Origin: an uncultured Dialister sp.
Lineage (GTDB): Bacteria; Bacillota; Negativicutes; Veillonellales; Dialisteraceae
Length of the DNA stretch: 55,624 nt
NCBI GenBank assembly: GCA_900545785.1
Contig: URAA01000001.1
Coordinates: 1 to 55,624 of the forward strand
Direction: 5' to 3'
The notes below the pieces were generated by a model that was not told where the DNA came from, did no database searches, and worked only from the letters and a program-made list of their open reading frames with translations. Position 1 is the stretch's first letter. Every line of letters starts with the position of its first letter. The position numbers were made by a program, and so were the translations under genes. This document shows, one piece after another, positions 1 to 55,624 of this stretch.

Positions 1-17
1 CGACGCTCTTCCGATCT
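1..17 (+). other. Illumina adapter remnant (assembly artefact)
   Basis: CGACGCTCTTCCGATCT is the 3' end of the Illumina TruSeq read-1 primer/adapter, located at the very start of the contig. Confidence 0.93.
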
Positions 18-137
18 GGTGAAAGGATTTAAATAAAATCGCACCATCACAAAAGACCGTTTGTCTCTTTTCAAAGGCAGGACGGTCTTTTTTTATTTGC
101 TTATCGCAGTCTTGTCAAAAATAGGAAAAAATCCCTT

Positions 138-1304
138 TCATCTGAAATCATTCCATCGGCGGATCATGACCTCTGTTCCCCGTTCCAGCTCCTCTTTCGT
201 ATGGACTGCCGTCACGGACACCCGGATCCGGCTCGTCCCCTTCGGTACGGTCGGCGGACGGATGGCGGATACAAGAATGCCCTCCTCTTTACAAGCTTTT
301 GCAAAATCGACGGCTTTCCTTTCCTCTCCCATCAAGACGGGAATGATCGGCATATCCCCGTCCGAAACGGGAAGTCCTCCTTCTTTCAGACGTTTTCTTA
401 CATAAGATGTGTTATTTCTCAGTTTTCCCAGATAGTAATCGGGATTTTCCCTCATCAGCCGGAGGGATTCTCTTGCCGCCGCAGCAGTGACGGCGGAAAT
501 AGCAGTCGAAAAAATAAAGGGGCGCGACACATTTCGAAGATAATCGCAAATTTCTTTTGTTGCCGCCCCATAGCCGCCTTCGGCTCCCAATGATTTTGAA
601 AGCGTTCCTATCTGTATATCTATGCCGGAAGTATGAAAATATTCGGCACTTCCTCTTCCTGTTTCCCCGATGACACCGACGCCATGGGCATCATCGACGA
701 TCAGAAAAGCTTCCTTTTTCTTTTTGAGACGGAGCAGTTCGGGAAGTTTGCAAATATCGCCGTCCATGCTGAAAACACCGTCGGTCACGATGAAACGCTG
801 TCCCCTGCAAGGTGTTTCTTCCAATAATTTTTCCAACTCTTCTATATCGGAATGGCGGTATACGACGATTTCCGCTCTGGAAATACGGCAGCCGTCGACA
901 ATGCTTGCATGGTTCAGTTCGTCACTGAAAATCACGTCCCCTTCTCCTGCCAGTCCGTAAAGAACCCCCAAATTCGTCATATACCCCGTATTAAAAACAA
1001 GGGCATCTTCCGTATGTTTGAAGTCTGCCAAATCTTTTTCCAATAAGGACAATTCAAAAACCGCTCCCGAAGTCAGACGGGCGCCCCCCGATCCCGTTCC
1101 GAAAGGCAGTGCTTTTTCGGCGGCTTTCTGTACGGAACGTTCATGGGTCATTCCCAAATAATCGTTGGAATTGAAAACAATATATTTTTTCCCGTCTCTT
1201 CCGATTCCCGACGAAGCCGTTTCCATTCTCAGATCTTCCACGGTCCTGAAACGCCCTGCCCTTTTTATTTTTTCCAATGCTTCGGGAATTTCATTTATTT
1301 TCAT
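138..1304 (-). CDS. bioF: 8-amino-7-oxononanoate synthase
   Basis: SNDYLG, GTGSGGARL, DELNHASIVDG, DGVFSMDGD, DDAHG and GTLSK (PLP lysine) motifs; overlaps bioW. Confidence 0.95.
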   Translation of the reverse strand: MKINEIPEALEKIKRAGRFRTVEDLRMETASSGIGRDGKKYIVFNSNDYLGMTHERSVQKAAEKALPFGTGSGGARLTSGAVFELSLLEKDLADFKHTEDALVFNTGYMTNLGVLYGLAGEGDVIFSDELNHASIVDGCRISRAEIVVYRHSDIEELEKLLEETPCRGQRFIVTDGVFSMDGDICKLPELLRLKKKKEAFLIVDDAHGVGVIGETGRGSAEYFHTSGIDIQIGTLSKSLGAEGGYGAATKEICDYLRNVSRPFIFSTAISAVTAAAARESLRLMRENPDYYLGKLRNNTSYVRKRLKEGGLPVSDGDMPIIPVLMGEERKAVDFAKACKEEGILVSAIRPPTVPKGTSRIRVSVTAVHTKEELERGTEVMIRRWNDFR

Positions 1305-2058
1305 TTACAAGCCTCACCAGAACCACTTGGTTCTGCATATAATCTATATATTTTTCCACATCTGTCCCGGGTTTCACAAAAAAGATTCTTCCTCCCACGG
1401 GATCTCCCAAGTCTTTCATGACGGTAATACGTTGGTAACCGTAAGTTGCGGAGCCCACATAACCCGTCACATACTCGGGATCATCGGACCAGCAAAGTTC
1501 TGCCGCCGTCCCCGGTGCATATGCCACTTTTGATGCCAGAACAAGCGCTTCCCGTGGATGTTCACCCGAAAGTCCCCGATCTTTCATATCTCTTTCATAA
1601 CTTTCTTTATCTTCACAATCCATATTGCTGCACCGGACGCCCCGTTCCCCCTTGCCGTCGAGACGCTCCCCCGTTTCCGCATCCATGACGACGGCGCCCC
1701 GCATGCTGTCGGAAAGGCCGGTCAAGAAATCAATGCCCCGCTCGGCAGCCTTTTCGCTCACACCGGCACGGAGAAGCTCCCTTTTAGCGACGGCAAGCCC
1801 CTCTTCTTTCGCAGCTGTTTTGTTTTCACGGATGGAAAGCATGGGGCAGCAGGTGATATCTTCCGGCCGGACCGCTTCTATTTTCAGCTGAATAAAATCG
1901 GCGGAACCTCTGTCATGTTTTCGGGCACGGCGGACCATGGAAAGAACCTCTTCTTCTACAAGATTTTCCGGAATGATCCTTTCCGCTCCCGAAATATGCC
2001 GCCCTCCCTTGCCGTGAACACCGCCTTTGCTGGAACGCATCTTCAAACTGTAAAGCAA
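1291..2058 (-). CDS. bioW: 6-carboxyhexanoate--CoA ligase (pimeloyl-CoA synthetase)
   Basis: YSLKMRSS, HISGAER, MRGA, REALVLASKV and ELCWSDDPEYVTGYV motifs; probable TTG start at 2058 after a GGAGG RBS (ORF track starts at 2091). Confidence 0.93.
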   Translation of the reverse strand: MLYSLKMRSSKGGVHGKGGRHISGAERIIPENLVEEEVLSMVRRARKHDRGSADFIQLKIEAVRPEDITCCPMLSIRENKTAAKEEGLAVAKRELLRAGVSEKAAERGIDFLTGLSDSMRGAVVMDAETGERLDGKGERGVRCSNMDCEDKESYERDMKDRGLSGEHPREALVLASKVAYAPGTAAELCWSDDPEYVTGYVGSATYGYQRITVMKDLGDPVGGRIFFVKPGTDVEKYIDYMQNQVVLVRLVNENK

Positions 2059-2119
2059 TTCCTTTCCCTCCTTATGAATTGTCATGTCCATGGTTTCAGT
2101 GTATGTATCCCTTTTCTGT

Positions 2120-2151
2120 TTGTCAAGTCTTATTCCGATAAATGTTTACAA
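2120..2151. promoter_or_regulatory. BirA (biotin repressor) operator upstream of bioW-bioF
   Basis: TTGTCAAG-N16-GTTTACAA resembles the Firmicute BirA palindrome TGTtAAC-N14-16-GTTaACA; a similar site lies before bioY. Confidence 0.7.
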
Positions 2152-2203
2152 TCTTTTTTGCAAATTTAAAACACCGGCCTTTTTTTGCCGGCGTTTCTTT
2201 GAT

Positions 2204-2662
2204 TCAAGTCATTCTTTCTCTGAATTCTTTGTCTTTTCCTCTTGCTTTGCACTCTTTGCAAAATCCGTAAATTTCTATACGGTGCTCCGTCGCTTCAAAA
2301 CCGTGCTCCACATCAAGACGCTGTGCATAATCGGGCTGCAAAGACACTTCGATGGGAAGTATTTTGTGGCAGGACAGGCAGACTGCATGCTGCACATGAG
2401 CCCCGTGGGCATATTCATAACGGGTGAGCCCGTCGGAAAGCATGGTCGACCGAAGGAGAAGCCCTTTTTCCGCTAAGGCTTCACAATTCCTGTAGACCGT
2501 GGACAAACTCAGTTTTGTGTCTTTATTGCGAACCGCTTCATAGACATCCCCTGCCGTGATCGGCAAACTGTTCTCCAATACTTTCAAAATCATGACCCGT
2601 GCTTTTGTACGTTTCATATGCTTCCGCTGTAGAAGCTCTTCAAAACTATCCATCTTCCGCAC
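2204..2662 (-). CDS. Fur-family transcriptional regulator (Fur/Zur/PerR-like)
   Basis: RTKAR..IL, LSLSTVYRN wHTH, H-x-H-x-x-C-x2-C (HVQHAVCLSC) and C-terminal GFCKEC. Confidence 0.92.
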   Translation of the reverse strand: MRKMDSFEELLQRKHMKRTKARVMILKVLENSLPITAGDVYEAVRNKDTKLSLSTVYRNCEALAEKGLLLRSTMLSDGLTRYEYAHGAHVQHAVCLSCHKILPIEVSLQPDYAQRLDVEHGFEATEHRIEIYGFCKECKARGKDKEFRERMT

Positions 2663-3004
2663 TCCTTAAAGACACTGACTGCTCTCTTTCGAGAACCCCT
2701 CTCATAAATAAAATTACATAGTATCTTTTACTACTTTCAGGTAATATATAAATATTTTTGGCAGCAGCCTAGAACTTATTTATTAGCCTTTCTTTATAGC
2801 TATTTTATACGATATTTTTATTTTTGGCAACTTTTATACAATTTTACAAATATTTTACAGATTTCTTCTTCTCTTCTCCGAATCAATATATATATCATTA
2901 CGAAGAACCCAAAAATTCTGCTTTTTTATCAAAAAAATATAACCGTTTTCTAAAAAACAGAATCATGATTCTGTAAATAACGGTTTTATTTTTGATAAAA
3001 GTTT

Positions 3005-3865
3005 TCACAACCGGCTGATTTCTTCCGTCTCTGCTTCCTCTGCATACCATTCCGGCTTTTCCGATTTTATCGTATTTTTTATTTTCTCCCCTTCGTCTTT
3101 ATTTTCAGGGAGAAGGAAAAAAGCGGAACCGGAACCGGTCATCAGAAAAGGACGTTCGAAAGATTCCAGATACAGGGCTGTTTCTTTCAAAAGAGGTTCT
3201 GCTCGGAAAAGCACCCTTTCAAAATCATTGAAAAGACTTTTTGCCAGTTTTTCCCTGTTGTCCTCTTTCAAGGCAAGAATACAGTCTTCTGCCGTATTTT
3301 TTGATGATTTCGGAAATTTATCAAAGAGGGCATAGGCTTTCCCCGTCGCAATGGAAACGGGAGGACGGACAACGAGAAGGTCGAGACCGGCTCTTCCCTG
3401 CAGCTTTTCCATTTTTTCTCCGATCCCCCGGCAGCGGCAGCATCCGCCGGCCACGCAGAAAGGAACGTCCGCACCGAGGAGGGCGCCCATTTGTGCCAAA
3501 GAAGCAAGGGTAAGCCCCCTTCCCGTCAACCTGTTAAGACCCCGGAGAACGGCAGCCGCATCGGCAGAGCCGCCGCCGAGGCCCGCTTCGGAAGGAATGC
3601 GTTTTTTCAGTTCCATATGAACGCCGCCGGATATTCCCGTTTCTTTGAAAAACAATTCCGCCGCACGCCACATAAGATTTTCTTCTCCGAAAGGGGCCGT
3701 TCCTTCCGTGACGGAAAGAGAAATTGTTTCGGCGCTTTCTAAAATAACTTCATCATGCAGCGAAATCTGATGCATAATGCTGTCTATATTATGATAACCG
3801 TCCGATCTTTTTTCCCCTACGGACAAGGTTAAATTAATTTTGGCAAAGGCCTTTTCTATAACCAT
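3005..3865 (-). CDS. ispE: 4-diphosphocytidyl-2-C-methyl-D-erythritol kinase
   Basis: AKINLTL, GYHNIDS, KRIPSEAGLGGGSADAAA, LGADVPF and MTGSGSAFF motifs. Confidence 0.96.
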   Translation of the reverse strand: MVIEKAFAKINLTLSVGEKRSDGYHNIDSIMHQISLHDEVILESAETISLSVTEGTAPFGEENLMWRAAELFFKETGISGGVHMELKKRIPSEAGLGGGSADAAAVLRGLNRLTGRGLTLASLAQMGALLGADVPFCVAGGCCRCRGIGEKMEKLQGRAGLDLLVVRPPVSIATGKAYALFDKFPKSSKNTAEDCILALKEDNREKLAKSLFNDFERVLFRAEPLLKETALYLESFERPFLMTGSGSAFFLLPENKDEGEKIKNTIKSEKPEWYAEEAETEEISRL

Positions 3866-4050
3866 TCCAAACCCTCATATTTATATTTTCCATTCATTAT
3901 ATCATTCTTTTCATGCTTTCTGCGGAATTATTGATATCAAATAGTTCTATATCAAATATTTTCGTTGTAGGAAATTTAAAATTCCTGTATAATTTTTGTT
4001 ATACGAATATTTTCGATATAGAATTGATTATTTACGAAAGAAGGAATTTT

Positions 4051-4962
4051 ATGTACGGTATGTTTTTTGACGATTATGATACACCCGTTTACCGTCCCCC
4101 GAGCGAAGCGGAAAGCTTCATTCTCCGCGTCACGAGGGGCTGCGCACACAACAGATGCACCTATTGCAATATGTACCGCGGCGTTCCCTTTGAAATGCTT
4201 ACGGACGATCAGATCATGCGCCAGATCGCTATGGCATACTCCACCGATGCGGAAGGGGTACGGCGGGTATTTCTTGCTGACGGGGACGCGCTTGTTCTTC
4301 CCACGGACCGCCTTCTCAAAATCCTTGATACTTTAAAGAAGTATTTCCCCAATTTAGAAAGGGTTGCTTCCTATTCCGCCCCGGGAGACATTCTCAGAAA
4401 GACTCCGGAGGATCTGAAAGCTCTCCGCGAAGCAGGCCTCACTCTCCTCTACTACGGCATGGAAAGCGGCGATGCACAGACCCTTCGGGATATCCGGAAA
4501 GGGGTCAACGACAAGCAGTCCGTCGAAGCGGGAAAAAAGGTCATTGCCGCAGGCATGCAGCTTTCCATCATGATCATTTTGGGCATTGCAGGAAAAGAAG
4601 GATCTCTCCGCCATGCTCTTGCCACTGCAAAAGCGCTTAACGAAATCAAGCCGACCATGCTCTCCGCCCTCTCCCTCATGCTTTATCGGGGAAGCGAGCT
4701 GAAAGAACAGTTTGAAAGAGGCGAATTCCATCCCCTCACGCCGGCAGAACTGATGGAAGAATTGAAAATCATCGTGGAACATCTGGATCTTCCCGAAAGC
4801 GAGCATATGATTTTCCGGAGCAACCATGTATCCAACTATATCCGCCTTGCCGCTACTCTTCCTGCGGAAAAGAAAGAACTTTTGGAGGATATCGACTACA
4901 GCATTGCCCGTCTGAAAGAAATGAAAAACTGGGATATTTACAATCACGACTATACCAAATGA
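4051..4962 (+). CDS. Radical SAM protein of unknown function
   Basis: YRPPSEA..ILRVTRGCAHNRCTYCNMY Cys cluster, FLADGDAL, GMESG and FRSNHVSNY; ATG at 4051 after AAGGA RBS (ORF track starts at 3913). Confidence 0.88.
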   Translation: MYGMFFDDYDTPVYRPPSEAESFILRVTRGCAHNRCTYCNMYRGVPFEMLTDDQIMRQIAMAYSTDAEGVRRVFLADGDALVLPTDRLLKILDTLKKYFPNLERVASYSAPGDILRKTPEDLKALREAGLTLLYYGMESGDAQTLRDIRKGVNDKQSVEAGKKVIAAGMQLSIMIILGIAGKEGSLRHALATAKALNEIKPTMLSALSLMLYRGSELKEQFERGEFHPLTPAELMEELKIIVEHLDLPESEHMIFRSNHVSNYIRLAATLPAEKKELLEDIDYSIARLKEMKNWDIYNHDYTK

Positions 4963-4967
4963 GTAAG

Positions 4968-4996
4968 AAAGCTTCCTTTTGAAAGGGAGCTTTTTT
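4968..4996 (+). terminator. Intrinsic terminator
   Basis: AAAGCTTCC/GGGAGCTTT hairpin followed by a T run, just after the radical SAM stop. Confidence 0.7.
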
Positions 4997-5108
4997 AATA
5001 AAAAAATTTTCCTCGAAACACTCCTCTATATTCCGTGAAATTAATGATATAATGGGCAAAAGAGACTAAATTTAATTTTATCGGAATACTTTTTCCAAGG
5101 AGGACAAA

Positions 5109-6110
5109 TTGGAAAGTCTGGTCAGCCGTTGCAAAGATCCGCTTTATTTGCGGCGTGTTTTTTTTGTTTTTGCCATCACCGTCATCGGATCCTTTATTTA
5201 TGCGGTGGGCATGAATTTATTTCTGGTCCCTCACAACTTCTTAGCCGGCGGCCTTACGGGTATCGCCATGATTCTTTACTATCTTTTCGGCTTTCCCATC
5301 GGCGTCACCAACTTTGTCATGAACCTTCCCGTCCTGTTTTTCGCTTTAAAATACATGGGAAAATTTTACACGGTGGTCACCATTTTCGGCACCGTCGTTC
5401 TTTCCCTTTTCATTGACGCCACCTCCTTTATGTCCGAGTGGGTCGTCGTAAAAGATCCGCTCACTTCCGCTCTTTCCGCAGGCGTCGTCATCGGCATCGC
5501 CATGGGTATTCTCTACCGTTACAATTCAAGTACGGGAGGCCTCGACGTGGTGGGGGCAATCATCAAAAAATATTATAATCTGGAAATCGGTTATGTCGTT
5601 TTTGCCATCAATTTCATCATTATCATGGCAAGTGCTTGGATTTTCACTTTAGAACCTGCCATCTGTACTTTGATTTCCATGTATATCAATGCCACCGTTT
5701 CCTCCCGTATCGTTATCGGTTTTGCTCAGAGAAAAGCGGCTTTCATCGTCTCCGACAAACCTTTGGAAGTGTCCGATACCATTTTGAGAAATATTCATCA
5801 CGGCGCCACTCTTTTATACGGGCAGGGCGCTTTCAGCGGAAAAGACAAGAAAATCGTCTTTGCCATCGTCGATCTTCATCAGATCACGAAACTTCGCCAT
5901 TTTATCGAAAAAGTGGACCCTCACGCTTTCCTTTTCATCGTGAACACCACCGATGTCATCGGCAGAGGTTTCACAAGCCCCCTCGTCCCCAATCTTCCCG
6001 ACTCCACCCGTTATGCTTTGGATGAACACGGAAATATGGTTCCCACTCATTCATGGACATGGGAAATGGAACAGGAATCGGCAAATCATGATAAAAAATT
6101 CCGCTCTTAA
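5109..6110 (+). CDS. YitT-family membrane protein (DUF161/DUF2179)
   Basis: GGLTGIA, STGGLD, HGATLLYGQGAFSG and VDPHAF motifs; TTG start with AGGAGG RBS. Confidence 0.9.
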   Translation: MESLVSRCKDPLYLRRVFFVFAITVIGSFIYAVGMNLFLVPHNFLAGGLTGIAMILYYLFGFPIGVTNFVMNLPVLFFALKYMGKFYTVVTIFGTVVLSLFIDATSFMSEWVVVKDPLTSALSAGVVIGIAMGILYRYNSSTGGLDVVGAIIKKYYNLEIGYVVFAINFIIIMASAWIFTLEPAICTLISMYINATVSSRIVIGFAQRKAAFIVSDKPLEVSDTILRNIHHGATLLYGQGAFSGKDKKIVFAIVDLHQITKLRHFIEKVDPHAFLFIVNTTDVIGRGFTSPLVPNLPDSTRYALDEHGNMVPTHSWTWEMEQESANHDKKFRS

Positions 6111-6113
6111 AAT

Positions 6114-6146
6114 AAAAAATTCCGCTTTCCGGAGCGGAATTTTTTT
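6114..6146. terminator. Bidirectional intrinsic terminator
   Basis: A5-TTCCGCT/AGCGGAA-T7 hairpin between the convergent yitT and feo genes. Confidence 0.75.
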
Positions 6147-6152
6147 AATGCC

Positions 6153-6362
6153 TTATTTTTTAAGAGCAGCTCTTGAACAACTGCCGCGGCAGGCACAATG
6201 AGCGCAGGGGCTTCCCCCTTCTTCGGAAATTTTAGAAATATCTTCTCCGCCGCCGTGACATCCGCAGCCGGCACCTCCGAAAATTGTTTTATATACATGG
6301 GACAGCGCGAATAAAAACAGGAGCGCCACCGCAATAACGACGATCCATGAAGTGATATTCAT
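6153..6362 (-). CDS. FeoB-associated Cys-rich membrane protein
   Basis: N-terminal TM helix followed by GCGC...CAHCACRGSC; directly downstream of feoB with a GGAGG RBS. Confidence 0.85.
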   Translation of the reverse strand: MNITSWIVVIAVALLFLFALSHVYKTIFGGAGCGCHGGGEDISKISEEGGSPCAHCACRGSCSRAALKK

Positions 6363-6392
6363 AAGTCCTCCTTTTTTATTTTAAAACCCGGA

Positions 6393-8540
6393 TTATTTTT
6401 CCGTTTCCATATTTTTTAAAATTTCTATATCCTTTTCTTTCGGCATCGGCCGGAGAATGAAATACAGGGCGGCAAGGCACAAAGCAATCGATACGGCCTG
6501 TCCCATACCGAAGGGAGCTCCGTAAACGAGCCAGTTCCCCAGATTATAAGCGACCAGTGCCATAGTATAACCGAGAATCATCTGGAAAGTGATGGCAAAA
6601 ACCGCCCATTTCCTGCTTCCCATTTCACGCCAGATGGTGGATATCGCCACGATGCAGGGCGGATCAAAGAGATTTAAAATCATGTAGGAAAAAGCGGCGA
6701 TCGGTGTAAACATGCCTGCAATGCCTGCCATGACAAGCGCATCTTCCGCGCCTTCGGACACGCCGTTCAGTACAGCGAGCGTACCGATGGCGCTTTCTTT
6801 TGCCATTTCAGCAGAAATGACGGCTACCGCCCCTTTCCAGTCACCGAGGCCGAGGGGGGCAAAGATAAAGGAAATCATATGGCCGAAAGAAGCAAGAAGG
6901 GAATCTTCCACATCTTCCACCATTTCAAATCCTGCGCCGAAACTGGAGAAGAACCAGACGATGACGCAGATGACGAAAATAATGGTTCCCGCTTTGATGA
7001 TAAAAGCTCTTGCCCGTTCCCACATATGGAGCAGGGCACCTTTCAAAGAGGGAACATGGTACGCCGGCAGTTCCATAATAAACGGTGCCGGATCTCCTGC
7101 AAAGAGTCTTGTTTTCTTTAAAGCAATGCCGCCGAGGACGATCACCGCAATGGCAAGGAAATACATGGACGGCGCCATCAGGACGGAATCGGGGAAAAAG
7201 GTGGCGGTCACCATGGAAATGATGACGGCTTTCGCCGAGCAGGGAATAAAGGAGCAGAGGAGAATCGTCATCCGCCGGTCCCGTATATTTTCTATCGTCC
7301 GTGCCGACATGATGGCAGGAACGCTGCAGCCCATGCCGATGATCATGGGAATGAAAGATTTTCCCGACAGTCCGAATTTACGGAAAATGCGGTCCATGAT
7401 GAAAGCGACCCGCGCCATATAGCCGGAATCTTCCAAAAGGGACATGAAGAAGAAAATCAAAAGAATCTGGGGGACAAATCCGAGAACCGTTCCGACACCG
7501 CCGATGATACCGTCAACGACGAGACCCGACAGCCACTCCGGCGCTTCAATGCTCTCCATAAACGATGTTGCCGCATCATTTACGATTTCGCCGAAAAAGA
7601 CATCATTTGTCCAGTCGGTCATCCAGCCGCCGAGGGTGGTGACGGACACATAGTACATGAGGGTGATGATCGCAAAGAAAATAGGAAGCGCTAAAATACG
7701 GTTGGTCACGATCCGGTCGATCTTGTCGGAAATCGTTCTTTCCTTCTTTTCTTCGACTTTGACGCCTCTTTCCTCCATGATTTCGGAAATATAAGCATAT
7801 CTTTGGTTGATGATAATCGATTCCGCATCATCATCCATTTCTTTTTCCGCATCCCGTATATGGGATTCTATCTGTTCTTTTTTCTCTGCGCTAAGAGACA
7901 GAGCGGCTGCCGCGTCCGAATCTCTTTCAAAAAGTTTTATGGCATACCACCGCTGAAACCGCGGCTCCGTCCGATCGGAAATGATTTCTTCAATATGGGC
8001 GATCGCATGTTCCACGCTCCCCATAAACACGGCAGGGACATGGATTTCTTCATGACGGTTTGCCAGATCCACCGCTTTCTTTGCCGCTTCCTGACAGCCT
8101 TCTCCGAGAAGGGCGGAAATTTCCACCACTTCGCAGCCCAATTTCTCTCCCAATTTTTGAATATTGATCATCCGCCCGTTTTTTCGAAGAATATCCGTCA
8201 TGTTGACCGCCACGACCACGGGAATTCCCGTTTCCGCCAGCTGGGTGGTCAGATACAGATTTCGTTCCAGATTCGTGCCGTCGACGATGTTTAAAATAGC
8301 ATCGGGCCGTTCATTCACCAGATAATTACGTGCTACCTTCTCTTCCAAAGAATAAGGGGATAAAGAATAAATACCGGGCAAATCCTGAATGATGACTTCC
8401 TTATTTCCCTTCCATTTTCCGTCTTTCTTATCTACCGTCACCCCCGGCCAGTTCCCTACATACTGGGAGCTTCCCGTGAGTTCGTTGAACAATGTTGTTT
8501 TACCGCAGTTCGGATTTCCTGCCAATGCTATACGTATCAA
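6393..8540 (-). CDS. feoB: Ferrous iron transporter B
   Basis: GNPNCGKT, VGNWPGVTV, DLPGIYSL and NMTD GTPase motifs followed by a polytopic membrane domain. Confidence 0.97.
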   Translation of the reverse strand: MIRIALAGNPNCGKTTLFNELTGSSQYVGNWPGVTVDKKDGKWKGNKEVIIQDLPGIYSLSPYSLEEKVARNYLVNERPDAILNIVDGTNLERNLYLTTQLAETGIPVVVAVNMTDILRKNGRMINIQKLGEKLGCEVVEISALLGEGCQEAAKKAVDLANRHEEIHVPAVFMGSVEHAIAHIEEIISDRTEPRFQRWYAIKLFERDSDAAAALSLSAEKKEQIESHIRDAEKEMDDDAESIIINQRYAYISEIMEERGVKVEEKKERTISDKIDRIVTNRILALPIFFAIITLMYYVSVTTLGGWMTDWTNDVFFGEIVNDAATSFMESIEAPEWLSGLVVDGIIGGVGTVLGFVPQILLIFFFMSLLEDSGYMARVAFIMDRIFRKFGLSGKSFIPMIIGMGCSVPAIMSARTIENIRDRRMTILLCSFIPCSAKAVIISMVTATFFPDSVLMAPSMYFLAIAVIVLGGIALKKTRLFAGDPAPFIMELPAYHVPSLKGALLHMWERARAFIIKAGTIIFVICVIVWFFSSFGAGFEMVEDVEDSLLASFGHMISFIFAPLGLGDWKGAVAVISAEMAKESAIGTLAVLNGVSEGAEDALVMAGIAGMFTPIAAFSYMILNLFDPPCIVAISTIWREMGSRKWAVFAITFQMILGYTMALVAYNLGNWLVYGAPFGMGQAVSIALCLAALYFILRPMPKEKDIEILKNMETEK

Positions 8541-8557
8541 AGATCCGGCTCCTTTCC

Positions 8558-8782
8558 TTATTCTTCCACCTCAATAACGGCGGCTTCTTCTTTTCGAAGA
8601 GACAATTCATAGCCTCTTACGGTTACTTCCAGAGGGTCTCCCAAAGGGGCGACTTTCCGTACATAAACATCGGTCCCTTTTGTCATGCCCATATCCATGA
8701 TCCGTCTTCTGAGCGGTCCCGTGCCGCCGACTTTTTTGATTTTTGCCGTGCCGTCGACGGGAACTTCCTGCAATGTTTTCAT
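8558..8782 (-). CDS. feoA: Ferrous iron transport protein A
   Basis: RRRIMDMG..G, APLGDP and LSLRKEEA; ATG at 8782 after GGAGG RBS. Confidence 0.93.
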   Translation of the reverse strand: MKTLQEVPVDGTAKIKKVGGTGPLRRRIMDMGMTKGTDVYVRKVAPLGDPLEVTVRGYELSLRKEEAAVIEVEE

Positions 8783-8828
8783 CACAGCCTCCTTATGATT
8801 GAAATACAGATGCTTTTTATTCTTTCCG

Positions 8829-9050
8829 TCAAATAAAAATACGGGATGCCATAGAACTGTCCAACGCGACACGGCTTCCCTTCACCTGAATAATAAAATT
8901 ACCTGATGCTTTGCTGATAATCAATAATTCCGCACCGACAACAAATCCCAATTCGGCCAAATGCTGACGGACATCATCTTTTCCGGAGATGCCCTTGATC
9001 CTTACCCGCTCGCCTTCATGAGCTATCATTAACGGCAGCATGCCTGTCAC
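8829..9050 (-). CDS. feoA: Second FeoA-family protein
   Basis: HLAELGFVVG and VKGSRVAL SH3-like FeoA pattern; first gene of the feo operon. Confidence 0.88.
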   Translation of the reverse strand: MTGMLPLMIAHEGERVRIKGISGKDDVRQHLAELGFVVGAELLIISKASGNFIIQVKGSRVALDSSMASRIFI

Positions 9051-9064
9051 CTCCTCTTAATATC

Positions 9065-9083
9065 GTGAATGATTATCAATATC
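9065..9083. promoter_or_regulatory. Fur box upstream of the feo operon
   Basis: Minus strand GATATTGATAATCATTCAC matches 16 of 19 positions of GATAATGATAATCATTATC, immediately upstream of the feoA RBS. Confidence 0.8.
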
Positions 9084-9213
9084 ACGCACGTATTTATTAT
9101 ATTTTTCTGTATCCCTTTTGTCAATGATTCCGTATATCAAAGAAAAGTTTTATAGGCACCATTAAAAAAGCCGCAGGGTTTCCTACTCTCCTGCGACTTT
9201 TCTTAGATACTGC

Positions 9214-9696
9214 CTAATCTTTTATTTTTCGTTTATAGGTAACGAAACGATGAAGGGGCTCTCCCTCTCCTTTGACGGATTCCGTCACGTTCCATTCTTT
9301 TTCGTCGAAATCGGGAAATTTGGTATCTCCTTCATAGTCTTTTTCTATTTCCGTGATATACATCGTGTCTGCACAGGGAAGAAATTCTTTGTAAATTTTT
9401 CCGCCGCCGATGACAAAATTTTCTCCTTCCGGAAGTGCTTCCAGAAGTTCTTCCGCCTTATGAAAAACCCTGACTCCTTCGGGAACTTTGTATTCCCTGT
9501 TTCCCGTCAGTACATAATGAACCCTGCCGGGGAGAAGTTTCGGCAAACTTTCAAAAGTTTTTCGTCCCATGATCACCGGCCGTCCCATGGTGCGGTTTTT
9601 GAACATTTTCAAATCATCGGAAAGATGCCAGATCAATGTATTTTTATCTCCTATCACGCCGTTTTTCGCGCGGGCAACGATGAGGGAAAGACTCAT
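9214..9696 (-). CDS. folA: Dihydrofolate reductase
   Basis: [37 protein letters not shown] and GDTKFP. Confidence 0.96.
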
Positions 9697-10487
9697 ACGG
9701 ACACCTCCATGGCGATCTTTTCGTGATATTTATAATTTTCCAAAACGATGTCTTCCGGTTTGAAATCATAAAAATTTTTAATATCCTTATTCAATTTCAA
9801 AACAGGTGCTTCATAGGCACTTTCCAAACGGGTAAGCTGTTTTTTCATGGCTTCTACATGATTTTCATAAATATGGGCATTGTTGATGACATGGGTGAAA
9901 AGTCCCGGCCGGAGCCCGCTCACTTGGGCAATCATATGTATCAGTGCGGCATACTGCGCCATATTGAAAGGCACGCCGAGGCCCATATCGCCGGAACGCT
10001 GGACGAGCATGCAGTTCAGGCGTCCCTCATCGGAGACGTCCCACATCGTCAGAAAAGCGCAAGGATAAAGAGCCATATCGGGCAGATCTCCCGCATTCCA
10101 CAGATCCACCACCATGCGGCGGCTTTGGGGATCTTTTTTCAATGTATCCAAAAGAGTATCCACCTGATGATATTTTTTCAGTTGGTAACCGTATGCTTTC
10201 CCTATCGTTCCGTCTTCTTTCATCCATTCGTCCCAGATATGACAGTTCCATTCCTGAAGAAGCCGTACATCATTGGACTGCTTCTGCCAGATCCAGAGAA
10301 TTTCTTTCACCGCCGTTTTAAATGCCACAAATTTCGTGGTCAGTATGGGAAATTCTTCCTCCAAATCAAACTGCATGATCTGATGGGGAAGCTTATAGGC
10401 AGGCATGCCCGTCCTGTTCTGTCCCACCGCACCTTTGTCCAGAATATTTTTTATGATGGTAAGATATTGTGTATCTGCGCAGCTCAT
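9693..10487 (-). CDS. thyA: Thymidylate synthase
   Basis: [31 protein letters not shown] and HIYENH; 4-nt overlap with folA. Confidence 0.97.
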
Positions 10488-10579
10488 GATGTCCTCCGAT
10501 TAAAATTTTTCTTTATTATATCATTTTTGATGCAATATCATCTTTTCCGTTTCTCTTTCTCGGAACCGGTTCACAAAAT

Positions 10580-10778
10580 AAAAAAAGCACCGTTTGCGGT
10601 GCAATTTCAATATTTGAAAGCTTGTGAACGCTTTATTTGTGAGAGGGGTGTGCCATGCGGATAACGGGGTATGTCTCCGCATGGCACGATTATCAGAATT
10701 CAGCATCTGTCGGGGAACATCAGCTGAGAAGAGGTAACAGGAACGACTTTCAATCTCATGACCGTCAGTCATTTCTGC
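10580..10778 (-). ncRNA. Candidate stand-alone structured small RNA (family not recognised)
   Basis: TATAAT at 10783-10788 (minus), several stems including a perfect 12-bp hairpin (10650-10687), and a terminator GCACCG-CAAA-CGGTGC-T7 at 10580-10602; no credible ORF. Confidence 0.55.
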
Positions 10779-10966
10779 TGTCATTATAGTAACAAATTTA
10801 AAAAAAGATTACAAGGGTTGATTATAAAAATTATATAACAAAATTATAAATAATGACTAAAGGTCAAATATGAGAAGTTTTATTGAATTTTGCAAAAACA
10901 TAGTATACATTATAAATTTCCCTGCATACAGTTTGTATATTTTATGTAAAAATCAATTATTTTCTG

Positions 10967-11839
10967 TTATTTATTCCCTGCCAAACATGCCTCTATACGG
11001 GTTATGCGCTTTGCTGTATCAGGGTGATCGGAAAACAGAGCGGCAAGGGGATTTTGTTTTTCCGAACGGTAAAAATAATCCAGCCGGATCAGTCCCGAAA
11101 GAAGTTCTCTTCCGAAACCGATATCACAGGCAAATTGATCCGCTTCATATTCATTCTGCCTGCTTCCGAACTGGGAAATCAGCCAAAGAGGCAGTTCCAA
11201 AAAGAAGCGGAGTGCGTAGTACTGGATGGTGATCATGAAAGCGAAGACGGACCAAATGAGGCCGATGATGGGAATAAAACGGATAAAGGCGGTAAAAATA
11301 ATAAAAAGATTATATACGGCGACGATGACATTTCCGAACCAGCCTATGCCGTACCGCAAAAGTCCCCAACGGGTATCACCGTTTTCCAAATGGCCCACTT
11401 CATGGGCAAGGATTCCTTTGACTTCTTCGGGAGGAAAATTATGAAGAAGCGCTCTTGTCACCGTGATATGGCCGCCGCCGATCGCCCAAGCGTTAAACAT
11501 TTCCGCGTCCGATACATAGAGGGAATAGGCGGAGCTGTCCAAGCCTGCTTTTTCACAAATATCATCCAAGATATTTCGCAAATACGCCTCTTCTTCTCCT
11601 TTTGCTTTCCTCCCTCCCCCTGCCCAGACGAAACGCTGCTGCATGAAATCCATGCCGGAAAAAACGGCGGGGACGATGATACAGATCAGGGTGTAGGAAA
11701 TCACTTTTTGCAAAAATTCATCTTCACCGAGGGGCGCTCCATAGAAAAAAGATTCCCCCAAAGATAGAATAAGTCCCCAGAAAGCGGCATCGACGATGAA
11801 ATTGACGATAAATGTCAAAAGAAGAATCAAAAATTCCAT
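10967..11839 (-). CDS. M48-family (HtpX-like) membrane zinc metalloprotease
   Basis: NAWA, GILAHEVGH (HExxH), EYEAD and HPDTAKRI motifs with TM helices. Confidence 0.9.
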   Translation of the reverse strand: MEFLILLLTFIVNFIVDAAFWGLILSLGESFFYGAPLGEDEFLQKVISYTLICIIVPAVFSGMDFMQQRFVWAGGGRKAKGEEEAYLRNILDDICEKAGLDSSAYSLYVSDAEMFNAWAIGGGHITVTRALLHNFPPEEVKGILAHEVGHLENGDTRWGLLRYGIGWFGNVIVAVYNLFIIFTAFIRFIPIIGLIWSVFAFMITIQYYALRFFLELPLWLISQFGSRQNEYEADQFACDIGFGRELLSGLIRLDYFYRSEKQNPLAALFSDHPDTAKRITRIEACLAGNK

Positions 11840-11976
11840 AAATATTCTCCTCTGTCATGCACAACAAGGCGGATTTCTTCCGTCTTTTGTCATGAAAATT
11901 TTCTTTTTCTGTCAGTAAGAAATCGGTCAATCTTTCTTCTTCGATTTTTTTCGATTCAGAATTTATTTTACCACAG

Positions 11977-12912
11977 TCACTTTCTATATGACAACCGCTG
12001 CCGTTTTTCTTTTGCCACCGCAATAAATCCCGAAAGAGGTTTCCAGTTCCGCAGCTCTCTCCGATAACCGAAGGAAATATCTTTTTTTGACCGCGCCAAA
12101 GGAATGATATGGAGATTTGTCAAATTTTCGGGACTCACATTTTTCTCCACCTGTACTTCCGGACAGAAAAGCGCTCCCGTTCCTGCGGTGCAAAGATCGA
12201 GGAGAAGTTCTAAATTATCGGAAGAGATGACGATCGGCGGCTCTATCGCCGCTTCCGCAAACAGACGTCTTGCCGTACGGCCCGGCACGGTTCCGCTTCC
12301 CGTGAGGAGAAAGGGCACATCTTTCAGCGGTGCCAGGCATCCTTCTTCCCTGCTTCTTATTTCGTCCAAAAGTTTTTCCTCCCCTTCTTTCGGAAATAAC
12401 CGTTTAGGAAGCAAAAGAACAATTTCTTCCCGATAAAATAATTCACGGGTCACCCCCGGCACATCTTCTTTGAAATAAGCGATGGTCAGATCGATATCGC
12501 CGTCGAGCAGTTTCTTCATGAGAGGCCTGTTGATTTCCTCCGTCAGTTCCACCCGTATCCCCGGATATTTTTCTCTGTAGGCGGAAAGGATCTCCGGCAG
12601 GATCGCATGTCCCCGGTTGGGAGAGATACCGAGGCGGAGAATTCCCGTATCATCGGAGGCGGCATCGGCTATTTCTTTTTTCATCACATCCGTTTTCTTT
12701 CGTAGGGAAAGGGCATTTTTATAAAACACTTTTCCTGCCCAAGTAAATTCCAAAGGGTTTTTACGGATCACAAGGAGACAGTTCATTTCCTTTTCCAGTT
12801 TGGAAATATGGGCAGACAAGGTCTGCTGTGTCACATGGAGCCGCTCCGATGCTTTGGTAAAACTTTTTTCCTGTACAAGAGCGATGAAGTAGTCAAGGCT
12901 TGTAAAATTCAT
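11977..12912 (-). CDS. LysR-family transcriptional regulator
   Basis: SFTKASERLHVTQQTLSAHISKLEKE HTH plus substrate-binding domain; divergent from the SLC13 permease. Confidence 0.93.
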   Translation of the reverse strand: MNFTSLDYFIALVQEKSFTKASERLHVTQQTLSAHISKLEKEMNCLLVIRKNPLEFTWAGKVFYKNALSLRKKTDVMKKEIADAASDDTGILRLGISPNRGHAILPEILSAYREKYPGIRVELTEEINRPLMKKLLDGDIDLTIAYFKEDVPGVTRELFYREEIVLLLPKRLFPKEGEEKLLDEIRSREEGCLAPLKDVPFLLTGSGTVPGRTARRLFAEAAIEPPIVISSDNLELLLDLCTAGTGALFCPEVQVEKNVSPENLTNLHIIPLARSKKDISFGYRRELRNWKPLSGFIAVAKEKRQRLSYRK

Positions 12913-12945
12913 AAATTCTCCTCATTTGGCAGGTGTAACAACCCG

Positions 12946-12962
12946 TACAATTTATATTTGTA
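12946..12962. promoter_or_regulatory. Probable LysR recognition site
   Basis: TACAA-N7-TTGTA palindrome in the divergent lysR/permease intergenic region. Confidence 0.45.
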
Positions 12963-13048
12963 TATTAAACAATTTATTACAGTTTTTCAACAAGATCCCC
13001 ATTGCCTATAATAGATAAAGTTCATCAAACAGGAAAAGAGGATTCGTC

Positions 13049-14458
13049 ATGACGAGACAGTATGTAAAGCTTTTTTCGGGGCCTTTGGGATTTTTAATCG
13101 CTTGGTTTATATTTTCCTCCTTTTTGGATACAAAAGGAGCGCTTGCGGTAAGCACCGCCGTGTGGATGGCGCTATGGTGGATTTTCCGCCCCGTTCACAT
13201 CGCCGTCACCTCTCTTTTGCCTATCGCCGTCAACGCTGCTTTTGATCTGATTCCGAACAGCCGCATCATTTCTCTCTATTTCACGGATATCGTCATCCTT
13301 CTTTTAGGAAGCGATCTTATTTCCATGGCATGGACCACGACGAAACTGGACAAAAGAATTTCTCTCCGCGCCCTCTGCCTCATAGGGACTTCCATGAAAC
13401 AGCAGATTTTCGTCTGGTTCGGCGCTTCCGTCGTTCTTTCCGCCTTTCTTCCCAACACGGTGGTGGCTTCCATATTCTGTCCCATTGCCATAGGGATGCT
13501 CAAATTCGTAGGAGAAAAGGATATCTCCCGCAGCCGGATCGCTGTTCCCATCCTTCTTGCCATCGGCTGGGGAAGCGGCATCGGCGGCCTCGGATCGCCC
13601 ATCGGAAGTCCTGCCAATCTGGTGGGCATCTCTTATCTGGAACAGCTGACGGGGACGGAATTTATGTATATCGGCTGGATATCCCGTTTCCTTCCCATCC
13701 TTATCGTCATTTTCATTGTCAATTTGCTGTTTCTTGTCAGCATGATTTCTTCTTTCAAAAATTTGCACGGCACAAAAGAAGAATTTCTGAAACAATACCG
13801 TGCTCTCGGCACTTTGCGGAAAGGGGAAAAAATTTGTCTCTATATCTTTATTCTTGCCGTCGTTCTCGCATTTCTCCGCCCCCTTTATGCGGATATCATG
13901 CCGGGAATGAAGCCTGCCTATGTATTCCTCATCATGGGCATGCTCATGTTCGTTCTGAAAAATGAAAAAGGAGAAGTTCTCCTCACTTGGAAATTTGCAG
14001 AAAGCCATGCCATGTGGGGAATCATGATCATGGCCTCTTCCGGCCTTGCCCTCGGGAAATTAATCACCGAAACGGGAGCGGTGGATCAGATGGCGCATAT
14101 GCTCTCCGCTCTTCATTTCACCGGCGGTTTTCTGACGATGCTCATCTTTTGTGCTTTCACCGCCTTCATGTCGGAAATGTCCAGCAATACCGGCGGTGCT
14201 TCCATCGGGATTCCTCTGATCATCTCCATCTGTACCGCCCTCCAAATCAATCCGATCCCTTACATTTTTGCCGCCATGTCCGCCTGCTCCTGTGCCTACA
14301 TTCTTCCCGTCACCACGAGAGCCATTCCCGTCGGCTTCGGTCTTGATGCAGGTATCCAGATGAAAGAAGGAGTCAAACTTTCCCTGATCACCATGGTCGT
14401 CAATGCCCTTCTGTGCTGGGCCGCCATGGAATATCTTCCCTTTTTCTCTTATATATAA
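13049..14458 (+). CDS. SLC13/DASS-family (di/tricarboxylate or anion) permease
   Basis: WMALWW, SAFLPNT, SPIGSPAN and SEMSSNT motifs typical of DASS transporters. Confidence 0.85.
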   Translation: MTRQYVKLFSGPLGFLIAWFIFSSFLDTKGALAVSTAVWMALWWIFRPVHIAVTSLLPIAVNAAFDLIPNSRIISLYFTDIVILLLGSDLISMAWTTTKLDKRISLRALCLIGTSMKQQIFVWFGASVVLSAFLPNTVVASIFCPIAIGMLKFVGEKDISRSRIAVPILLAIGWGSGIGGLGSPIGSPANLVGISYLEQLTGTEFMYIGWISRFLPILIVIFIVNLLFLVSMISSFKNLHGTKEEFLKQYRALGTLRKGEKICLYIFILAVVLAFLRPLYADIMPGMKPAYVFLIMGMLMFVLKNEKGEVLLTWKFAESHAMWGIMIMASSGLALGKLITETGAVDQMAHMLSALHFTGGFLTMLIFCAFTAFMSEMSSNTGGASIGIPLIISICTALQINPIPYIFAAMSACSCAYILPVTTRAIPVGFGLDAGIQMKEGVKLSLITMVVNALLCWAAMEYLPFFSYI

Positions 14459-14635
14459 AGAAATCTGTAAATTCTCCCTCCATGAACCGAACCGTCTCCC
14501 TAAATACGGGCAAAACCTGATGTCACGACGGCGGTTCTTTTTTTATTATTCCATTATTTTTAAATCTACAGGAAAAATTTTTCATAAAAACTTCGATATT
14601 TCTTTTTCCTATGCAGATTTTCAAGATCTTTTGAA

Positions 14636-14666
14636 TTGTCAACCTCTTTTATTTTAAAGTTGACGT
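14636..14666. promoter_or_regulatory. BirA operator upstream of bioY
   Basis: TTGTCAAC-N15-GTTGACGT overlapping a TTGACG/TATACT promoter. Confidence 0.72.
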
Positions 14667-14715
14667 TATGGAAAAAATTCGTTATACTTCTATAAAATAA
14701 AAAAGGAGAACTTTT

Positions 14716-15243
14716 ATGCAAAATAAAACTGTAAAAATGCAGGTCATGGCAGCTCTTTTTGCTGCAGTCTGCGCCGTTCTGGCACAAATCACCATTCCCA
14801 TCCAGCCCGTCCCCATCACTTTGGGATCCATGGGCGTATTCATGGCAGGGGGATTCCTCGGAAAACGTTACGGCTTTTTGGCACTCGTCATTTACCTGCT
14901 TCTCGGCGCGGCAGGACTTCCCGTCTTTTCCATGCTCCGCGGCGGCCTCCAAGTCTTTGCCGGTCCTTCTGCAGGTTTCATTATCGGCTATGCTCCCATG
15001 GCTTTTGTCATCGGCTGGTTTGCCGAAAAATTCGGCTACAAATTTTTTAACATGGTGATTGCCATTTTCCTCGGAAATATCATCTGCTACGCTCTCGGCA
15101 TCATCTGGTTCATGTACCTCACCCACACGGGCTTCTGGGCTTCCCTTGCGGTATGCGTGTACCCCTTCATTCCCGGGGATATTTTGAAAATCATTACCGC
15201 CGCATTCTTGGTGAGCCGCTACAAAAAAGCACTTTTGGGATAA
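14716..15243 (+). CDS. bioY: Biotin ECF transporter S component
   Basis: PVPITL, YLLLGAAGLPVFS, GPSAGFIIG and PFIPGDILK motifs. Confidence 0.94.
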   Translation: MQNKTVKMQVMAALFAAVCAVLAQITIPIQPVPITLGSMGVFMAGGFLGKRYGFLALVIYLLLGAAGLPVFSMLRGGLQVFAGPSAGFIIGYAPMAFVIGWFAEKFGYKFFNMVIAIFLGNIICYALGIIWFMYLTHTGFWASLAVCVYPFIPGDILKIITAAFLVSRYKKALLG

Positions 15244-15245
15244 TC

Positions 15246-15278
15246 AAAAAAAAGATTCCTTTCGGGGAATCCTTTTTT
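15246..15278. terminator. Bidirectional intrinsic terminator
   Basis: A8-GATTCC/GGAATC-C-T6 between the convergent bioY and msrA. Confidence 0.7.
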
Positions 15279-15289
15279 ATTGCACAAAT

Positions 15290-15769
15290 TTATTTTCTAT
15301 ATTTATTTAAAATATCTCGGGGAATACTGCAAAGATACTCGTCTTCGGGAAAACGCTCCAAATGATTCTGATGCTCTTCCCTGCTTTTCACGTATCTCGT
15401 AAGAGGCAGCACTTCCACTTTGATTTTCTCCCTGTCGGGCCGTCCTTCAATGAAAGCTTTTGCCTTTTCCAGAAGTTCCTCTTTCCTGCTGTATACACCT
15501 GTTCTGTATTTTAAGCCTTTGTCCCGTCCCTGTCTGTTAACGCTGTAAGGATCGATGATTTCAAAAAAGAAATTCATCAGCTTTTGCACGGTCACCGCCG
15601 TATCATCAAAAACCACCTTCACGCATTCCGCATATCCGTCATAAGGGCCGTCCAAAGAATCGGTCTTGCCGTTTGCCCGTCCTGCTTCCGTCGCTTTCAC
15701 ACCGGGAAGGTTTTTCATGAAATATTCCACGCCCCAGAGACATCCGCCGGCAAAGTAAATCGTTTCCAT
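15290..15769 (-). CDS. msrA: Peptide-methionine (S)-S-oxide reductase
   Basis: IYFAGGCLWG, DPYSVNRQG, YRTGVY and EEHQ; ATG at 15769 after a GGAGG RBS. Confidence 0.9.
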   Translation of the reverse strand: METIYFAGGCLWGVEYFMKNLPGVKATEAGRANGKTDSLDGPYDGYAECVKVVFDDTAVTVQKLMNFFFEIIDPYSVNRQGRDKGLKYRTGVYSRKEELLEKAKAFIEGRPDREKIKVEVLPLTRYVKSREEHQNHLERFPEDEYLCSIPRDILNKYRK

Positions 15770-15994
15770 TTCTCCTCCATAGTCAACTTGCATCCATGAA
15801 TAAATTGACAATATGATTATATCCTTTTTCTTATTTTATGGCAATCACCGTTTTTGATAAAAAAGATCTTCCCGTCACCAAAGACTGTATATTTTACCAT
15901 TGCCGATTTTCCCATCATCCTCAGCCTTGCAGACGGATACAAATTTCAGGAAAAACAAAAAGCACTCTTGAAATTTCAAAAGTGCCGTTCATTC

Positions 15995-16071
15995 TGGTGC
16001 GCCCAAGAGGATTTGAACCTCCGACACACGGTTTAGGAAACCGCTGCTCTATCCAGCTGAGCTATGGACGC
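15995..16071 (-). tRNA. tRNA-Arg (anticodon CCT)
   Basis: GCGTCCATAGCTCAGCTGGATAGAGCAGCGGTTTCCTAAACCGTGTGTCGGAGGTTCAAATCCTCTTGGGCGCACCA: cloverleaf, TTC loop and encoded CCA. Confidence 0.97.
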
Positions 16072-16624
16072 TTATGAAATTTATTTTAGCATATTTAAAA
16101 AGTAAAAGGAATTGACGGAAGGAGCCGCGAGAAAGCAGGCAAGAAAGGAAGATTCCGTCCTTTTTTCCGAAAAGGTATCTTCGGATATCAAATCATCAAA
16201 CCGTCACGCAAGGAGATTACCATACATCACAAAAACATACATATCTACTGCACACTTGTTAGTAAAATCAGTCACTTTTCCGGTTCCCTAACAAATTCCC
16301 TCAATTCTTTCTCTCTACTGATTATTTCTGTAATTTGAAGCATGAGTATCTGAATCTGCCCGTTTAATGTTCACTTTGACATAAGTAACCCCCTCTTATT
16401 ACTTCCATTTTTACTTTTCTATCCGGAAAATTCTTAAATTTACTCTCGGAACTGATTATAATATTCACATAATCTTTATCATTACTTTCTTCTATCCGGC
16501 GACTTTATCTTTTGTAATTTCGGCAATTCCGGTTTAATTAATAATCTTTTACAATATTTTATTATCTTACCACATTTTGTTAAGTAAACGATTGTTCGAT
16601 ATTATGTTCCTTCATATACCTGCC

Positions 16625-17014
16625 TTATTGAAGAAAGTATGATTTCAGAAGCATTCGTTGTCGTTCGGATTCCTTTTTTTCATCATATAATATGTACAAC
16701 AGAAATGCGGCACGGGAAATACTTACATAATTCAGCAATCGATCCTCTTCTCTTTCAAATCCGTCCACATCAATAAAAATTACAACCGGCGACTCCAATC
16801 CTTTAAATCCGGAAACAGTAGAAAATCTGATTTTATCATAACAAGGGACAACTGATCCTCGAACCGATTCTAATTCTCCGCATTCAGATAAAATTCTTTT
16901 CGCAAAAAAGCAATTTCTCGGATTTGTTAGTTTATATTTAGAAAGAATAACAATATCTTTTTTTTGCACACCTGCATCAAATAATTCCTTCAGGATAGTT
17001 TTAATGATGTTCAA
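16625..17014 (-). pseudogene. C-terminal fragment of an SF1 (UvrD-like) helicase
   Basis: DIVILS, STVSGFKGLESPVV (motif V) and YVSISRA (motif VI) present, but no Walker A/B and no open upstream frame. Confidence 0.75.
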
Positions 17015-17271
17015 TTCATCAAATTAAGACTTAAATGCTTTGCTTGCTAGGATATATGCAAGCATAATTTCGTTATTTTTTTATACTTGCGGAGTACCTG
17101 TTTACACCAATTTATAACGCAAGTAATATAAGCCTCCACGCTATTCAAAAAATTTTCGAGAAATACTTTAGTAATCCGAATAATTAATCACTAACGACTT
17201 CAATCTTTATAAACCTCTACCTATAATGAAGTTTATATAAATGATAACTCCCTTTTATTTTTTATTCTCTG

Positions 17272-17910
17272 TTACTTGAAGGGACTAAAACATCCCGGGA
17301 ACATCTTCGGTGATAAATTATGTTCTTTTAAAATACGCTCTGCTTGTAGTATCGTTAAATTATTATATCGTAAAAAGAAATCATCAGATGCAAAATTTAT
17401 AAAAGTATCGGTCCAATAATACAATGCTAAACATAACACGCTAACTGTTTTTATTTTAATATTTAAAACACTATCAATATCGGAGATTACGTTCCAATAA
17501 TCAGTTCGCTTATTTGGTAAATCCCAACAAATTACCAGCGGAACAACTTCAAGCTCCCCAATATTCCCTCTACTCATCAATACCGCATAATCATCTAATA
17601 AGTTTCTAGGTGCATCCAAAATCTCTGTAGACGGAATTTCAATCTCTACAACAGCCTTATATTTATCAAAAGTTATTAAAGCATCAAACCGCTCGCTATT
17701 ATCACCTTTTCTTGGAAAATATATTTCTCCCCCAAGTTTCGTTAATAATGTAGATAATAACTCACGTTCTCTTTGATAGTTTAGCTTTATATCACTCAAA
17801 CTATTCTTTAACCTAAGCATTTTAACGACCAACGGCAAGTCATTATCAAGAAGTTCTAATATATAAGACCGTTCTTGCATATATTCTTCTTTACTCTCAA
17901 ACACCTTCAA
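17272..17910 (-). CDS. Putative restriction endonuclease small (catalytic-only) subunit
   Basis: Aligns by eye with the C-terminal PD-(D/E)xK domain of the upstream 563-aa ORF (RFDALI..VEIE; LPNKRTD); overlaps it by 14 nt. Confidence 0.72.
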   Translation of the reverse strand: MKVFESKEEYMQERSYILELLDNDLPLVVKMLRLKNSLSDIKLNYQRERELLSTLLTKLGGEIYFPRKGDNSERFDALITFDKYKAVVEIEIPSTEILDAPRNLLDDYAVLMSRGNIGELEVVPLVICWDLPNKRTDYWNVISDIDSVLNIKIKTVSVLCLALYYWTDTFINFASDDFFLRYNNLTILQAERILKEHNLSPKMFPGCFSPFK

Positions 17911-19588
17911 ATTTAATCACCCCCCGATGTCCCTTAAATTCTGATAATTCATAAGATATGTCATTTTTAGCACAATAAAAAGCCGCCTTAATAAGAGTTT
18001 CTATATCTAAAATTGAAATATTAATTTTATACGTTTCATAGATTTCCATTATCAGTTTATACACATCAGACCTTTTATTAGGCACCTTAAATCCACAAGC
18101 AAAGGAGCTCACATCATAAGTTGTAGTATATGGTTTACGTGCTAATAATATAACTTTATTCTCCAAAGCTTGTCTAATAGCCTTAACAGATAACATTTCT
18201 TCTTCGGTTGGAGATTTCACTTCAACAGGTATCGAGTACTGGTCATCTGGAATAATAACATCATAACGCATATTATTATTTCCGGCAGACGGTGCATAAG
18301 CATCTCGCTCAAAAACAAATCCTAATAAATCAGCTACCAAAGGGTAGAAATCTGATTGTTTCATAATTTTTATTTCAGATAAAAATGTCGCCACCGCACC
18401 ATCTAAATTATCTGCCACATTCGAAATTCTAAGTAACAACATTTCTTTTATACGTTCGTCTTTAGACAATTCAGTGTCTTTAGCCTCAACTATCGTATCA
18501 GGAGTAACTACTTCAGATCTCTCTTCAGTTAATATTTCCACAAGTTCATGCTTTCGACTCGTTTCCAAAGTATACTGTGGTAATATTTCTTTTAATTCAC
18601 TTCCGGAAAAGAATTGATATGGTGAAAATAAAATACCAGAATATCCTTTATCTGTGCAAATATCCTTAATCAAATCTTCATATTCCTTCAGCTCATTATC
18701 TACATCAAGATTTGCCCTTTTAAACATATATAACAAGGATAACTCGACTAACTTCACATCTTCAGCGCTTTCGATATCAATGGATTCACCCCTAATATTA
18801 ATAGAACTGCCAATTACATCCGCAACTAACTGTCCCTTTTCGGTCAAAACTAAAAACACGCTATTAGAACCATATATATTTCTATTTTCCTTTTTAAACC
18901 AGCCTGCAAAACACAATGATGACATTACAAATCTTGTTAGATTTCTAACAGAATTAGGTTTCATTCCATTTTCTTCAGCTAGTTGTTCTATTGCTTCATC
19001 CAACGCCTCCATGCTTTGCGTTACTCTTATAGCTTTAATAAAATTAATTCGCTCTTCTTGTTCCTCAGAAGAATAACCATCATTGAGATTCATGGGACCT
19101 AATAAAATTTCATCACGATTAATTATTCCATCTAATCGATGCGCAAAATTAATCATGTTCACAAATGGCTTGTTAATATCTCTAAATTTAACATCCAATA
19201 TATGATTAGGATACTCTATGCCTAATAAGCATTGCTCAAATAATGATTTAGACGCTTTATCTACTAACGCTATATGCATTCCTAAAAAAGTAAAATTAAA
19301 GCGTAGTGCCGTCTCTGCCGATGTTATCCAACCAAGAGCTCTAAATAACTCCGCATAACTTTTGGCTTGCATTTTCATTGATTTTCTAGAATCATCTTTA
19401 ATCTGATAAGAGCGTCTTAATGCTTCATCTCCAGTATAGCCCGACGAACTTGCTAACAATTCCCTTGCATAAAACTCTGCAATATTATCCAAATCGAAAT
19501 AATCCATATCAGAAAATTCTTCATACATTTTTTTGAAGTTTTCAATAAGTATGCCCATATTTGAAATAGGATTTCTAAATCGTATCAT
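17897..19588 (-). CDS. Putative Type IIS/IIT restriction endonuclease large subunit
   Basis: Long N-terminal putative recognition region plus C-terminal RYDVII...PVEVK PD-(D/E)xK motif; downstream of two DNA MTases. Confidence 0.78.
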   Translation of the reverse strand: MIRFRNPISNMGILIENFKKMYEEFSDMDYFDLDNIAEFYARELLASSSGYTGDEALRRSYQIKDDSRKSMKMQAKSYAELFRALGWITSAETALRFNFTFLGMHIALVDKASKSLFEQCLLGIEYPNHILDVKFRDINKPFVNMINFAHRLDGIINRDEILLGPMNLNDGYSSEEQEERINFIKAIRVTQSMEALDEAIEQLAEENGMKPNSVRNLTRFVMSSLCFAGWFKKENRNIYGSNSVFLVLTEKGQLVADVIGSSINIRGESIDIESAEDVKLVELSLLYMFKRANLDVDNELKEYEDLIKDICTDKGYSGILFSPYQFFSGSELKEILPQYTLETSRKHELVEILTEERSEVVTPDTIVEAKDTELSKDERIKEMLLLRISNVADNLDGAVATFLSEIKIMKQSDFYPLVADLLGFVFERDAYAPSAGNNNMRYDVIIPDDQYSIPVEVKSPTEEEMLSVKAIRQALENKVILLARKPYTTTYDVSSFACGFKVPNKRSDVYKLIMEIYETYKINISILDIETLIKAAFYCAKNDISYELSEFKGHRGVIKFEGV

Positions 19589-19699
19589 GTCTTACAACTC
19601 CCCACACGCTCGAATGACTATAATTATATTAAGGCATCGATACATTTGTAAAAAATTGATTTACCTATACTTAAATTATAAACCAATTTAGTATTAATT

Positions 19700-20521
19700 T
19701 TAATCCTGTTTATTATTTTTCAATCTTTCGTTAGCAATGTCACACCATTTGGATTCCAATTCAATACCTAACCACTTGATATTATGTCCTTGTTTATTAA
19801 GTTTCTCACAACATACTCCCAGTGTCCCCGAGCCATGGAAAGGATCTAAAATAGTTCCTTCATATTTTCCTAAAGAGTTTTTTGGACAAAAAGCTTTTAT
19901 AAGCTCCATTATAAGTGATTCCGGCTTTTGAGTGGGATGCGCTGTCCGTTCACTTTGATAAGCTTTCCCTGCCAAAGTTGGAAATGACCATACATCTCCC
20001 CGCATAGCTCCATTAGGATTAGGAGTCCATATCTTTCTCTCTCCATTTTTACCTTTATAATACACTGGATTTTTTAACCTCTCAGTACTTTTATATGGAA
20101 CTCTTACATCATCAACATTATATGTCCATTTTGTTTTCGACTTAGAAAACCACAAAAAAGGTTCATACTGAGTTAGAGGAGATTTTGAGGTTCTCGAAAA
20201 GCCATTTTCATAATACCAAATATTCATCCTACGATAATGAAGCCCTATATTATACATTATAACCTGAATAAAGCCGATATAATGATGAATTCCAAACCAC
20301 AAAATACTGCCATCACTCTTTAATAGCTCTTTACATAGCAGCAAACGTTCCCTAGTAATATTTAAAAATTCATCCAACTCCAGCATATCACTTTTATTTC
20401 CAAAATCTTTATTAAGATTATATGGTGGATCAGTACATACTAAATCAAATTTCAATCCTTTTTTTACAAATTCTTTTAATATAATATCACTGTCACCATT
20501 AATTACACGATTATATTCCAT
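19700..20521 (-). CDS. Beta-class amino DNA methyltransferase (m6A or m4C)
   Basis: DPPY (motif IV) precedes HPTQKP and DPFHGSGT (motif I). Confidence 0.93.
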   Translation of the reverse strand: MEYNRVINGDSDIILKEFVKKGLKFDLVCTDPPYNLNKDFGNKSDMLELDEFLNITRERLLLCKELLKSDGSILWFGIHHYIGFIQVIMYNIGLHYRRMNIWYYENGFSRTSKSPLTQYEPFLWFSKSKTKWTYNVDDVRVPYKSTERLKNPVYYKGKNGERKIWTPNPNGAMRGDVWSFPTLAGKAYQSERTAHPTQKPESLIMELIKAFCPKNSLGKYEGTILDPFHGSGTLGVCCEKLNKQGHNIKWLGIELESKWCDIANERLKNNKQD

Positions 20522-21687
20522 TATTTAGTACCTTTCACTTTCTCTTTCTTAAAGATAAGCACGTACTGATGATGTATATTCTCAACATATCCAAATGGAT
20601 ATCCATAAGGTAAGAGACTCTTATGATTTTGCAATAAAATTTTCGTTCCTTGCAATTTCAATACCCCTCCAGCCGGAATCATTTTTTTATTCAAATGATA
20701 AATTAAGTCACTGTGAAAACTAATAAATTCAGACTTATCTCTAAAATCAGAAACAATAATAGCCATATATTTACCTGGCTTAATAATTCTTGCACATTGC
20801 AAAAATATTTTATTCACCAATGTATCAAGAAACACATTATAATCTTTAATATTTCCCAAATCATTCTCGTCTTCAGAATATTTTGTTTCTAAATTATTAG
20901 CCACTCTATTTTTCTTTACCTTCTGATCTTGCTTATTTAGAATTCCCCAATAAGGTGGACTGGTCACCATAAAATCCATGGAATTCGTATCCAACTTCGC
21001 CAACTCGTTACATGAATCACCATTAATAAAATTATGGTTTTCACTACTTCCTATCCCGACTTCCGTTTCTAATCGCTTAATAGAAAGCTCATGCCATTTT
21101 TTAGATAATTCAATACTAGTGCAAAATCTATTACTTATCGCACAAGCTTTTGCCGTAGAGCCAACTCCACCAAAAGGTTCTAATACTTTCATCCCTTGTT
21201 TCGTAAAAAAAGTTATTAACTGTAATATATCCTGAAAAGAAAAAGGAGCTGGATGTAATTTCTCTATTTGAGCCTCTATATGATTTGCCCCCAATCCTTT
21301 TTGATAAAAGAAGCTTTTTGTTGCAGGCAACCACTCCTTACCTGTTAAATCATTAAGTTTGTTCCTAGGATCCACAGTACCATTTACCATATCTATATAT
21401 ACCTGAGTTTTCATAAACTCCGATAATTCTAAATAGTTATATCTTTTTCTGCCTCTGCTGATAACTACATGAATTAAATCACTTTGAATTGCTTTATCAA
21501 ACTTATGCCGTGAAAATTCAAGAAGTTTCATAGCTTCTGCCCCAGTAATTAATTCACCACCATTATGATGCTCATCCATATTTTCGTTCATCTCTTCATT
21601 ATTTTTTTTTTCTGACTCTAAAAAATTCTCTCCATCAAACATATTATATTCACAATATTCAAATTTAATCTTTTTTTCACTAGTCAT
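20521..21687 (-). CDS. Alpha-order N4-cytosine DNA methyltransferase with N-terminal HTH
   Basis: HPAPF and EPFGGVGST (motif I) precede TSPPY (motif IV, m4C-type); N-terminal LITGAEAMKLLEFSRHKF...GRKRY resembles an excisionase/MerR-like HTH. Confidence 0.88.
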   Translation of the reverse strand: MTSEKKIKFEYCEYNMFDGENFLESEKKNNEEMNENMDEHHNGGELITGAEAMKLLEFSRHKFDKAIQSDLIHVVISRGRKRYNYLELSEFMKTQVYIDMVNGTVDPRNKLNDLTGKEWLPATKSFFYQKGLGANHIEAQIEKLHPAPFSFQDILQLITFFTKQGMKVLEPFGGVGSTAKACAISNRFCTSIELSKKWHELSIKRLETEVGIGSSENHNFINGDSCNELAKLDTNSMDFMVTSPPYWGILNKQDQKVKKNRVANNLETKYSEDENDLGNIKDYNVFLDTLVNKIFLQCARIIKPGKYMAIIVSDFRDKSEFISFHSDLIYHLNKKMIPAGGVLKLQGTKILLQNHKSLLPYGYPFGYVENIHHQYVLIFKKEKVKGTK

Positions 21688-22030
21688 ATTTCATTTCTCC
21701 ACAATAAATACATTATATTTTTCGTGTATTTTATAACAATTTATTCACACAGAAGAATCAATCATCCTCTATTTTTACACTATTATATCCTTAAACTTCT
21801 AATTATTCTATTTTCAAAAAACTTGAACTTTATAATCATCTATCCCAACAATATTCTATATGCCTATAATAAACTGATAGCCAAGATATTCTTTATTCTA
21901 TTTATTATACTTAACACAGCTATATATTGTCATCTATTAAGCATATCACGTACTAATGAAAAATAGCTAAAAATCACATAAAAATTACTCTATATTATCA
22001 ATATATTTATTTAGACCTTTTTCTAAAAGA

Positions 22031-22063
22031 AATACCCTCAAGAGAATTACTCTTGAGGGTATT
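22031..22063. terminator. Intrinsic terminator
   Basis: AATACCCTCAAGAG-AATTA-CTCTTGAGGGTATT perfect inverted repeat. Confidence 0.75.
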
Positions 22064-22113
22064 TTCTTTATTGTATTTTCCTGTGGTAGACCTAGCCTCT
22101 ACTTGCTTTTCTA

Positions 22114-22452
22114 CTAGTATCTGCTTGCTCTTTTATTTCGGCGAGGAATCGCTTCCCTCTCATCCTCCAGTTTTTCCTTCCACGATCTCCGAGCCTGTCT
22201 CATTCCAACGCTCGTCCAATTCCACCGCTTGAGGTCATTACTCTCCCCGATTTCCTCGGCTATCATTTTGTGAAGCGTTCTGGCTGCTATTGCGTACTTC
22301 GGAGAGTCCAGATTTCTCCACGACTCTATGGCTACGTTCATTTCTACCATTTCATCCAAATACCTCGCCGTGAAGTCCTATAGAGCTTCTTCTGGAACCT
22401 TCCACTCCAACACTAACCACCCCATTACTTCCGCTAAAAATAACTTGTCCAT
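22114..22452 (-). pseudogene. Hypothetical gene interrupted by an in-frame TAG
   Basis: GGGGAG RBS, ATG at 22452, MDKLFLAEVMGWLVLEWKVPEEAL then TAG (22378-22380); the same frame continues into the 22114..22359 ORF. Confidence 0.6.
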
Positions 22453-22581
22453 AGTAACTCCCCTTTATTGACTAATCATTATTATCAAAGCTATCTTAAT
22501 TATACTTGATTTTATTATGACCGGTAAACCCTCTTATAAAAAACTCCCTCTAAGCGTCTAAAACGCTTAGAGGATTTTTCA

Positions 22582-22776
22582 TTATAAGTAACCTTCTTGT
22601 CTTTTCCGCTCAATATATTCTTCAACAGAAATCCTTGAAATCTTCCAAACGCGTGTAATCTTAAACCCCTTAATCTCATTACTTCGTAATAATTCATATA
22701 TAATATTCTTACTAGTAGATAACCAGTCACAAACATCATCTACTGTCAATATTTCATTTCTACCATTATATTCCAT
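22582..22776 (-). CDS. Excisionase-like HTH (HTH_17) DNA-binding protein
   Basis: ILTVDDVCDWLSTSKNIIYELLRSNEIKGFKITRVWKI; GGAGG RBS; hairpin terminator at ~22548-22574. Confidence 0.85.
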   Translation of the reverse strand: MEYNGRNEILTVDDVCDWLSTSKNIIYELLRSNEIKGFKITRVWKISRISVEEYIERKRQEGYL

Positions 22777-22894
22777 TATTAAATCCCTCCTAGCATTTTT
22801 TACCTGTATTTACATGTTAATATTCGCTTAAAATGATGTAAAATGCTAAGTCGAGAAAAAACGGCTCATATCCCCCTAATACCGTTACTTAATC

Positions 22895-23095
22895 TTACTT
22901 ACGCTTTCTTGCGTTAAGACGTTCTTCCATATAGCTTTCTATGGCTTCTGCTGGGATTTTCCATGCATTTGAATCTTCATCCTTATAAGCAAGAAGTTTT
23001 TCCTTTTCAATCAATTCATAAACTTTATTCGTTGATATATTTAATACCAGGGCAGTCTCTCGTGTAGTCAACGCCTCTTTTGAAATATTCATCAT
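22895..23095 (-). CDS. Excisionase-like HTH (HTH_17) DNA-binding protein
   Basis: LTTRETALVLNISTNKVYELIEKEKL.A....WKIP; AAGGGAG RBS before ATG 23095. Confidence 0.85.
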   Translation of the reverse strand: MMNISKEALTTRETALVLNISTNKVYELIEKEKLLAYKDEDSNAWKIPAEAIESYMEERLNARKRK

Positions 23096-23333
23096 TTCAG
23101 CTCCCTTCTTATAGTATTTAATAACATGTTGCATTATTAAGCATTAAGTTATGTTATCTATTAGTATCTAACACCATAAAAGCCTATAGCCATAATCGCT
23201 ATAGGCTTTTTATTGTGTAAAAACGGAGAATTTCACTTATATATTATAGCTTTGAATGATCCGCTTATGACTTAATCATAACGCCCTTCGAAAGGATCAT
23301 AGTAACATAGTTATCAAAAATCAGGAGGTCATC

Positions 23334-23492
23334 ATGGCTAATTACTGTATCAACCACATTGTATTTCACAGCACCAACTACGACCAGCTCAACCTTTTGT
23401 TTACAAATATTGAGTTGACACTTAAAACCCCACGCAAGTCGCTTTTATCTTGTACCGAAAGATTTTACTTACATCCATTTTTTCAGTCTTGA
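23334..23492 (+). pseudogene. Probable 5' fragment of a mobile-element gene truncated at the island boundary
   Basis: Strong AGGAGG RBS and ATG, MANYCINHIVFHSTNYDQLNLLF...; runs out of AT-rich DNA into the antisense of the neighbouring host gene and stops after ~52 codons. Confidence 0.45.
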
Positions 23493-24641
23493 AAACAGTC
23501 CGCCTTCTTTCGGTTTTTCTTCTCTTTCTTCCCTGACGGGCTGTCGTTTCGGTTTTGCCGTCCTTTTTATTTTTTCTTCCCGTTTTTTCCTGTCTTCCGT
23601 CGACTCAAAGGGCATGGGCGCCGTGAACGCGGGCATTTTCAAAATAGGGGGCGCCATGATTTTCGGCTGCATGAATTTGGGTTTCGCCGCCGTTTTGGAT
23701 ATTTCGCTCCTCCCCCACGGGACATAGTGATACGACTTGGATGACGGATCGGGCACATTTTTTTCAGTGATGTATTTGGCACCGTTGAAAGGCACGCCCC
23801 GCAGTCTTTCCAAAAGCTGGGCCGCCATGATCTGCGGTGAAAAATAGGAAAAAGGCAGCCGCGGCGCCATCCGTGCCACCGAGGAAAGGAAGGAAGATTT
23901 CACTTCGTCGGTCGTCATTTTCTGTTCGTGCCGGAGTTCGTCCATAAGAAGGATCATCCCTTTTTGCGTGGGAAAAAGATTTTCATAAGGGGTGACGGTA
24001 TTTTTATTTCCCATCCCCGACATATCGAGGAAGAACACAAGATAGAGATAGGTCAGCGCTTTATCTTTCGCCTCCGCACGAAGGTGGAAATTGGCATTGA
24101 TATAGTATAAATTGCGCAGTTTCGACCATTCTCCCGCCATAATGAAGAGGGACATTTTCTGCTGAAACGCTCTTTCCAGCACATCTCTTGCCGTATAGGG
24201 ATTTCCCTTCATGGCCAGAGCGGAGCGGGATTCTCCTATTTCTCCCTCGGTGAGGCCGTATTTTTCCCGTACATTCAAAACATAGGCCAGATGATGGCCG
24301 ATTTCTGCCTTCCCTTTCGGTTCTACCACATAAATTTTGGGCACACCGTGGGCATAATCTTTTTCGGGAATATCTTTGATGATCCGCCGGACCAGATCGC
24401 CGTGGCTTCCTTCTCCGGAAAATCCGTAACGTTTCAAGAAATCGGAGAGAGCTTTGTCGGGAAGCATCGTCACGGTTTCCTGCGGCCTGCTTTCCCGTAT
24501 CCAGCCGTCCGCATAAAGACGGTCAAGCCTGAGATCCGCATCTTTTCCGTAGGTATTTTGCAGGTACGGCGGCATTTTTGAATGCACCGGCTTTCCTTCA
24601 AAATAATCCAGTATGAGTATGTCGCGTATGGACAGCTTCAA
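23469..24641 (-). CDS. Hypothetical protein with an N-terminal SAP-like motif and a basic C-terminal tail
   Basis: LSDFLKRYGFSGEGSHGDLVRRI resembles a SAP helix-loop-helix; host-like composition; TTG start with GGAGG RBS. Confidence 0.65.
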   Translation of the reverse strand: MKLSIRDILILDYFEGKPVHSKMPPYLQNTYGKDADLRLDRLYADGWIRESRPQETVTMLPDKALSDFLKRYGFSGEGSHGDLVRRIIKDIPEKDYAHGVPKIYVVEPKGKAEIGHHLAYVLNVREKYGLTEGEIGESRSALAMKGNPYTARDVLERAFQQKMSLFIMAGEWSKLRNLYYINANFHLRAEAKDKALTYLYLVFFLDMSGMGNKNTVTPYENLFPTQKGMILLMDELRHEQKMTTDEVKSSFLSSVARMAPRLPFSYFSPQIMAAQLLERLRGVPFNGAKYITEKNVPDPSSKSYHYVPWGRSEISKTAAKPKFMQPKIMAPPILKMPAFTAPMPFESTEDRKKREEKIKRTAKPKRQPVREEREEKPKEGGLFSRLKKWM

Positions 24642-24843
24642 CAGAGCCCCCTCCTTTCGTATATTTTTCCATTCTTAAGTATAACAAAATAATACTTTTT
24701 TTGAAAGTGATTTCCTTTTATTATACGCCTGTTTCCGTTTTCTTTCTGATATTCCTAAAATATAAATGACCGCATAAAAAAAGAATCCTTTTTCGGAAAA
24801 GATTTGTTTTCCCTGCCCCGGATCATTTTGAAAAATAATGTTT

Positions 24844-26019
24844 TCAGGCTCCCATGCCTCTTCCTGCCGCCTGAAATACGGGAATTAAGACGGAAAAAAC
24901 AAGAACCGCAACGACGGCTCCCACAAGAAGCAAAAGAAGGGGCTCCGCTATTTTTCGGAGACGGAGTAATTTCATTTCCGTCTCTTCCGTCATCTGCGAT
25001 GCCGCATGTTCCAGAAACAAAGCAAGCTCTCCGCTCCTCATGCCCACCTCGACGGCATGGCCGAAAGCGGCGGTAGTCTTCCCCTGTTTTTGCAGCGCTT
25101 TGGAAAATTCTCCTCCCCGTTCCACTTCCCGAAGCACTTCACCGATTGCACTTGCGGCGCTTTCATTTGTTTCCATTTTTTTCATTTCTTGCAGTGCAAA
25201 AGAGAGGGGCATGCCGCTTTTTAAAAGTGCCGACAAAGCGAGGCAGAAACGGATCAAAAACAGCCTTCTCGTAAAATTCAGGCGGAAGAAAAATTCGTCT
25301 TTCTTCTTTTTCCCCTCTGCCGTACGGCTCCATCGGAAGAAAAGCAGAAAAAGAAGGACCGTTCCCGATAATAAAAGTACGCCTCTTTCACGAAAAAACA
25401 GGCCTGCCCCAAGAGCCGCTTCCATTACGGGCGGCACGGGTATTTCCAATGCATTGAAAAGAAGAGCGAAAGAAGGCAGTACAAAGGAAAGGATGACGAT
25501 ACAGACGGAAAGGGCAAAGAAAAGAATTCCTCCCGGATAGGCGAGGGCCGTTTTCAGACGGGAAAAAAATTCCCCTTCCTTTTTATAGTAAGCGGCGGAT
25601 ATCTCCAATTGTTCGGGCAGTGTCCCCGATAATTCTCCCACTTTGAGGAGGGTGCAGAAGAAAGGAGGAAATGAACGGGTTTCGGCAAAAGAGTCGCCGA
25701 TGCCGCTTCCTTTCTCGATATTTTTTTGCAGGCGGAAGATCAAATCTTTTCCTTTTTTCCCCTGTCCTTCCGCAAGAAAGGCAAGGGCTTCCGTGACGGG
25801 AATGCCTGCAGAAAGGAGGGCGCTCCATTCTTTTGAAAAAAGGGACAGTTTTTTGGAAGACGTAAAAGAGATTCCCCTTTTTTCTTTTATTTCCAAAAGG
25901 GAAATCAGCTTCAGCCCCTGTCCTTCCAATTCTTGCCGGATCAGTGCCTCATTTTCTCCGTCTATGATATTTTCCGCTATCAATCCGTCCTCTTCAACAG
26001 CTTTATATCTGCAGTGCAT
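24844..26019 (-). CDS. pilC: Type IV pilus / T2SS platform protein (PilC/GspF family)
   Basis: LLSAGIP, VGELSGTL, AL.YP, LLKSGMP and EPLLLL duplicated T2SSF domains. Confidence 0.85.
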   Translation of the reverse strand: MHCRYKAVEEDGLIAENIIDGENEALIRQELEGQGLKLISLLEIKEKRGISFTSSKKLSLFSKEWSALLSAGIPVTEALAFLAEGQGKKGKDLIFRLQKNIEKGSGIGDSFAETRSFPPFFCTLLKVGELSGTLPEQLEISAAYYKKEGEFFSRLKTALAYPGGILFFALSVCIVILSFVLPSFALLFNALEIPVPPVMEAALGAGLFFRERGVLLLSGTVLLFLLFFRWSRTAEGKKKKDEFFFRLNFTRRLFLIRFCLALSALLKSGMPLSFALQEMKKMETNESAASAIGEVLREVERGGEFSKALQKQGKTTAAFGHAVEVGMRSGELALFLEHAASQMTEETEMKLLRLRKIAEPLLLLLVGAVVAVLVFSVLIPVFQAAGRGMGA

Positions 26020-26029
26020 CCCCTCTCCG

Positions 26030-27025
26030 TTACCTTTCGATATATTCTAAAAGTTCTTTCCTCTCCGATGCCGTCAATTTTCTGACATTGTATGCCGCCT
26101 GTCTCAAAGTGCGCATATTTTTATTTCCCGCTTCCATATAGGATGCCATTTGTTCTTCCCGTCCCTGCCTGATCAGATGGGATACGGCAGGCGTGTTCCA
26201 GAGGATTTCCCGAAGAAGGACGGTTTTCTTCCCGTTCTGCCACAGTCTTTGCGCCGATACCATGCGGAGTACCCGGACCAAAATATTTCGTGCTTCGCTT
26301 TGTTCGTCTCCCGAAAAGGAATGAATGATCCGCCCTATCGCATCTTTTACTTCCCCGTTGTGGAGCGTGGCAAGTACGAGATGGCCCGTTTCAGCCGCCG
26401 AGAGCGCCGCCGCCATCGTTTCCCGATCCCGCATTTCTCCGAGGGCAATCACATCCGGATCTTCCCGCAAAGATTCTTTAACCCCTTCTGCAAAAGTCGG
26501 CACATCTTCTCCCACTTCACGCTGGTGGATGAGTGATGTTTTTGATTGCAGGATATATTCCACCGGATCTTCCAACGTGACGATATGACAGGCCCTCGTA
26601 TCACCTATCTTTTGCAATATTCTTGCCATGGTCGTACTTTTTCCGCTCCCTGACGGCCCTGACAGAAGAACCAGTCCCGTTTTCAATTTGGAAACTTCCT
26701 CGATCCACGGTTCATCGGGATCGGGATTTATTTTATTCAGTGGCGGCAGGATACGGAGAGCTCCGCAAGTTTTTCCTCCCGATTTGTACAAATGAACACG
26801 GACGCGGACGCCCCCTTCTTCCAAAGAAGTATCGGTGACACCTATGAGTTTGTATTCTTCTCTCTTTTCCGGACTGAGCCGGTCTGAAATTTCCTTTTCC
26901 AAAAGGGCGCCGTCTATATTTTCCCCTTCTGTGAGAAGCCCTTTGCACCTTATCATGACAGGCCCGTTTTCCGTCAGGTGAAAGTCCGTCGCTTCCGGAT
27001 ATTTTTCAAGTATCATTTTCAGCAT
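26030..27025 (-). CDS. pilT: Type IV pilus retraction ATPase (PilT family)
   Basis: GPSGSGKSTT, TLEDPVE, HQREVG, LREDPD, GEMRD, AAETGHLV.ATLH and a degenerate AIRNLIRE (AVSHLIRQ). Confidence 0.88.
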   Translation of the reverse strand: MLKMILEKYPEATDFHLTENGPVMIRCKGLLTEGENIDGALLEKEISDRLSPEKREEYKLIGVTDTSLEEGGVRVRVHLYKSGGKTCGALRILPPLNKINPDPDEPWIEEVSKLKTGLVLLSGPSGSGKSTTMARILQKIGDTRACHIVTLEDPVEYILQSKTSLIHQREVGEDVPTFAEGVKESLREDPDVIALGEMRDRETMAAALSAAETGHLVLATLHNGEVKDAIGRIIHSFSGDEQSEARNILVRVLRMVSAQRLWQNGKKTVLLREILWNTPAVSHLIRQGREEQMASYMEAGNKNMRTLRQAAYNVRKLTASERKELLEYIER

Positions 27026-27037
27026 AACCGGTTCTCC

Positions 27038-28186
27038 TTAGAATTTTTCGTGCAGCAGCGCCGCTTCTTTGGCGGAAATCACGCCTTGCTCCATCAGATC
27101 TTCCGCCGTTTCTCCGATGGTCTTCCGGCCCTGCTTTTTCATCAGCTCCGAAAGGACATAAGGCGGTGCGTTTTCATGAAGGGCTTTCCGCTCCTCGTCT
27201 CCGATTTCCATCATTTCAAAGATGCCGATCCGCCCTTCTTCCGTTCCCGTACAGGCAGATTTTCCGATAAATGAAAGAGGAAGGAAATATTGCTCCGCCC
27301 TTTCTTTTGTGATGATCTCCCTCTTTTTCTCCTTCTCCGACAATTTCACTGCCAGTCTTTGAGAAATAATGAGAGAAAGAGATGCGGAAAGAAGATAGGC
27401 GGGAATTCCCATATCCGTCAGCCTTGCCGGCGCCGACACGGCATCATTCGTATGGAGGGAAGAGAGGACCAGATGGCCCGTCAATGCGGCATGCACGGCA
27501 ATTTCCGCCGTTTCCCTGTCACGGATTTCTCCGATCATGACCACGTCCGGATCCTGCCTCACCAATGCGCGCAATCCTTTTTCAAAAGTCAGTCCCGCTT
27601 TTTCATTCACCTGCACCTGCGTCATTCCGGGAATGCGGTATTCCACGGGATCTTCGATGGAAATCAGAGAAATTTCGGGAGTGAGGAGCAATTTCAAAGC
27701 GGCGTAGAGAGTCGATGTTTTTCCGCTCCCCGTCGGACCCGTTGTCAGAATCATTCCGCTTTTTCTCATCAATTTTTTCTGAAAGAGCCGTTTCTGAGAT
27801 TCCGTCATTCCCAGATCATTTTTTTCTATAAAATCCACCGTTCCCGAAAGGATACGGATGACGATGGTTTCTCCTTTGACGGTGGGCATGACGGAAATGC
27901 GGAAATCCCTCGTTTCGCCCCCGTCAGTGCGGGAAAAACTTCCGTCCTGAGGGATTCTCGTTTCTCCCACGTTCATTCCGCCGAGTACTTTGATCCGCAC
28001 CGAAAGGCTTTGCGCCGTCTCTTTCGGCAGACGGAAAATTTCTTTCAGCCGTCCGTCGATACGGAAACGGACCCGCACATAATCCGTTTCAGGCTCTATA
28101 TGGACATCCCCTGCTTTTTCCGCCACTGCCCTTTTCAGAATATGGCGTATCCCTGTTTCCCCGTTTGCCGGCCTGTATAATTCCAT
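27038..28186 (-). CDS. pilB: Type IV pilus / T2SS assembly ATPase (PilB/GspE/ComGA family), short form
   Basis: DVHIEP, RFRIDG, PQDG, GPTGSGKT, EDPVEY, RQDPD, GEIRD and TGHLV.SSLH; likely start 28186 (ORF track 28210). Confidence 0.88.
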   Translation of the reverse strand: MELYRPANGETGIRHILKRAVAEKAGDVHIEPETDYVRVRFRIDGRLKEIFRLPKETAQSLSVRIKVLGGMNVGETRIPQDGSFSRTDGGETRDFRISVMPTVKGETIVIRILSGTVDFIEKNDLGMTESQKRLFQKKLMRKSGMILTTGPTGSGKTSTLYAALKLLLTPEISLISIEDPVEYRIPGMTQVQVNEKAGLTFEKGLRALVRQDPDVVMIGEIRDRETAEIAVHAALTGHLVLSSLHTNDAVSAPARLTDMGIPAYLLSASLSLIISQRLAVKLSEKEKKREIITKERAEQYFLPLSFIGKSACTGTEEGRIGIFEMMEIGDEERKALHENAPPYVLSELMKKQGRKTIGETAEDLMEQGVISAKEAALLHEKF

Positions 28187-28197
28187 GTCTCCGCCTC

Positions 28198-28770
28198 TTA
28201 AAATCCGCAATTTTTAAGCCAAGATTTCATATCCTTCAAATCATCATCGTCGTAGAAAACTTTTCCCGAAAGCACCTTCGCTTCCGGCGCCGCCTGACGG
28301 ATCGTGGCAAGACTTGCTTCATTTCCGCTTATATAGGCGGTACTGAAAGGAATGATGATTTTTTCACTTAGCGGCTGCGTTTTCAGGAAACTGCGAATGA
28401 TCATGGGCGCATCGAACCACCAGATGGGATAGCCGAGGAAGATGACGTCATAACCGGCTGCATCGGACAGATAATCCGCCATAATCGGCGTTTCATTGTC
28501 ACTCAGTTCCTGCCTTGCCACGACGGCGGTCATGAAAGATGACTCGGGATAAGGATAAAGAGGCCTGATCTCAAACATATCCCCGCCCGTTTCTTTATGA
28601 ATTTCTTCCGCTATCTTTCCCGTTTCCCCGGAAGGAGAAAAACAAGCAATGAGCACTTTTTTATTTCGCAAGCTCCCTTCCGGCATTTCCTGTTTCATTT
28701 CAACTTGCCCGCAAGAGGAAACGAGAAACACCGCAAAAAAGAGCAGGACCATAATCACTGATTTTTTCAT
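28198..28770 (-). CDS. Flavodoxin-like lipoprotein
   Basis: Lipobox VSSC, FSPSGET, YDVIFLGYPIWW and IIPFST (flavodoxin_4 pattern). Confidence 0.85.
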   Translation of the reverse strand: MKKSVIMVLLFFAVFLVSSCGQVEMKQEMPEGSLRNKKVLIACFSPSGETGKIAEEIHKETGGDMFEIRPLYPYPESSFMTAVVARQELSDNETPIMADYLSDAAGYDVIFLGYPIWWFDAPMIIRSFLKTQPLSEKIIIPFSTAYISGNEASLATIRQAAPEAKVLSGKVFYDDDDLKDMKSWLKNCGF

Positions 28771-28876
28771 AACCCCTCCCCGTTATCCCCTATTATACAA
28801 AACTCTTTCCCCTACGGCAAAACCGCTTTTACGGCAATCAAAAACCGAACCGCTTTTTCAGAGGTCCGGTCTTATT

Positions 28877-29587
28877 TTATTCCCCTATGACAGGCTTTTT
28901 TTCCGCTATTCCCACTTTTCTCGGGTATGTTTTGGGACAAACTTCGGTCTTTCTGAAATACAGGAGAGATCTTTTTTCTCCCCCGGGAAGTTCCAGATCC
29001 TTTTTTTCAATCAGTTCTCCGTGGAGTTCTTTTAAAATTTTTCCCGAGTCTTTCAATTCCTCCGCCGCGCCGGGCCCTTTCATCGCCGCAAAGATTCCGC
29101 CTACTTTGACAAAGGGCATCGCCCATTCGGAAATGACGGGAAGCATTTTGACCGCTCTTGCCGTCACCACATCGAAAGATTCCCTCGTCTTTCTCCGCCG
29201 TCCCCCTTCTTCTGCCCGCATATGCATGATTTTAATGTTTTTGATGTCCAGATCCGCTGCTGCTTTTTCAATGAAATTCAGCTTTTTCAAGACAGAATCC
29301 ATAAGCACCACCTGCAGATCCGGACGGATGACCGCAAGGGGTATCCCGGGAAATCCCGCTCCCGTTCCCAGATCCAGTACACGGCCGTTTTGAGGAAAGT
29401 ATTCTTCCTTGTAGACGGTTAGCGAATCATAAACATTTTTGATCAAACTTTCATTGACATCTTTTATCCCCGTAAGATTCACTTTTTTATTCATTGCAAT
29501 CATCATGGCGTTATAATCGGTCAATTTTTTTGCAACGTCTCCTCCTGCGGTGATCCCTAATATTTCTATCATTTCCCTGACGGTCAT
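28877..29587 (-). CDS. rsmG: 16S rRNA m7G527 methyltransferase
   Basis: NLTGI, LDLGTGAGFPGIP, RAEE, TARAV and YPRKVG; downstream of mnmG. Confidence 0.95.
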   Translation of the reverse strand: MTVREMIEILGITAGGDVAKKLTDYNAMMIAMNKKVNLTGIKDVNESLIKNVYDSLTVYKEEYFPQNGRVLDLGTGAGFPGIPLAVIRPDLQVVLMDSVLKKLNFIEKAAADLDIKNIKIMHMRAEEGGRRRKTRESFDVVTARAVKMLPVISEWAMPFVKVGGIFAAMKGPGAAEELKDSGKILKELHGELIEKKDLELPGGEKRSLLYFRKTEVCPKTYPRKVGIAEKKPVIGE

Positions 29588-29745
29588 ATTTCCTCCTTTA
29601 AACCGCATGATATATCTTTAAGTATATCAAATCATAACGTTTTAAGCATCCTTTCTTAAAAGAGGGCAAGAAAAAAACTTCTCCTTTACACTCGGGGGGA
29701 AGTTTTTTTCGGCTTTACTTTTTATCTTTTTATTTTTTGTCCGTT

Positions 29746-31632
29746 TTATTCTTTATCCGCTTTGCTTTTTATTTGTTTGACATAGACCATGAGAACCGAC
29801 ATATCTGCCGGAGAAACACCGGAAATACGGGCAGCCTGTCCCAAAGAAAGGGGGCGCACCTTGTCCAGTTTCTGTCTTGCTTCCATGGAAATTCCTTCTA
29901 AATTCAAATAATCCATATGAGGCGGCATTTTTTCGCTTTCCATGCGGGCGGCTTTTCGGATCGCACTTTCCTGACGGGCGATATATCCTTCATATTTCAC
30001 GGTGATTTCCATTTCTTCCACCGCTTCCGGATCAAATTCTCTGCATCCGAGGACTTCCACCATTTTTTGGTAGGTCATCTCAGGGCGCTTCAGAATGCGG
30101 TCGGCGCCGATCCCCGTCGTGAGCGGTGCGGAGCCGATCGATTCCAATGCATCATTGATTTCTTTTTTCGGAGTGAATCTTTTTGTCCGGATATAGTCCA
30201 GTGCTTCTTCAAAATCGGCTTTCCGTTTCAGGAAGCGTTCATATCTTTCTTCCGTGACAAGGCCGATATCATGGCCTTTTTCGGTAAGCCGCAGATCTGC
30301 ATTATCCTGCCGGAGGATGAGCCTGTATTCGCTTCGGCTGGTCATCATACGGTAGGGCTCGTCCGTTCCCTTCGTCACCAAATCGTCGATAAGCGCTCCT
30401 ATATAGGCTTCATGACGGGCGAGGATGAACGGTTCTTTTCCCTGTATTTTGAGAGCTGCATTGATTCCCGCCATCAGTCCCTGCGCCGCCGCTTCTTCAT
30501 ATCCGCTGGTGCCGTTGGACTGTCCTGCCGAATAAAGGCCGGGGATCTTGATCATTTCCAAGGTAGGATACAATTGCAGCGGATCGAGGAGATCATACTC
30601 GATGGCATAAGCAGGGCGCATGAGTTTCACATCTTCCAGTCCGGGAATGGTCCGCAGGAAAGCATACTGCACATCGATAGGCATGGACGTGGACATTCCC
30701 TGTACATACATTTCTGTCGTATCGAGGCCTTCCGGTTCCACAAAAAGCTGATGCCTGTCCTTGTCGGCAAAGCGCATGACCTTGTCTTCGATGGAGGGGC
30801 AGTAACGAGCGCCCACGCCGTGGATTTTTCCTGCATACTTCGGCGCTCTCATGATATTATCCCTGATGATGGAATGGGTTTTTTCATTCGTATAAGTGAG
30901 CCAGCAATTTCTTTGGTTTTTATCTTCTCTTTCATTCATAAAAGAAAAAGCATGATTTTCCGGATCCCCTTCTTCCAGAATCATTTTTTCCGTATGAAGG
31001 CTTCTCATATCTACGCGGCTCGGTGTTCCCGTCTTGAAACGGAGCATCTCTATGCCGTGTTTTTTTAAATTCTCCGAAAGGCCCGTGGACGGACGCATTC
31101 CGTTGGGTCCTCCCGAATACATGGTATCCCCGATGATGATCATGCTCTCCAGATACGTCCCCGTACAAAGAATGACCGCTTTTGCCCGGTATTCTTCATC
31201 CAGTTCCGTGGTGATTCCTACGCATTTTTCATCTTCCACGATGATATCCGTGACCTGCACCTGTTTCAGATCAAGCCCCGCCGTATTTTCCACCACACTT
31301 TTCATATACCGGTGGTACGCTCCCTTGTCGGACTGGGCGCGGAGAGAATACACGGCAGGCCCTTTTCCCTGATTGAGCATGCGCATCTGAATCGCCGTCG
31401 CATCCGCAGCAATCCCCATTTCTCCGCCGAGCGCGTCTATTTCTTTCACAAGATGGCTTTTCCCCGGCCCGCCGATGGCAGGGTTGCAGGGCATCATCGC
31501 CACATTATCGAGTGAAATTGTCGTAAGGAGCGTCTTGCATCCCAGACGGGCCGCCGCAAGAGCAGCCTCGCATCCGGCATGGCCCGCACCGACAACAATC
31601 ACATCATAAGTATCAATAAGATACATGTACAT
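29746..31632 (-). CDS. mnmG: tRNA uridine 5-carboxymethylaminomethyl modification enzyme
   Basis: VGAGHAGCEAA, MPCNPAIGG, RFKTGT, RYCPSIEDK, GQSNGTSGYEEAAAQG and PYRMMTSRSEYRL. Confidence 0.98.
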   Translation of the reverse strand: MYMYLIDTYDVIVVGAGHAGCEAALAAARLGCKTLLTTISLDNVAMMPCNPAIGGPGKSHLVKEIDALGGEMGIAADATAIQMRMLNQGKGPAVYSLRAQSDKGAYHRYMKSVVENTAGLDLKQVQVTDIIVEDEKCVGITTELDEEYRAKAVILCTGTYLESMIIIGDTMYSGGPNGMRPSTGLSENLKKHGIEMLRFKTGTPSRVDMRSLHTEKMILEEGDPENHAFSFMNEREDKNQRNCWLTYTNEKTHSIIRDNIMRAPKYAGKIHGVGARYCPSIEDKVMRFADKDRHQLFVEPEGLDTTEMYVQGMSTSMPIDVQYAFLRTIPGLEDVKLMRPAYAIEYDLLDPLQLYPTLEMIKIPGLYSAGQSNGTSGYEEAAAQGLMAGINAALKIQGKEPFILARHEAYIGALIDDLVTKGTDEPYRMMTSRSEYRLILRQDNADLRLTEKGHDIGLVTEERYERFLKRKADFEEALDYIRTKRFTPKKEINDALESIGSAPLTTGIGADRILKRPEMTYQKMVEVLGCREFDPEAVEEMEITVKYEGYIARQESAIRKAARMESEKMPPHMDYLNLEGISMEARQKLDKVRPLSLGQAARISGVSPADMSVLMVYVKQIKSKADKE

Positions 31633-31841
31633 CCTTCTTTCCTTTATATCGCAAATTTTTCTTTTGAATCTGCAAGCATATCATATTTTTTCAATCTACA
31701 TATTATATAAGATTTCAATTATTTTTTCAAAAAGAAATTTCTCTTTCTCCCGAGGATTTTCTTTTTACGGATCATTCGTTTTTATAACAAATCATAAGTC
31801 GGCTTTCCGTTTTTATTTTTGATGGTATATATAATTAGTCA

Positions 31842-31922
31842 TTTTAGGTGTTCCGATATTAATTATTTACATAAACTAAATTATATGGTAATATATCGAA
31901 ATAACGGTGAGTATCACTGTTA
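31842..31922. promoter_or_regulatory. Probable metalloregulator operator region of the Mn/Zn ABC operon
   Basis: Near-palindrome TAACGGTGAGTATCACTGTTA (31902-31922) and DtxR/MntR-like half sites (TTTAGG.., ..CTAAA) upstream. Confidence 0.35.
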
Positions 31923-31964
31923 ACTCTTATATTTTATCTGTTGTTATGTAAAGGAGAACAAACA

Positions 31965-32915
31965 ATGTTCAAAAAAATATTTTTCCTCTTATGTATTCCC
32001 CTCCTTATTTGGGGAGCTGTTTCTTCCATGACCGGCTGCAGTACATTTTCAAAATCTTTCCCCGGAAAGTCGGAGAAACTGAATGTGGTGGCTACCACCA
32101 CCATGCTCGCCGATCTGGCAAAAGAAATCGGCGGAGACAAAGTCGACGTATACGGTCTTATGAAAGCAGGCGTGGATCCGCACCTGTATCAGGCAGGCGC
32201 CGGTGATGTGGACTCCATGAACCGGGCAGATGTGGTTGTTTACAACGGAATTCATCTGGAAGGCAAAATGGGATCCGTTTTTGACAATCTTTATAAGAAT
32301 AACAAGTCTGTGATCCGAGTGAGCGACGGTATCGACGAATCGGAACTTCTTGATTTTGAAGAAGACGGGGAAATGACAAAAGATCCTCATATCTGGTTTT
32401 CCGTCAATCATTGGAAAAAAGCGGCTGCCGAAGTGGCAAAAGGATTTGCCGAAAAAGATCCCAAAAATAAAGAGTATTACGAAACCAATAAAAATTCTTA
32501 TCTGGCACGGCTCGATGCTCTTGATGAAGAAATAAAAAAAGAAGTCGCTTCCGTTCCTGAAAATTCCCGAATTCTCATCACCGCTCATGATGCTTTCTCT
32601 TATTTTGCAAAAGATTACGGTTTTGAAGTCAAAGGAATCCAAGGAATCAGTACCGCCTCCGAAGCAGCCTCTTCCGATATCAGCGAGCTTGCCCGTTTCA
32701 TCATTCAGCACAGGATCAAAGCTGTTTTTGTAGAATCTTCCGTTCCTCATAAAACGATAGAAGCCCTTCAGGACGCCGTCAGGGCAGGCGGTTTTGAAGT
32801 TGCCGTCGGCGGCGAACTTTATTCCGACTCCCTCGGCGATGAAAAATCCGAAGAAGGAACGTATATCGGCATGTACCGCCATAATATCAAAACCATTGCA
32901 GGTGCTCTCCGGTGA
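31965..32915 (+). CDS. Mn/Zn/Fe ABC transporter substrate-binding lipoprotein (TroA/MntA family)
   Basis: GVDPHLY, DPHIWF, TAHDAFSYF and LYSDSLG; lipobox MTGC. Confidence 0.92.
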   Translation: MFKKIFFLLCIPLLIWGAVSSMTGCSTFSKSFPGKSEKLNVVATTTMLADLAKEIGGDKVDVYGLMKAGVDPHLYQAGAGDVDSMNRADVVVYNGIHLEGKMGSVFDNLYKNNKSVIRVSDGIDESELLDFEEDGEMTKDPHIWFSVNHWKKAAAEVAKGFAEKDPKNKEYYETNKNSYLARLDALDEEIKKEVASVPENSRILITAHDAFSYFAKDYGFEVKGIQGISTASEAASSDISELARFIIQHRIKAVFVESSVPHKTIEALQDAVRAGGFEVAVGGELYSDSLGDEKSEEGTYIGMYRHNIKTIAGALR

Positions 32916-32988
32916 TACTTCTTTACCGAAGGGAGTGCGGAATTTTTCCCAATCATTTCTTTTGGAATTTTTTAAATGAGTGTCCTTT

Positions 32989-33732
32989 ATGAAAAATATC
33001 ATCGAATTACAACATATCACCGCCGCCTATGAAGGCAGTCCCGTCCTGGAGGATATCAATTTGCATATTCCCCCGGGCGTGCTCATGGGCATCATCGGTC
33101 CCAACGGTGCAGGCAAGTCTACACTGCTGAAAGTCATCTTGAATCTGCTTTCTCCCCTTTCGGGAACACTTCGTTTTTCAATCGGCGGAGAAACGGATCC
33201 GAAAAGAGCAAGGAAAAAAATCGCTTATGTACCGCAAAGCAGCTCGGTCAACCGAGATTTTCCCGCCACCGTTTCAGATATCGTCCTCATGGGACGGTAC
33301 GGGCATATCGGCTGGTGCCGCCGCCCCGGCAGGAGGGACAGGATGATTGCAAAAGAAATGCTCTTTCAAGTGGGCATGGAAGAATATGAAAAGCGACATC
33401 TCGATGAATTGTCCGGCGGCCAGCAACAGCGTGTATTTCTTGCCCGTGCGTTGGCGGAAGAGGCTGAAGTCTACCTCCTTGACGAACCTTTCAAAGGGGT
33501 GGATGCCATGACGGAAAAAGACATCCTTGCTCTTCTGCGGAAACGGCGGGATCGGGGAGAAACGGTCATCGTTGTCCATCATGCCCTGCAAACGGTTCCC
33601 GAATATTTCGACAGAGCTGTTTTGATCAACCGCCGCCTTGTTGCAGAGGGCCCCGTGAAAGATGTTTTCACTTCGGAAAATATAGAAAAGACATTTTTCC
33701 CCGCCGGAGAGGAAACCCCGTCATGGACATAA
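32989..33732 (+). CDS. Metal ABC transporter ATP-binding protein (TroB/MntB family)
   Basis: GPNGAGKST, LSGGQQQRV and LLDEPF. Confidence 0.93.
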   Translation: MKNIIELQHITAAYEGSPVLEDINLHIPPGVLMGIIGPNGAGKSTLLKVILNLLSPLSGTLRFSIGGETDPKRARKKIAYVPQSSSVNRDFPATVSDIVLMGRYGHIGWCRRPGRRDRMIAKEMLFQVGMEEYEKRHLDELSGGQQQRVFLARALAEEAEVYLLDEPFKGVDAMTEKDILALLRKRRDRGETVIVVHHALQTVPEYFDRAVLINRRLVAEGPVKDVFTSENIEKTFFPAGEETPSWT

Positions 33733-34631
33733 TCAATTCTCCCCTCTGGAAAGACTATACCTTCCAAGTCGTACTGGCAGGCACCGTGTCGTTGGGAATT
33801 CTCTGCGGCATCCTCGGTTCTTTTATCGTCCTTCGAAGAGAGGCTCTCTTAGGCGACGGCATCGCACATTCCGCCTACCCCGGCATTATGGCGGCGTTTC
33901 TATTCTCCGGTGTCAAAACATTGGAAGGCCTGCTTCTCGGCGCTTTTATTTCCGCCCTCATTGCCGCAGGGCTGATTCTTGCAGCCAGACATTATACTTC
34001 TCTTCCCTTTGACGGCATTCTTGCTTCCCTGCTTTCCGGATTTTTCGGAACGGGACTTGTTCTTGCCTCCATCATAGGCCGTTCGGGAAATGCGGGACAG
34101 GCGGGACTCAGCCGGTTTATTTTCGGACAGGCTTCCACGATTCTCTATCGCGACGTGGTGATCACCCTTTTCTTGTCGGCCCTCATTCTCTTCCTTGTAT
34201 TTCTCTTTTGGAAAGAATTGAAATTGGCAGCCTTTGATCCCGCCTATGGAGTCACTCTCGGCTTTTCTGAAAAGAAACTTCATATTCTTCTTTTCTTCCT
34301 CACCACGGGAACGGTTCTTCTTTCCCTGCAGGCCGTCGGAATCATACTGATGAGCGCCCTCCTCATTGCCCCTGCCGTTGCCGCCCGTCAGTGGACGGCC
34401 CGTCTGGAAGGAATGGTCTTTTTATCCGCCCTCATCGGTGCCCTTTCCGCCGCTGCAGGAACCGCGGCCAGTTCCGGTATTTCAAAAATGCCTGCCGGCC
34501 CTGCCATTGTGACGGCCGCCTCCTTCTTCGTTGCGATAAGCCTTCTTTTTGCTCCGAAGAAAGGAATCCTGATTCGCCGTTTCCGCCGGAAAAAACAGCA
34601 AATGCTCATTGCAGAAAGAAAACGCTCATGA
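33723..34631 (+). CDS. Metal ABC transporter permease (TroC family)
   Basis: LLGDGIAHSAYPG, FDP and LLIAPAVAARQWT (ABC-3 pattern). Confidence 0.92.
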   Translation: MDIINSPLWKDYTFQVVLAGTVSLGILCGILGSFIVLRREALLGDGIAHSAYPGIMAAFLFSGVKTLEGLLLGAFISALIAAGLILAARHYTSLPFDGILASLLSGFFGTGLVLASIIGRSGNAGQAGLSRFIFGQASTILYRDVVITLFLSALILFLVFLFWKELKLAAFDPAYGVTLGFSEKKLHILLFFLTTGTVLLSLQAVGIILMSALLIAPAVAARQWTARLEGMVFLSALIGALSAAAGTAASSGISKMPAGPAIVTAASFFVAISLLFAPKKGILIRRFRRKKQQMLIAERKRS

Positions 34632-35548
34632 ATTCTTTTATCGATATTTTCCTGATTGCTCTTTTTACCTCCCTTTCCTGCGCCGTCTCGGGAAATTTTC
34701 TCCTTCTCCGCCGCATGTCGATGATTGCCGATGCCATCAGCCACACCGTGCTTTTGGGAATCGTAACGGCTTTTTTTATCGCAGGAAATCTTGATTCGCC
34801 CCTCCTTATCGCGGGAGCCGCCATGACCGGCGTTTTCACTGTCTGGCTCATCGAAACGCTGTGCCGTAAAAATCTCATGGCCCCCGATGCAGCCATCGGA
34901 ATTATATTTCCCCTCCTCTTCAGCATCGCCGTCATTTTGATCACCCGCTATGCCTCTCATGTCCATATCGATGCGGACTGCATCATCGAAGGAGAATTGG
35001 CTTTTGCTCCTTTCGACCGCCTTGTGATTGACGGCGTCGATTACGGTGCCAAAGGGTTATATACAGGGGGCGGGATGTTTCTTTTCACCGCTTCCGTCAT
35101 TGCTCTTTTCTACAAAGAGTTTGCCCTATCCTCTTTTGATCCCATTTTTGCAGAAATAGCGGGATTTTCACCGATGACGATCCATTACGGCCTTATGAGT
35201 CTCGTTTCTCTCGTGATCGTCACTGCTTTCCACTCCGTCGGATCCGTTTTGGTGATCGCTTTCCTGATCATTCCCGCCATGACCGCCTCGCTCTGGACAA
35301 GAACGTTGTCATCAAGGATTTTTCTGAGCTGCTTCATCGGTGCTGCCGGAGCTCTTTCGGGAATCGCCGGCGCCATATACGGAGATACTTCTCTTGCAGG
35401 AATGATGGCAGCCTTTCTCTGCCTTTTCTTTCTTATATCTCTCTTCCTTTCCCCGTCAGCAGGCTTTCTTGCCGCATGGCGGAGACGGAGAAAACAAAAA
35501 CATCGTCTCTTACAGTCAATTGATACGGGAAACGGCAGGCCTCTTTGA
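34628..35548 (+). CDS. Metal ABC transporter permease (TroD family)
   Basis: ADAISHTVLLG, GELAFAPF and VGSVLV; ATG at 34628 overlaps the previous stop. Confidence 0.9.
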   Translation: MNSFIDIFLIALFTSLSCAVSGNFLLLRRMSMIADAISHTVLLGIVTAFFIAGNLDSPLLIAGAAMTGVFTVWLIETLCRKNLMAPDAAIGIIFPLLFSIAVILITRYASHVHIDADCIIEGELAFAPFDRLVIDGVDYGAKGLYTGGGMFLFTASVIALFYKEFALSSFDPIFAEIAGFSPMTIHYGLMSLVSLVIVTAFHSVGSVLVIAFLIIPAMTASLWTRTLSSRIFLSCFIGAAGALSGIAGAIYGDTSLAGMMAAFLCLFFLISLFLSPSAGFLAAWRRRRKQKHRLLQSIDTGNGRPL

Positions 35549-35632
35549 AAATGAAAAAGCATTTCAACCTTTTCGGGAAGAAATGCTTTTTTCATGCACG
35601 GTAAATTATTTCTTTTGCCTGCAACACGGAAT

Positions 35633-37285
35633 TTACAGGGACACGTCTCTTTTTCCCGTGACTTTATAGAAGATGAGGAGAGACAAGACGGAAGTGACGG
35701 TGAGGACCGTTGCATAGGCGGAAGCATTTCCGTAATTTCCCCGGATGACTTCCGTATAAATGGAGACCGTCAGTGTCTGGGTGCTGTTGGTGTATAAGAT
35801 GATGGACGATGACAATTCGCTGATGATCGTCACCCAGCTCATGATCGCTCCCGAAAGAACGCCGGGCATCATCATGGGAACGGTGATTTTACGGAAAACC
35901 GTCATTTCCGATGCACCGAGAGATCGGGCCGCTTCTTCGATACCGGGGCTGATATTTCCCAAAACGGCAGTGGAAGAACGGACGGTGTAGGGCATGCGGC
36001 GGACCGCAAAGGAAATGATCATGATCAGCGCCGTTCCCGTCAGTATGATCGGTGACTTATTGAAAGCAAAGACGAAAGCGATACCGAGGACGGATCCGGG
36101 AATAATGAAGGGAAACATGGTGACCACGTCGAGTACGCTGTTTAAAGTATTTCTTTTCCGTACCGACAGATAGGCGATCACCACGCCGAGAACGACGACG
36201 ACGGCAATGGCGCAGAGGCCGAGGAAATAAGTATGCCAGATGACGTCGCTGTCTTTGGAGAGAAGAACATTTTCATAACTTTCAAGAGAGAAGCCGCCTG
36301 TAAAAACCTGTCCTCCCTTTGTGGCAAGAAAGGATGTATAAATAACGGTGAACTGGGGCAGAACCGCAAGGCCTGCCGTCAGATAGACTGCCAGATGAGC
36401 CGCTATATTTCTGAGCCCTTTTTCTTTTTCCGCTTTCATCGGTTTCAGTGCCGTCATGGCATAGCTGCTTCTTCTTGCAATGAAACGTTGGATGAAAAAC
36501 ATGACGATGGTGAGGCTGATGACGATACAGCAGATGGCGGCGGCAAATCCGTCATCGCCGGACACTTCTCCCATGAACTGGTTATAAATCAGGACGGGAA
36601 GAGTCTGATATCCTTCCCCGATCAGCATGGGCGTTCCGAAATCGGCAAATACCCGCATGAACACAAGCATGGAACTTGCCAGAAGCGCAGGCATCACGAG
36701 AGGAATGATGATTTTCCAAATCCGCCCGCTCCTGCTGCAGCCCAGACTTTCCGCCGCTTCGTTCAAAGAATTGTCCAGATTTTTGAGCGCCCCCGATATA
36801 TAGATGTAGACCAAGGGAAATGACTGGAGGGTGAAAACGAGGACGATCCCGGCAAATCCGTAGACGCCGCCGTAGTGTATACCGAAAATTTCATTGATGT
36901 ACTGCGTGATGACGCCGTTTCTGCCGAGCATCTGTATCCATGCGTAAGCGCCGATGAATGGCGGTGACAGATAGGAAATGACGATCAGAATATTGATAAG
37001 GCCGCTTCCCCTGATTTTCACCCGTCCCATGAGGTACGCCAGAGGAAGGCCCAGTGCGGCGGAAAGGATCGTCGATACCACGGTCACTTTCAGCGAATTG
37101 ATCATGGTGCCCCAGTAAAATTTTTTAGCGAAAAAGCGGGTGAAATTTTCCAATGTGAAAGCCCCCGTATCTCCGCTGATGACGCTCTTGTAAAGAATAA
37201 GAAAGAGGGGATACATGATAAAAAGCGCAAAAGCCGCCAATATCACAATACTTGCCAGCTGCCAGACGGTCAGTTTGTTTTTCAT
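35633..37285 (-). CDS. Fe3+-type (FbpB/AfuB family) ABC transporter permease
   Basis: Two EAA motifs (EAAESLG, EAARSLGA) and DFGTP; ATG at 37285 overlaps the ATPase stop. Confidence 0.88.
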   Translation of the reverse strand: MKNKLTVWQLASIVILAAFALFIMYPLFLILYKSVISGDTGAFTLENFTRFFAKKFYWGTMINSLKVTVVSTILSAALGLPLAYLMGRVKIRGSGLINILIVISYLSPPFIGAYAWIQMLGRNGVITQYINEIFGIHYGGVYGFAGIVLVFTLQSFPLVYIYISGALKNLDNSLNEAAESLGCSRSGRIWKIIIPLVMPALLASSMLVFMRVFADFGTPMLIGEGYQTLPVLIYNQFMGEVSGDDGFAAAICCIVISLTIVMFFIQRFIARRSSYAMTALKPMKAEKEKGLRNIAAHLAVYLTAGLAVLPQFTVIYTSFLATKGGQVFTGGFSLESYENVLLSKDSDVIWHTYFLGLCAIAVVVVLGVVIAYLSVRKRNTLNSVLDVVTMFPFIIPGSVLGIAFVFAFNKSPIILTGTALIMIISFAVRRMPYTVRSSTAVLGNISPGIEEAARSLGASEMTVFRKITVPMMMPGVLSGAIMSWVTIISELSSSIILYTNSTQTLTVSIYTEVIRGNYGNASAYATVLTVTSVLSLLIFYKVTGKRDVSL

Positions 37286-38364
37286 AATTCTTCCCCTTTG
37301 ATCAAAGTTTCCTCGCCGTCTTTGCGGAATACATTGATGCATTTTTCTTTCACCGTCAGAGCCACTGCCGTTCCTTCGGGAAGAATTTCTTCCGCTTCCG
37401 TCTGAAGGACTTCCACGACTTTTTCTCCGATTTTCACGAAATAATGAGTGGAGAGGCCGAGGAAAACCGACGACTCGATCACGCCGTGAAGCCCTTCTCC
37501 GTCACCCTTGTTCATGATAAATTCTTCGGGACGGACGGAAATAATGACTTCTCCTTCTTTTTCCTCTTCTTTAAGGTTGCTTAAGGAAACGGAATAATCT
37601 CCGTCATTGAAAATGATTTGATTTCCTTTCCTGACTCCTCCGAGCAGGTTGGAAAGACCGATGAAGGTGGAAACGAAAACATTCTGCGGCCTTTTATAAA
37701 TATCCTGAGGTTTTCCTATCTGCTGAATCACGCCGCCGTTCATGACGGCAATGCGGTCGGAGATGGCAAGGGCTTCTTCCTGATCATGGGTCACATAGAC
37801 GGTGGTGATGTTCACCTGCCGCTGGATCTGACGGATCGCATTTCTCATCTCGATCCGCAGTTTCGCATCCAAGTTGGACAGCGGTTCGTCCATGAGAAGA
37901 ACTTCGGGGCGTATGACGATGGCTCTTGCGAGCGCCACCCGCTGCTGCTGTCCTCCCGAAAGTTCCGCAGGCATTCTGTCTTTTAAATGATCGATTTTGA
38001 CCACTTTCAAGATTTCTTCCACCCGTTCTTCCGCTTCCTTTTCGGGCACTTTCCGCATCTTTAGGCCGAAAGCAACATTATCCCGTACCGACATATGGGG
38101 AAAAATGGCATAATTTTGGAAGACCATGCCCATATTTCTTTTGTCGGGAGGAATATCGTTCACCGCCTGTTCTCCTACGTAAATGGTACCGCCTTCAATG
38201 GAATTGAAACCGATAATCATGCGGAGCAGCGTGGTTTTTCCGCAGCCCGACGGCCCTAAAAGAGTGAAAAACTCCCCTTCCCGGATATCTAAAGACAGTC
38301 CGTTTATCACCGCCGTATCGCCGTATTTTTTTACCACCTTGTCCACTCGGATAGAAACACTCAT
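37282..38364 (-). CDS. ABC transporter ATP-binding protein (FbpC/PotA family)
   Basis: GPSGCGKTT, LSGGQQQRVALAR, DEPLSNLDAKLR and VTHDQEEA. Confidence 0.93.
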   Translation of the reverse strand: MSVSIRVDKVVKKYGDTAVINGLSLDIREGEFFTLLGPSGCGKTTLLRMIIGFNSIEGGTIYVGEQAVNDIPPDKRNMGMVFQNYAIFPHMSVRDNVAFGLKMRKVPEKEAEERVEEILKVVKIDHLKDRMPAELSGGQQQRVALARAIVIRPEVLLMDEPLSNLDAKLRIEMRNAIRQIQRQVNITTVYVTHDQEEALAISDRIAVMNGGVIQQIGKPQDIYKRPQNVFVSTFIGLSNLLGGVRKGNQIIFNDGDYSVSLSNLKEEEKEGEVIISVRPEEFIMNKGDGEGLHGVIESSVFLGLSTHYFVKIGEKVVEVLQTEAEEILPEGTAVALTVKEKCINVFRKDGEETLIKGEEL

Positions 38365-38413
38365 TATATTCTCCTTTAAAAGTCAGATTTCCTGCTGCGG
38401 AAGTCCCGTCCAA

Positions 38414-39472
38414 TCACTGGCGGGAATTTTCCAGATGTTTATTCCATTCCGCTACGATTTCTTTCTTATGTGCCGATACCCAGCCTTCATCATAATTCGG
38501 GAAAAGAACAATCTGATCCTGAGGCGTCATATAGTCGGCAAGAACCGCACCTTTGCGGAGAGGACGGACGGTCAGTGTTTTTCCTGCTTCGTCCTGAATC
38601 TTTTTGGATAACATGAAATCGATGAATTTTTTCGCATTTTCACTGTGTTTTGCCCCTTTGATGATCTGTACCGATTCGCCGGGGAAAATGGCTCCTTCCT
38701 TCGGGAATACCACTGCCACATCGGCACCGTTCTTTACATAGGTCGCCGCCGGATCTTCCCAAGTGAGGCCCACTGTATATTCTCCGTCAGCCGCACCCTT
38801 ATGGACGGCGCCGGAACTGTTCAGGAATTTTCCGTCCAGATTTTTGATGAAATTATCCACATACGCCCATGCTTCGGGAGAGAGGGGATCCCCGTTCTTG
38901 CCGTTTGCATAAAGCATCGCCATGAGGGACTGGAAAGCGGAGCTTGAATTGGCAGGATCGCCGAAAGCAATCTTTCCTTTCAATTCCGGATTCAGCAGGT
39001 CTGCAAAACTTTCTATCTTTATGTCCCCTGCCAGTCTTTTATTGACGATAAATACCGTCGGATCTGCAAAAGCAGGAGAGAAATACCCCGTCTTATTTTT
39101 TGCGGAATCGATCATATTGTCATTTTCGGGAGACACATATTTTTCAAAAAGTTCTTTCTGCGATTCCAGCATCGTCTGATCCGCTGCCCAGAGAATATCC
39201 CCCTGAGGATTGTCTTTTTCGGAAGCCACCCTTTTAACGAGCGGGCCCGTGCCTGCGACGATCATATTGACTTTGATGCCCGTTTCTTTTTCAAAAGCGG
39301 GAATGACCAGATTATTCAGACTTTCACTCCGTGCGGTATAAACGGTAAGCACCTTTTCTTCCGCCGCTTTCGGGGCATTTTCTTTTTTCTCGCCGCCGCA
39401 GCCTGAAATTCCTGCCGCAAGAACGGCAGCGCAGGTCATCAGCAGAACGGCTCTTTTCAAATTTTTCATCAT
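38414..39472 (-). CDS. ABC transporter substrate-binding lipoprotein (AfuA/FbpA family)
   Basis: Lipobox ISGC, GTG..V.R, DLLNPELKGKIA..DP..SSSA and AKKFIDFMLS. Confidence 0.88.
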   Translation of the reverse strand: MMKNLKRAVLLMTCAAVLAAGISGCGGEKKENAPKAAEEKVLTVYTARSESLNNLVIPAFEKETGIKVNMIVAGTGPLVKRVASEKDNPQGDILWAADQTMLESQKELFEKYVSPENDNMIDSAKNKTGYFSPAFADPTVFIVNKRLAGDIKIESFADLLNPELKGKIAFGDPANSSSAFQSLMAMLYANGKNGDPLSPEAWAYVDNFIKNLDGKFLNSSGAVHKGAADGEYTVGLTWEDPAATYVKNGADVAVVFPKEGAIFPGESVQIIKGAKHSENAKKFIDFMLSKKIQDEAGKTLTVRPLRKGAVLADYMTPQDQIVLFPNYDEGWVSAHKKEIVAEWNKHLENSRQ

Positions 39473-39706
39473 AAACCTCCCTGAACGGTTAAAATATATT
39501 TTTGCAATCAAATGTATTGTAACATGATTCACGCCATTATCAATATCATATAAATACTATGTATAGATTTTGTAAATTTCTATCTTAAATAGTTATCATT
39601 CTTTTATTTAATCTTTCTTGTTTTATAATGTGACCTTTTCAATCACTTTCTCGGAAAATAAAAACGCCCGTCCCGAAAGACAGAGCGTATTTTTTGTATA
39701 TGCCGC

Positions 39707-41500
39707 TTACTGAAGAGAAGCTATATAGTTTTCCAAGAAGTCCGGCAATTTTTCATTGGCTTTGAGGCCCGGCGAGAGGGAGATGAACCGCAGATTGAAA
39801 TCATTATCTCCTCCCGGAGGAATTTCTTTCGGGAACACCGCCCACACTTCTTTCACGGGCCTGCTGTTCCGTAAAGATTCCCCTTCCGTCATCGTCCGAT
39901 AAAATTTTGTATTCATGTCCCGATAGGCATTGAACTGGCTTCGGATACCTGCACTCCGCCCGGGATCACGCCAGAGGAAAAAGATATCCCTGTACTTGAA
40001 ATCCGCTGCAAGAGAGCCGATATATTCCCCCTCTTTATAACAGTCCATGCGGAAATCGGGCCTGCGGTGGCTGTTGTTCGTATACAGAGGCGCCCTGTCC
40101 CTGTCGGTTTCCGCCGATGATTTGGGAACGAGGCCGTCATAGACGAGGCGCACTTTTTCCTGATTTCTTGTAAGGATGATTTCCGTTCCGCTTTCCAGTC
40201 CGGAGAGACGGTACTTCCCGTCTTCTTTAATCACCGCCGGACCTGTCTCCACTTCCCAGCCCTTTGCTTCCAGTGCTTTGATAAATTGGAGGAAGCACCA
40301 GAGTTCATATAATTTATCCGTCCGCTTCCATTGGAATTGGTAGAAAGAGGAAACGGAAAGGCTGTCTCCGGGATCTTTTAAATTTCTGTAAAGATGGTAC
40401 AGCACGGCATAGCGGACATCGCGAAACACTTTCATCGGGAGGACTTCCGGCATCTTATCTCCTGCAAAACGAAACCAAGGCGCCGCCGTGACCGCCCGTA
40501 TGGCATTTTGTATTTTCACCGCCCGTTTTCTGTATTCGCTGAAATGATCGATCGCTTTTTCCCCGTTACGGAAATCATTGTTTCTTCCGAAGAGTTTCAA
40601 TTCTGCCTGTCTCGTTTTCAATTTTGCCGCATGGCCGTCAATTTCACGGATGAAAATTCTTAAAATTTCATCAAGCTTCATCAAAATCGCTTTGGCAAAA
40701 CAGTTCTCAGGCACATTCCAAGTGATTTCCCTGTGGGTGACCGCCACCAAAGGAGAGCCTTCTCTGATACGGATGCTTTCGGGCCGGATATGTCTTTCCC
40801 GTTTGACCCGTTCGGCAGGAAGAATTTTTCTTTTTACCGCAAGCCCTCCGTTGGCTGTTCTTGCCAGTTCGGAGAGGACGTTCAGCACCCGTTCCGACTC
40901 GTCGCTGATGGTATAAAAACGGAGGAGCATGGACGAAGAAATTCCCATCCTGTCCTCGACGGATCGGGAAATATGAATGCTCCTTTTCATGAAATCGAAA
41001 GAAAGCCCCTTGATTTCCTCCACCAGTTCGTCCCGCATATCCTGCCAGCTTCTCTTCCCCATAAATTTCGGGGTGATTTCCAGAAGGCCGTACCATTCTT
41101 TGCCGCCGCCGGAAACGGTGATCACATAATAACCGGGGACGAGGGGAAAATCTTTTCCTTCAAAAAGGAGAATCGGTTCTCCGTATTTGCCTGCAGGGCG
41201 GATATAGCTCTGGCCGTCGATTTTTTCCGCCCCCGGGATTGAAACCACATCAAGGCCGTCCATGGTGAAACGAAAATCGGGAGGCCCGTCAAAATGAACC
41301 GCCACATCCTGATTTTCCGCAAGCGAAAGACCTGCGTCCATATCGGCAAAAGCTTCTTCCCTGTCCTCGCTGAATTTGGTGAAAGAATGAGTTTTCCCCC
41401 CTTCTTTCTTCGTCACAAAAAAGAGGGAAAAGGGAAATTTTTTTCTTTCTTTTCCTCTATAAAAGGGAAGGCGGTTTATTTTATCAGATGATGTAATCAT
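39707..41500 (-). CDS. McrC-like nuclease (DUF2357 plus PD-(D/E)xK domain)
   Basis: NVPEN.F.K, LYELWCFLQ and RPDF...ADFKYR catalytic motif; overlaps the upstream McrB-like gene. Confidence 0.82.
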   Translation of the reverse strand: MITSSDKINRLPFYRGKERKKFPFSLFFVTKKEGGKTHSFTKFSEDREEAFADMDAGLSLAENQDVAVHFDGPPDFRFTMDGLDVVSIPGAEKIDGQSYIRPAGKYGEPILLFEGKDFPLVPGYYVITVSGGGKEWYGLLEITPKFMGKRSWQDMRDELVEEIKGLSFDFMKRSIHISRSVEDRMGISSSMLLRFYTISDESERVLNVLSELARTANGGLAVKRKILPAERVKRERHIRPESIRIREGSPLVAVTHREITWNVPENCFAKAILMKLDEILRIFIREIDGHAAKLKTRQAELKLFGRNNDFRNGEKAIDHFSEYRKRAVKIQNAIRAVTAAPWFRFAGDKMPEVLPMKVFRDVRYAVLYHLYRNLKDPGDSLSVSSFYQFQWKRTDKLYELWCFLQFIKALEAKGWEVETGPAVIKEDGKYRLSGLESGTEIILTRNQEKVRLVYDGLVPKSSAETDRDRAPLYTNNSHRRPDFRMDCYKEGEYIGSLAADFKYRDIFFLWRDPGRSAGIRSQFNAYRDMNTKFYRTMTEGESLRNSRPVKEVWAVFPKEIPPGGDNDFNLRFISLSPGLKANEKLPDFLENYIASLQ

Positions 41501-43598
41501 ACAGATCCAGTTCCCTTGCTTTATCTGCCAGTGCTTTTCTCGTTTCTCCGAAATCGGAAAGATCTTTAAATTCGTCCAAAATGCGGATAAGGCCGCCTTC
41601 GGGGACTCCCTTGTCGGAGAGAGAAATCAAAGTGCCTGCCTGACGGGAAGATCCTCTGATTTTCGTCAGAATGCGCTGCACCATCTGAGAGTCCAGCCCT
41701 TCTTCCCTGTCAAAATCGTAGTCAAGAGGAATATTTTTCAAATACCTGTCTATCTGGCATGCCACACGGAACCCGATGCCGCAGGGAATGCCGCTCTTTT
41801 GAAAAGCATCGTTCAATGCATCAAGAAATTCCAGTTCCCTCTCGGTCAGTGCAATTTTCCCGTCTTTTCTGAAACGGAAAAATTCGGAAGCGGTCACTTT
41901 TCTGATCTCCCGTTTTTCTCCTCTTGCCGCTTTTATCCAGTCTTTGAATTTCCCCGCGTGGAGGGTCAGCACATTGGCCCTGTCCAGTATTTTATCGGAA
42001 AAATGATAGGTCGATTCGTCTATATTGACGGTCCCTGCAAAAATAATGTTTTTCCCGATGGAAATTTCCGCAGGATAGTCGCCGCTGTTGTAGAGCCTGT
42101 TTTGCAAAGACGGATTGTACAGGCGGATCCGCGGATCATTTTCCTGTTCAAGCACGGAAATAAACTGGGCAAAATAATGCTCCGCTCTTGCCAGATTCAT
42201 TTCGTCGAAACAGATGATATATAAATTGTCTTTATCTTTTTCCGCTTTGATGAGCAGTTCCGCAAGACCCGTGTCGGCAGGACGGTAGATCATATTTTTC
42301 ATGTCCGCATAGCCGAGAATGTCCCCGTCATCCATCCATGAAGGGCGGACGGGAATGAGGGAAATATTTTCCGAAGGAAGGCCGAGCGCTTCTCCGTATA
42401 GGCGGACCAGTCCCGATTTCCCCGTTCCCGAAAGGCCTGCCAGAATGGTGAGCCGTGACGATTTGACGGAAATATGGAAATTCACCAGATCTTTTTCATC
42501 GTAAAAAAGTCCTTTATAAGATGCGAGCGCAGACAGCTGTTCCAAGAAATCTTCTTCTCCGAAAGGTTTTTCTTCCGAGAGAATCATTTCTTTCTTGTCC
42601 GTTTCTATTTTTTCCGTTTCTTCTTTTATTTCTTCTTTTTCTGCCGGTCCCGTTTCTGTTTTTTCCTCCCTTTTATCGTCCGCGAGAAGGGAAGCAAAGG
42701 AGGGCCGGTATTCTTCAAAAGAAATCGTTTCTTCCCCGTCATTGAAATACAGTCCTTCTTCCGCGATGCCGTGGGCAGCAAGAATATTGCCGTTTTCGGG
42801 AACGGGGGTCAGATCCTGTTTGAATTCTTCCAGATTGTCTGCAGGAACGTACCAGAGAGGCCCGCTCTTGCAGCAGAGGATATGTTTTCCCAAAATATAA
42901 TCATCGGGAGAAATCACTTTATATCCGAGACGGTCGCCGTCGCGGAGGTGGAAATACGCGCCTCCTTCGCCAATCACGCCGTGATCGAAGCTGTCCGCTT
43001 CCATGGGGGCAAAGATGATGTATTCTCCCAATTTTCCGTCATACGAATCGGTGCCTGCAGCAACAAAAAAGGGCGCCCACACATTGTTCCAATATTTTTT
43101 GGACAGCCCGGGAATCGGTTTTCCCGTCAGAATATGGCGGCAAAATTTATTGATATCCCCGTTGAATACGGACTGCCCGTTTTTTCCGAATGCAGGAAGA
43201 GGGATATAGTCTTCGTCCTGATCCATATAAAAAGTGCGGCCTTCTTTTTTGATATCATCAAGGACATAAAATTTATTGTTCCGAATGGCAGGAGTAAAGG
43301 TGATAAAAGAATCGCCGAAATCTTTTTGCAGCTGTTCCAGTGCCGCTTCTTCCGTATCAAAAGCATTGTAGCCGTATCCGCAGCGGCTCATAAAACCGGT
43401 AAAACCATAAGGCATCTCTTCGGAAAATTCCGGCGGCAGCGGCGATAAAGGATCGACAAAAAAACGGTAATCTTTTACTCCCGGCTGCGGTGTCGATACT
43501 TTCACTTTCGACCGCATTCTGCCGAGCACTTTCCCCTCCGACTGGCGCAGGAAGAAGGACGAGTCTCCTCCGAAACTTTGCGCATTAAAATAAGGCAT
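41484..43598 (-). CDS. McrB-family AAA+ GTPase/ATPase with uncharacterised N-terminal domain
   Basis: ILAGLSGTGKS (Walker A), PVRPSW.D, FDEMNLARAEHYFA (Walker B) and GTVNIDESTYHFSDKILDRA; likely ATG 43598 after GAGG RBS (ORF track 43730). Confidence 0.88.
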   Translation of the reverse strand: MPYFNAQSFGGDSSFFLRQSEGKVLGRMRSKVKVSTPQPGVKDYRFFVDPLSPLPPEFSEEMPYGFTGFMSRCGYGYNAFDTEEAALEQLQKDFGDSFITFTPAIRNNKFYVLDDIKKEGRTFYMDQDEDYIPLPAFGKNGQSVFNGDINKFCRHILTGKPIPGLSKKYWNNVWAPFFVAAGTDSYDGKLGEYIIFAPMEADSFDHGVIGEGGAYFHLRDGDRLGYKVISPDDYILGKHILCCKSGPLWYVPADNLEEFKQDLTPVPENGNILAAHGIAEEGLYFNDGEETISFEEYRPSFASLLADDKREEKTETGPAEKEEIKEETEKIETDKKEMILSEEKPFGEEDFLEQLSALASYKGLFYDEKDLVNFHISVKSSRLTILAGLSGTGKSGLVRLYGEALGLPSENISLIPVRPSWMDDGDILGYADMKNMIYRPADTGLAELLIKAEKDKDNLYIICFDEMNLARAEHYFAQFISVLEQENDPRIRLYNPSLQNRLYNSGDYPAEISIGKNIIFAGTVNIDESTYHFSDKILDRANVLTLHAGKFKDWIKAARGEKREIRKVTASEFFRFRKDGKIALTERELEFLDALNDAFQKSGIPCGIGFRVACQIDRYLKNIPLDYDFDREEGLDSQMVQRILTKIRGSSRQAGTLISLSDKGVPEGGLIRILDEFKDLSDFGETRKALADKARELDLYDYII

Positions 43599-43619
43599 AT
43601 GCAATTCCTCTTTTCTAAA

Positions 43620-43791
43620 TAAAAACAGCCTCCCCGGGCTCTGAAGAATCCTTTCGGATTCGGTGAAAGAAATTTTCTTTCGGGGAATATCCCCTGAAAC
43701 CATGGAATTTCCTTCCATGAAATGGTGCATCAGATCTCTCTGATACGGCGGAATCTATGATATTCATAAATTCTTTAAAATCATTCTATCA
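43620..43791 (-). promoter_or_regulatory. Extended -10 promoter and multi-hairpin leader upstream of the McrB-like gene
   Basis: TGATAGAAT at 43783-43791 (minus) followed by seven adjacent inverted repeats between 43773 and 43627. Confidence 0.5.
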
Positions 43792-43997
43792 TAACTTTTA
43801 TACGGCGGATATGAAAAAGAAAGTTCTTTCTCGGCAAATATTTCATAAAAATCCGTCTTGGGGCAGGAATCGGCTGCAAAAATTTCCTCTCCTGCCACTT
43901 TAATCTGCCGGTGAAATCTTTTTTCTCCTGCCCTTCATTCCTCCTTTCCAAAGAAAAAGCATCTCCGAAATGTGAATTTTCAGAAATGCTCATTTTT

Positions 43998-44948
43998 TTA
44001 TAACATATCCCGTTTCCAAAGAATCACCGCCGTCACCACGGTGATGACCGCTCCTATGAAAATGACTGCGGAAAATCCGATCTCCGCCGTCTCCCACGGA
44101 ACGGGCACGTTGATGCCCCACAAGCTGAATACCAGTGTGGGCACTGCCAGCAAAATGGTGACGGAAGTCAAAAATTTCATAATTTGCGACAGCCTGTTTG
44201 AAATGATGGACGAGAAAGAATCCATCATGGACATTAAAATATTGGTATAAATCTCCACCATTTCCAAGGCCTGCTTGTTTTCTATGATGACGTCTTCCAG
44301 CAGATCCTCGTCTTCTTCATACATTTTGAGAAGGGTATGGACGGGGCTGTTTCTGAGGCGCATGAGCCGTTCCATCACATTTTCATTGGCATGAAGGGCG
44401 AAGTTGAAGTAGGTCAGAGATTTCTGTAATTCAAGCATGCGGAACAATTCTTTATTTTGCAGCGATTTCCGTACTTCCGTTTCTATGGTATCCGTCTTTT
44501 TGTAGATTTGCTGCAAGAAATACAGGAAGGATGAAGATGCGGCGGATAAAATTTGGAAAAGAAATCTTGTCTTTTTATAAGTTTGGAAAGAAGGATAACT
44601 GTTCTTCACAAACTTTGCAATCACCGAGTTTTCTTCCAGACAGACGGTGACAAAATATTGTCTCGTAATAAAAATACCGAGAGGGAGCGCATCATACGCG
44701 TCGGTTTCCAAAACGACCGGCGTATTGACGACGACAAACATATATTCATCTTCCAGCTCCACGTGGGAACGTTCTTCCCGGTCCAGTACGGTCTGGAGCG
44801 TATCGACGGGAATCCCTGTCAGCTCGAAAAGTTTTTCCAATTCTTCTTTGGAAGGTGCGGAACAGTTCAGCCATGATCCTTTGTCCGCCCCGTCCAATGC
44901 GACTTCGCAAAGTTTGTGGTTTTCATCGTGTTTGTAAGCAATGAGCAT
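43998..44948 (-). CDS. corA: CorA-family magnesium transporter
   Basis: LQKSLTYF, DVIIEN.QA.EM, SIISN and WGINV (GMN-like motif) followed by two TMs; ATG at 44948. Confidence 0.9.
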   Translation of the reverse strand: MLIAYKHDENHKLCEVALDGADKGSWLNCSAPSKEELEKLFELTGIPVDTLQTVLDREERSHVELEDEYMFVVVNTPVVLETDAYDALPLGIFITRQYFVTVCLEENSVIAKFVKNSYPSFQTYKKTRFLFQILSAASSSFLYFLQQIYKKTDTIETEVRKSLQNKELFRMLELQKSLTYFNFALHANENVMERLMRLRNSPVHTLLKMYEEDEDLLEDVIIENKQALEMVEIYTNILMSMMDSFSSIISNRLSQIMKFLTSVTILLAVPTLVFSLWGINVPVPWETAEIGFSAVIFIGAVITVVTAVILWKRDML

Positions 44949-45044
44949 GGTCCGCCCCCTTCCGTGCATAATATCCCTTATACTAAATATAGTAAATAAC
45001 AACTTCATAGTTGTCAATGATAAAATCTCTTCCTTTCGGGCAAT

Positions 45045-45077
45045 AAAAAATCCGCTCATTTCGGAGCGGATCTTTTT
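45045..45077 (-). terminator. Intrinsic terminator after brnQ
   Basis: A-run-TCCGCTC/GAGCGGA-T-run hairpin. Confidence 0.7.
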
Positions 45078-45086
45078 CATACATAT

Positions 45087-46418
45087 TTATGCCGTTTCGG
45101 CAGATTTTTTATTTCCCGTGAGAGCCATCCAGATGAAGCCGATCGCAAGGCCGGCAAGGAAGAAAGAAATCCATGCCATGCTGTATTCAGCCAAGGGGAG
45201 CGATGCGAGGAGATCATCCATGGCGCCCAGTTTCAAGCCGAATCCGTGAAGTCCGTCGCAGAGAGCGGGGATCGCCGTCAGCGCCGTCGCCCATACATAG
45301 ACACAGCGGCGGCCGTGGAAGTAAGGATCGAGGAAGGTCAGAACGATGAGGGAAATAGCGAGAGGATAGAGAAGGAGCAGGACGGGGATCGAATTTTTAA
45401 TGATCGTCGTCAGTCCGAAGAGAGCAACAAAGAAGCAAAGTACCGAATAAATCGTTACGAAAGTTTTCGGTGTAATCTTCGGGAAGAGAAGATTGAAATA
45501 AGCGGCACAGGAAGCACCGAGGCCGACACTGGTGGTGAGGCAGGCAAAGATGACGATGACGCCCAAGACACCTGCACCGGCAGCGCCGAAATAATAGAGA
45601 GCCGTCTTAACGAGAACGGGAGCGCCGTTTTCCTGTACGCCGATAGCGGCTACGGAGCTTGCCCCTACATAGCAGAGAGCCGCATAGATGAGGGCCATGA
45701 AAAAGGTGGAAACGAGACCGGAGCGGAAAGTGTCTCTTGTGATCTCCGCCTTTGTTTCGGAGCCGTACATTTTGACCGATTCAACGACGATGATACCGAA
45801 AACGAGAGCCGCAAGGCCGTCCATGGTATTGTAGCCGTCCACGATGGCCTGTGTGAACGCTTTGAGCGGCGTATCATAAGCGGCTGCCGGCGTCTGCCAT
45901 GCTCCCATGGGATGAATGATCGCAGCGACAATGAGAAGGAATAAAAACAGAAGCAGGACGGGGGTCATGAATTTACCGACCCGGGTAACCAGTTTGGACG
46001 GGGAAATAGCAAGCCACCAGGTAAGAATAAAGAAGATTGCTGCAAACACATAAAGCCCGATGTCCCGAATTTCCGGAGCCAAATTTTGAGCGATTGCCAC
46101 TTCATAAGCCACCGTTGCCGTACGGGGAGCCGCAAAGAACGGTCCGATCGTCATGTACAGGGCGGTGCAGAAAAACAGGCTGTACAGGGGATGAATTCTC
46201 GAAGCCAGTTCACGAAGGTTCACGCCGGAATAACAAATGGCAAGCACGCCAAGGAGAGGCAGTCCCACACCGGTAATCAAAAAGCCGATAGTGGCAGGAA
46301 TGGTGTTTAAACCGGAATTCTGACCCATAAACACGGGGAAAATCAAGTTCCCTGCTCCGAAAAACAGAGCAAACAGCATGAGTCCGATCGCAATAAATGC
46401 ATTGTTAGATTTCTTCAT
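45087..46418 (-). CDS. brnQ: Branched-chain amino acid:cation symporter
   Basis: FALFFGAGNLIFP, IGPFFAAPRTA, GYNTMD and ACLTTSVGL; ATG 46418 after GGAGG. Confidence 0.95.
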   Translation of the reverse strand: MKKSNNAFIAIGLMLFALFFGAGNLIFPVFMGQNSGLNTIPATIGFLITGVGLPLLGVLAICYSGVNLRELASRIHPLYSLFFCTALYMTIGPFFAAPRTATVAYEVAIAQNLAPEIRDIGLYVFAAIFFILTWWLAISPSKLVTRVGKFMTPVLLLFLFLLIVAAIIHPMGAWQTPAAAYDTPLKAFTQAIVDGYNTMDGLAALVFGIIVVESVKMYGSETKAEITRDTFRSGLVSTFFMALIYAALCYVGASSVAAIGVQENGAPVLVKTALYYFGAAGAGVLGVIVIFACLTTSVGLGASCAAYFNLLFPKITPKTFVTIYSVLCFFVALFGLTTIIKNSIPVLLLLYPLAISLIVLTFLDPYFHGRRCVYVWATALTAIPALCDGLHGFGLKLGAMDDLLASLPLAEYSMAWISFFLAGLAIGFIWMALTGNKKSAETA

Positions 46419-46761
46419 GGGAAACGCCTCCTTTTTTTCCATACTGTAGTTCCCATTTCATCCGCTTTGCGGATATCCCATTTTCATTTCTGATATTCGG
46501 ATAAAAATCCGCTCCCCTCTGCGTTTCTATCCTCTAAATGGTATAGAAATCATTATATCATCAACTTTATGAATTGTTAATAACTTTTTATCTTAATTTT
46601 GTAAAAAAAATAAAACTTGTCAAACTCCGTAAATATCGGAAAAAAGCAAGTTTCATTTTTCTTTTTTATAAAATTACAGAAAGGAAAATTTCCTTCCCCG
46701 TCATTTTTATTTTCCGAGGAAGAATATTTCTTTCCTTTTTGAAAAATTGACTCCCTTTCCG

Positions 46762-47664
46762 TTATCGCCCCGTCACCACCATGACGGCAGCAATGATGAG
46801 GAACATCCCGAGAAGTTCAAACATGCCGAAAGACATGCCGAAAATGAGGAAAGAAAAAATAATGGACGACAGCGGTTCCAAAGCGGCGATGATGCTTGCT
46901 TCCCCGGGGTCGATATAAGCAACGCTTCCCAGATACATGCAAAAGGAAAGAACCGTACCGAAAATGACCACATAGACGAAAGCCATGAGGGTCTCCAAAT
47001 TCAATTCTCCCGTCACGGGCGTGACAAAAGCCACGGGGGCTATCAACACGGCGGCTACGATCATGCCCCAGCCCACCACGAGGGAAGAGCGCCATTTTTC
47101 AATGATTCTTTTCGGCGAAACGGTGTAAAAAGCACAGGCAAGGGCTGCCAGAAGTCCCCAGAAGAGAGCCTTTTCCGAAATGGCAAGCTCGTCAAAACGG
47201 CCCTGTGTCGCAATGAGTGCCGTTCCTGCCATGGCAAAAAGAGCACAGAACAATTCTTTTTTGTAAGGAAGTCTTCTGTATTTCAAACAGTACCATGCAA
47301 CGATGAGGATCGGCATGAGATATTCCAAAACCGTCGCCGTGGCGGCATTGCTGTACTTGATGGCAACAAAGTAGCCGTACTGGGTAAAAAGCATGCCGAG
47401 AGCGCCGAATAAAAACAGCTCCGTCCCGTCTTTTCTGTTTTTCCAGATCGAAAAAATATCCCCTCCGTGGGTGAGAGCGTCAAAAATCAAAAGCAGCACG
47501 CCCCCTGCAAGGAGACGGAAAAAAGTAAGCCATTCGGGAGATACCTGCTGATGGCCCAAAAGATACTGGCCGGCAATGCCGGAACTTCCCCATAGGATCG
47601 ACCCTGCCGCAGCAAGGATAATCCCTCTCATTCGCAAATTTTCCAAAAGATCACCTGTATTCAA
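46762..47664 (-). CDS. EamA/DMT-family transporter
   Basis: LWGSSG, SNAATATVLEYLMP and LEPLSS; about ten TM helices in two repeats. Confidence 0.9.
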   Translation of the reverse strand: MNTGDLLENLRMRGIILAAAGSILWGSSGIAGQYLLGHQQVSPEWLTFFRLLAGGVLLLIFDALTHGGDIFSIWKNRKDGTELFLFGALGMLFTQYGYFVAIKYSNAATATVLEYLMPILIVAWYCLKYRRLPYKKELFCALFAMAGTALIATQGRFDELAISEKALFWGLLAALACAFYTVSPKRIIEKWRSSLVVGWGMIVAAVLIAPVAFVTPVTGELNLETLMAFVYVVIFGTVLSFCMYLGSVAYIDPGEASIIAALEPLSSIIFSFLIFGMSFGMFELLGMFLIIAAVMVVTGR

Positions 47665-47817
47665 CCGCTTTGTAAAGCGGACATATTGATTTACTTATTC
47701 TATCACATTCAAAAAAGACTGCCTTCTTATTATTGTTCTTCTTATTACTATCCTTCTTGACCGCTTTTTCCCGAGCCATTATGATAGTAATTAATATCAC
47801 TTAAAAAGGAGATTTCT

Positions 47818-49095
47818 ATGAATATAACGGATGAAGTCATGAAAATGAAAGCGGCAGCGCCCTTTATGGCTTCCGCTTCGGAAGAAACAAGAAATAAAGC
47901 GCTTTCTCTCATCATGGAAAAATTAAAGGAGAGGAAAGAAGAAATCTTTTCCGCCAACCGCAAAGATACGGAAAGAGCGGAAGAAGAAAAAACAGCGCTT
48001 CCTCTTTTAAGCCGTCTTCATTTCGGAGAAGAAAAATTGTCGGATCTGTCAAAAGGATTAGAACAGCTGATTTCTCTTCCCGATCCGACGGGCCGTGTCA
48101 CCCTTTCAAGAGAACTTGATGAAAATCTCCGCCTCTACCGTGTCACCTGCCCCATCGGCGTTATCGGCGTTATTTTCGAAGCCCGTCCGGATGCGCTGGT
48201 CCAGATCGCTTCTCTTGCCATAAAAACAGGAAACTGCGCCGTTCTGAAAGGCGGAAAGGAAGCAAAAGAAACGAACCGCATCCTTTTTGCAATCATTCAT
48301 GACGCCGCCACAGAAGCGGGCCTTCCCGAAGAATCGCTCCTCCTTGCGGAAGCGCACAGTGAAATCGACGAACTTCTCCGCTGCACCGGTTATGTGGATC
48401 TCATCATTCCCAGAGGCTCCAATGATTTTGTCCGGTACATCATGGAGCATACGAAAATTCCCGTCATGGGCCATGCCGACGGAATCTGCCATATCTATGT
48501 TGACAAAGAGTATGACAAAGAAAAAGCGATCCCTGTCATCATCGATGCAAAAACACAATATCCCGCCGCCTGCAATGCGGTGGAAACCGTTCTCGTCCAT
48601 CGTGAAATCGCCGCGGAATTTCTCCCCTCTCTTGCAAAAGCACTGGAAGAAAATCATGTAAAAATAAGAGGCACAAAGGAAGTTTCTTCTTTCATCCCCG
48701 TTGAAATGATTTCTGACGATGATTTCCATCATGAATATTCGGATCTGATCCTTGCCGTCAAAATCGTTGCAGACGTGAAAGAAGCGGCAGAACATATCAA
48801 CCGCTTCGGTTCTCACCATACGGACTGCATCATCACGGAAAATATGAATCATGTTGCCCTGTTCATGAAACTTGTCGATTCCGCAGGGGTCTATCACAAT
48901 GTATCCACCCGTTTTGCCGACGGCTATCGTTACGGTTTCGGCGCGGAAGTGGGCATTTCTACGGGAAAACTTCACGCCCGGGGTCCCGTCGGTCCCGAAG
49001 GCCTTCTTTCCTATAAATACAAACTTTTCGGAACGGGCCAGATCGTCAGTGACTACAGCGACGGCAAAAAAGAATTTCATTTCAAAGAATTATAA
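47818..49095 (+). CDS. proA: Gamma-glutamyl phosphate reductase
   Basis: PIGVIGVIFEARP, LKGGKEA, IPRG, ACNAVET, GSHHTD and FADGYRYGFGAEVGISTGKLHARGPVG. Confidence 0.96.
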   Translation: MNITDEVMKMKAAAPFMASASEETRNKALSLIMEKLKERKEEIFSANRKDTERAEEEKTALPLLSRLHFGEEKLSDLSKGLEQLISLPDPTGRVTLSRELDENLRLYRVTCPIGVIGVIFEARPDALVQIASLAIKTGNCAVLKGGKEAKETNRILFAIIHDAATEAGLPEESLLLAEAHSEIDELLRCTGYVDLIIPRGSNDFVRYIMEHTKIPVMGHADGICHIYVDKEYDKEKAIPVIIDAKTQYPAACNAVETVLVHREIAAEFLPSLAKALEENHVKIRGTKEVSSFIPVEMISDDDFHHEYSDLILAVKIVADVKEAAEHINRFGSHHTDCIITENMNHVALFMKLVDSAGVYHNVSTRFADGYRYGFGAEVGISTGKLHARGPVGPEGLLSYKYKLFGTGQIVSDYSDGKKEFHFKEL

Positions 49096-49117
49096 AATCT
49101 CGAAATACCGCTCCCAT

Positions 49118-49170
49118 TGAACCGGCCCCATAAAGTCGGACCAAAAATCTGACTTTAGGAGGGCGGTTTT
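49118..49170. repeat. Short palindromic element resembling joined IS3-family terminal inverted repeats
   Basis: TGAACCGGCCCCATAAAGTCGGA-CCAAAAA-TCTGACTTTAGGAGGGCGGTT; starts with TGAAC like IS150-group ends. Confidence 0.45.
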
Positions 49171-49255
49171 TTGATGAAAGAAATTTCCGCAAAAAAACTC
49201 CGCCTCGGAAATAAGGCGGAGACATTTTTGTAAAAACGGTTTTGAAAAAGAATGT

Positions 49256-49702
49256 TTAAATCTGGCCCATGCTCTTCAAAATGATCTGGGCAATGACGGC
49301 AGATCCGATATAGGTGCCGACGAATACGACGATACTGATCAGAACGATACGCCAGCTGCTCTGTACGAAAACGTCCAAATCTTTGCAGATTGCAATACCT
49401 GCATAAGCAAGAATGGGCGTGCAGAGCTGGAGGAATCCTACATGTTTGACGGAAGCATTGATGAATTCACTTCCCGGAAATCCCGGATAGGTAAGGATAC
49501 AGCCGATGGTAACGATATAGGCAGCGCCCGGAATATGGCCCGGAAGTACGCGGCCCATCCACATGCCGATGAAAGCGATGACGATGAGAATGATCATGCC
49601 CGGAATTGCTTTTTGCAGATCATTGGTGGTGCCTACCGTATTGGCTACTAAAGACATGACACCGGTGATGAGAAGAACTTGCAATATTTCTGTCAGTTTC
49701 AT
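49256..49702 (-). CDS. Small membrane protein partnering DUF3100
   Basis: About 4-5 TMs, TPILAYAGI and GTYIGSAVIAQ; 4-nt overlap with the DUF3100 gene. Confidence 0.8.
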   Translation of the reverse strand: MKLTEILQVLLITGVMSLVANTVGTTNDLQKAIPGMIILIVIAFIGMWMGRVLPGHIPGAAYIVTIGCILTYPGFPGSEFINASVKHVGFLQLCTPILAYAGIAICKDLDVFVQSSWRIVLISIVVFVGTYIGSAVIAQIILKSMGQI

Positions 49703-50535
49703 TTTGTTTCCTCCTCTGCGGGTTTTTCTTCCAAAGCATCATGAATTTCCCGTTTCGGCGGATATTCTCCGTATTTGATGCGGTAACATTTCTTATAGAG
49801 CCATTCCGACATGGGAAGAGCGAGCCAGATACTCATATAGAGTCCGTCAAGGCCGGAAAGCATATTGCTCGCAGCACCGAAAGCGGCAAGCTGGTCTGCC
49901 ATCTGAGGATACATAGCGGAAAGAGATCCGACGGCAGCGGTCATCATACTTGCCGAACCGACCCCTGCTGCCATGGCGAGTGCCAAAGGATGGAAAGGAA
50001 GGTAAGAAGCGGCAACGCTTGCCATGAGGCCGAAGAAAATCGTTCCGATAACGGTACCGCAGATGTAGACGCCCATGACACCCCGTCCTTCCGGTTCGTC
50101 AAGGCCGTACCGTTCCCCGATGAGAGCGACGTTCGGTTCTCTCGCAATGGAGTGAGCCGCCCCGATGGCTTCTCTTTTAAGTCCGATGAATACCGCAAGC
50201 GGTATCCCGAGAAGAACCGTGCCCAAGTTGCCGAATTCCTGCAAAATCAGAGCAGGCGATGCTGCGAGAATTTTCGGAAGCGTCGGTCCTACAAGAGTGC
50301 CGTACCGTGCCATGAGAAGCATCAGCGTGACTCCCAGAAGTCCGCTCGCTACGTGAATTTCCTTTTCACTTGAAATTTTGGTAAACCGCGGGGCGGTAAA
50401 TACCCCCATAATCAGTGCATACATCATGGGCAGAAGTACGATTTTGCCGATTCCGACATTGAATACGATATTTCCTATCAATTCGGAAACGATGACCAGC
50501 ACCAGCACGATCACGTGCAATTTAATGTTTTTCAT
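49699..50535 (-). CDS. DUF3100-family membrane protein
   Basis: LQEFGNLGT, REAIGAAHSIAREPN, EGRGVMGVYICGT and LAMAAGVGSASMM. Confidence 0.8.
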   Translation of the reverse strand: MKNIKLHVIVLVLVIVSELIGNIVFNVGIGKIVLLPMMYALIMGVFTAPRFTKISSEKEIHVASGLLGVTLMLLMARYGTLVGPTLPKILAASPALILQEFGNLGTVLLGIPLAVFIGLKREAIGAAHSIAREPNVALIGERYGLDEPEGRGVMGVYICGTVIGTIFFGLMASVAASYLPFHPLALAMAAGVGSASMMTAAVGSLSAMYPQMADQLAAFGAASNMLSGLDGLYMSIWLALPMSEWLYKKCYRIKYGEYPPKREIHDALEEKPAEEETK

Positions 50536-50563
50536 CCTTTTTCCCCTTTCCTGTTCCTTTTAC

Positions 50564-51874
50564 TCAGCTCTTGAAATAAGATTCCATCTTTGCCAGATAT
50601 TCTTCCTTCGTCAAAACCGGTTTTTCTTTTTTGAGTATATCCTTTGCAAGTGAAGCATCATCGTAGAGCAGATCGATGATATTCATGGCAAATGCTTTGC
50701 CCGGGAGAAGCGCTGCCGCTTCGAAATCGGTGACGCAGAATTCTTTCGTGTGAAGTCCTCCGTCGGCGCCGCCGATGAAAGGATGAATGCACGGCATGAG
50801 ATGAGAAATATCTCCCATGTCCGTAGAAGCGGAGAAATGTCCTGCTTCTTCAATCGCCGTTTCCGGTGATTCTTCTTTTATATTATTGACAAATAATTCG
50901 TTCAAGCTGCTGCTGCAGACGAGAGGGAACATGCCCGGAAGTGTTTCGATTTCCACCTTTGCCCCGACGGCGCTTCCTCCTGCGGTAAGAGCCGCATCGA
51001 CCCTTTTATGCTCCCTGTCGATGGCGTCCATCGTTTTTGCCCGTACATAGAGTTCCATCCGTACATCGGAAGGAACGCTGTTTACCAGATCGCCCCCTTT
51101 GGTGATGATCGGGTGAACCCGTACGATGTCGTCTTCTTTGAAAGTTTCCCGAAGTGCATTGATTCCCATGATACCCAGGCATGCCGCATTGAGTGCATTG
51201 ATCCCTTCATGAGGCGCGTTGGCGGCATGAGCGGTTTTTCCTACATAGCGGACTGTCTTTCCTACAAATCCGTTGCTTGATTTTCCGATAAATATAGCTT
51301 TCTGCGGTGCATTTCCTTGGGAGTGCATCATCATGGACATATCGATATCATCAAAATGGCCTTCATAGACGAGTTCGCTCTTTCCGCCGATGAAATGGAG
51401 TTTCCCTTCATTTCTGAGCCGTTTCCGGTAGTCGATTTCCACATATTCTTCCGCCGGTACGGCAAAAAATACGGCATTTCCCGCAAGTTCTTTCATGACC
51501 CCCGATTTCACGATCCCCGTGCAGGCTGCCAGCATGGATGCCATCTGTAAAAAATGGCCGCATGTATGGGCAGCTCCCGTAAGAGGATCCGCTTTCGGAC
51601 TGTCCGGCGTTCCCACCGCGTCCAGTTCTGCCAGAACGGCGACGGAAGGTCCTTCTTTCCCTCCCTTTACATAAGACTTCACTCCCGTGAGGGCAAGCCC
51701 CGTCTTGGGAGAAAGTCCCAGATCCCGCATATAAGCTTCCACCTTTGCGGCTGTTTTTGTCTCTTTGAAACCGAGTTCTGGTTCGCTTTCAATATTCAGT
51801 GCTAATTCACGAATCTTTTCTCCTGCTTCATCAATGGCCTGACAAACGGCTTTTTTCATTTCTTCCTTTGTCAT
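50564..51874 (-). CDS. M20-family amidohydrolase (AbgB/ACY1L2-like)
   Basis: PELGFKE, AELDA, HTCGH, PAEE, GKTAHA, GINALNA and STDMGD. Confidence 0.9.
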   Translation of the reverse strand: MTKEEMKKAVCQAIDEAGEKIRELALNIESEPELGFKETKTAAKVEAYMRDLGLSPKTGLALTGVKSYVKGGKEGPSVAVLAELDAVGTPDSPKADPLTGAAHTCGHFLQMASMLAACTGIVKSGVMKELAGNAVFFAVPAEEYVEIDYRKRLRNEGKLHFIGGKSELVYEGHFDDIDMSMMMHSQGNAPQKAIFIGKSSNGFVGKTVRYVGKTAHAANAPHEGINALNAACLGIMGINALRETFKEDDIVRVHPIITKGGDLVNSVPSDVRMELYVRAKTMDAIDREHKRVDAALTAGGSAVGAKVEIETLPGMFPLVCSSSLNELFVNNIKEESPETAIEEAGHFSASTDMGDISHLMPCIHPFIGGADGGLHTKEFCVTDFEAAALLPGKAFAMNIIDLLYDDASLAKDILKKEKPVLTKEEYLAKMESYFKS

Positions 51875-52048
51875 AACTGCCTCCTTTTATAACTTTAACT
51901 AATTCTATCATATCTTATTTAGCTAATACAACACTTTTTACAGATTTTTAAGATAAAATATACGCTAATTATCAATTAAATAACATTAATAAAAGGCCCG
52001 TCATGAAATAACGAGCCTATAAAAGATATTTTTTATAAAATAGTATAT

Positions 52049-55000
52049 TTATGAAATTGAATTTACTCTCTGACGATCTTTCCTGCGCTCCGCAAGGAGA
52101 TAGATCAGAGGAACCACCACAAGGGTGAGCAACGTCGACGTGGTGAGGCCGCCGATGAGAACGACCCCCATGGACTGACGGAGTTCCGCTCCCTCGCCGA
52201 GACCCAGTGCGATGGGAATCATGCCGATGATGGTGGACAGGGTGGTCATGAATATAGGACGGAGACGGAGAGAGCAGGCTTCCAGAATGGCTTCTTCCGG
52301 CGAAAGCCCTCTTTCTCTTGCCCGATTGGCACAGTCTATGAGAAGAATGGCGTTCTTCGTCACAAGGCCGAGGAGCATGGTAAATCCGATGAGGGACATC
52401 ATATTGATCGTCTGGTTGGCAACAAGCAATCCCAAAACAGCTCCGATGAGGGCAAAAGGAAGGCTCATCATGATGATAAAGGGCTGAGTGAAACTTTCAA
52501 ATTCCGCCGCAAGGACCATGTAAATCAAAATGATCGCCAATATGACCGCTTTTTCTATTTCTCCGAAGACGCGGTTCATCATATCCGCATCACCGATGAG
52601 TTTATAACGGTATCCCATATCCATATTGAGATCGGGGATCAGTTTGCTTTCTATTTCATCAAGGAGCGCCCCCGGAGAAATACCGTTCGTGTTGGCATAG
52701 ATGGCAATCTGCCGCTGCCGTCCTTCCCTGTCGATCCTTGTCGGCCCCGAAGACAACTGCACCTCTGCTACATCGCCCAGTCGGACAAATTCACCGTTCG
52801 TCCCTGAAAGAGGAAGATTTTCTATATCCTGCAAAGTACGGCGATCTGCTTTGTCTACTTGCAAAATGATATCGTAATCATTATTTCCTATCGTATAAGA
52901 ATGGCCCGTGCTTTTCCCTTGGAAAGCATACTGAACCATTCTCCCCACGCTCCCGTTGTCAAGGCCGAAGCGGCTTGCTTTGAGAGGATCGGTGCGGATC
53001 ATGATTTCCGGCTCCGGATCGGCACCGATGACTTCTACATCGGACGCGCCGGGAACTTCCCTGATTTTTTCCGCCAGTTCATTCGCATAATCGGTCAGTT
53101 TTTTGATGTCATTTCCCCGAAGACCGATCTGGACGGGTCTTGAATCGCGGCGTCCCCCTTGGTTGGTCATGACATTGATCTGCATATTTCCTTCACCGGC
53201 AAAACGGCGGCGGAGCTCGCTCATCACATCAAGCATCCCCCTGCTGCGCTCCCCGGACGGAACCATTTTTACATTGATTCCCCCTTCATTGACCGGCGTT
53301 CTCGGACCGCCGAGGAACATGGCTTCCACTTGAATTTCCGGATATTCCATGAGGATATCTTCCAAGGGAGCAGACCATTTTTTCATCTGCTCCAGACTTG
53401 TGCCGGACGGCCCTTTCATGGTGACTCGGAATTCTCCCGAATCATAGACGGGCTGCAGTTCCGTTCCCAAAAAAGGCATGAGGAATATATTGAAAACAAG
53501 AGTGGCAAAGGAAATCAATATCAGCTTCCACGGATGACCGATGGCGACCTTCATAAATTCCCCGTAAAAGGAACGAACCGATTCAAAACCTTGATTGAAA
53601 TTGTCCAAAATCTTGCTTACCCACTGCGGACGGGAAGCGCCTTCTTCCCCTTTTTTCGTTTCTTTCAGCCAGTGGGCTGCCATCATCGGTGTCAGCGTGT
53701 AAGCGGCAACGGTGGAGAAAATGAGGGCAAAAGCGACGGTCAGACCGAACTGTTTAAAGTACTGGCCGATCGTTTCCCCCATGCTTCCGATAGGGACGAA
53801 CACTGCCAAAAGTGACATGGACGTGGCAAGAATGGCAAGAGCAAGCTCTTTTGTCGCATCTGCGGCAGAACGGAAAGGATCTTTTCCCATTTCCCTGTGG
53901 CGGAATACATTTTCCACAAGAACGATGGCATCGTCGATAAGAAATCCCACCGCAAGAGAAAGGCCCATCAGGGACATATTGTTGATGGTGAAATCCATGG
54001 TCTTCATGAGGAAAAAAGAAGCAATCACGGAGGTGGGAATAGAAAGGCCGCCGATCAGGGTGGCTCTCAAATCACCGAGGAACAGATAGGTGATCAAAAG
54101 GGCAAGAAATCCGCCGAAAAAGATGGTAAACCACACATCATTGATATTTTCACGAATGAACCTTGACTGGTCATCCACTTTTTCCATATGAATATCCGGC
54201 GGCAGATCCCGCTCTGCGATGACTTCCAGTTCTTGATTGACCCTGTCGATGACTTCCACCGTATTCGTCCTTGACTGTTTGCGGACAGCCATCATCACCG
54301 ACGGGACTCCGTTCGTGCGGGAATAGGTTTCCTCCTCTTCCCAGCCGTCTTCTACGGACGCCAGATCGGTCAGAAAAACGGGGCGCCCTCCATAATTGGC
54401 GACCACCACATTTTTAAAATCGTCGACAGAATTAAATTTTCCCATGGTACGGATGGTGATGGTATTGTTCTCATCCTTGATTTTTCCGCCGGGGGTATTG
54501 ATATTGGCACTGTTCACCCTGTCCAATACGGTCTGAAAGGAAATCCCGTATCTCTGCAGTTTTTCCATATCCACCCGTATTTTGATCGCTCTGTCGCCTG
54601 CGCCGAATACGCTCACTTCCGACACGCCTTCGATCATCTGCAGATCATCCACGGCAAGTTCTTTTAAAATACGCCGTATTTCTCCGGTCGATCTTTCTTT
54701 CGACGAAAAAGTATAAGTCGCTATGGGCGACGATGACGGATCCGCCCTCTGTACGACAGGCTCGTCGATATCGTCGGGAAGCCTTCTTCGGATGCTTGCC
54801 ACTTTTTCACGGACTTCCGATGCCATCTGCCGCGGATCCGTTCCTATTTCAAATTCAAGGACAGTCTGAGAATACCCTTCCTGAATCCTTGACGTGATCG
54901 ACTTGATCCCCGACACTTGGCTGATCCTGTTTTCTATAGGCTTGGTGACGAGAGTTTCCATTTCTTCCGGCGCCGTTCCTTCATAGCGGACGGTGACAGA

Positions 55001-55129
55001 CACCATGGGAAGCTCCACATCGGGATATAAATCCACCCCGAGACGGGGATAGGACCAAAGGCCGAATACGACCAGTACGAAAATGAACATCGTCGTAAAA
55101 ACGGGCCGCTTAATAAATATTTCTATCAT
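52049..55129 (-). CDS. RND efflux transporter permease (AcrB/SwrC family)
   Basis: FIKRPV, GFLIDDAIVLVEN, GLVTKNAILL and RLRPIFMT. Confidence 0.95.
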   Translation of the reverse strand: MIEIFIKRPVFTTMFIFVLVVFGLWSYPRLGVDLYPDVELPMVSVTVRYEGTAPEEMETLVTKPIENRISQVSGIKSITSRIQEGYSQTVLEFEIGTDPRQMASEVREKVASIRRRLPDDIDEPVVQRADPSSSPIATYTFSSKERSTGEIRRILKELAVDDLQMIEGVSEVSVFGAGDRAIKIRVDMEKLQRYGISFQTVLDRVNSANINTPGGKIKDENNTITIRTMGKFNSVDDFKNVVVANYGGRPVFLTDLASVEDGWEEEETYSRTNGVPSVMMAVRKQSRTNTVEVIDRVNQELEVIAERDLPPDIHMEKVDDQSRFIRENINDVWFTIFFGGFLALLITYLFLGDLRATLIGGLSIPTSVIASFFLMKTMDFTINNMSLMGLSLAVGFLIDDAIVLVENVFRHREMGKDPFRSAADATKELALAILATSMSLLAVFVPIGSMGETIGQYFKQFGLTVAFALIFSTVAAYTLTPMMAAHWLKETKKGEEGASRPQWVSKILDNFNQGFESVRSFYGEFMKVAIGHPWKLILISFATLVFNIFLMPFLGTELQPVYDSGEFRVTMKGPSGTSLEQMKKWSAPLEDILMEYPEIQVEAMFLGGPRTPVNEGGINVKMVPSGERSRGMLDVMSELRRRFAGEGNMQINVMTNQGGRRDSRPVQIGLRGNDIKKLTDYANELAEKIREVPGASDVEVIGADPEPEIMIRTDPLKASRFGLDNGSVGRMVQYAFQGKSTGHSYTIGNNDYDIILQVDKADRRTLQDIENLPLSGTNGEFVRLGDVAEVQLSSGPTRIDREGRQRQIAIYANTNGISPGALLDEIESKLIPDLNMDMGYRYKLIGDADMMNRVFGEIEKAVILAIILIYMVLAAEFESFTQPFIIMMSLPFALIGAVLGLLVANQTINMMSLIGFTMLLGLVTKNAILLIDCANRARERGLSPEEAILEACSLRLRPIFMTTLSTIIGMIPIALGLGEGAELRQSMGVVLIGGLTTSTLLTLVVVPLIYLLAERRKDRQRVNSIS

Positions 55130-55178
55130 AAGAATTTCCTTGCAGATAAAAAAGGGAAAACAAAACCGCCGTCACGAC

Positions 55179-55624
55179 TTACTCCCCTGCTTTTACCTTT
55201 CCGCCTTCCCGGACCTTGTTCTGTCCCCCTGTAATAATGGTATCCTCTTCGGTGATGCCCGAAAGAACTTCCACCAGATTTTCTCCGATATATCCCGTTT
55301 CCAATACCCGCCGGACCGCCACGCCGTTTTCAACGACATAAACCGTCCTCTGATCATCCCTCATGACGATGGCGCTCAAAGGAACGGTGAGGACATTTTC
55401 CTTCGGCTCCGCCGTAATCACCGCTTCCGCATAGACTCCGCCCCGAAGACGGCGGCCTTCATTATCCACGGACACCTCCGCCTCAAAAGTACGGGACGGA
55501 AGAGATGCGACGGGGCTGATCCGCGTGATCCTTCCCGTCACCTCTTTGTCCGCCCCTTTCATGGAAGGGATCGTAAATGTCACAACACTTCCCGGATAAA
55601 TGCTCTGTACATAACTTTCGGGAA
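55179..55624 (-). CDS. RND efflux periplasmic adaptor (MFP), 5'-truncated by the window edge
   Basis: GRITRISP...SRTF, VPLSAI, VYVV and VEVLSG; directly upstream of the RND permease. Confidence 0.88.
   Translation of the reverse strand, partial: PESYVQSIYPGSVVTFTIPSMKGADKEVTGRITRISPVASLPSRTFEAEVSVDNEGRRLRGGVYAEAVITAEPKENVLTVPLSAIVMRDDQRTVYVVENGVAVRRVLETGYIGENLVEVLSGITEEDTIITGGQNKVREGGKVKAGE

Follow-up and report, generated by a model that had tools for sequence, protein, structure and literature searches.

Gene content of the locus

The window (the whole 55,624-nucleotide stretch of Dialister DNA analysed here) carries four intact genes between positions 17272 and 21687, all of them listed as open reading frames (ORFs) of the minus strand and therefore in the same orientation. 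Two of these genes encode DNA methyltransferases (MTases), here called M1 and M2, and the other two encode the putative endonuclease subunits R-large and R-small. The genes and their surroundings comprise the following features:

15995..16071, minus strand, tRNA-Arg with anticodon CCT (ARAGORN), left edge of the insertion
16097..23573, no strand, insertion of low GC content, about 7.4 kb in length, flanked by tRNA-Arg(CCT) and a conserved gene of 390 aa, carrying the restriction-modification (R-M) system
16625..17014, minus strand, 129-aa ORF, gene remnant 3' of R-small with nothing but the C-terminal domain of a UvrD-like helicase
17272..17910, minus strand, R-small, 212 aa with a TTG start, putative stand-alone nuclease subunit
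17897..19588, minus strand, R-large, 563 aa
19623..19652, minus strand, promoter-like site TTTACA-N18-TATAAT inside the M2/R-large spacer, 11 of 12 hexamer positions matching
19700..20521, minus strand, M2, 273-aa beta-class DNA methyltransferase with TDPPYN
20521..21687, minus strand, M1, 388-aa DNA methyltransferase with TSPPYW
22582-22776 and 22895-23134, minus strand, a pair of small ORFs with HTH_17 matches (excisionase/MerR-like; Pfam E 9.6e-11 and 1.9e-10) at the island's right end

The overlap is 1 nt between M1 and M2 (TAATG) and 14 nt between R-large and R-small, which agrees with the initial annotation of a co-oriented M, M, R-large, R-small cluster with overlaps inside each pair. 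Ribosome-binding sites are present in the start regions of M1 (GGAG, 5' of the ATG), R-large (GGGGAG, between the promoter-like site and the ATG) and R-small (GGGGGGTGA, preceding the TTG). The TTG start of R-small is weak and conserved, and its overlap with the stop of R-large suggests that R-small is translationally coupled to R-large. The promoter-like site within the 111-nt spacer between M2 and R-large is a candidate for a separate promoter of the R genes, and such a match by itself is not evidence, since the scan of the region returned 28 sites against a mean of 27.7 in shuffled sequences.

The R-M system is placed on an acquired island. GC content is 0.29-0.35 over 16-22 kb and about 0.47 in the surroundings, as expected for the AT-rich island described previously. 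In the closest relative (G042), the flanking homology blocks lie 113 nt apart, while in the window the homology breaks off at 16096 and starts again at 23574. Neither R-large nor the insertion was found in 40 relatives. The island adjoins the 5' side of the tRNA-Arg gene, and no integrase or convincing direct repeat was found for it. It had also been characterised as decaying outside the R-M genes, a view that fits the helicase fragment and the long non-coding AT-rich stretches and has to be tempered by the two HTH_17 ORFs, which are intact. The fragment matched Pfam UvrD_C_2 (E 8.3e-7) and AAA_12 (4.5e-5), and all of its PADLOC matches covered the C-terminal end of profiles whose length is 519-612 positions; a counterpart of it was looked for in the related R-M loci and not found.

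At E<=0.001 we detected 477 homologues of R-large and 359 of R-small. All four genes occurred together in 22 of the 29 related loci, which span Bacillota, Saccharibacteria, Pseudomonadota and others. Within these 22 loci M1 always preceded M2 and R-large always preceded R-small, with the genes co-oriented in 10 cases and convergent in 12. The many homologues and the recurrence of the set place the four ORFs far beyond chance. No protein in which R-large and R-small are fused was found, which is weak evidence, and no family member with biochemical or methylome characterisation came to light.

Methyltransferases M1 and M2

Both MTases matched Type II MTase profiles of PADLOC, and both exceeded the cut-off of Pfam N6_N4_Mtase (PF01555, 26.7 bits), M1 with 51.6 bits and M2 with 165.6. 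The match of M1 (E 1.6e-13) is split into two stretches whose order is swapped. M1 also matched PADLOC MTase_II PDLC03391 (E 4.6e-29, residues 108-382) and, among PDB sequences, TTHA0409 (2zie, 1.1e-13) and N4-cytosine MTases (8s9n, 5.5e-6). Judging from sequence inspection and the split Pfam match, its motifs are permuted when compared with the beta order: motifs X-I (HPAPFS...FGGVGS) lie at about residues 144-176, N-terminal to motif IV (SPPY, residues 243-246). The initial annotation had assigned M1 to the alpha order. The permutation bears this out in part, and the label is inexact because the gap of only about 65 residues between X-I and IV leaves no space for an alpha-type target-recognition domain. 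The N-terminal extension of M1, about 100 residues long, is variable, and its residues 47-95 gave a weak match to HTH_17 that stayed under the threshold (E 0.17). Motif I FGGVGS together with motif IV SPPY indicates that M1 is probably an N4-cytosine enzyme.

Meanwhile, M2 covered the whole PF01555 profile (E 2.1e-48) and matched the NCBIfam adenine-specific MTase PRK11524 at E 7.4e-30, under the cut-off of that profile. Its motif IV (DPPY) and motif I (FHGSGT) suggest that it is probably an N6-adenine enzyme. The nearest solved relative is M.MboIIA (1g60, E 1.6e-28; GAAGA, m6A), which aligns with residues 25-264, nearly the full length of M2, with the stretch between the catalytic half and the SAM-binding half covered as well; this likeness is too low for the specificity to be transferred. 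MboII reportedly combines an m6A MTase with an m4C MTase as well. Its restriction enzyme, a single chain, is of a different kind from R-large/R-small.

Putative endonuclease subunits R-large and R-small

R-large had no match in Pfam, NCBIfam, PADLOC or the sequences of the PDB, including a profile search of the latter. The families RE_AlwI (PF09491, which comprises AlwI, BstNBI, PleI, and MlyI) and FokI_cleav_dom (PF09254) gave no match at E<=10 to R-large, to either of its halves, to R-small, or to 15 homologues. Traces of this kinship are nonetheless found in the databases. FokI_cleav_dom was annotated in 11-34% of the members of the ESM Atlas clusters around R-large and RE_AlwI in 14-29%, and a homologue at 55% identity has a UniRef name starting with 'AlwI restriction endonuclea...', so the databases are partly aware of it.

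The structural model of R-large has a pLDDT of 75, with about one quarter of the residues below 60 and low values at residues 37-70. Its top Foldseek matches were to Nt.BspD6I (6qnz_B, E 3.5e-10; 2ewf, 3.8e-9), followed by FokI (1fok_A, 3.2e-8) and the BpuJI recognition domain (2vla_A, E 1.3e-3). VIA-align recovered the same relatives: Nt.BspD6I with Z 16.8 over 378 aligned residues (model 1-563, chain 6-599), FokI with Z 12.1 in an alignment that begins at residue 1 and likewise spans the full length, the BpuJI recognition domain 5hnf_A with Z 13.5 over 247 residues (rmsd 5.4, model 1-340), and ss.BspD6I (2p14) with Z 10.3 over 155 residues (rmsd 3.6, model 381-563). Over the whole chain, Foldseek gave a low TM-score of about 0.28, with an rmsd of about 25 A, because the arrangement of the domains differs or was mis-modelled. 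The structural alignments point to two domains, separated by a low-confidence linker at residues 343-374:

18566..19588, minus strand, R-large residues 1-341, predicted DNA-recognition domain with winged-helix subdomains, as in FokI, BpuJI, and Nt.BspD6I
17897..18463, minus strand, R-large residues 376-563 and stop codon, predicted PD-(D/E)XK nuclease domain with D443, E456, and K458

None of the three nuclease residues varied among 16 R-large homologues.

R-small is a paralogue of the C-terminal nuclease domain of R-large, as judged from BLASTP against R-large 431-551 (29% identity, E 6e-12) and from hhalign (97.5% probability, E 5.2e-12, 145 columns). Its model (pLDDT 85.3) matched the Nt.BspD6I catalytic domain (1.2e-5), ss.BspD6I (2p14, 6.6e-4), and FokI (1.3e-3) in Foldseek. 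In these models, the resemblance of R-small and of the R-large nuclease domain to FokI is at the level of the fold only. The site of R-small reads D76...E89-I-E91, with ExE in place of ExK. Among 13 short forms of R-small, D76 and E89 were invariant and E91 nearly so; K212, the final residue, was also invariant. Most of the distant relatives, in a part of the family that is both larger and more varied, carry a 4Fe-4S dicluster domain on the small subunit, and this domain is absent from R-small of the window.

The complex predicted for R-large 376-563 and R-small scored ipSAE 0.86, 0.87, and 0.87, whereas the highest-scoring of 3 controls gave 0.00. Of the 157 solved complexes in its benchmark, 116 attained the mark applied to this score, compared with 2 of the 215 mismatched pairs. 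At least 98% of contacts agreed between the runs, with a partner pLDDT of at least 87. The predicted interface joins R-large 468-484 and 508-520 with the aligned R-small helices 101-113 and 137-149, a helix pair of the nuclease domains which we take to be the equivalent of the FokI dimer interface. FokI-type dimers have already been solved, so the score may reflect likeness to known structures. The prediction supports binding between R-large and R-small and is silent on catalysis.

A putative heterodimeric Type IIS system and its alternatives

The best match among known systems is BspD6I/BstNBI (GAGTC 4/6; PDB 2ewf, 2p14), which provided the best structural matches of both subunits. There too the large gene precedes the small one, the large subunit joins a FokI-like recognition domain to a PD-(D/E)XK domain, and the small subunit is a copy of the nuclease domain of the large one. 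The subunits of the window (563 and 212 aa) are close in size to the 604 and 186 aa given in the published account, which also describes the small subunit of BspD6I as resembling the large one's catalytic domain and as catalytic, cutting only together with the large subunit. In enzymes of this type the two subunits associate, and the large one by itself nicks. Three further features of the type are found here: R-large has an N-terminal recognition region and a C-terminal PD-(D/E)XK nuclease, R-small lies downstream as a nuclease-domain homologue without a recognition domain, and two separate PF01555 MTases (SPPY and DPPY) sit side by side and are conserved together in 22 of the 29 loci. There are also differences from BspD6I/BstNBI, namely the identity of only about 12% between R-large and Nt.BspD6I in structural alignments, the ExE of the small subunit together with its invariant C-terminal lysine, and the SPPY plus DPPY pair of MTases. 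FokI (GGATG 9/13; PDB 1fok, 2fok) shares with R-large the three-subdomain recognition region, the linker, and the C-terminal nuclease, but obtains the second nuclease domain by pairing with another copy of itself, where here a separate small gene would provide it. BpuJI (PDB 2vla) superposes on the N-terminal 340 residues of R-large through its recognition domain only, at 10-12% identity.

We therefore consider it likely that the locus is a class III (BspD6I/BstNBI-type) heterodimeric Type IIS restriction-modification system. The heterodimeric Type IIS/IIT reading had been put forward from the initial annotation, and it is strengthened by the Nt.BspD6I, ss.BspD6I, and FokI folds, the paralogy of the nuclease domains, the predicted heterodimer that passed its controls, and the four-gene synteny. 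The system is an ordinary kind of bacterial defence, and the protein family is without a name. By analogy with the known enzymes, the winged-helix domain of R-large would read the recognition site and its PD-ExK domain (D443/E456/K458) would cut one of the strands at a distance of a few bases on one side. R-small, lacking a recognition domain, would dock on the nuclease domain of R-large through the equivalent helix pair in a FokI-like pseudo-twofold dimer and would cut the second strand with its variant D76/E89/E91 site. M1 (probably m4C) and M2 (probably m6A) would each modify one strand of the asymmetric site, and we propose that the host is thereby protected. The analysis shows the anatomy of the genes, their relationships in family and fold, the paralogy of the nuclease domains, the conserved synteny, and the position on an acquired island; the methylated bases, their assignment to strands, cleavage, and formation of the heterodimer in vivo are what we infer from these comparisons.

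Since the canonical lysine is missing, the activity of R-small is argued from conservation, and it is conceivable, though unlikely, that R-large homodimerises as FokI does and cuts both strands, while R-small is a non-catalytic regulatory paralogue that, for instance, caps the dimer interface and holds back cleavage until the host is methylated. Such a role would suit the glutamate found at the lysine position in 111 of 121 pattern-matched family members, the conserved weak TTG start, and a predicted interface built from the helices by which a homodimer would also pair. It would leave unexpected, for a mere cap, the invariance of D76 and E89 and the conservation of E/Q91 across the 359 detectable members of the R-small family. 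Active enzymes of the BamHI and BglII type have an acidic or amide residue at the lysine position. The small subunit of the architectural model, BspD6I, is moreover catalytic according to the published account. A BsrDI/BtsI-type heterodimer, whose small subunit has another catalytic site, one related to that at the N-terminus of Mva1269I, would likewise place a large and a small gene beside two MTases, and both enzymes had been named as analogues next to BspD6I/BstNBI. Only the latter comparison holds. A review gives BsrDI/BtsI small subunits a PD-Xn-E-X12-QR motif unlike that of the large subunit, while R-small has D-X12-ExE, is clearly paralogous to the C-terminal domain of R-large, and matches the folds of BspD6I and FokI, which makes this assignment extremely improbable.

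The condition of the island raises the further alternative of a natural nicking system, in which one strand only is ever cut, or of a relic that is non-functional despite its intact frames. The helicase fragment and long non-coding stretches around the genes are compatible with it, as are the truncated remnants that constitute the relatives of highest identity (85-87%; L013 and L014) and the state of the source genome, an assembly of 165 contigs with 90.6% completeness. Against this, all four ORFs are full length by comparison with homologues, every catalytic and SAM-binding motif is intact, and ribosome-binding sites are present. An R gene retained intact beside its own MTases normally implies selection for restriction. 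We regard this alternative as very unlikely and retain the heterodimeric Type IIS system as the preferred reading.

Taken jointly, the data would also be compatible with a wider and more tentative reading, which we hold to be possible but doubtful. In it, the locus belongs to a large unnamed FokI/AlwI-like branch of Type IIS enzymes, where cutting of the second strand always falls to a separate subunit whose site is non-canonical, and the D...ExE site of R-small is completed by its own invariant C-terminal lysine. If this were true, the recognition sequence would be new among characterised enzymes and R-large by itself would constitute a natural nicking enzyme with site specificity. The relatives with a 4Fe-4S domain would then be the first Type II restriction enzymes of an iron-sulfur kind, and their cleavage might be coupled to the redox or oxygen state.

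Gene layout and genomic setting

The initial annotation had proposed a cluster of four co-oriented genes, and the ORF listing recovered all four on the minus strand exactly where they had been placed.

Features of the cluster and its surroundings
15995-16071, tRNA-Arg(CCT)
16625-17014, helicase C-terminal remnant, a 129-aa ORF with only a UvrD-like C-terminal domain
17910..17272, minus strand, R-small (endonuclease small subunit), ORF of 212 aa with a TTG start
19588..17897, minus strand, R-large (endonuclease large subunit), ORF of 563 aa
20521..19700, minus strand, M2 (methyltransferase), ORF of 273 aa
21687..20521, minus strand, M1 (methyltransferase), ORF of 388 aa
within the island, 81-aa ORF, no matches
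22582-22776 and 22895-23134, two intact HTH_17 ORFs within the island
23469-24641, conserved 390-aa gene, no Pfam match

The overlapping stop/start pairs that had been described are also present. The stop of M1 and the start of M2 share TAATG, an overlap of 1 nt, and R-small starts 14 nt ahead of the R-large stop, with GGGGGGTGA before its start. The spacer between M2 and R-large measures 111 nt and contains TTTACA-N18-TATAAT followed by GGGGAG before the R-large ATG, a promoter match to be read against a scan of the AT-rich region that was not above chance (28 sites versus 27.7 in shuffles). At 22025-22065, a strong terminator-like hairpin of 16 pairs, followed by a T run, separates the 81-aa ORF from the promoter region of M1.

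The cluster lies on contig 1 of an assembly of 1.46 Mb in 165 contigs, with a completeness of 90.6%. Between 16 and 22 kb the GC content is 0.29-0.35, versus about 0.47 elsewhere in the window. The homologous blocks flanking this region are 113 nt apart in the closest relative and are separated by 16097-23573 in the window, which indicates that the restriction-modification (R-M) system is carried by an insertion about 7.4 kb long. R-large was not found in any of the 40 relatives examined (24 congeneric genomes and 16 others from the same order), and no integrase or convincing att-type direct or flanking repeat was found in the island. The island was probably acquired recently and is probably missing from these relatives; in terms of host biology, this is an ordinary acquired defence island.

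The conserved 390-aa gene was kept in 27 of the 30 same-genus genomes searched, usually beside tRNA-Arg. By coordinate comparison, a tRNA-like match lies less than 1 kb from this gene in 19 of these 27 genomes and about 2 kb away in one more; among the other seven, it is missing from the contig of the gene in five and is at least 15 kb off in two. To the right of the island are core genes, namely type IV pilus or secretion ATPases, rsmG and mnmG. The view that the four genes are the only large intact ones in a decaying AT-rich island holds in part: the low GC content and the helicase remnant agree with it, but two small HTH_17 ORFs are intact as well. The UvrD-like ORF gave weak PADLOC matches to GajB and NERD-helicase profiles, and is probably a remnant of another defence gene beside the R-M system.

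The two putative endonuclease subunits

R-large matched no family in Pfam, NCBIfam or PADLOC, and no PDB sequence even at E 10, nor did a profile of 16 sequences find any in the PDB. Tested by sequence, it fell outside the AlwI and FokI families of Pfam, the 16 members of the R-large family yielding neither RE_AlwI nor a FokI domain at E<=10. In the R-large and R-small searches, DpnII-MboI (E 0.03-0.09) and TRCF came up weakly, below threshold, and were set aside. Among 7,999 candidates scored, 477 proteins were related to R-large at E<=0.001, the closest (self-match aside) being 65-66% identical. Almost all of them are unnamed or 'hypothetical'; a Leptotrichia homologue with 55% identity carries a UniRef name starting 'AlwI restriction endonuclea...'. 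In the ESM Atlas, R-large adjoins 'hypothetical' clusters in which 11-34% of the members have FokI_cleav_dom or RE_AlwI, and true FokI and AlwI clusters are found further out. The endonuclease proteins belong to an unnamed family that Pfam misses, and may have entries in REBASE as putative enzymes.

An AlphaFold2 model of R-large built from the alignment had a mean pLDDT of 75 and was poor at residues 37-70 and 343-374. The top eight Foldseek matches of this model were all Nt.BspD6I, the large subunit of BspD6I (best E 3.5e-10), followed by FokI (3.2e-8) and the recognition domain of BpuJI (1.3e-3). VIA-align paired residues 1-563 of the model with residues 6-599 of Nt.BspD6I (Z 16.8, 378 residues), residues 1-340 with the recognition domain of BpuJI (Z 13.5, rmsd 5.4 A over 247 residues), and residues 381-563 with ss.BspD6I, the small subunit of BspD6I (Z 10.3, rmsd 3.6 A over 155 residues); FokI scored Z 12.1. 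The whole-chain TM-scores were low (about 0.28), indicating that the domain arrangement of R-large differs or is poorly modelled. D443, E456 and K458, which are invariant across 16 R-large homologues, form the predicted PD-ExK site.

Meanwhile, R-small had no meaningful match in Pfam, NCBIfam, PADLOC or the PDB sequences, searched singly or as a profile. It aligns with residues 431-551 of R-large (29% identity, E 6e-12), and an alignment of the two family profiles spans 145 columns at a probability of 97.5%. The model of R-small (pLDDT 85.3) matches the Nt.BspD6I nuclease domain (E 1.2e-5), and also ss.BspD6I (2p14, E 6.6e-4) and FokI (1.3e-3). In the pairwise alignment, D76, E89 and E91 of R-small are the counterparts of D443, E456 and K458, and thus the lysine of R-large is replaced by glutamate in R-small. 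D76 and E89 are invariant in the short forms of R-small (n=13), which have glutamate at position 91 in 12 cases and glutamine in one. The R-small family comprises 359 members at E<=0.001. Among the best 150 of these, 111 of the 121 pattern-matching sequences have glutamate at the third site position and none has lysine there, and a lysine is the very last residue in 144 of the 150 (in the window, the C-terminus is at 17272-17277). The terminal lysine may complete an ExE active site.

The start of R-small is conserved too. A TTG start overlapping the R-large stop, as in the window (17897-17910), was found in all eight short-form loci read (L003, L005 and L007-L012), suggesting translational coupling and a deliberately low or tied expression of R-small. 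No natural fusion of R-large and R-small was found by searching R-small against longer proteins, which is weak evidence. The sole match of this search was P0271, a 426-aa homologue that joins a PF01555 methyltransferase to half of an R-small-like protein (55% identity over 52% of R-small); this may be a fusion, or two genes called as one.

Methyltransferases, predicted subunit pairing and proposed mechanism

M1 and M2 both matched PADLOC Type II methyltransferase profiles. M2, with the catalytic motif DPPY, matches the whole Pfam N6_N4_Mtase profile (E 2.1e-48), and among solved structures M.MboIIA, an m6A enzyme, is nearest to it (E 1.6e-28, residues 25-264 aligned). M1, with the motif SPPY, matches the same profile in two swapped pieces (E 1.6e-13), and its nearest solved relatives are TTHA0409 and N4-cytosine methyltransferases. 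The initial annotation had assigned M1 to the alpha order. This assignment is inexact, since the SAM-binding motifs come about 65 residues before SPPY, leaving no space for a recognition domain of the alpha type; M1 is permuted relative to beta-class enzymes, in agreement with the split Pfam match. The motif usage that links such catalytic motifs to m6A and m4C enzymes is established. We infer that M1 and M2 are an m4C and an m6A enzyme, respectively, each for one strand of an asymmetric site. The likeness of M2 over its full length to M.MboIIA (GAAGA) hints weakly at a purine-rich half-site, and no more.

Residues 47-95 of M1 (21403-21549), within an N-terminal extension, are faintly similar to HTH_17 at E 0.17, which is below threshold; this family also includes the island ORFs 22582-22776 and 22895-23134. 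The extension might act as an autoregulator of the operon, substituting for a controller protein.

When R-large 376-563 and R-small were predicted as a complex, the ipSAE values were 0.86, 0.87 and 0.87, versus 0.00 in all three controls. Solved complexes attained the mark set for this score in 116 of 157 cases, and mismatched pairs in 2 of 215. The runs share at least 98% of their contacts, with a partner pLDDT of at least 87, and bring residues 468-484 and 508-520 of R-large against residues 101-113 and 137-149 of R-small. These contact helices align with each other in the profile alignment, making the dimer pseudo-twofold. FokI-type dimers are present in the PDB, and the favourable outcome may partly reflect memory of such structures; as a model, it supports binding of the two subunits, short of demonstrating it.

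The proposal of a heterodimeric Type IIS enzyme is essentially right, given the BspD6I-like folds, the paralogy of R-small and R-large, the predicted complex and the synteny of the four genes. The locus is a well-preserved and probably functional heterodimeric Type IIS R-M system of the BspD6I type, and as such of an ordinary kind. We infer its enzymatic behaviour by analogy with BspD6I/BstNBI, as described in passages of PMC3017599, PMC4081073 and PMC6261011: a monomer of R-large would bind the asymmetric site and cut one strand nearby; R-small, which has no recognition domain, would then dock onto DNA-bound R-large at its nuclease domain and cut the other strand; and M1 and M2 would protect the two strands. 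The system shares its architecture and fold with BspD6I. It differs in the ExE site, the invariant terminal lysine and the conserved TTG start of R-small, and in its pair of m4C-type and m6A-type methyltransferases.

To our knowledge, characterised heterodimeric Type IIS enzymes built in this way are few. A passage in a 2010 review names BtsI, BsrDI and BstNBI/BspD6I, and asks if it is typical for the nuclease domain to be duplicated as a small subunit. The 477 relatives of R-large and 359 of R-small, together with a four-gene set that crosses phyla, suggest a common design and not an oddity. Large subunits of this kind are a source of natural nicking enzymes, and any new specificity from this enzyme would be useful in practice. 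The system is an entry point to an unnamed, partly iron-sulfur-bearing enzyme family, and a possible source of a nicking enzyme.

Related loci and long small subunits

Scanning one genome per species yielded 29 loci encoding relatives of R-large, which were then searched by tblastn with the four proteins. All four genes were present in 22 of them. The co-oriented order M1-M2-R-large-R-small occurs in 10 loci, on contigs labelled Ruminococcaceae, Eubacteriales, Lachnospiraceae, Veillonella, Saccharibacteria, Clostridium and Bacilli, with one Woesearchaeota; in 12 others (Aliidiomarina, Enterococcus ikei and many Pseudomonadota), R-large and R-small converge on M2-M1. The seven loci without the full set include four cut by contig ends (L006, L027, L029 and L030) and one near a contig end with R-large and R-small only (L017). 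The relatives most similar to the window genes (85-87% identity) are remnants, L013 (342-1421) and L014 (4425-5504), which retain only residues 123-269 of M2 and 1-168 of R-large. They show decay of the module in some genomes. Within the near group, the methyltransferases are better conserved (72-87%) than the nucleases (56-66%).

The other DNA of the island, its flanks and its small ORFs had no counterpart in any of the 29 loci; only the four genes are common to them, indicating that the four-gene set is the unit that moves. The plasmid collection contained no DNA or protein match to the system, and no relevant literature was found under the locus tags of two homologues.

The small subunits with an iron-sulfur domain may be the most interesting point, and by sequence they occur in relatives only, outside the window, whose R-small is without a 4Fe-4S domain. 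Literature searches, with incomplete coverage, turned up no description of an iron-sulfur subunit in a Type II or Type IIS restriction enzyme. These long small subunits (290-370 aa) have an N-terminal 4Fe-4S dicluster ferredoxin-like domain and come from loci L015-L029 (e.g. L015:6703-7728) and proteins P0128-P0270. Among the best 150 of the 359 small-subunit relatives, the long form (at least 290 aa) accounts for 112, and 111 of these 112 have a CxxCxxCxxxC motif. Two long small subunits match Pfam 4Fe-4S domains (Fer4, E 6.4e-9; Fer4_7, E 4.9e-8).
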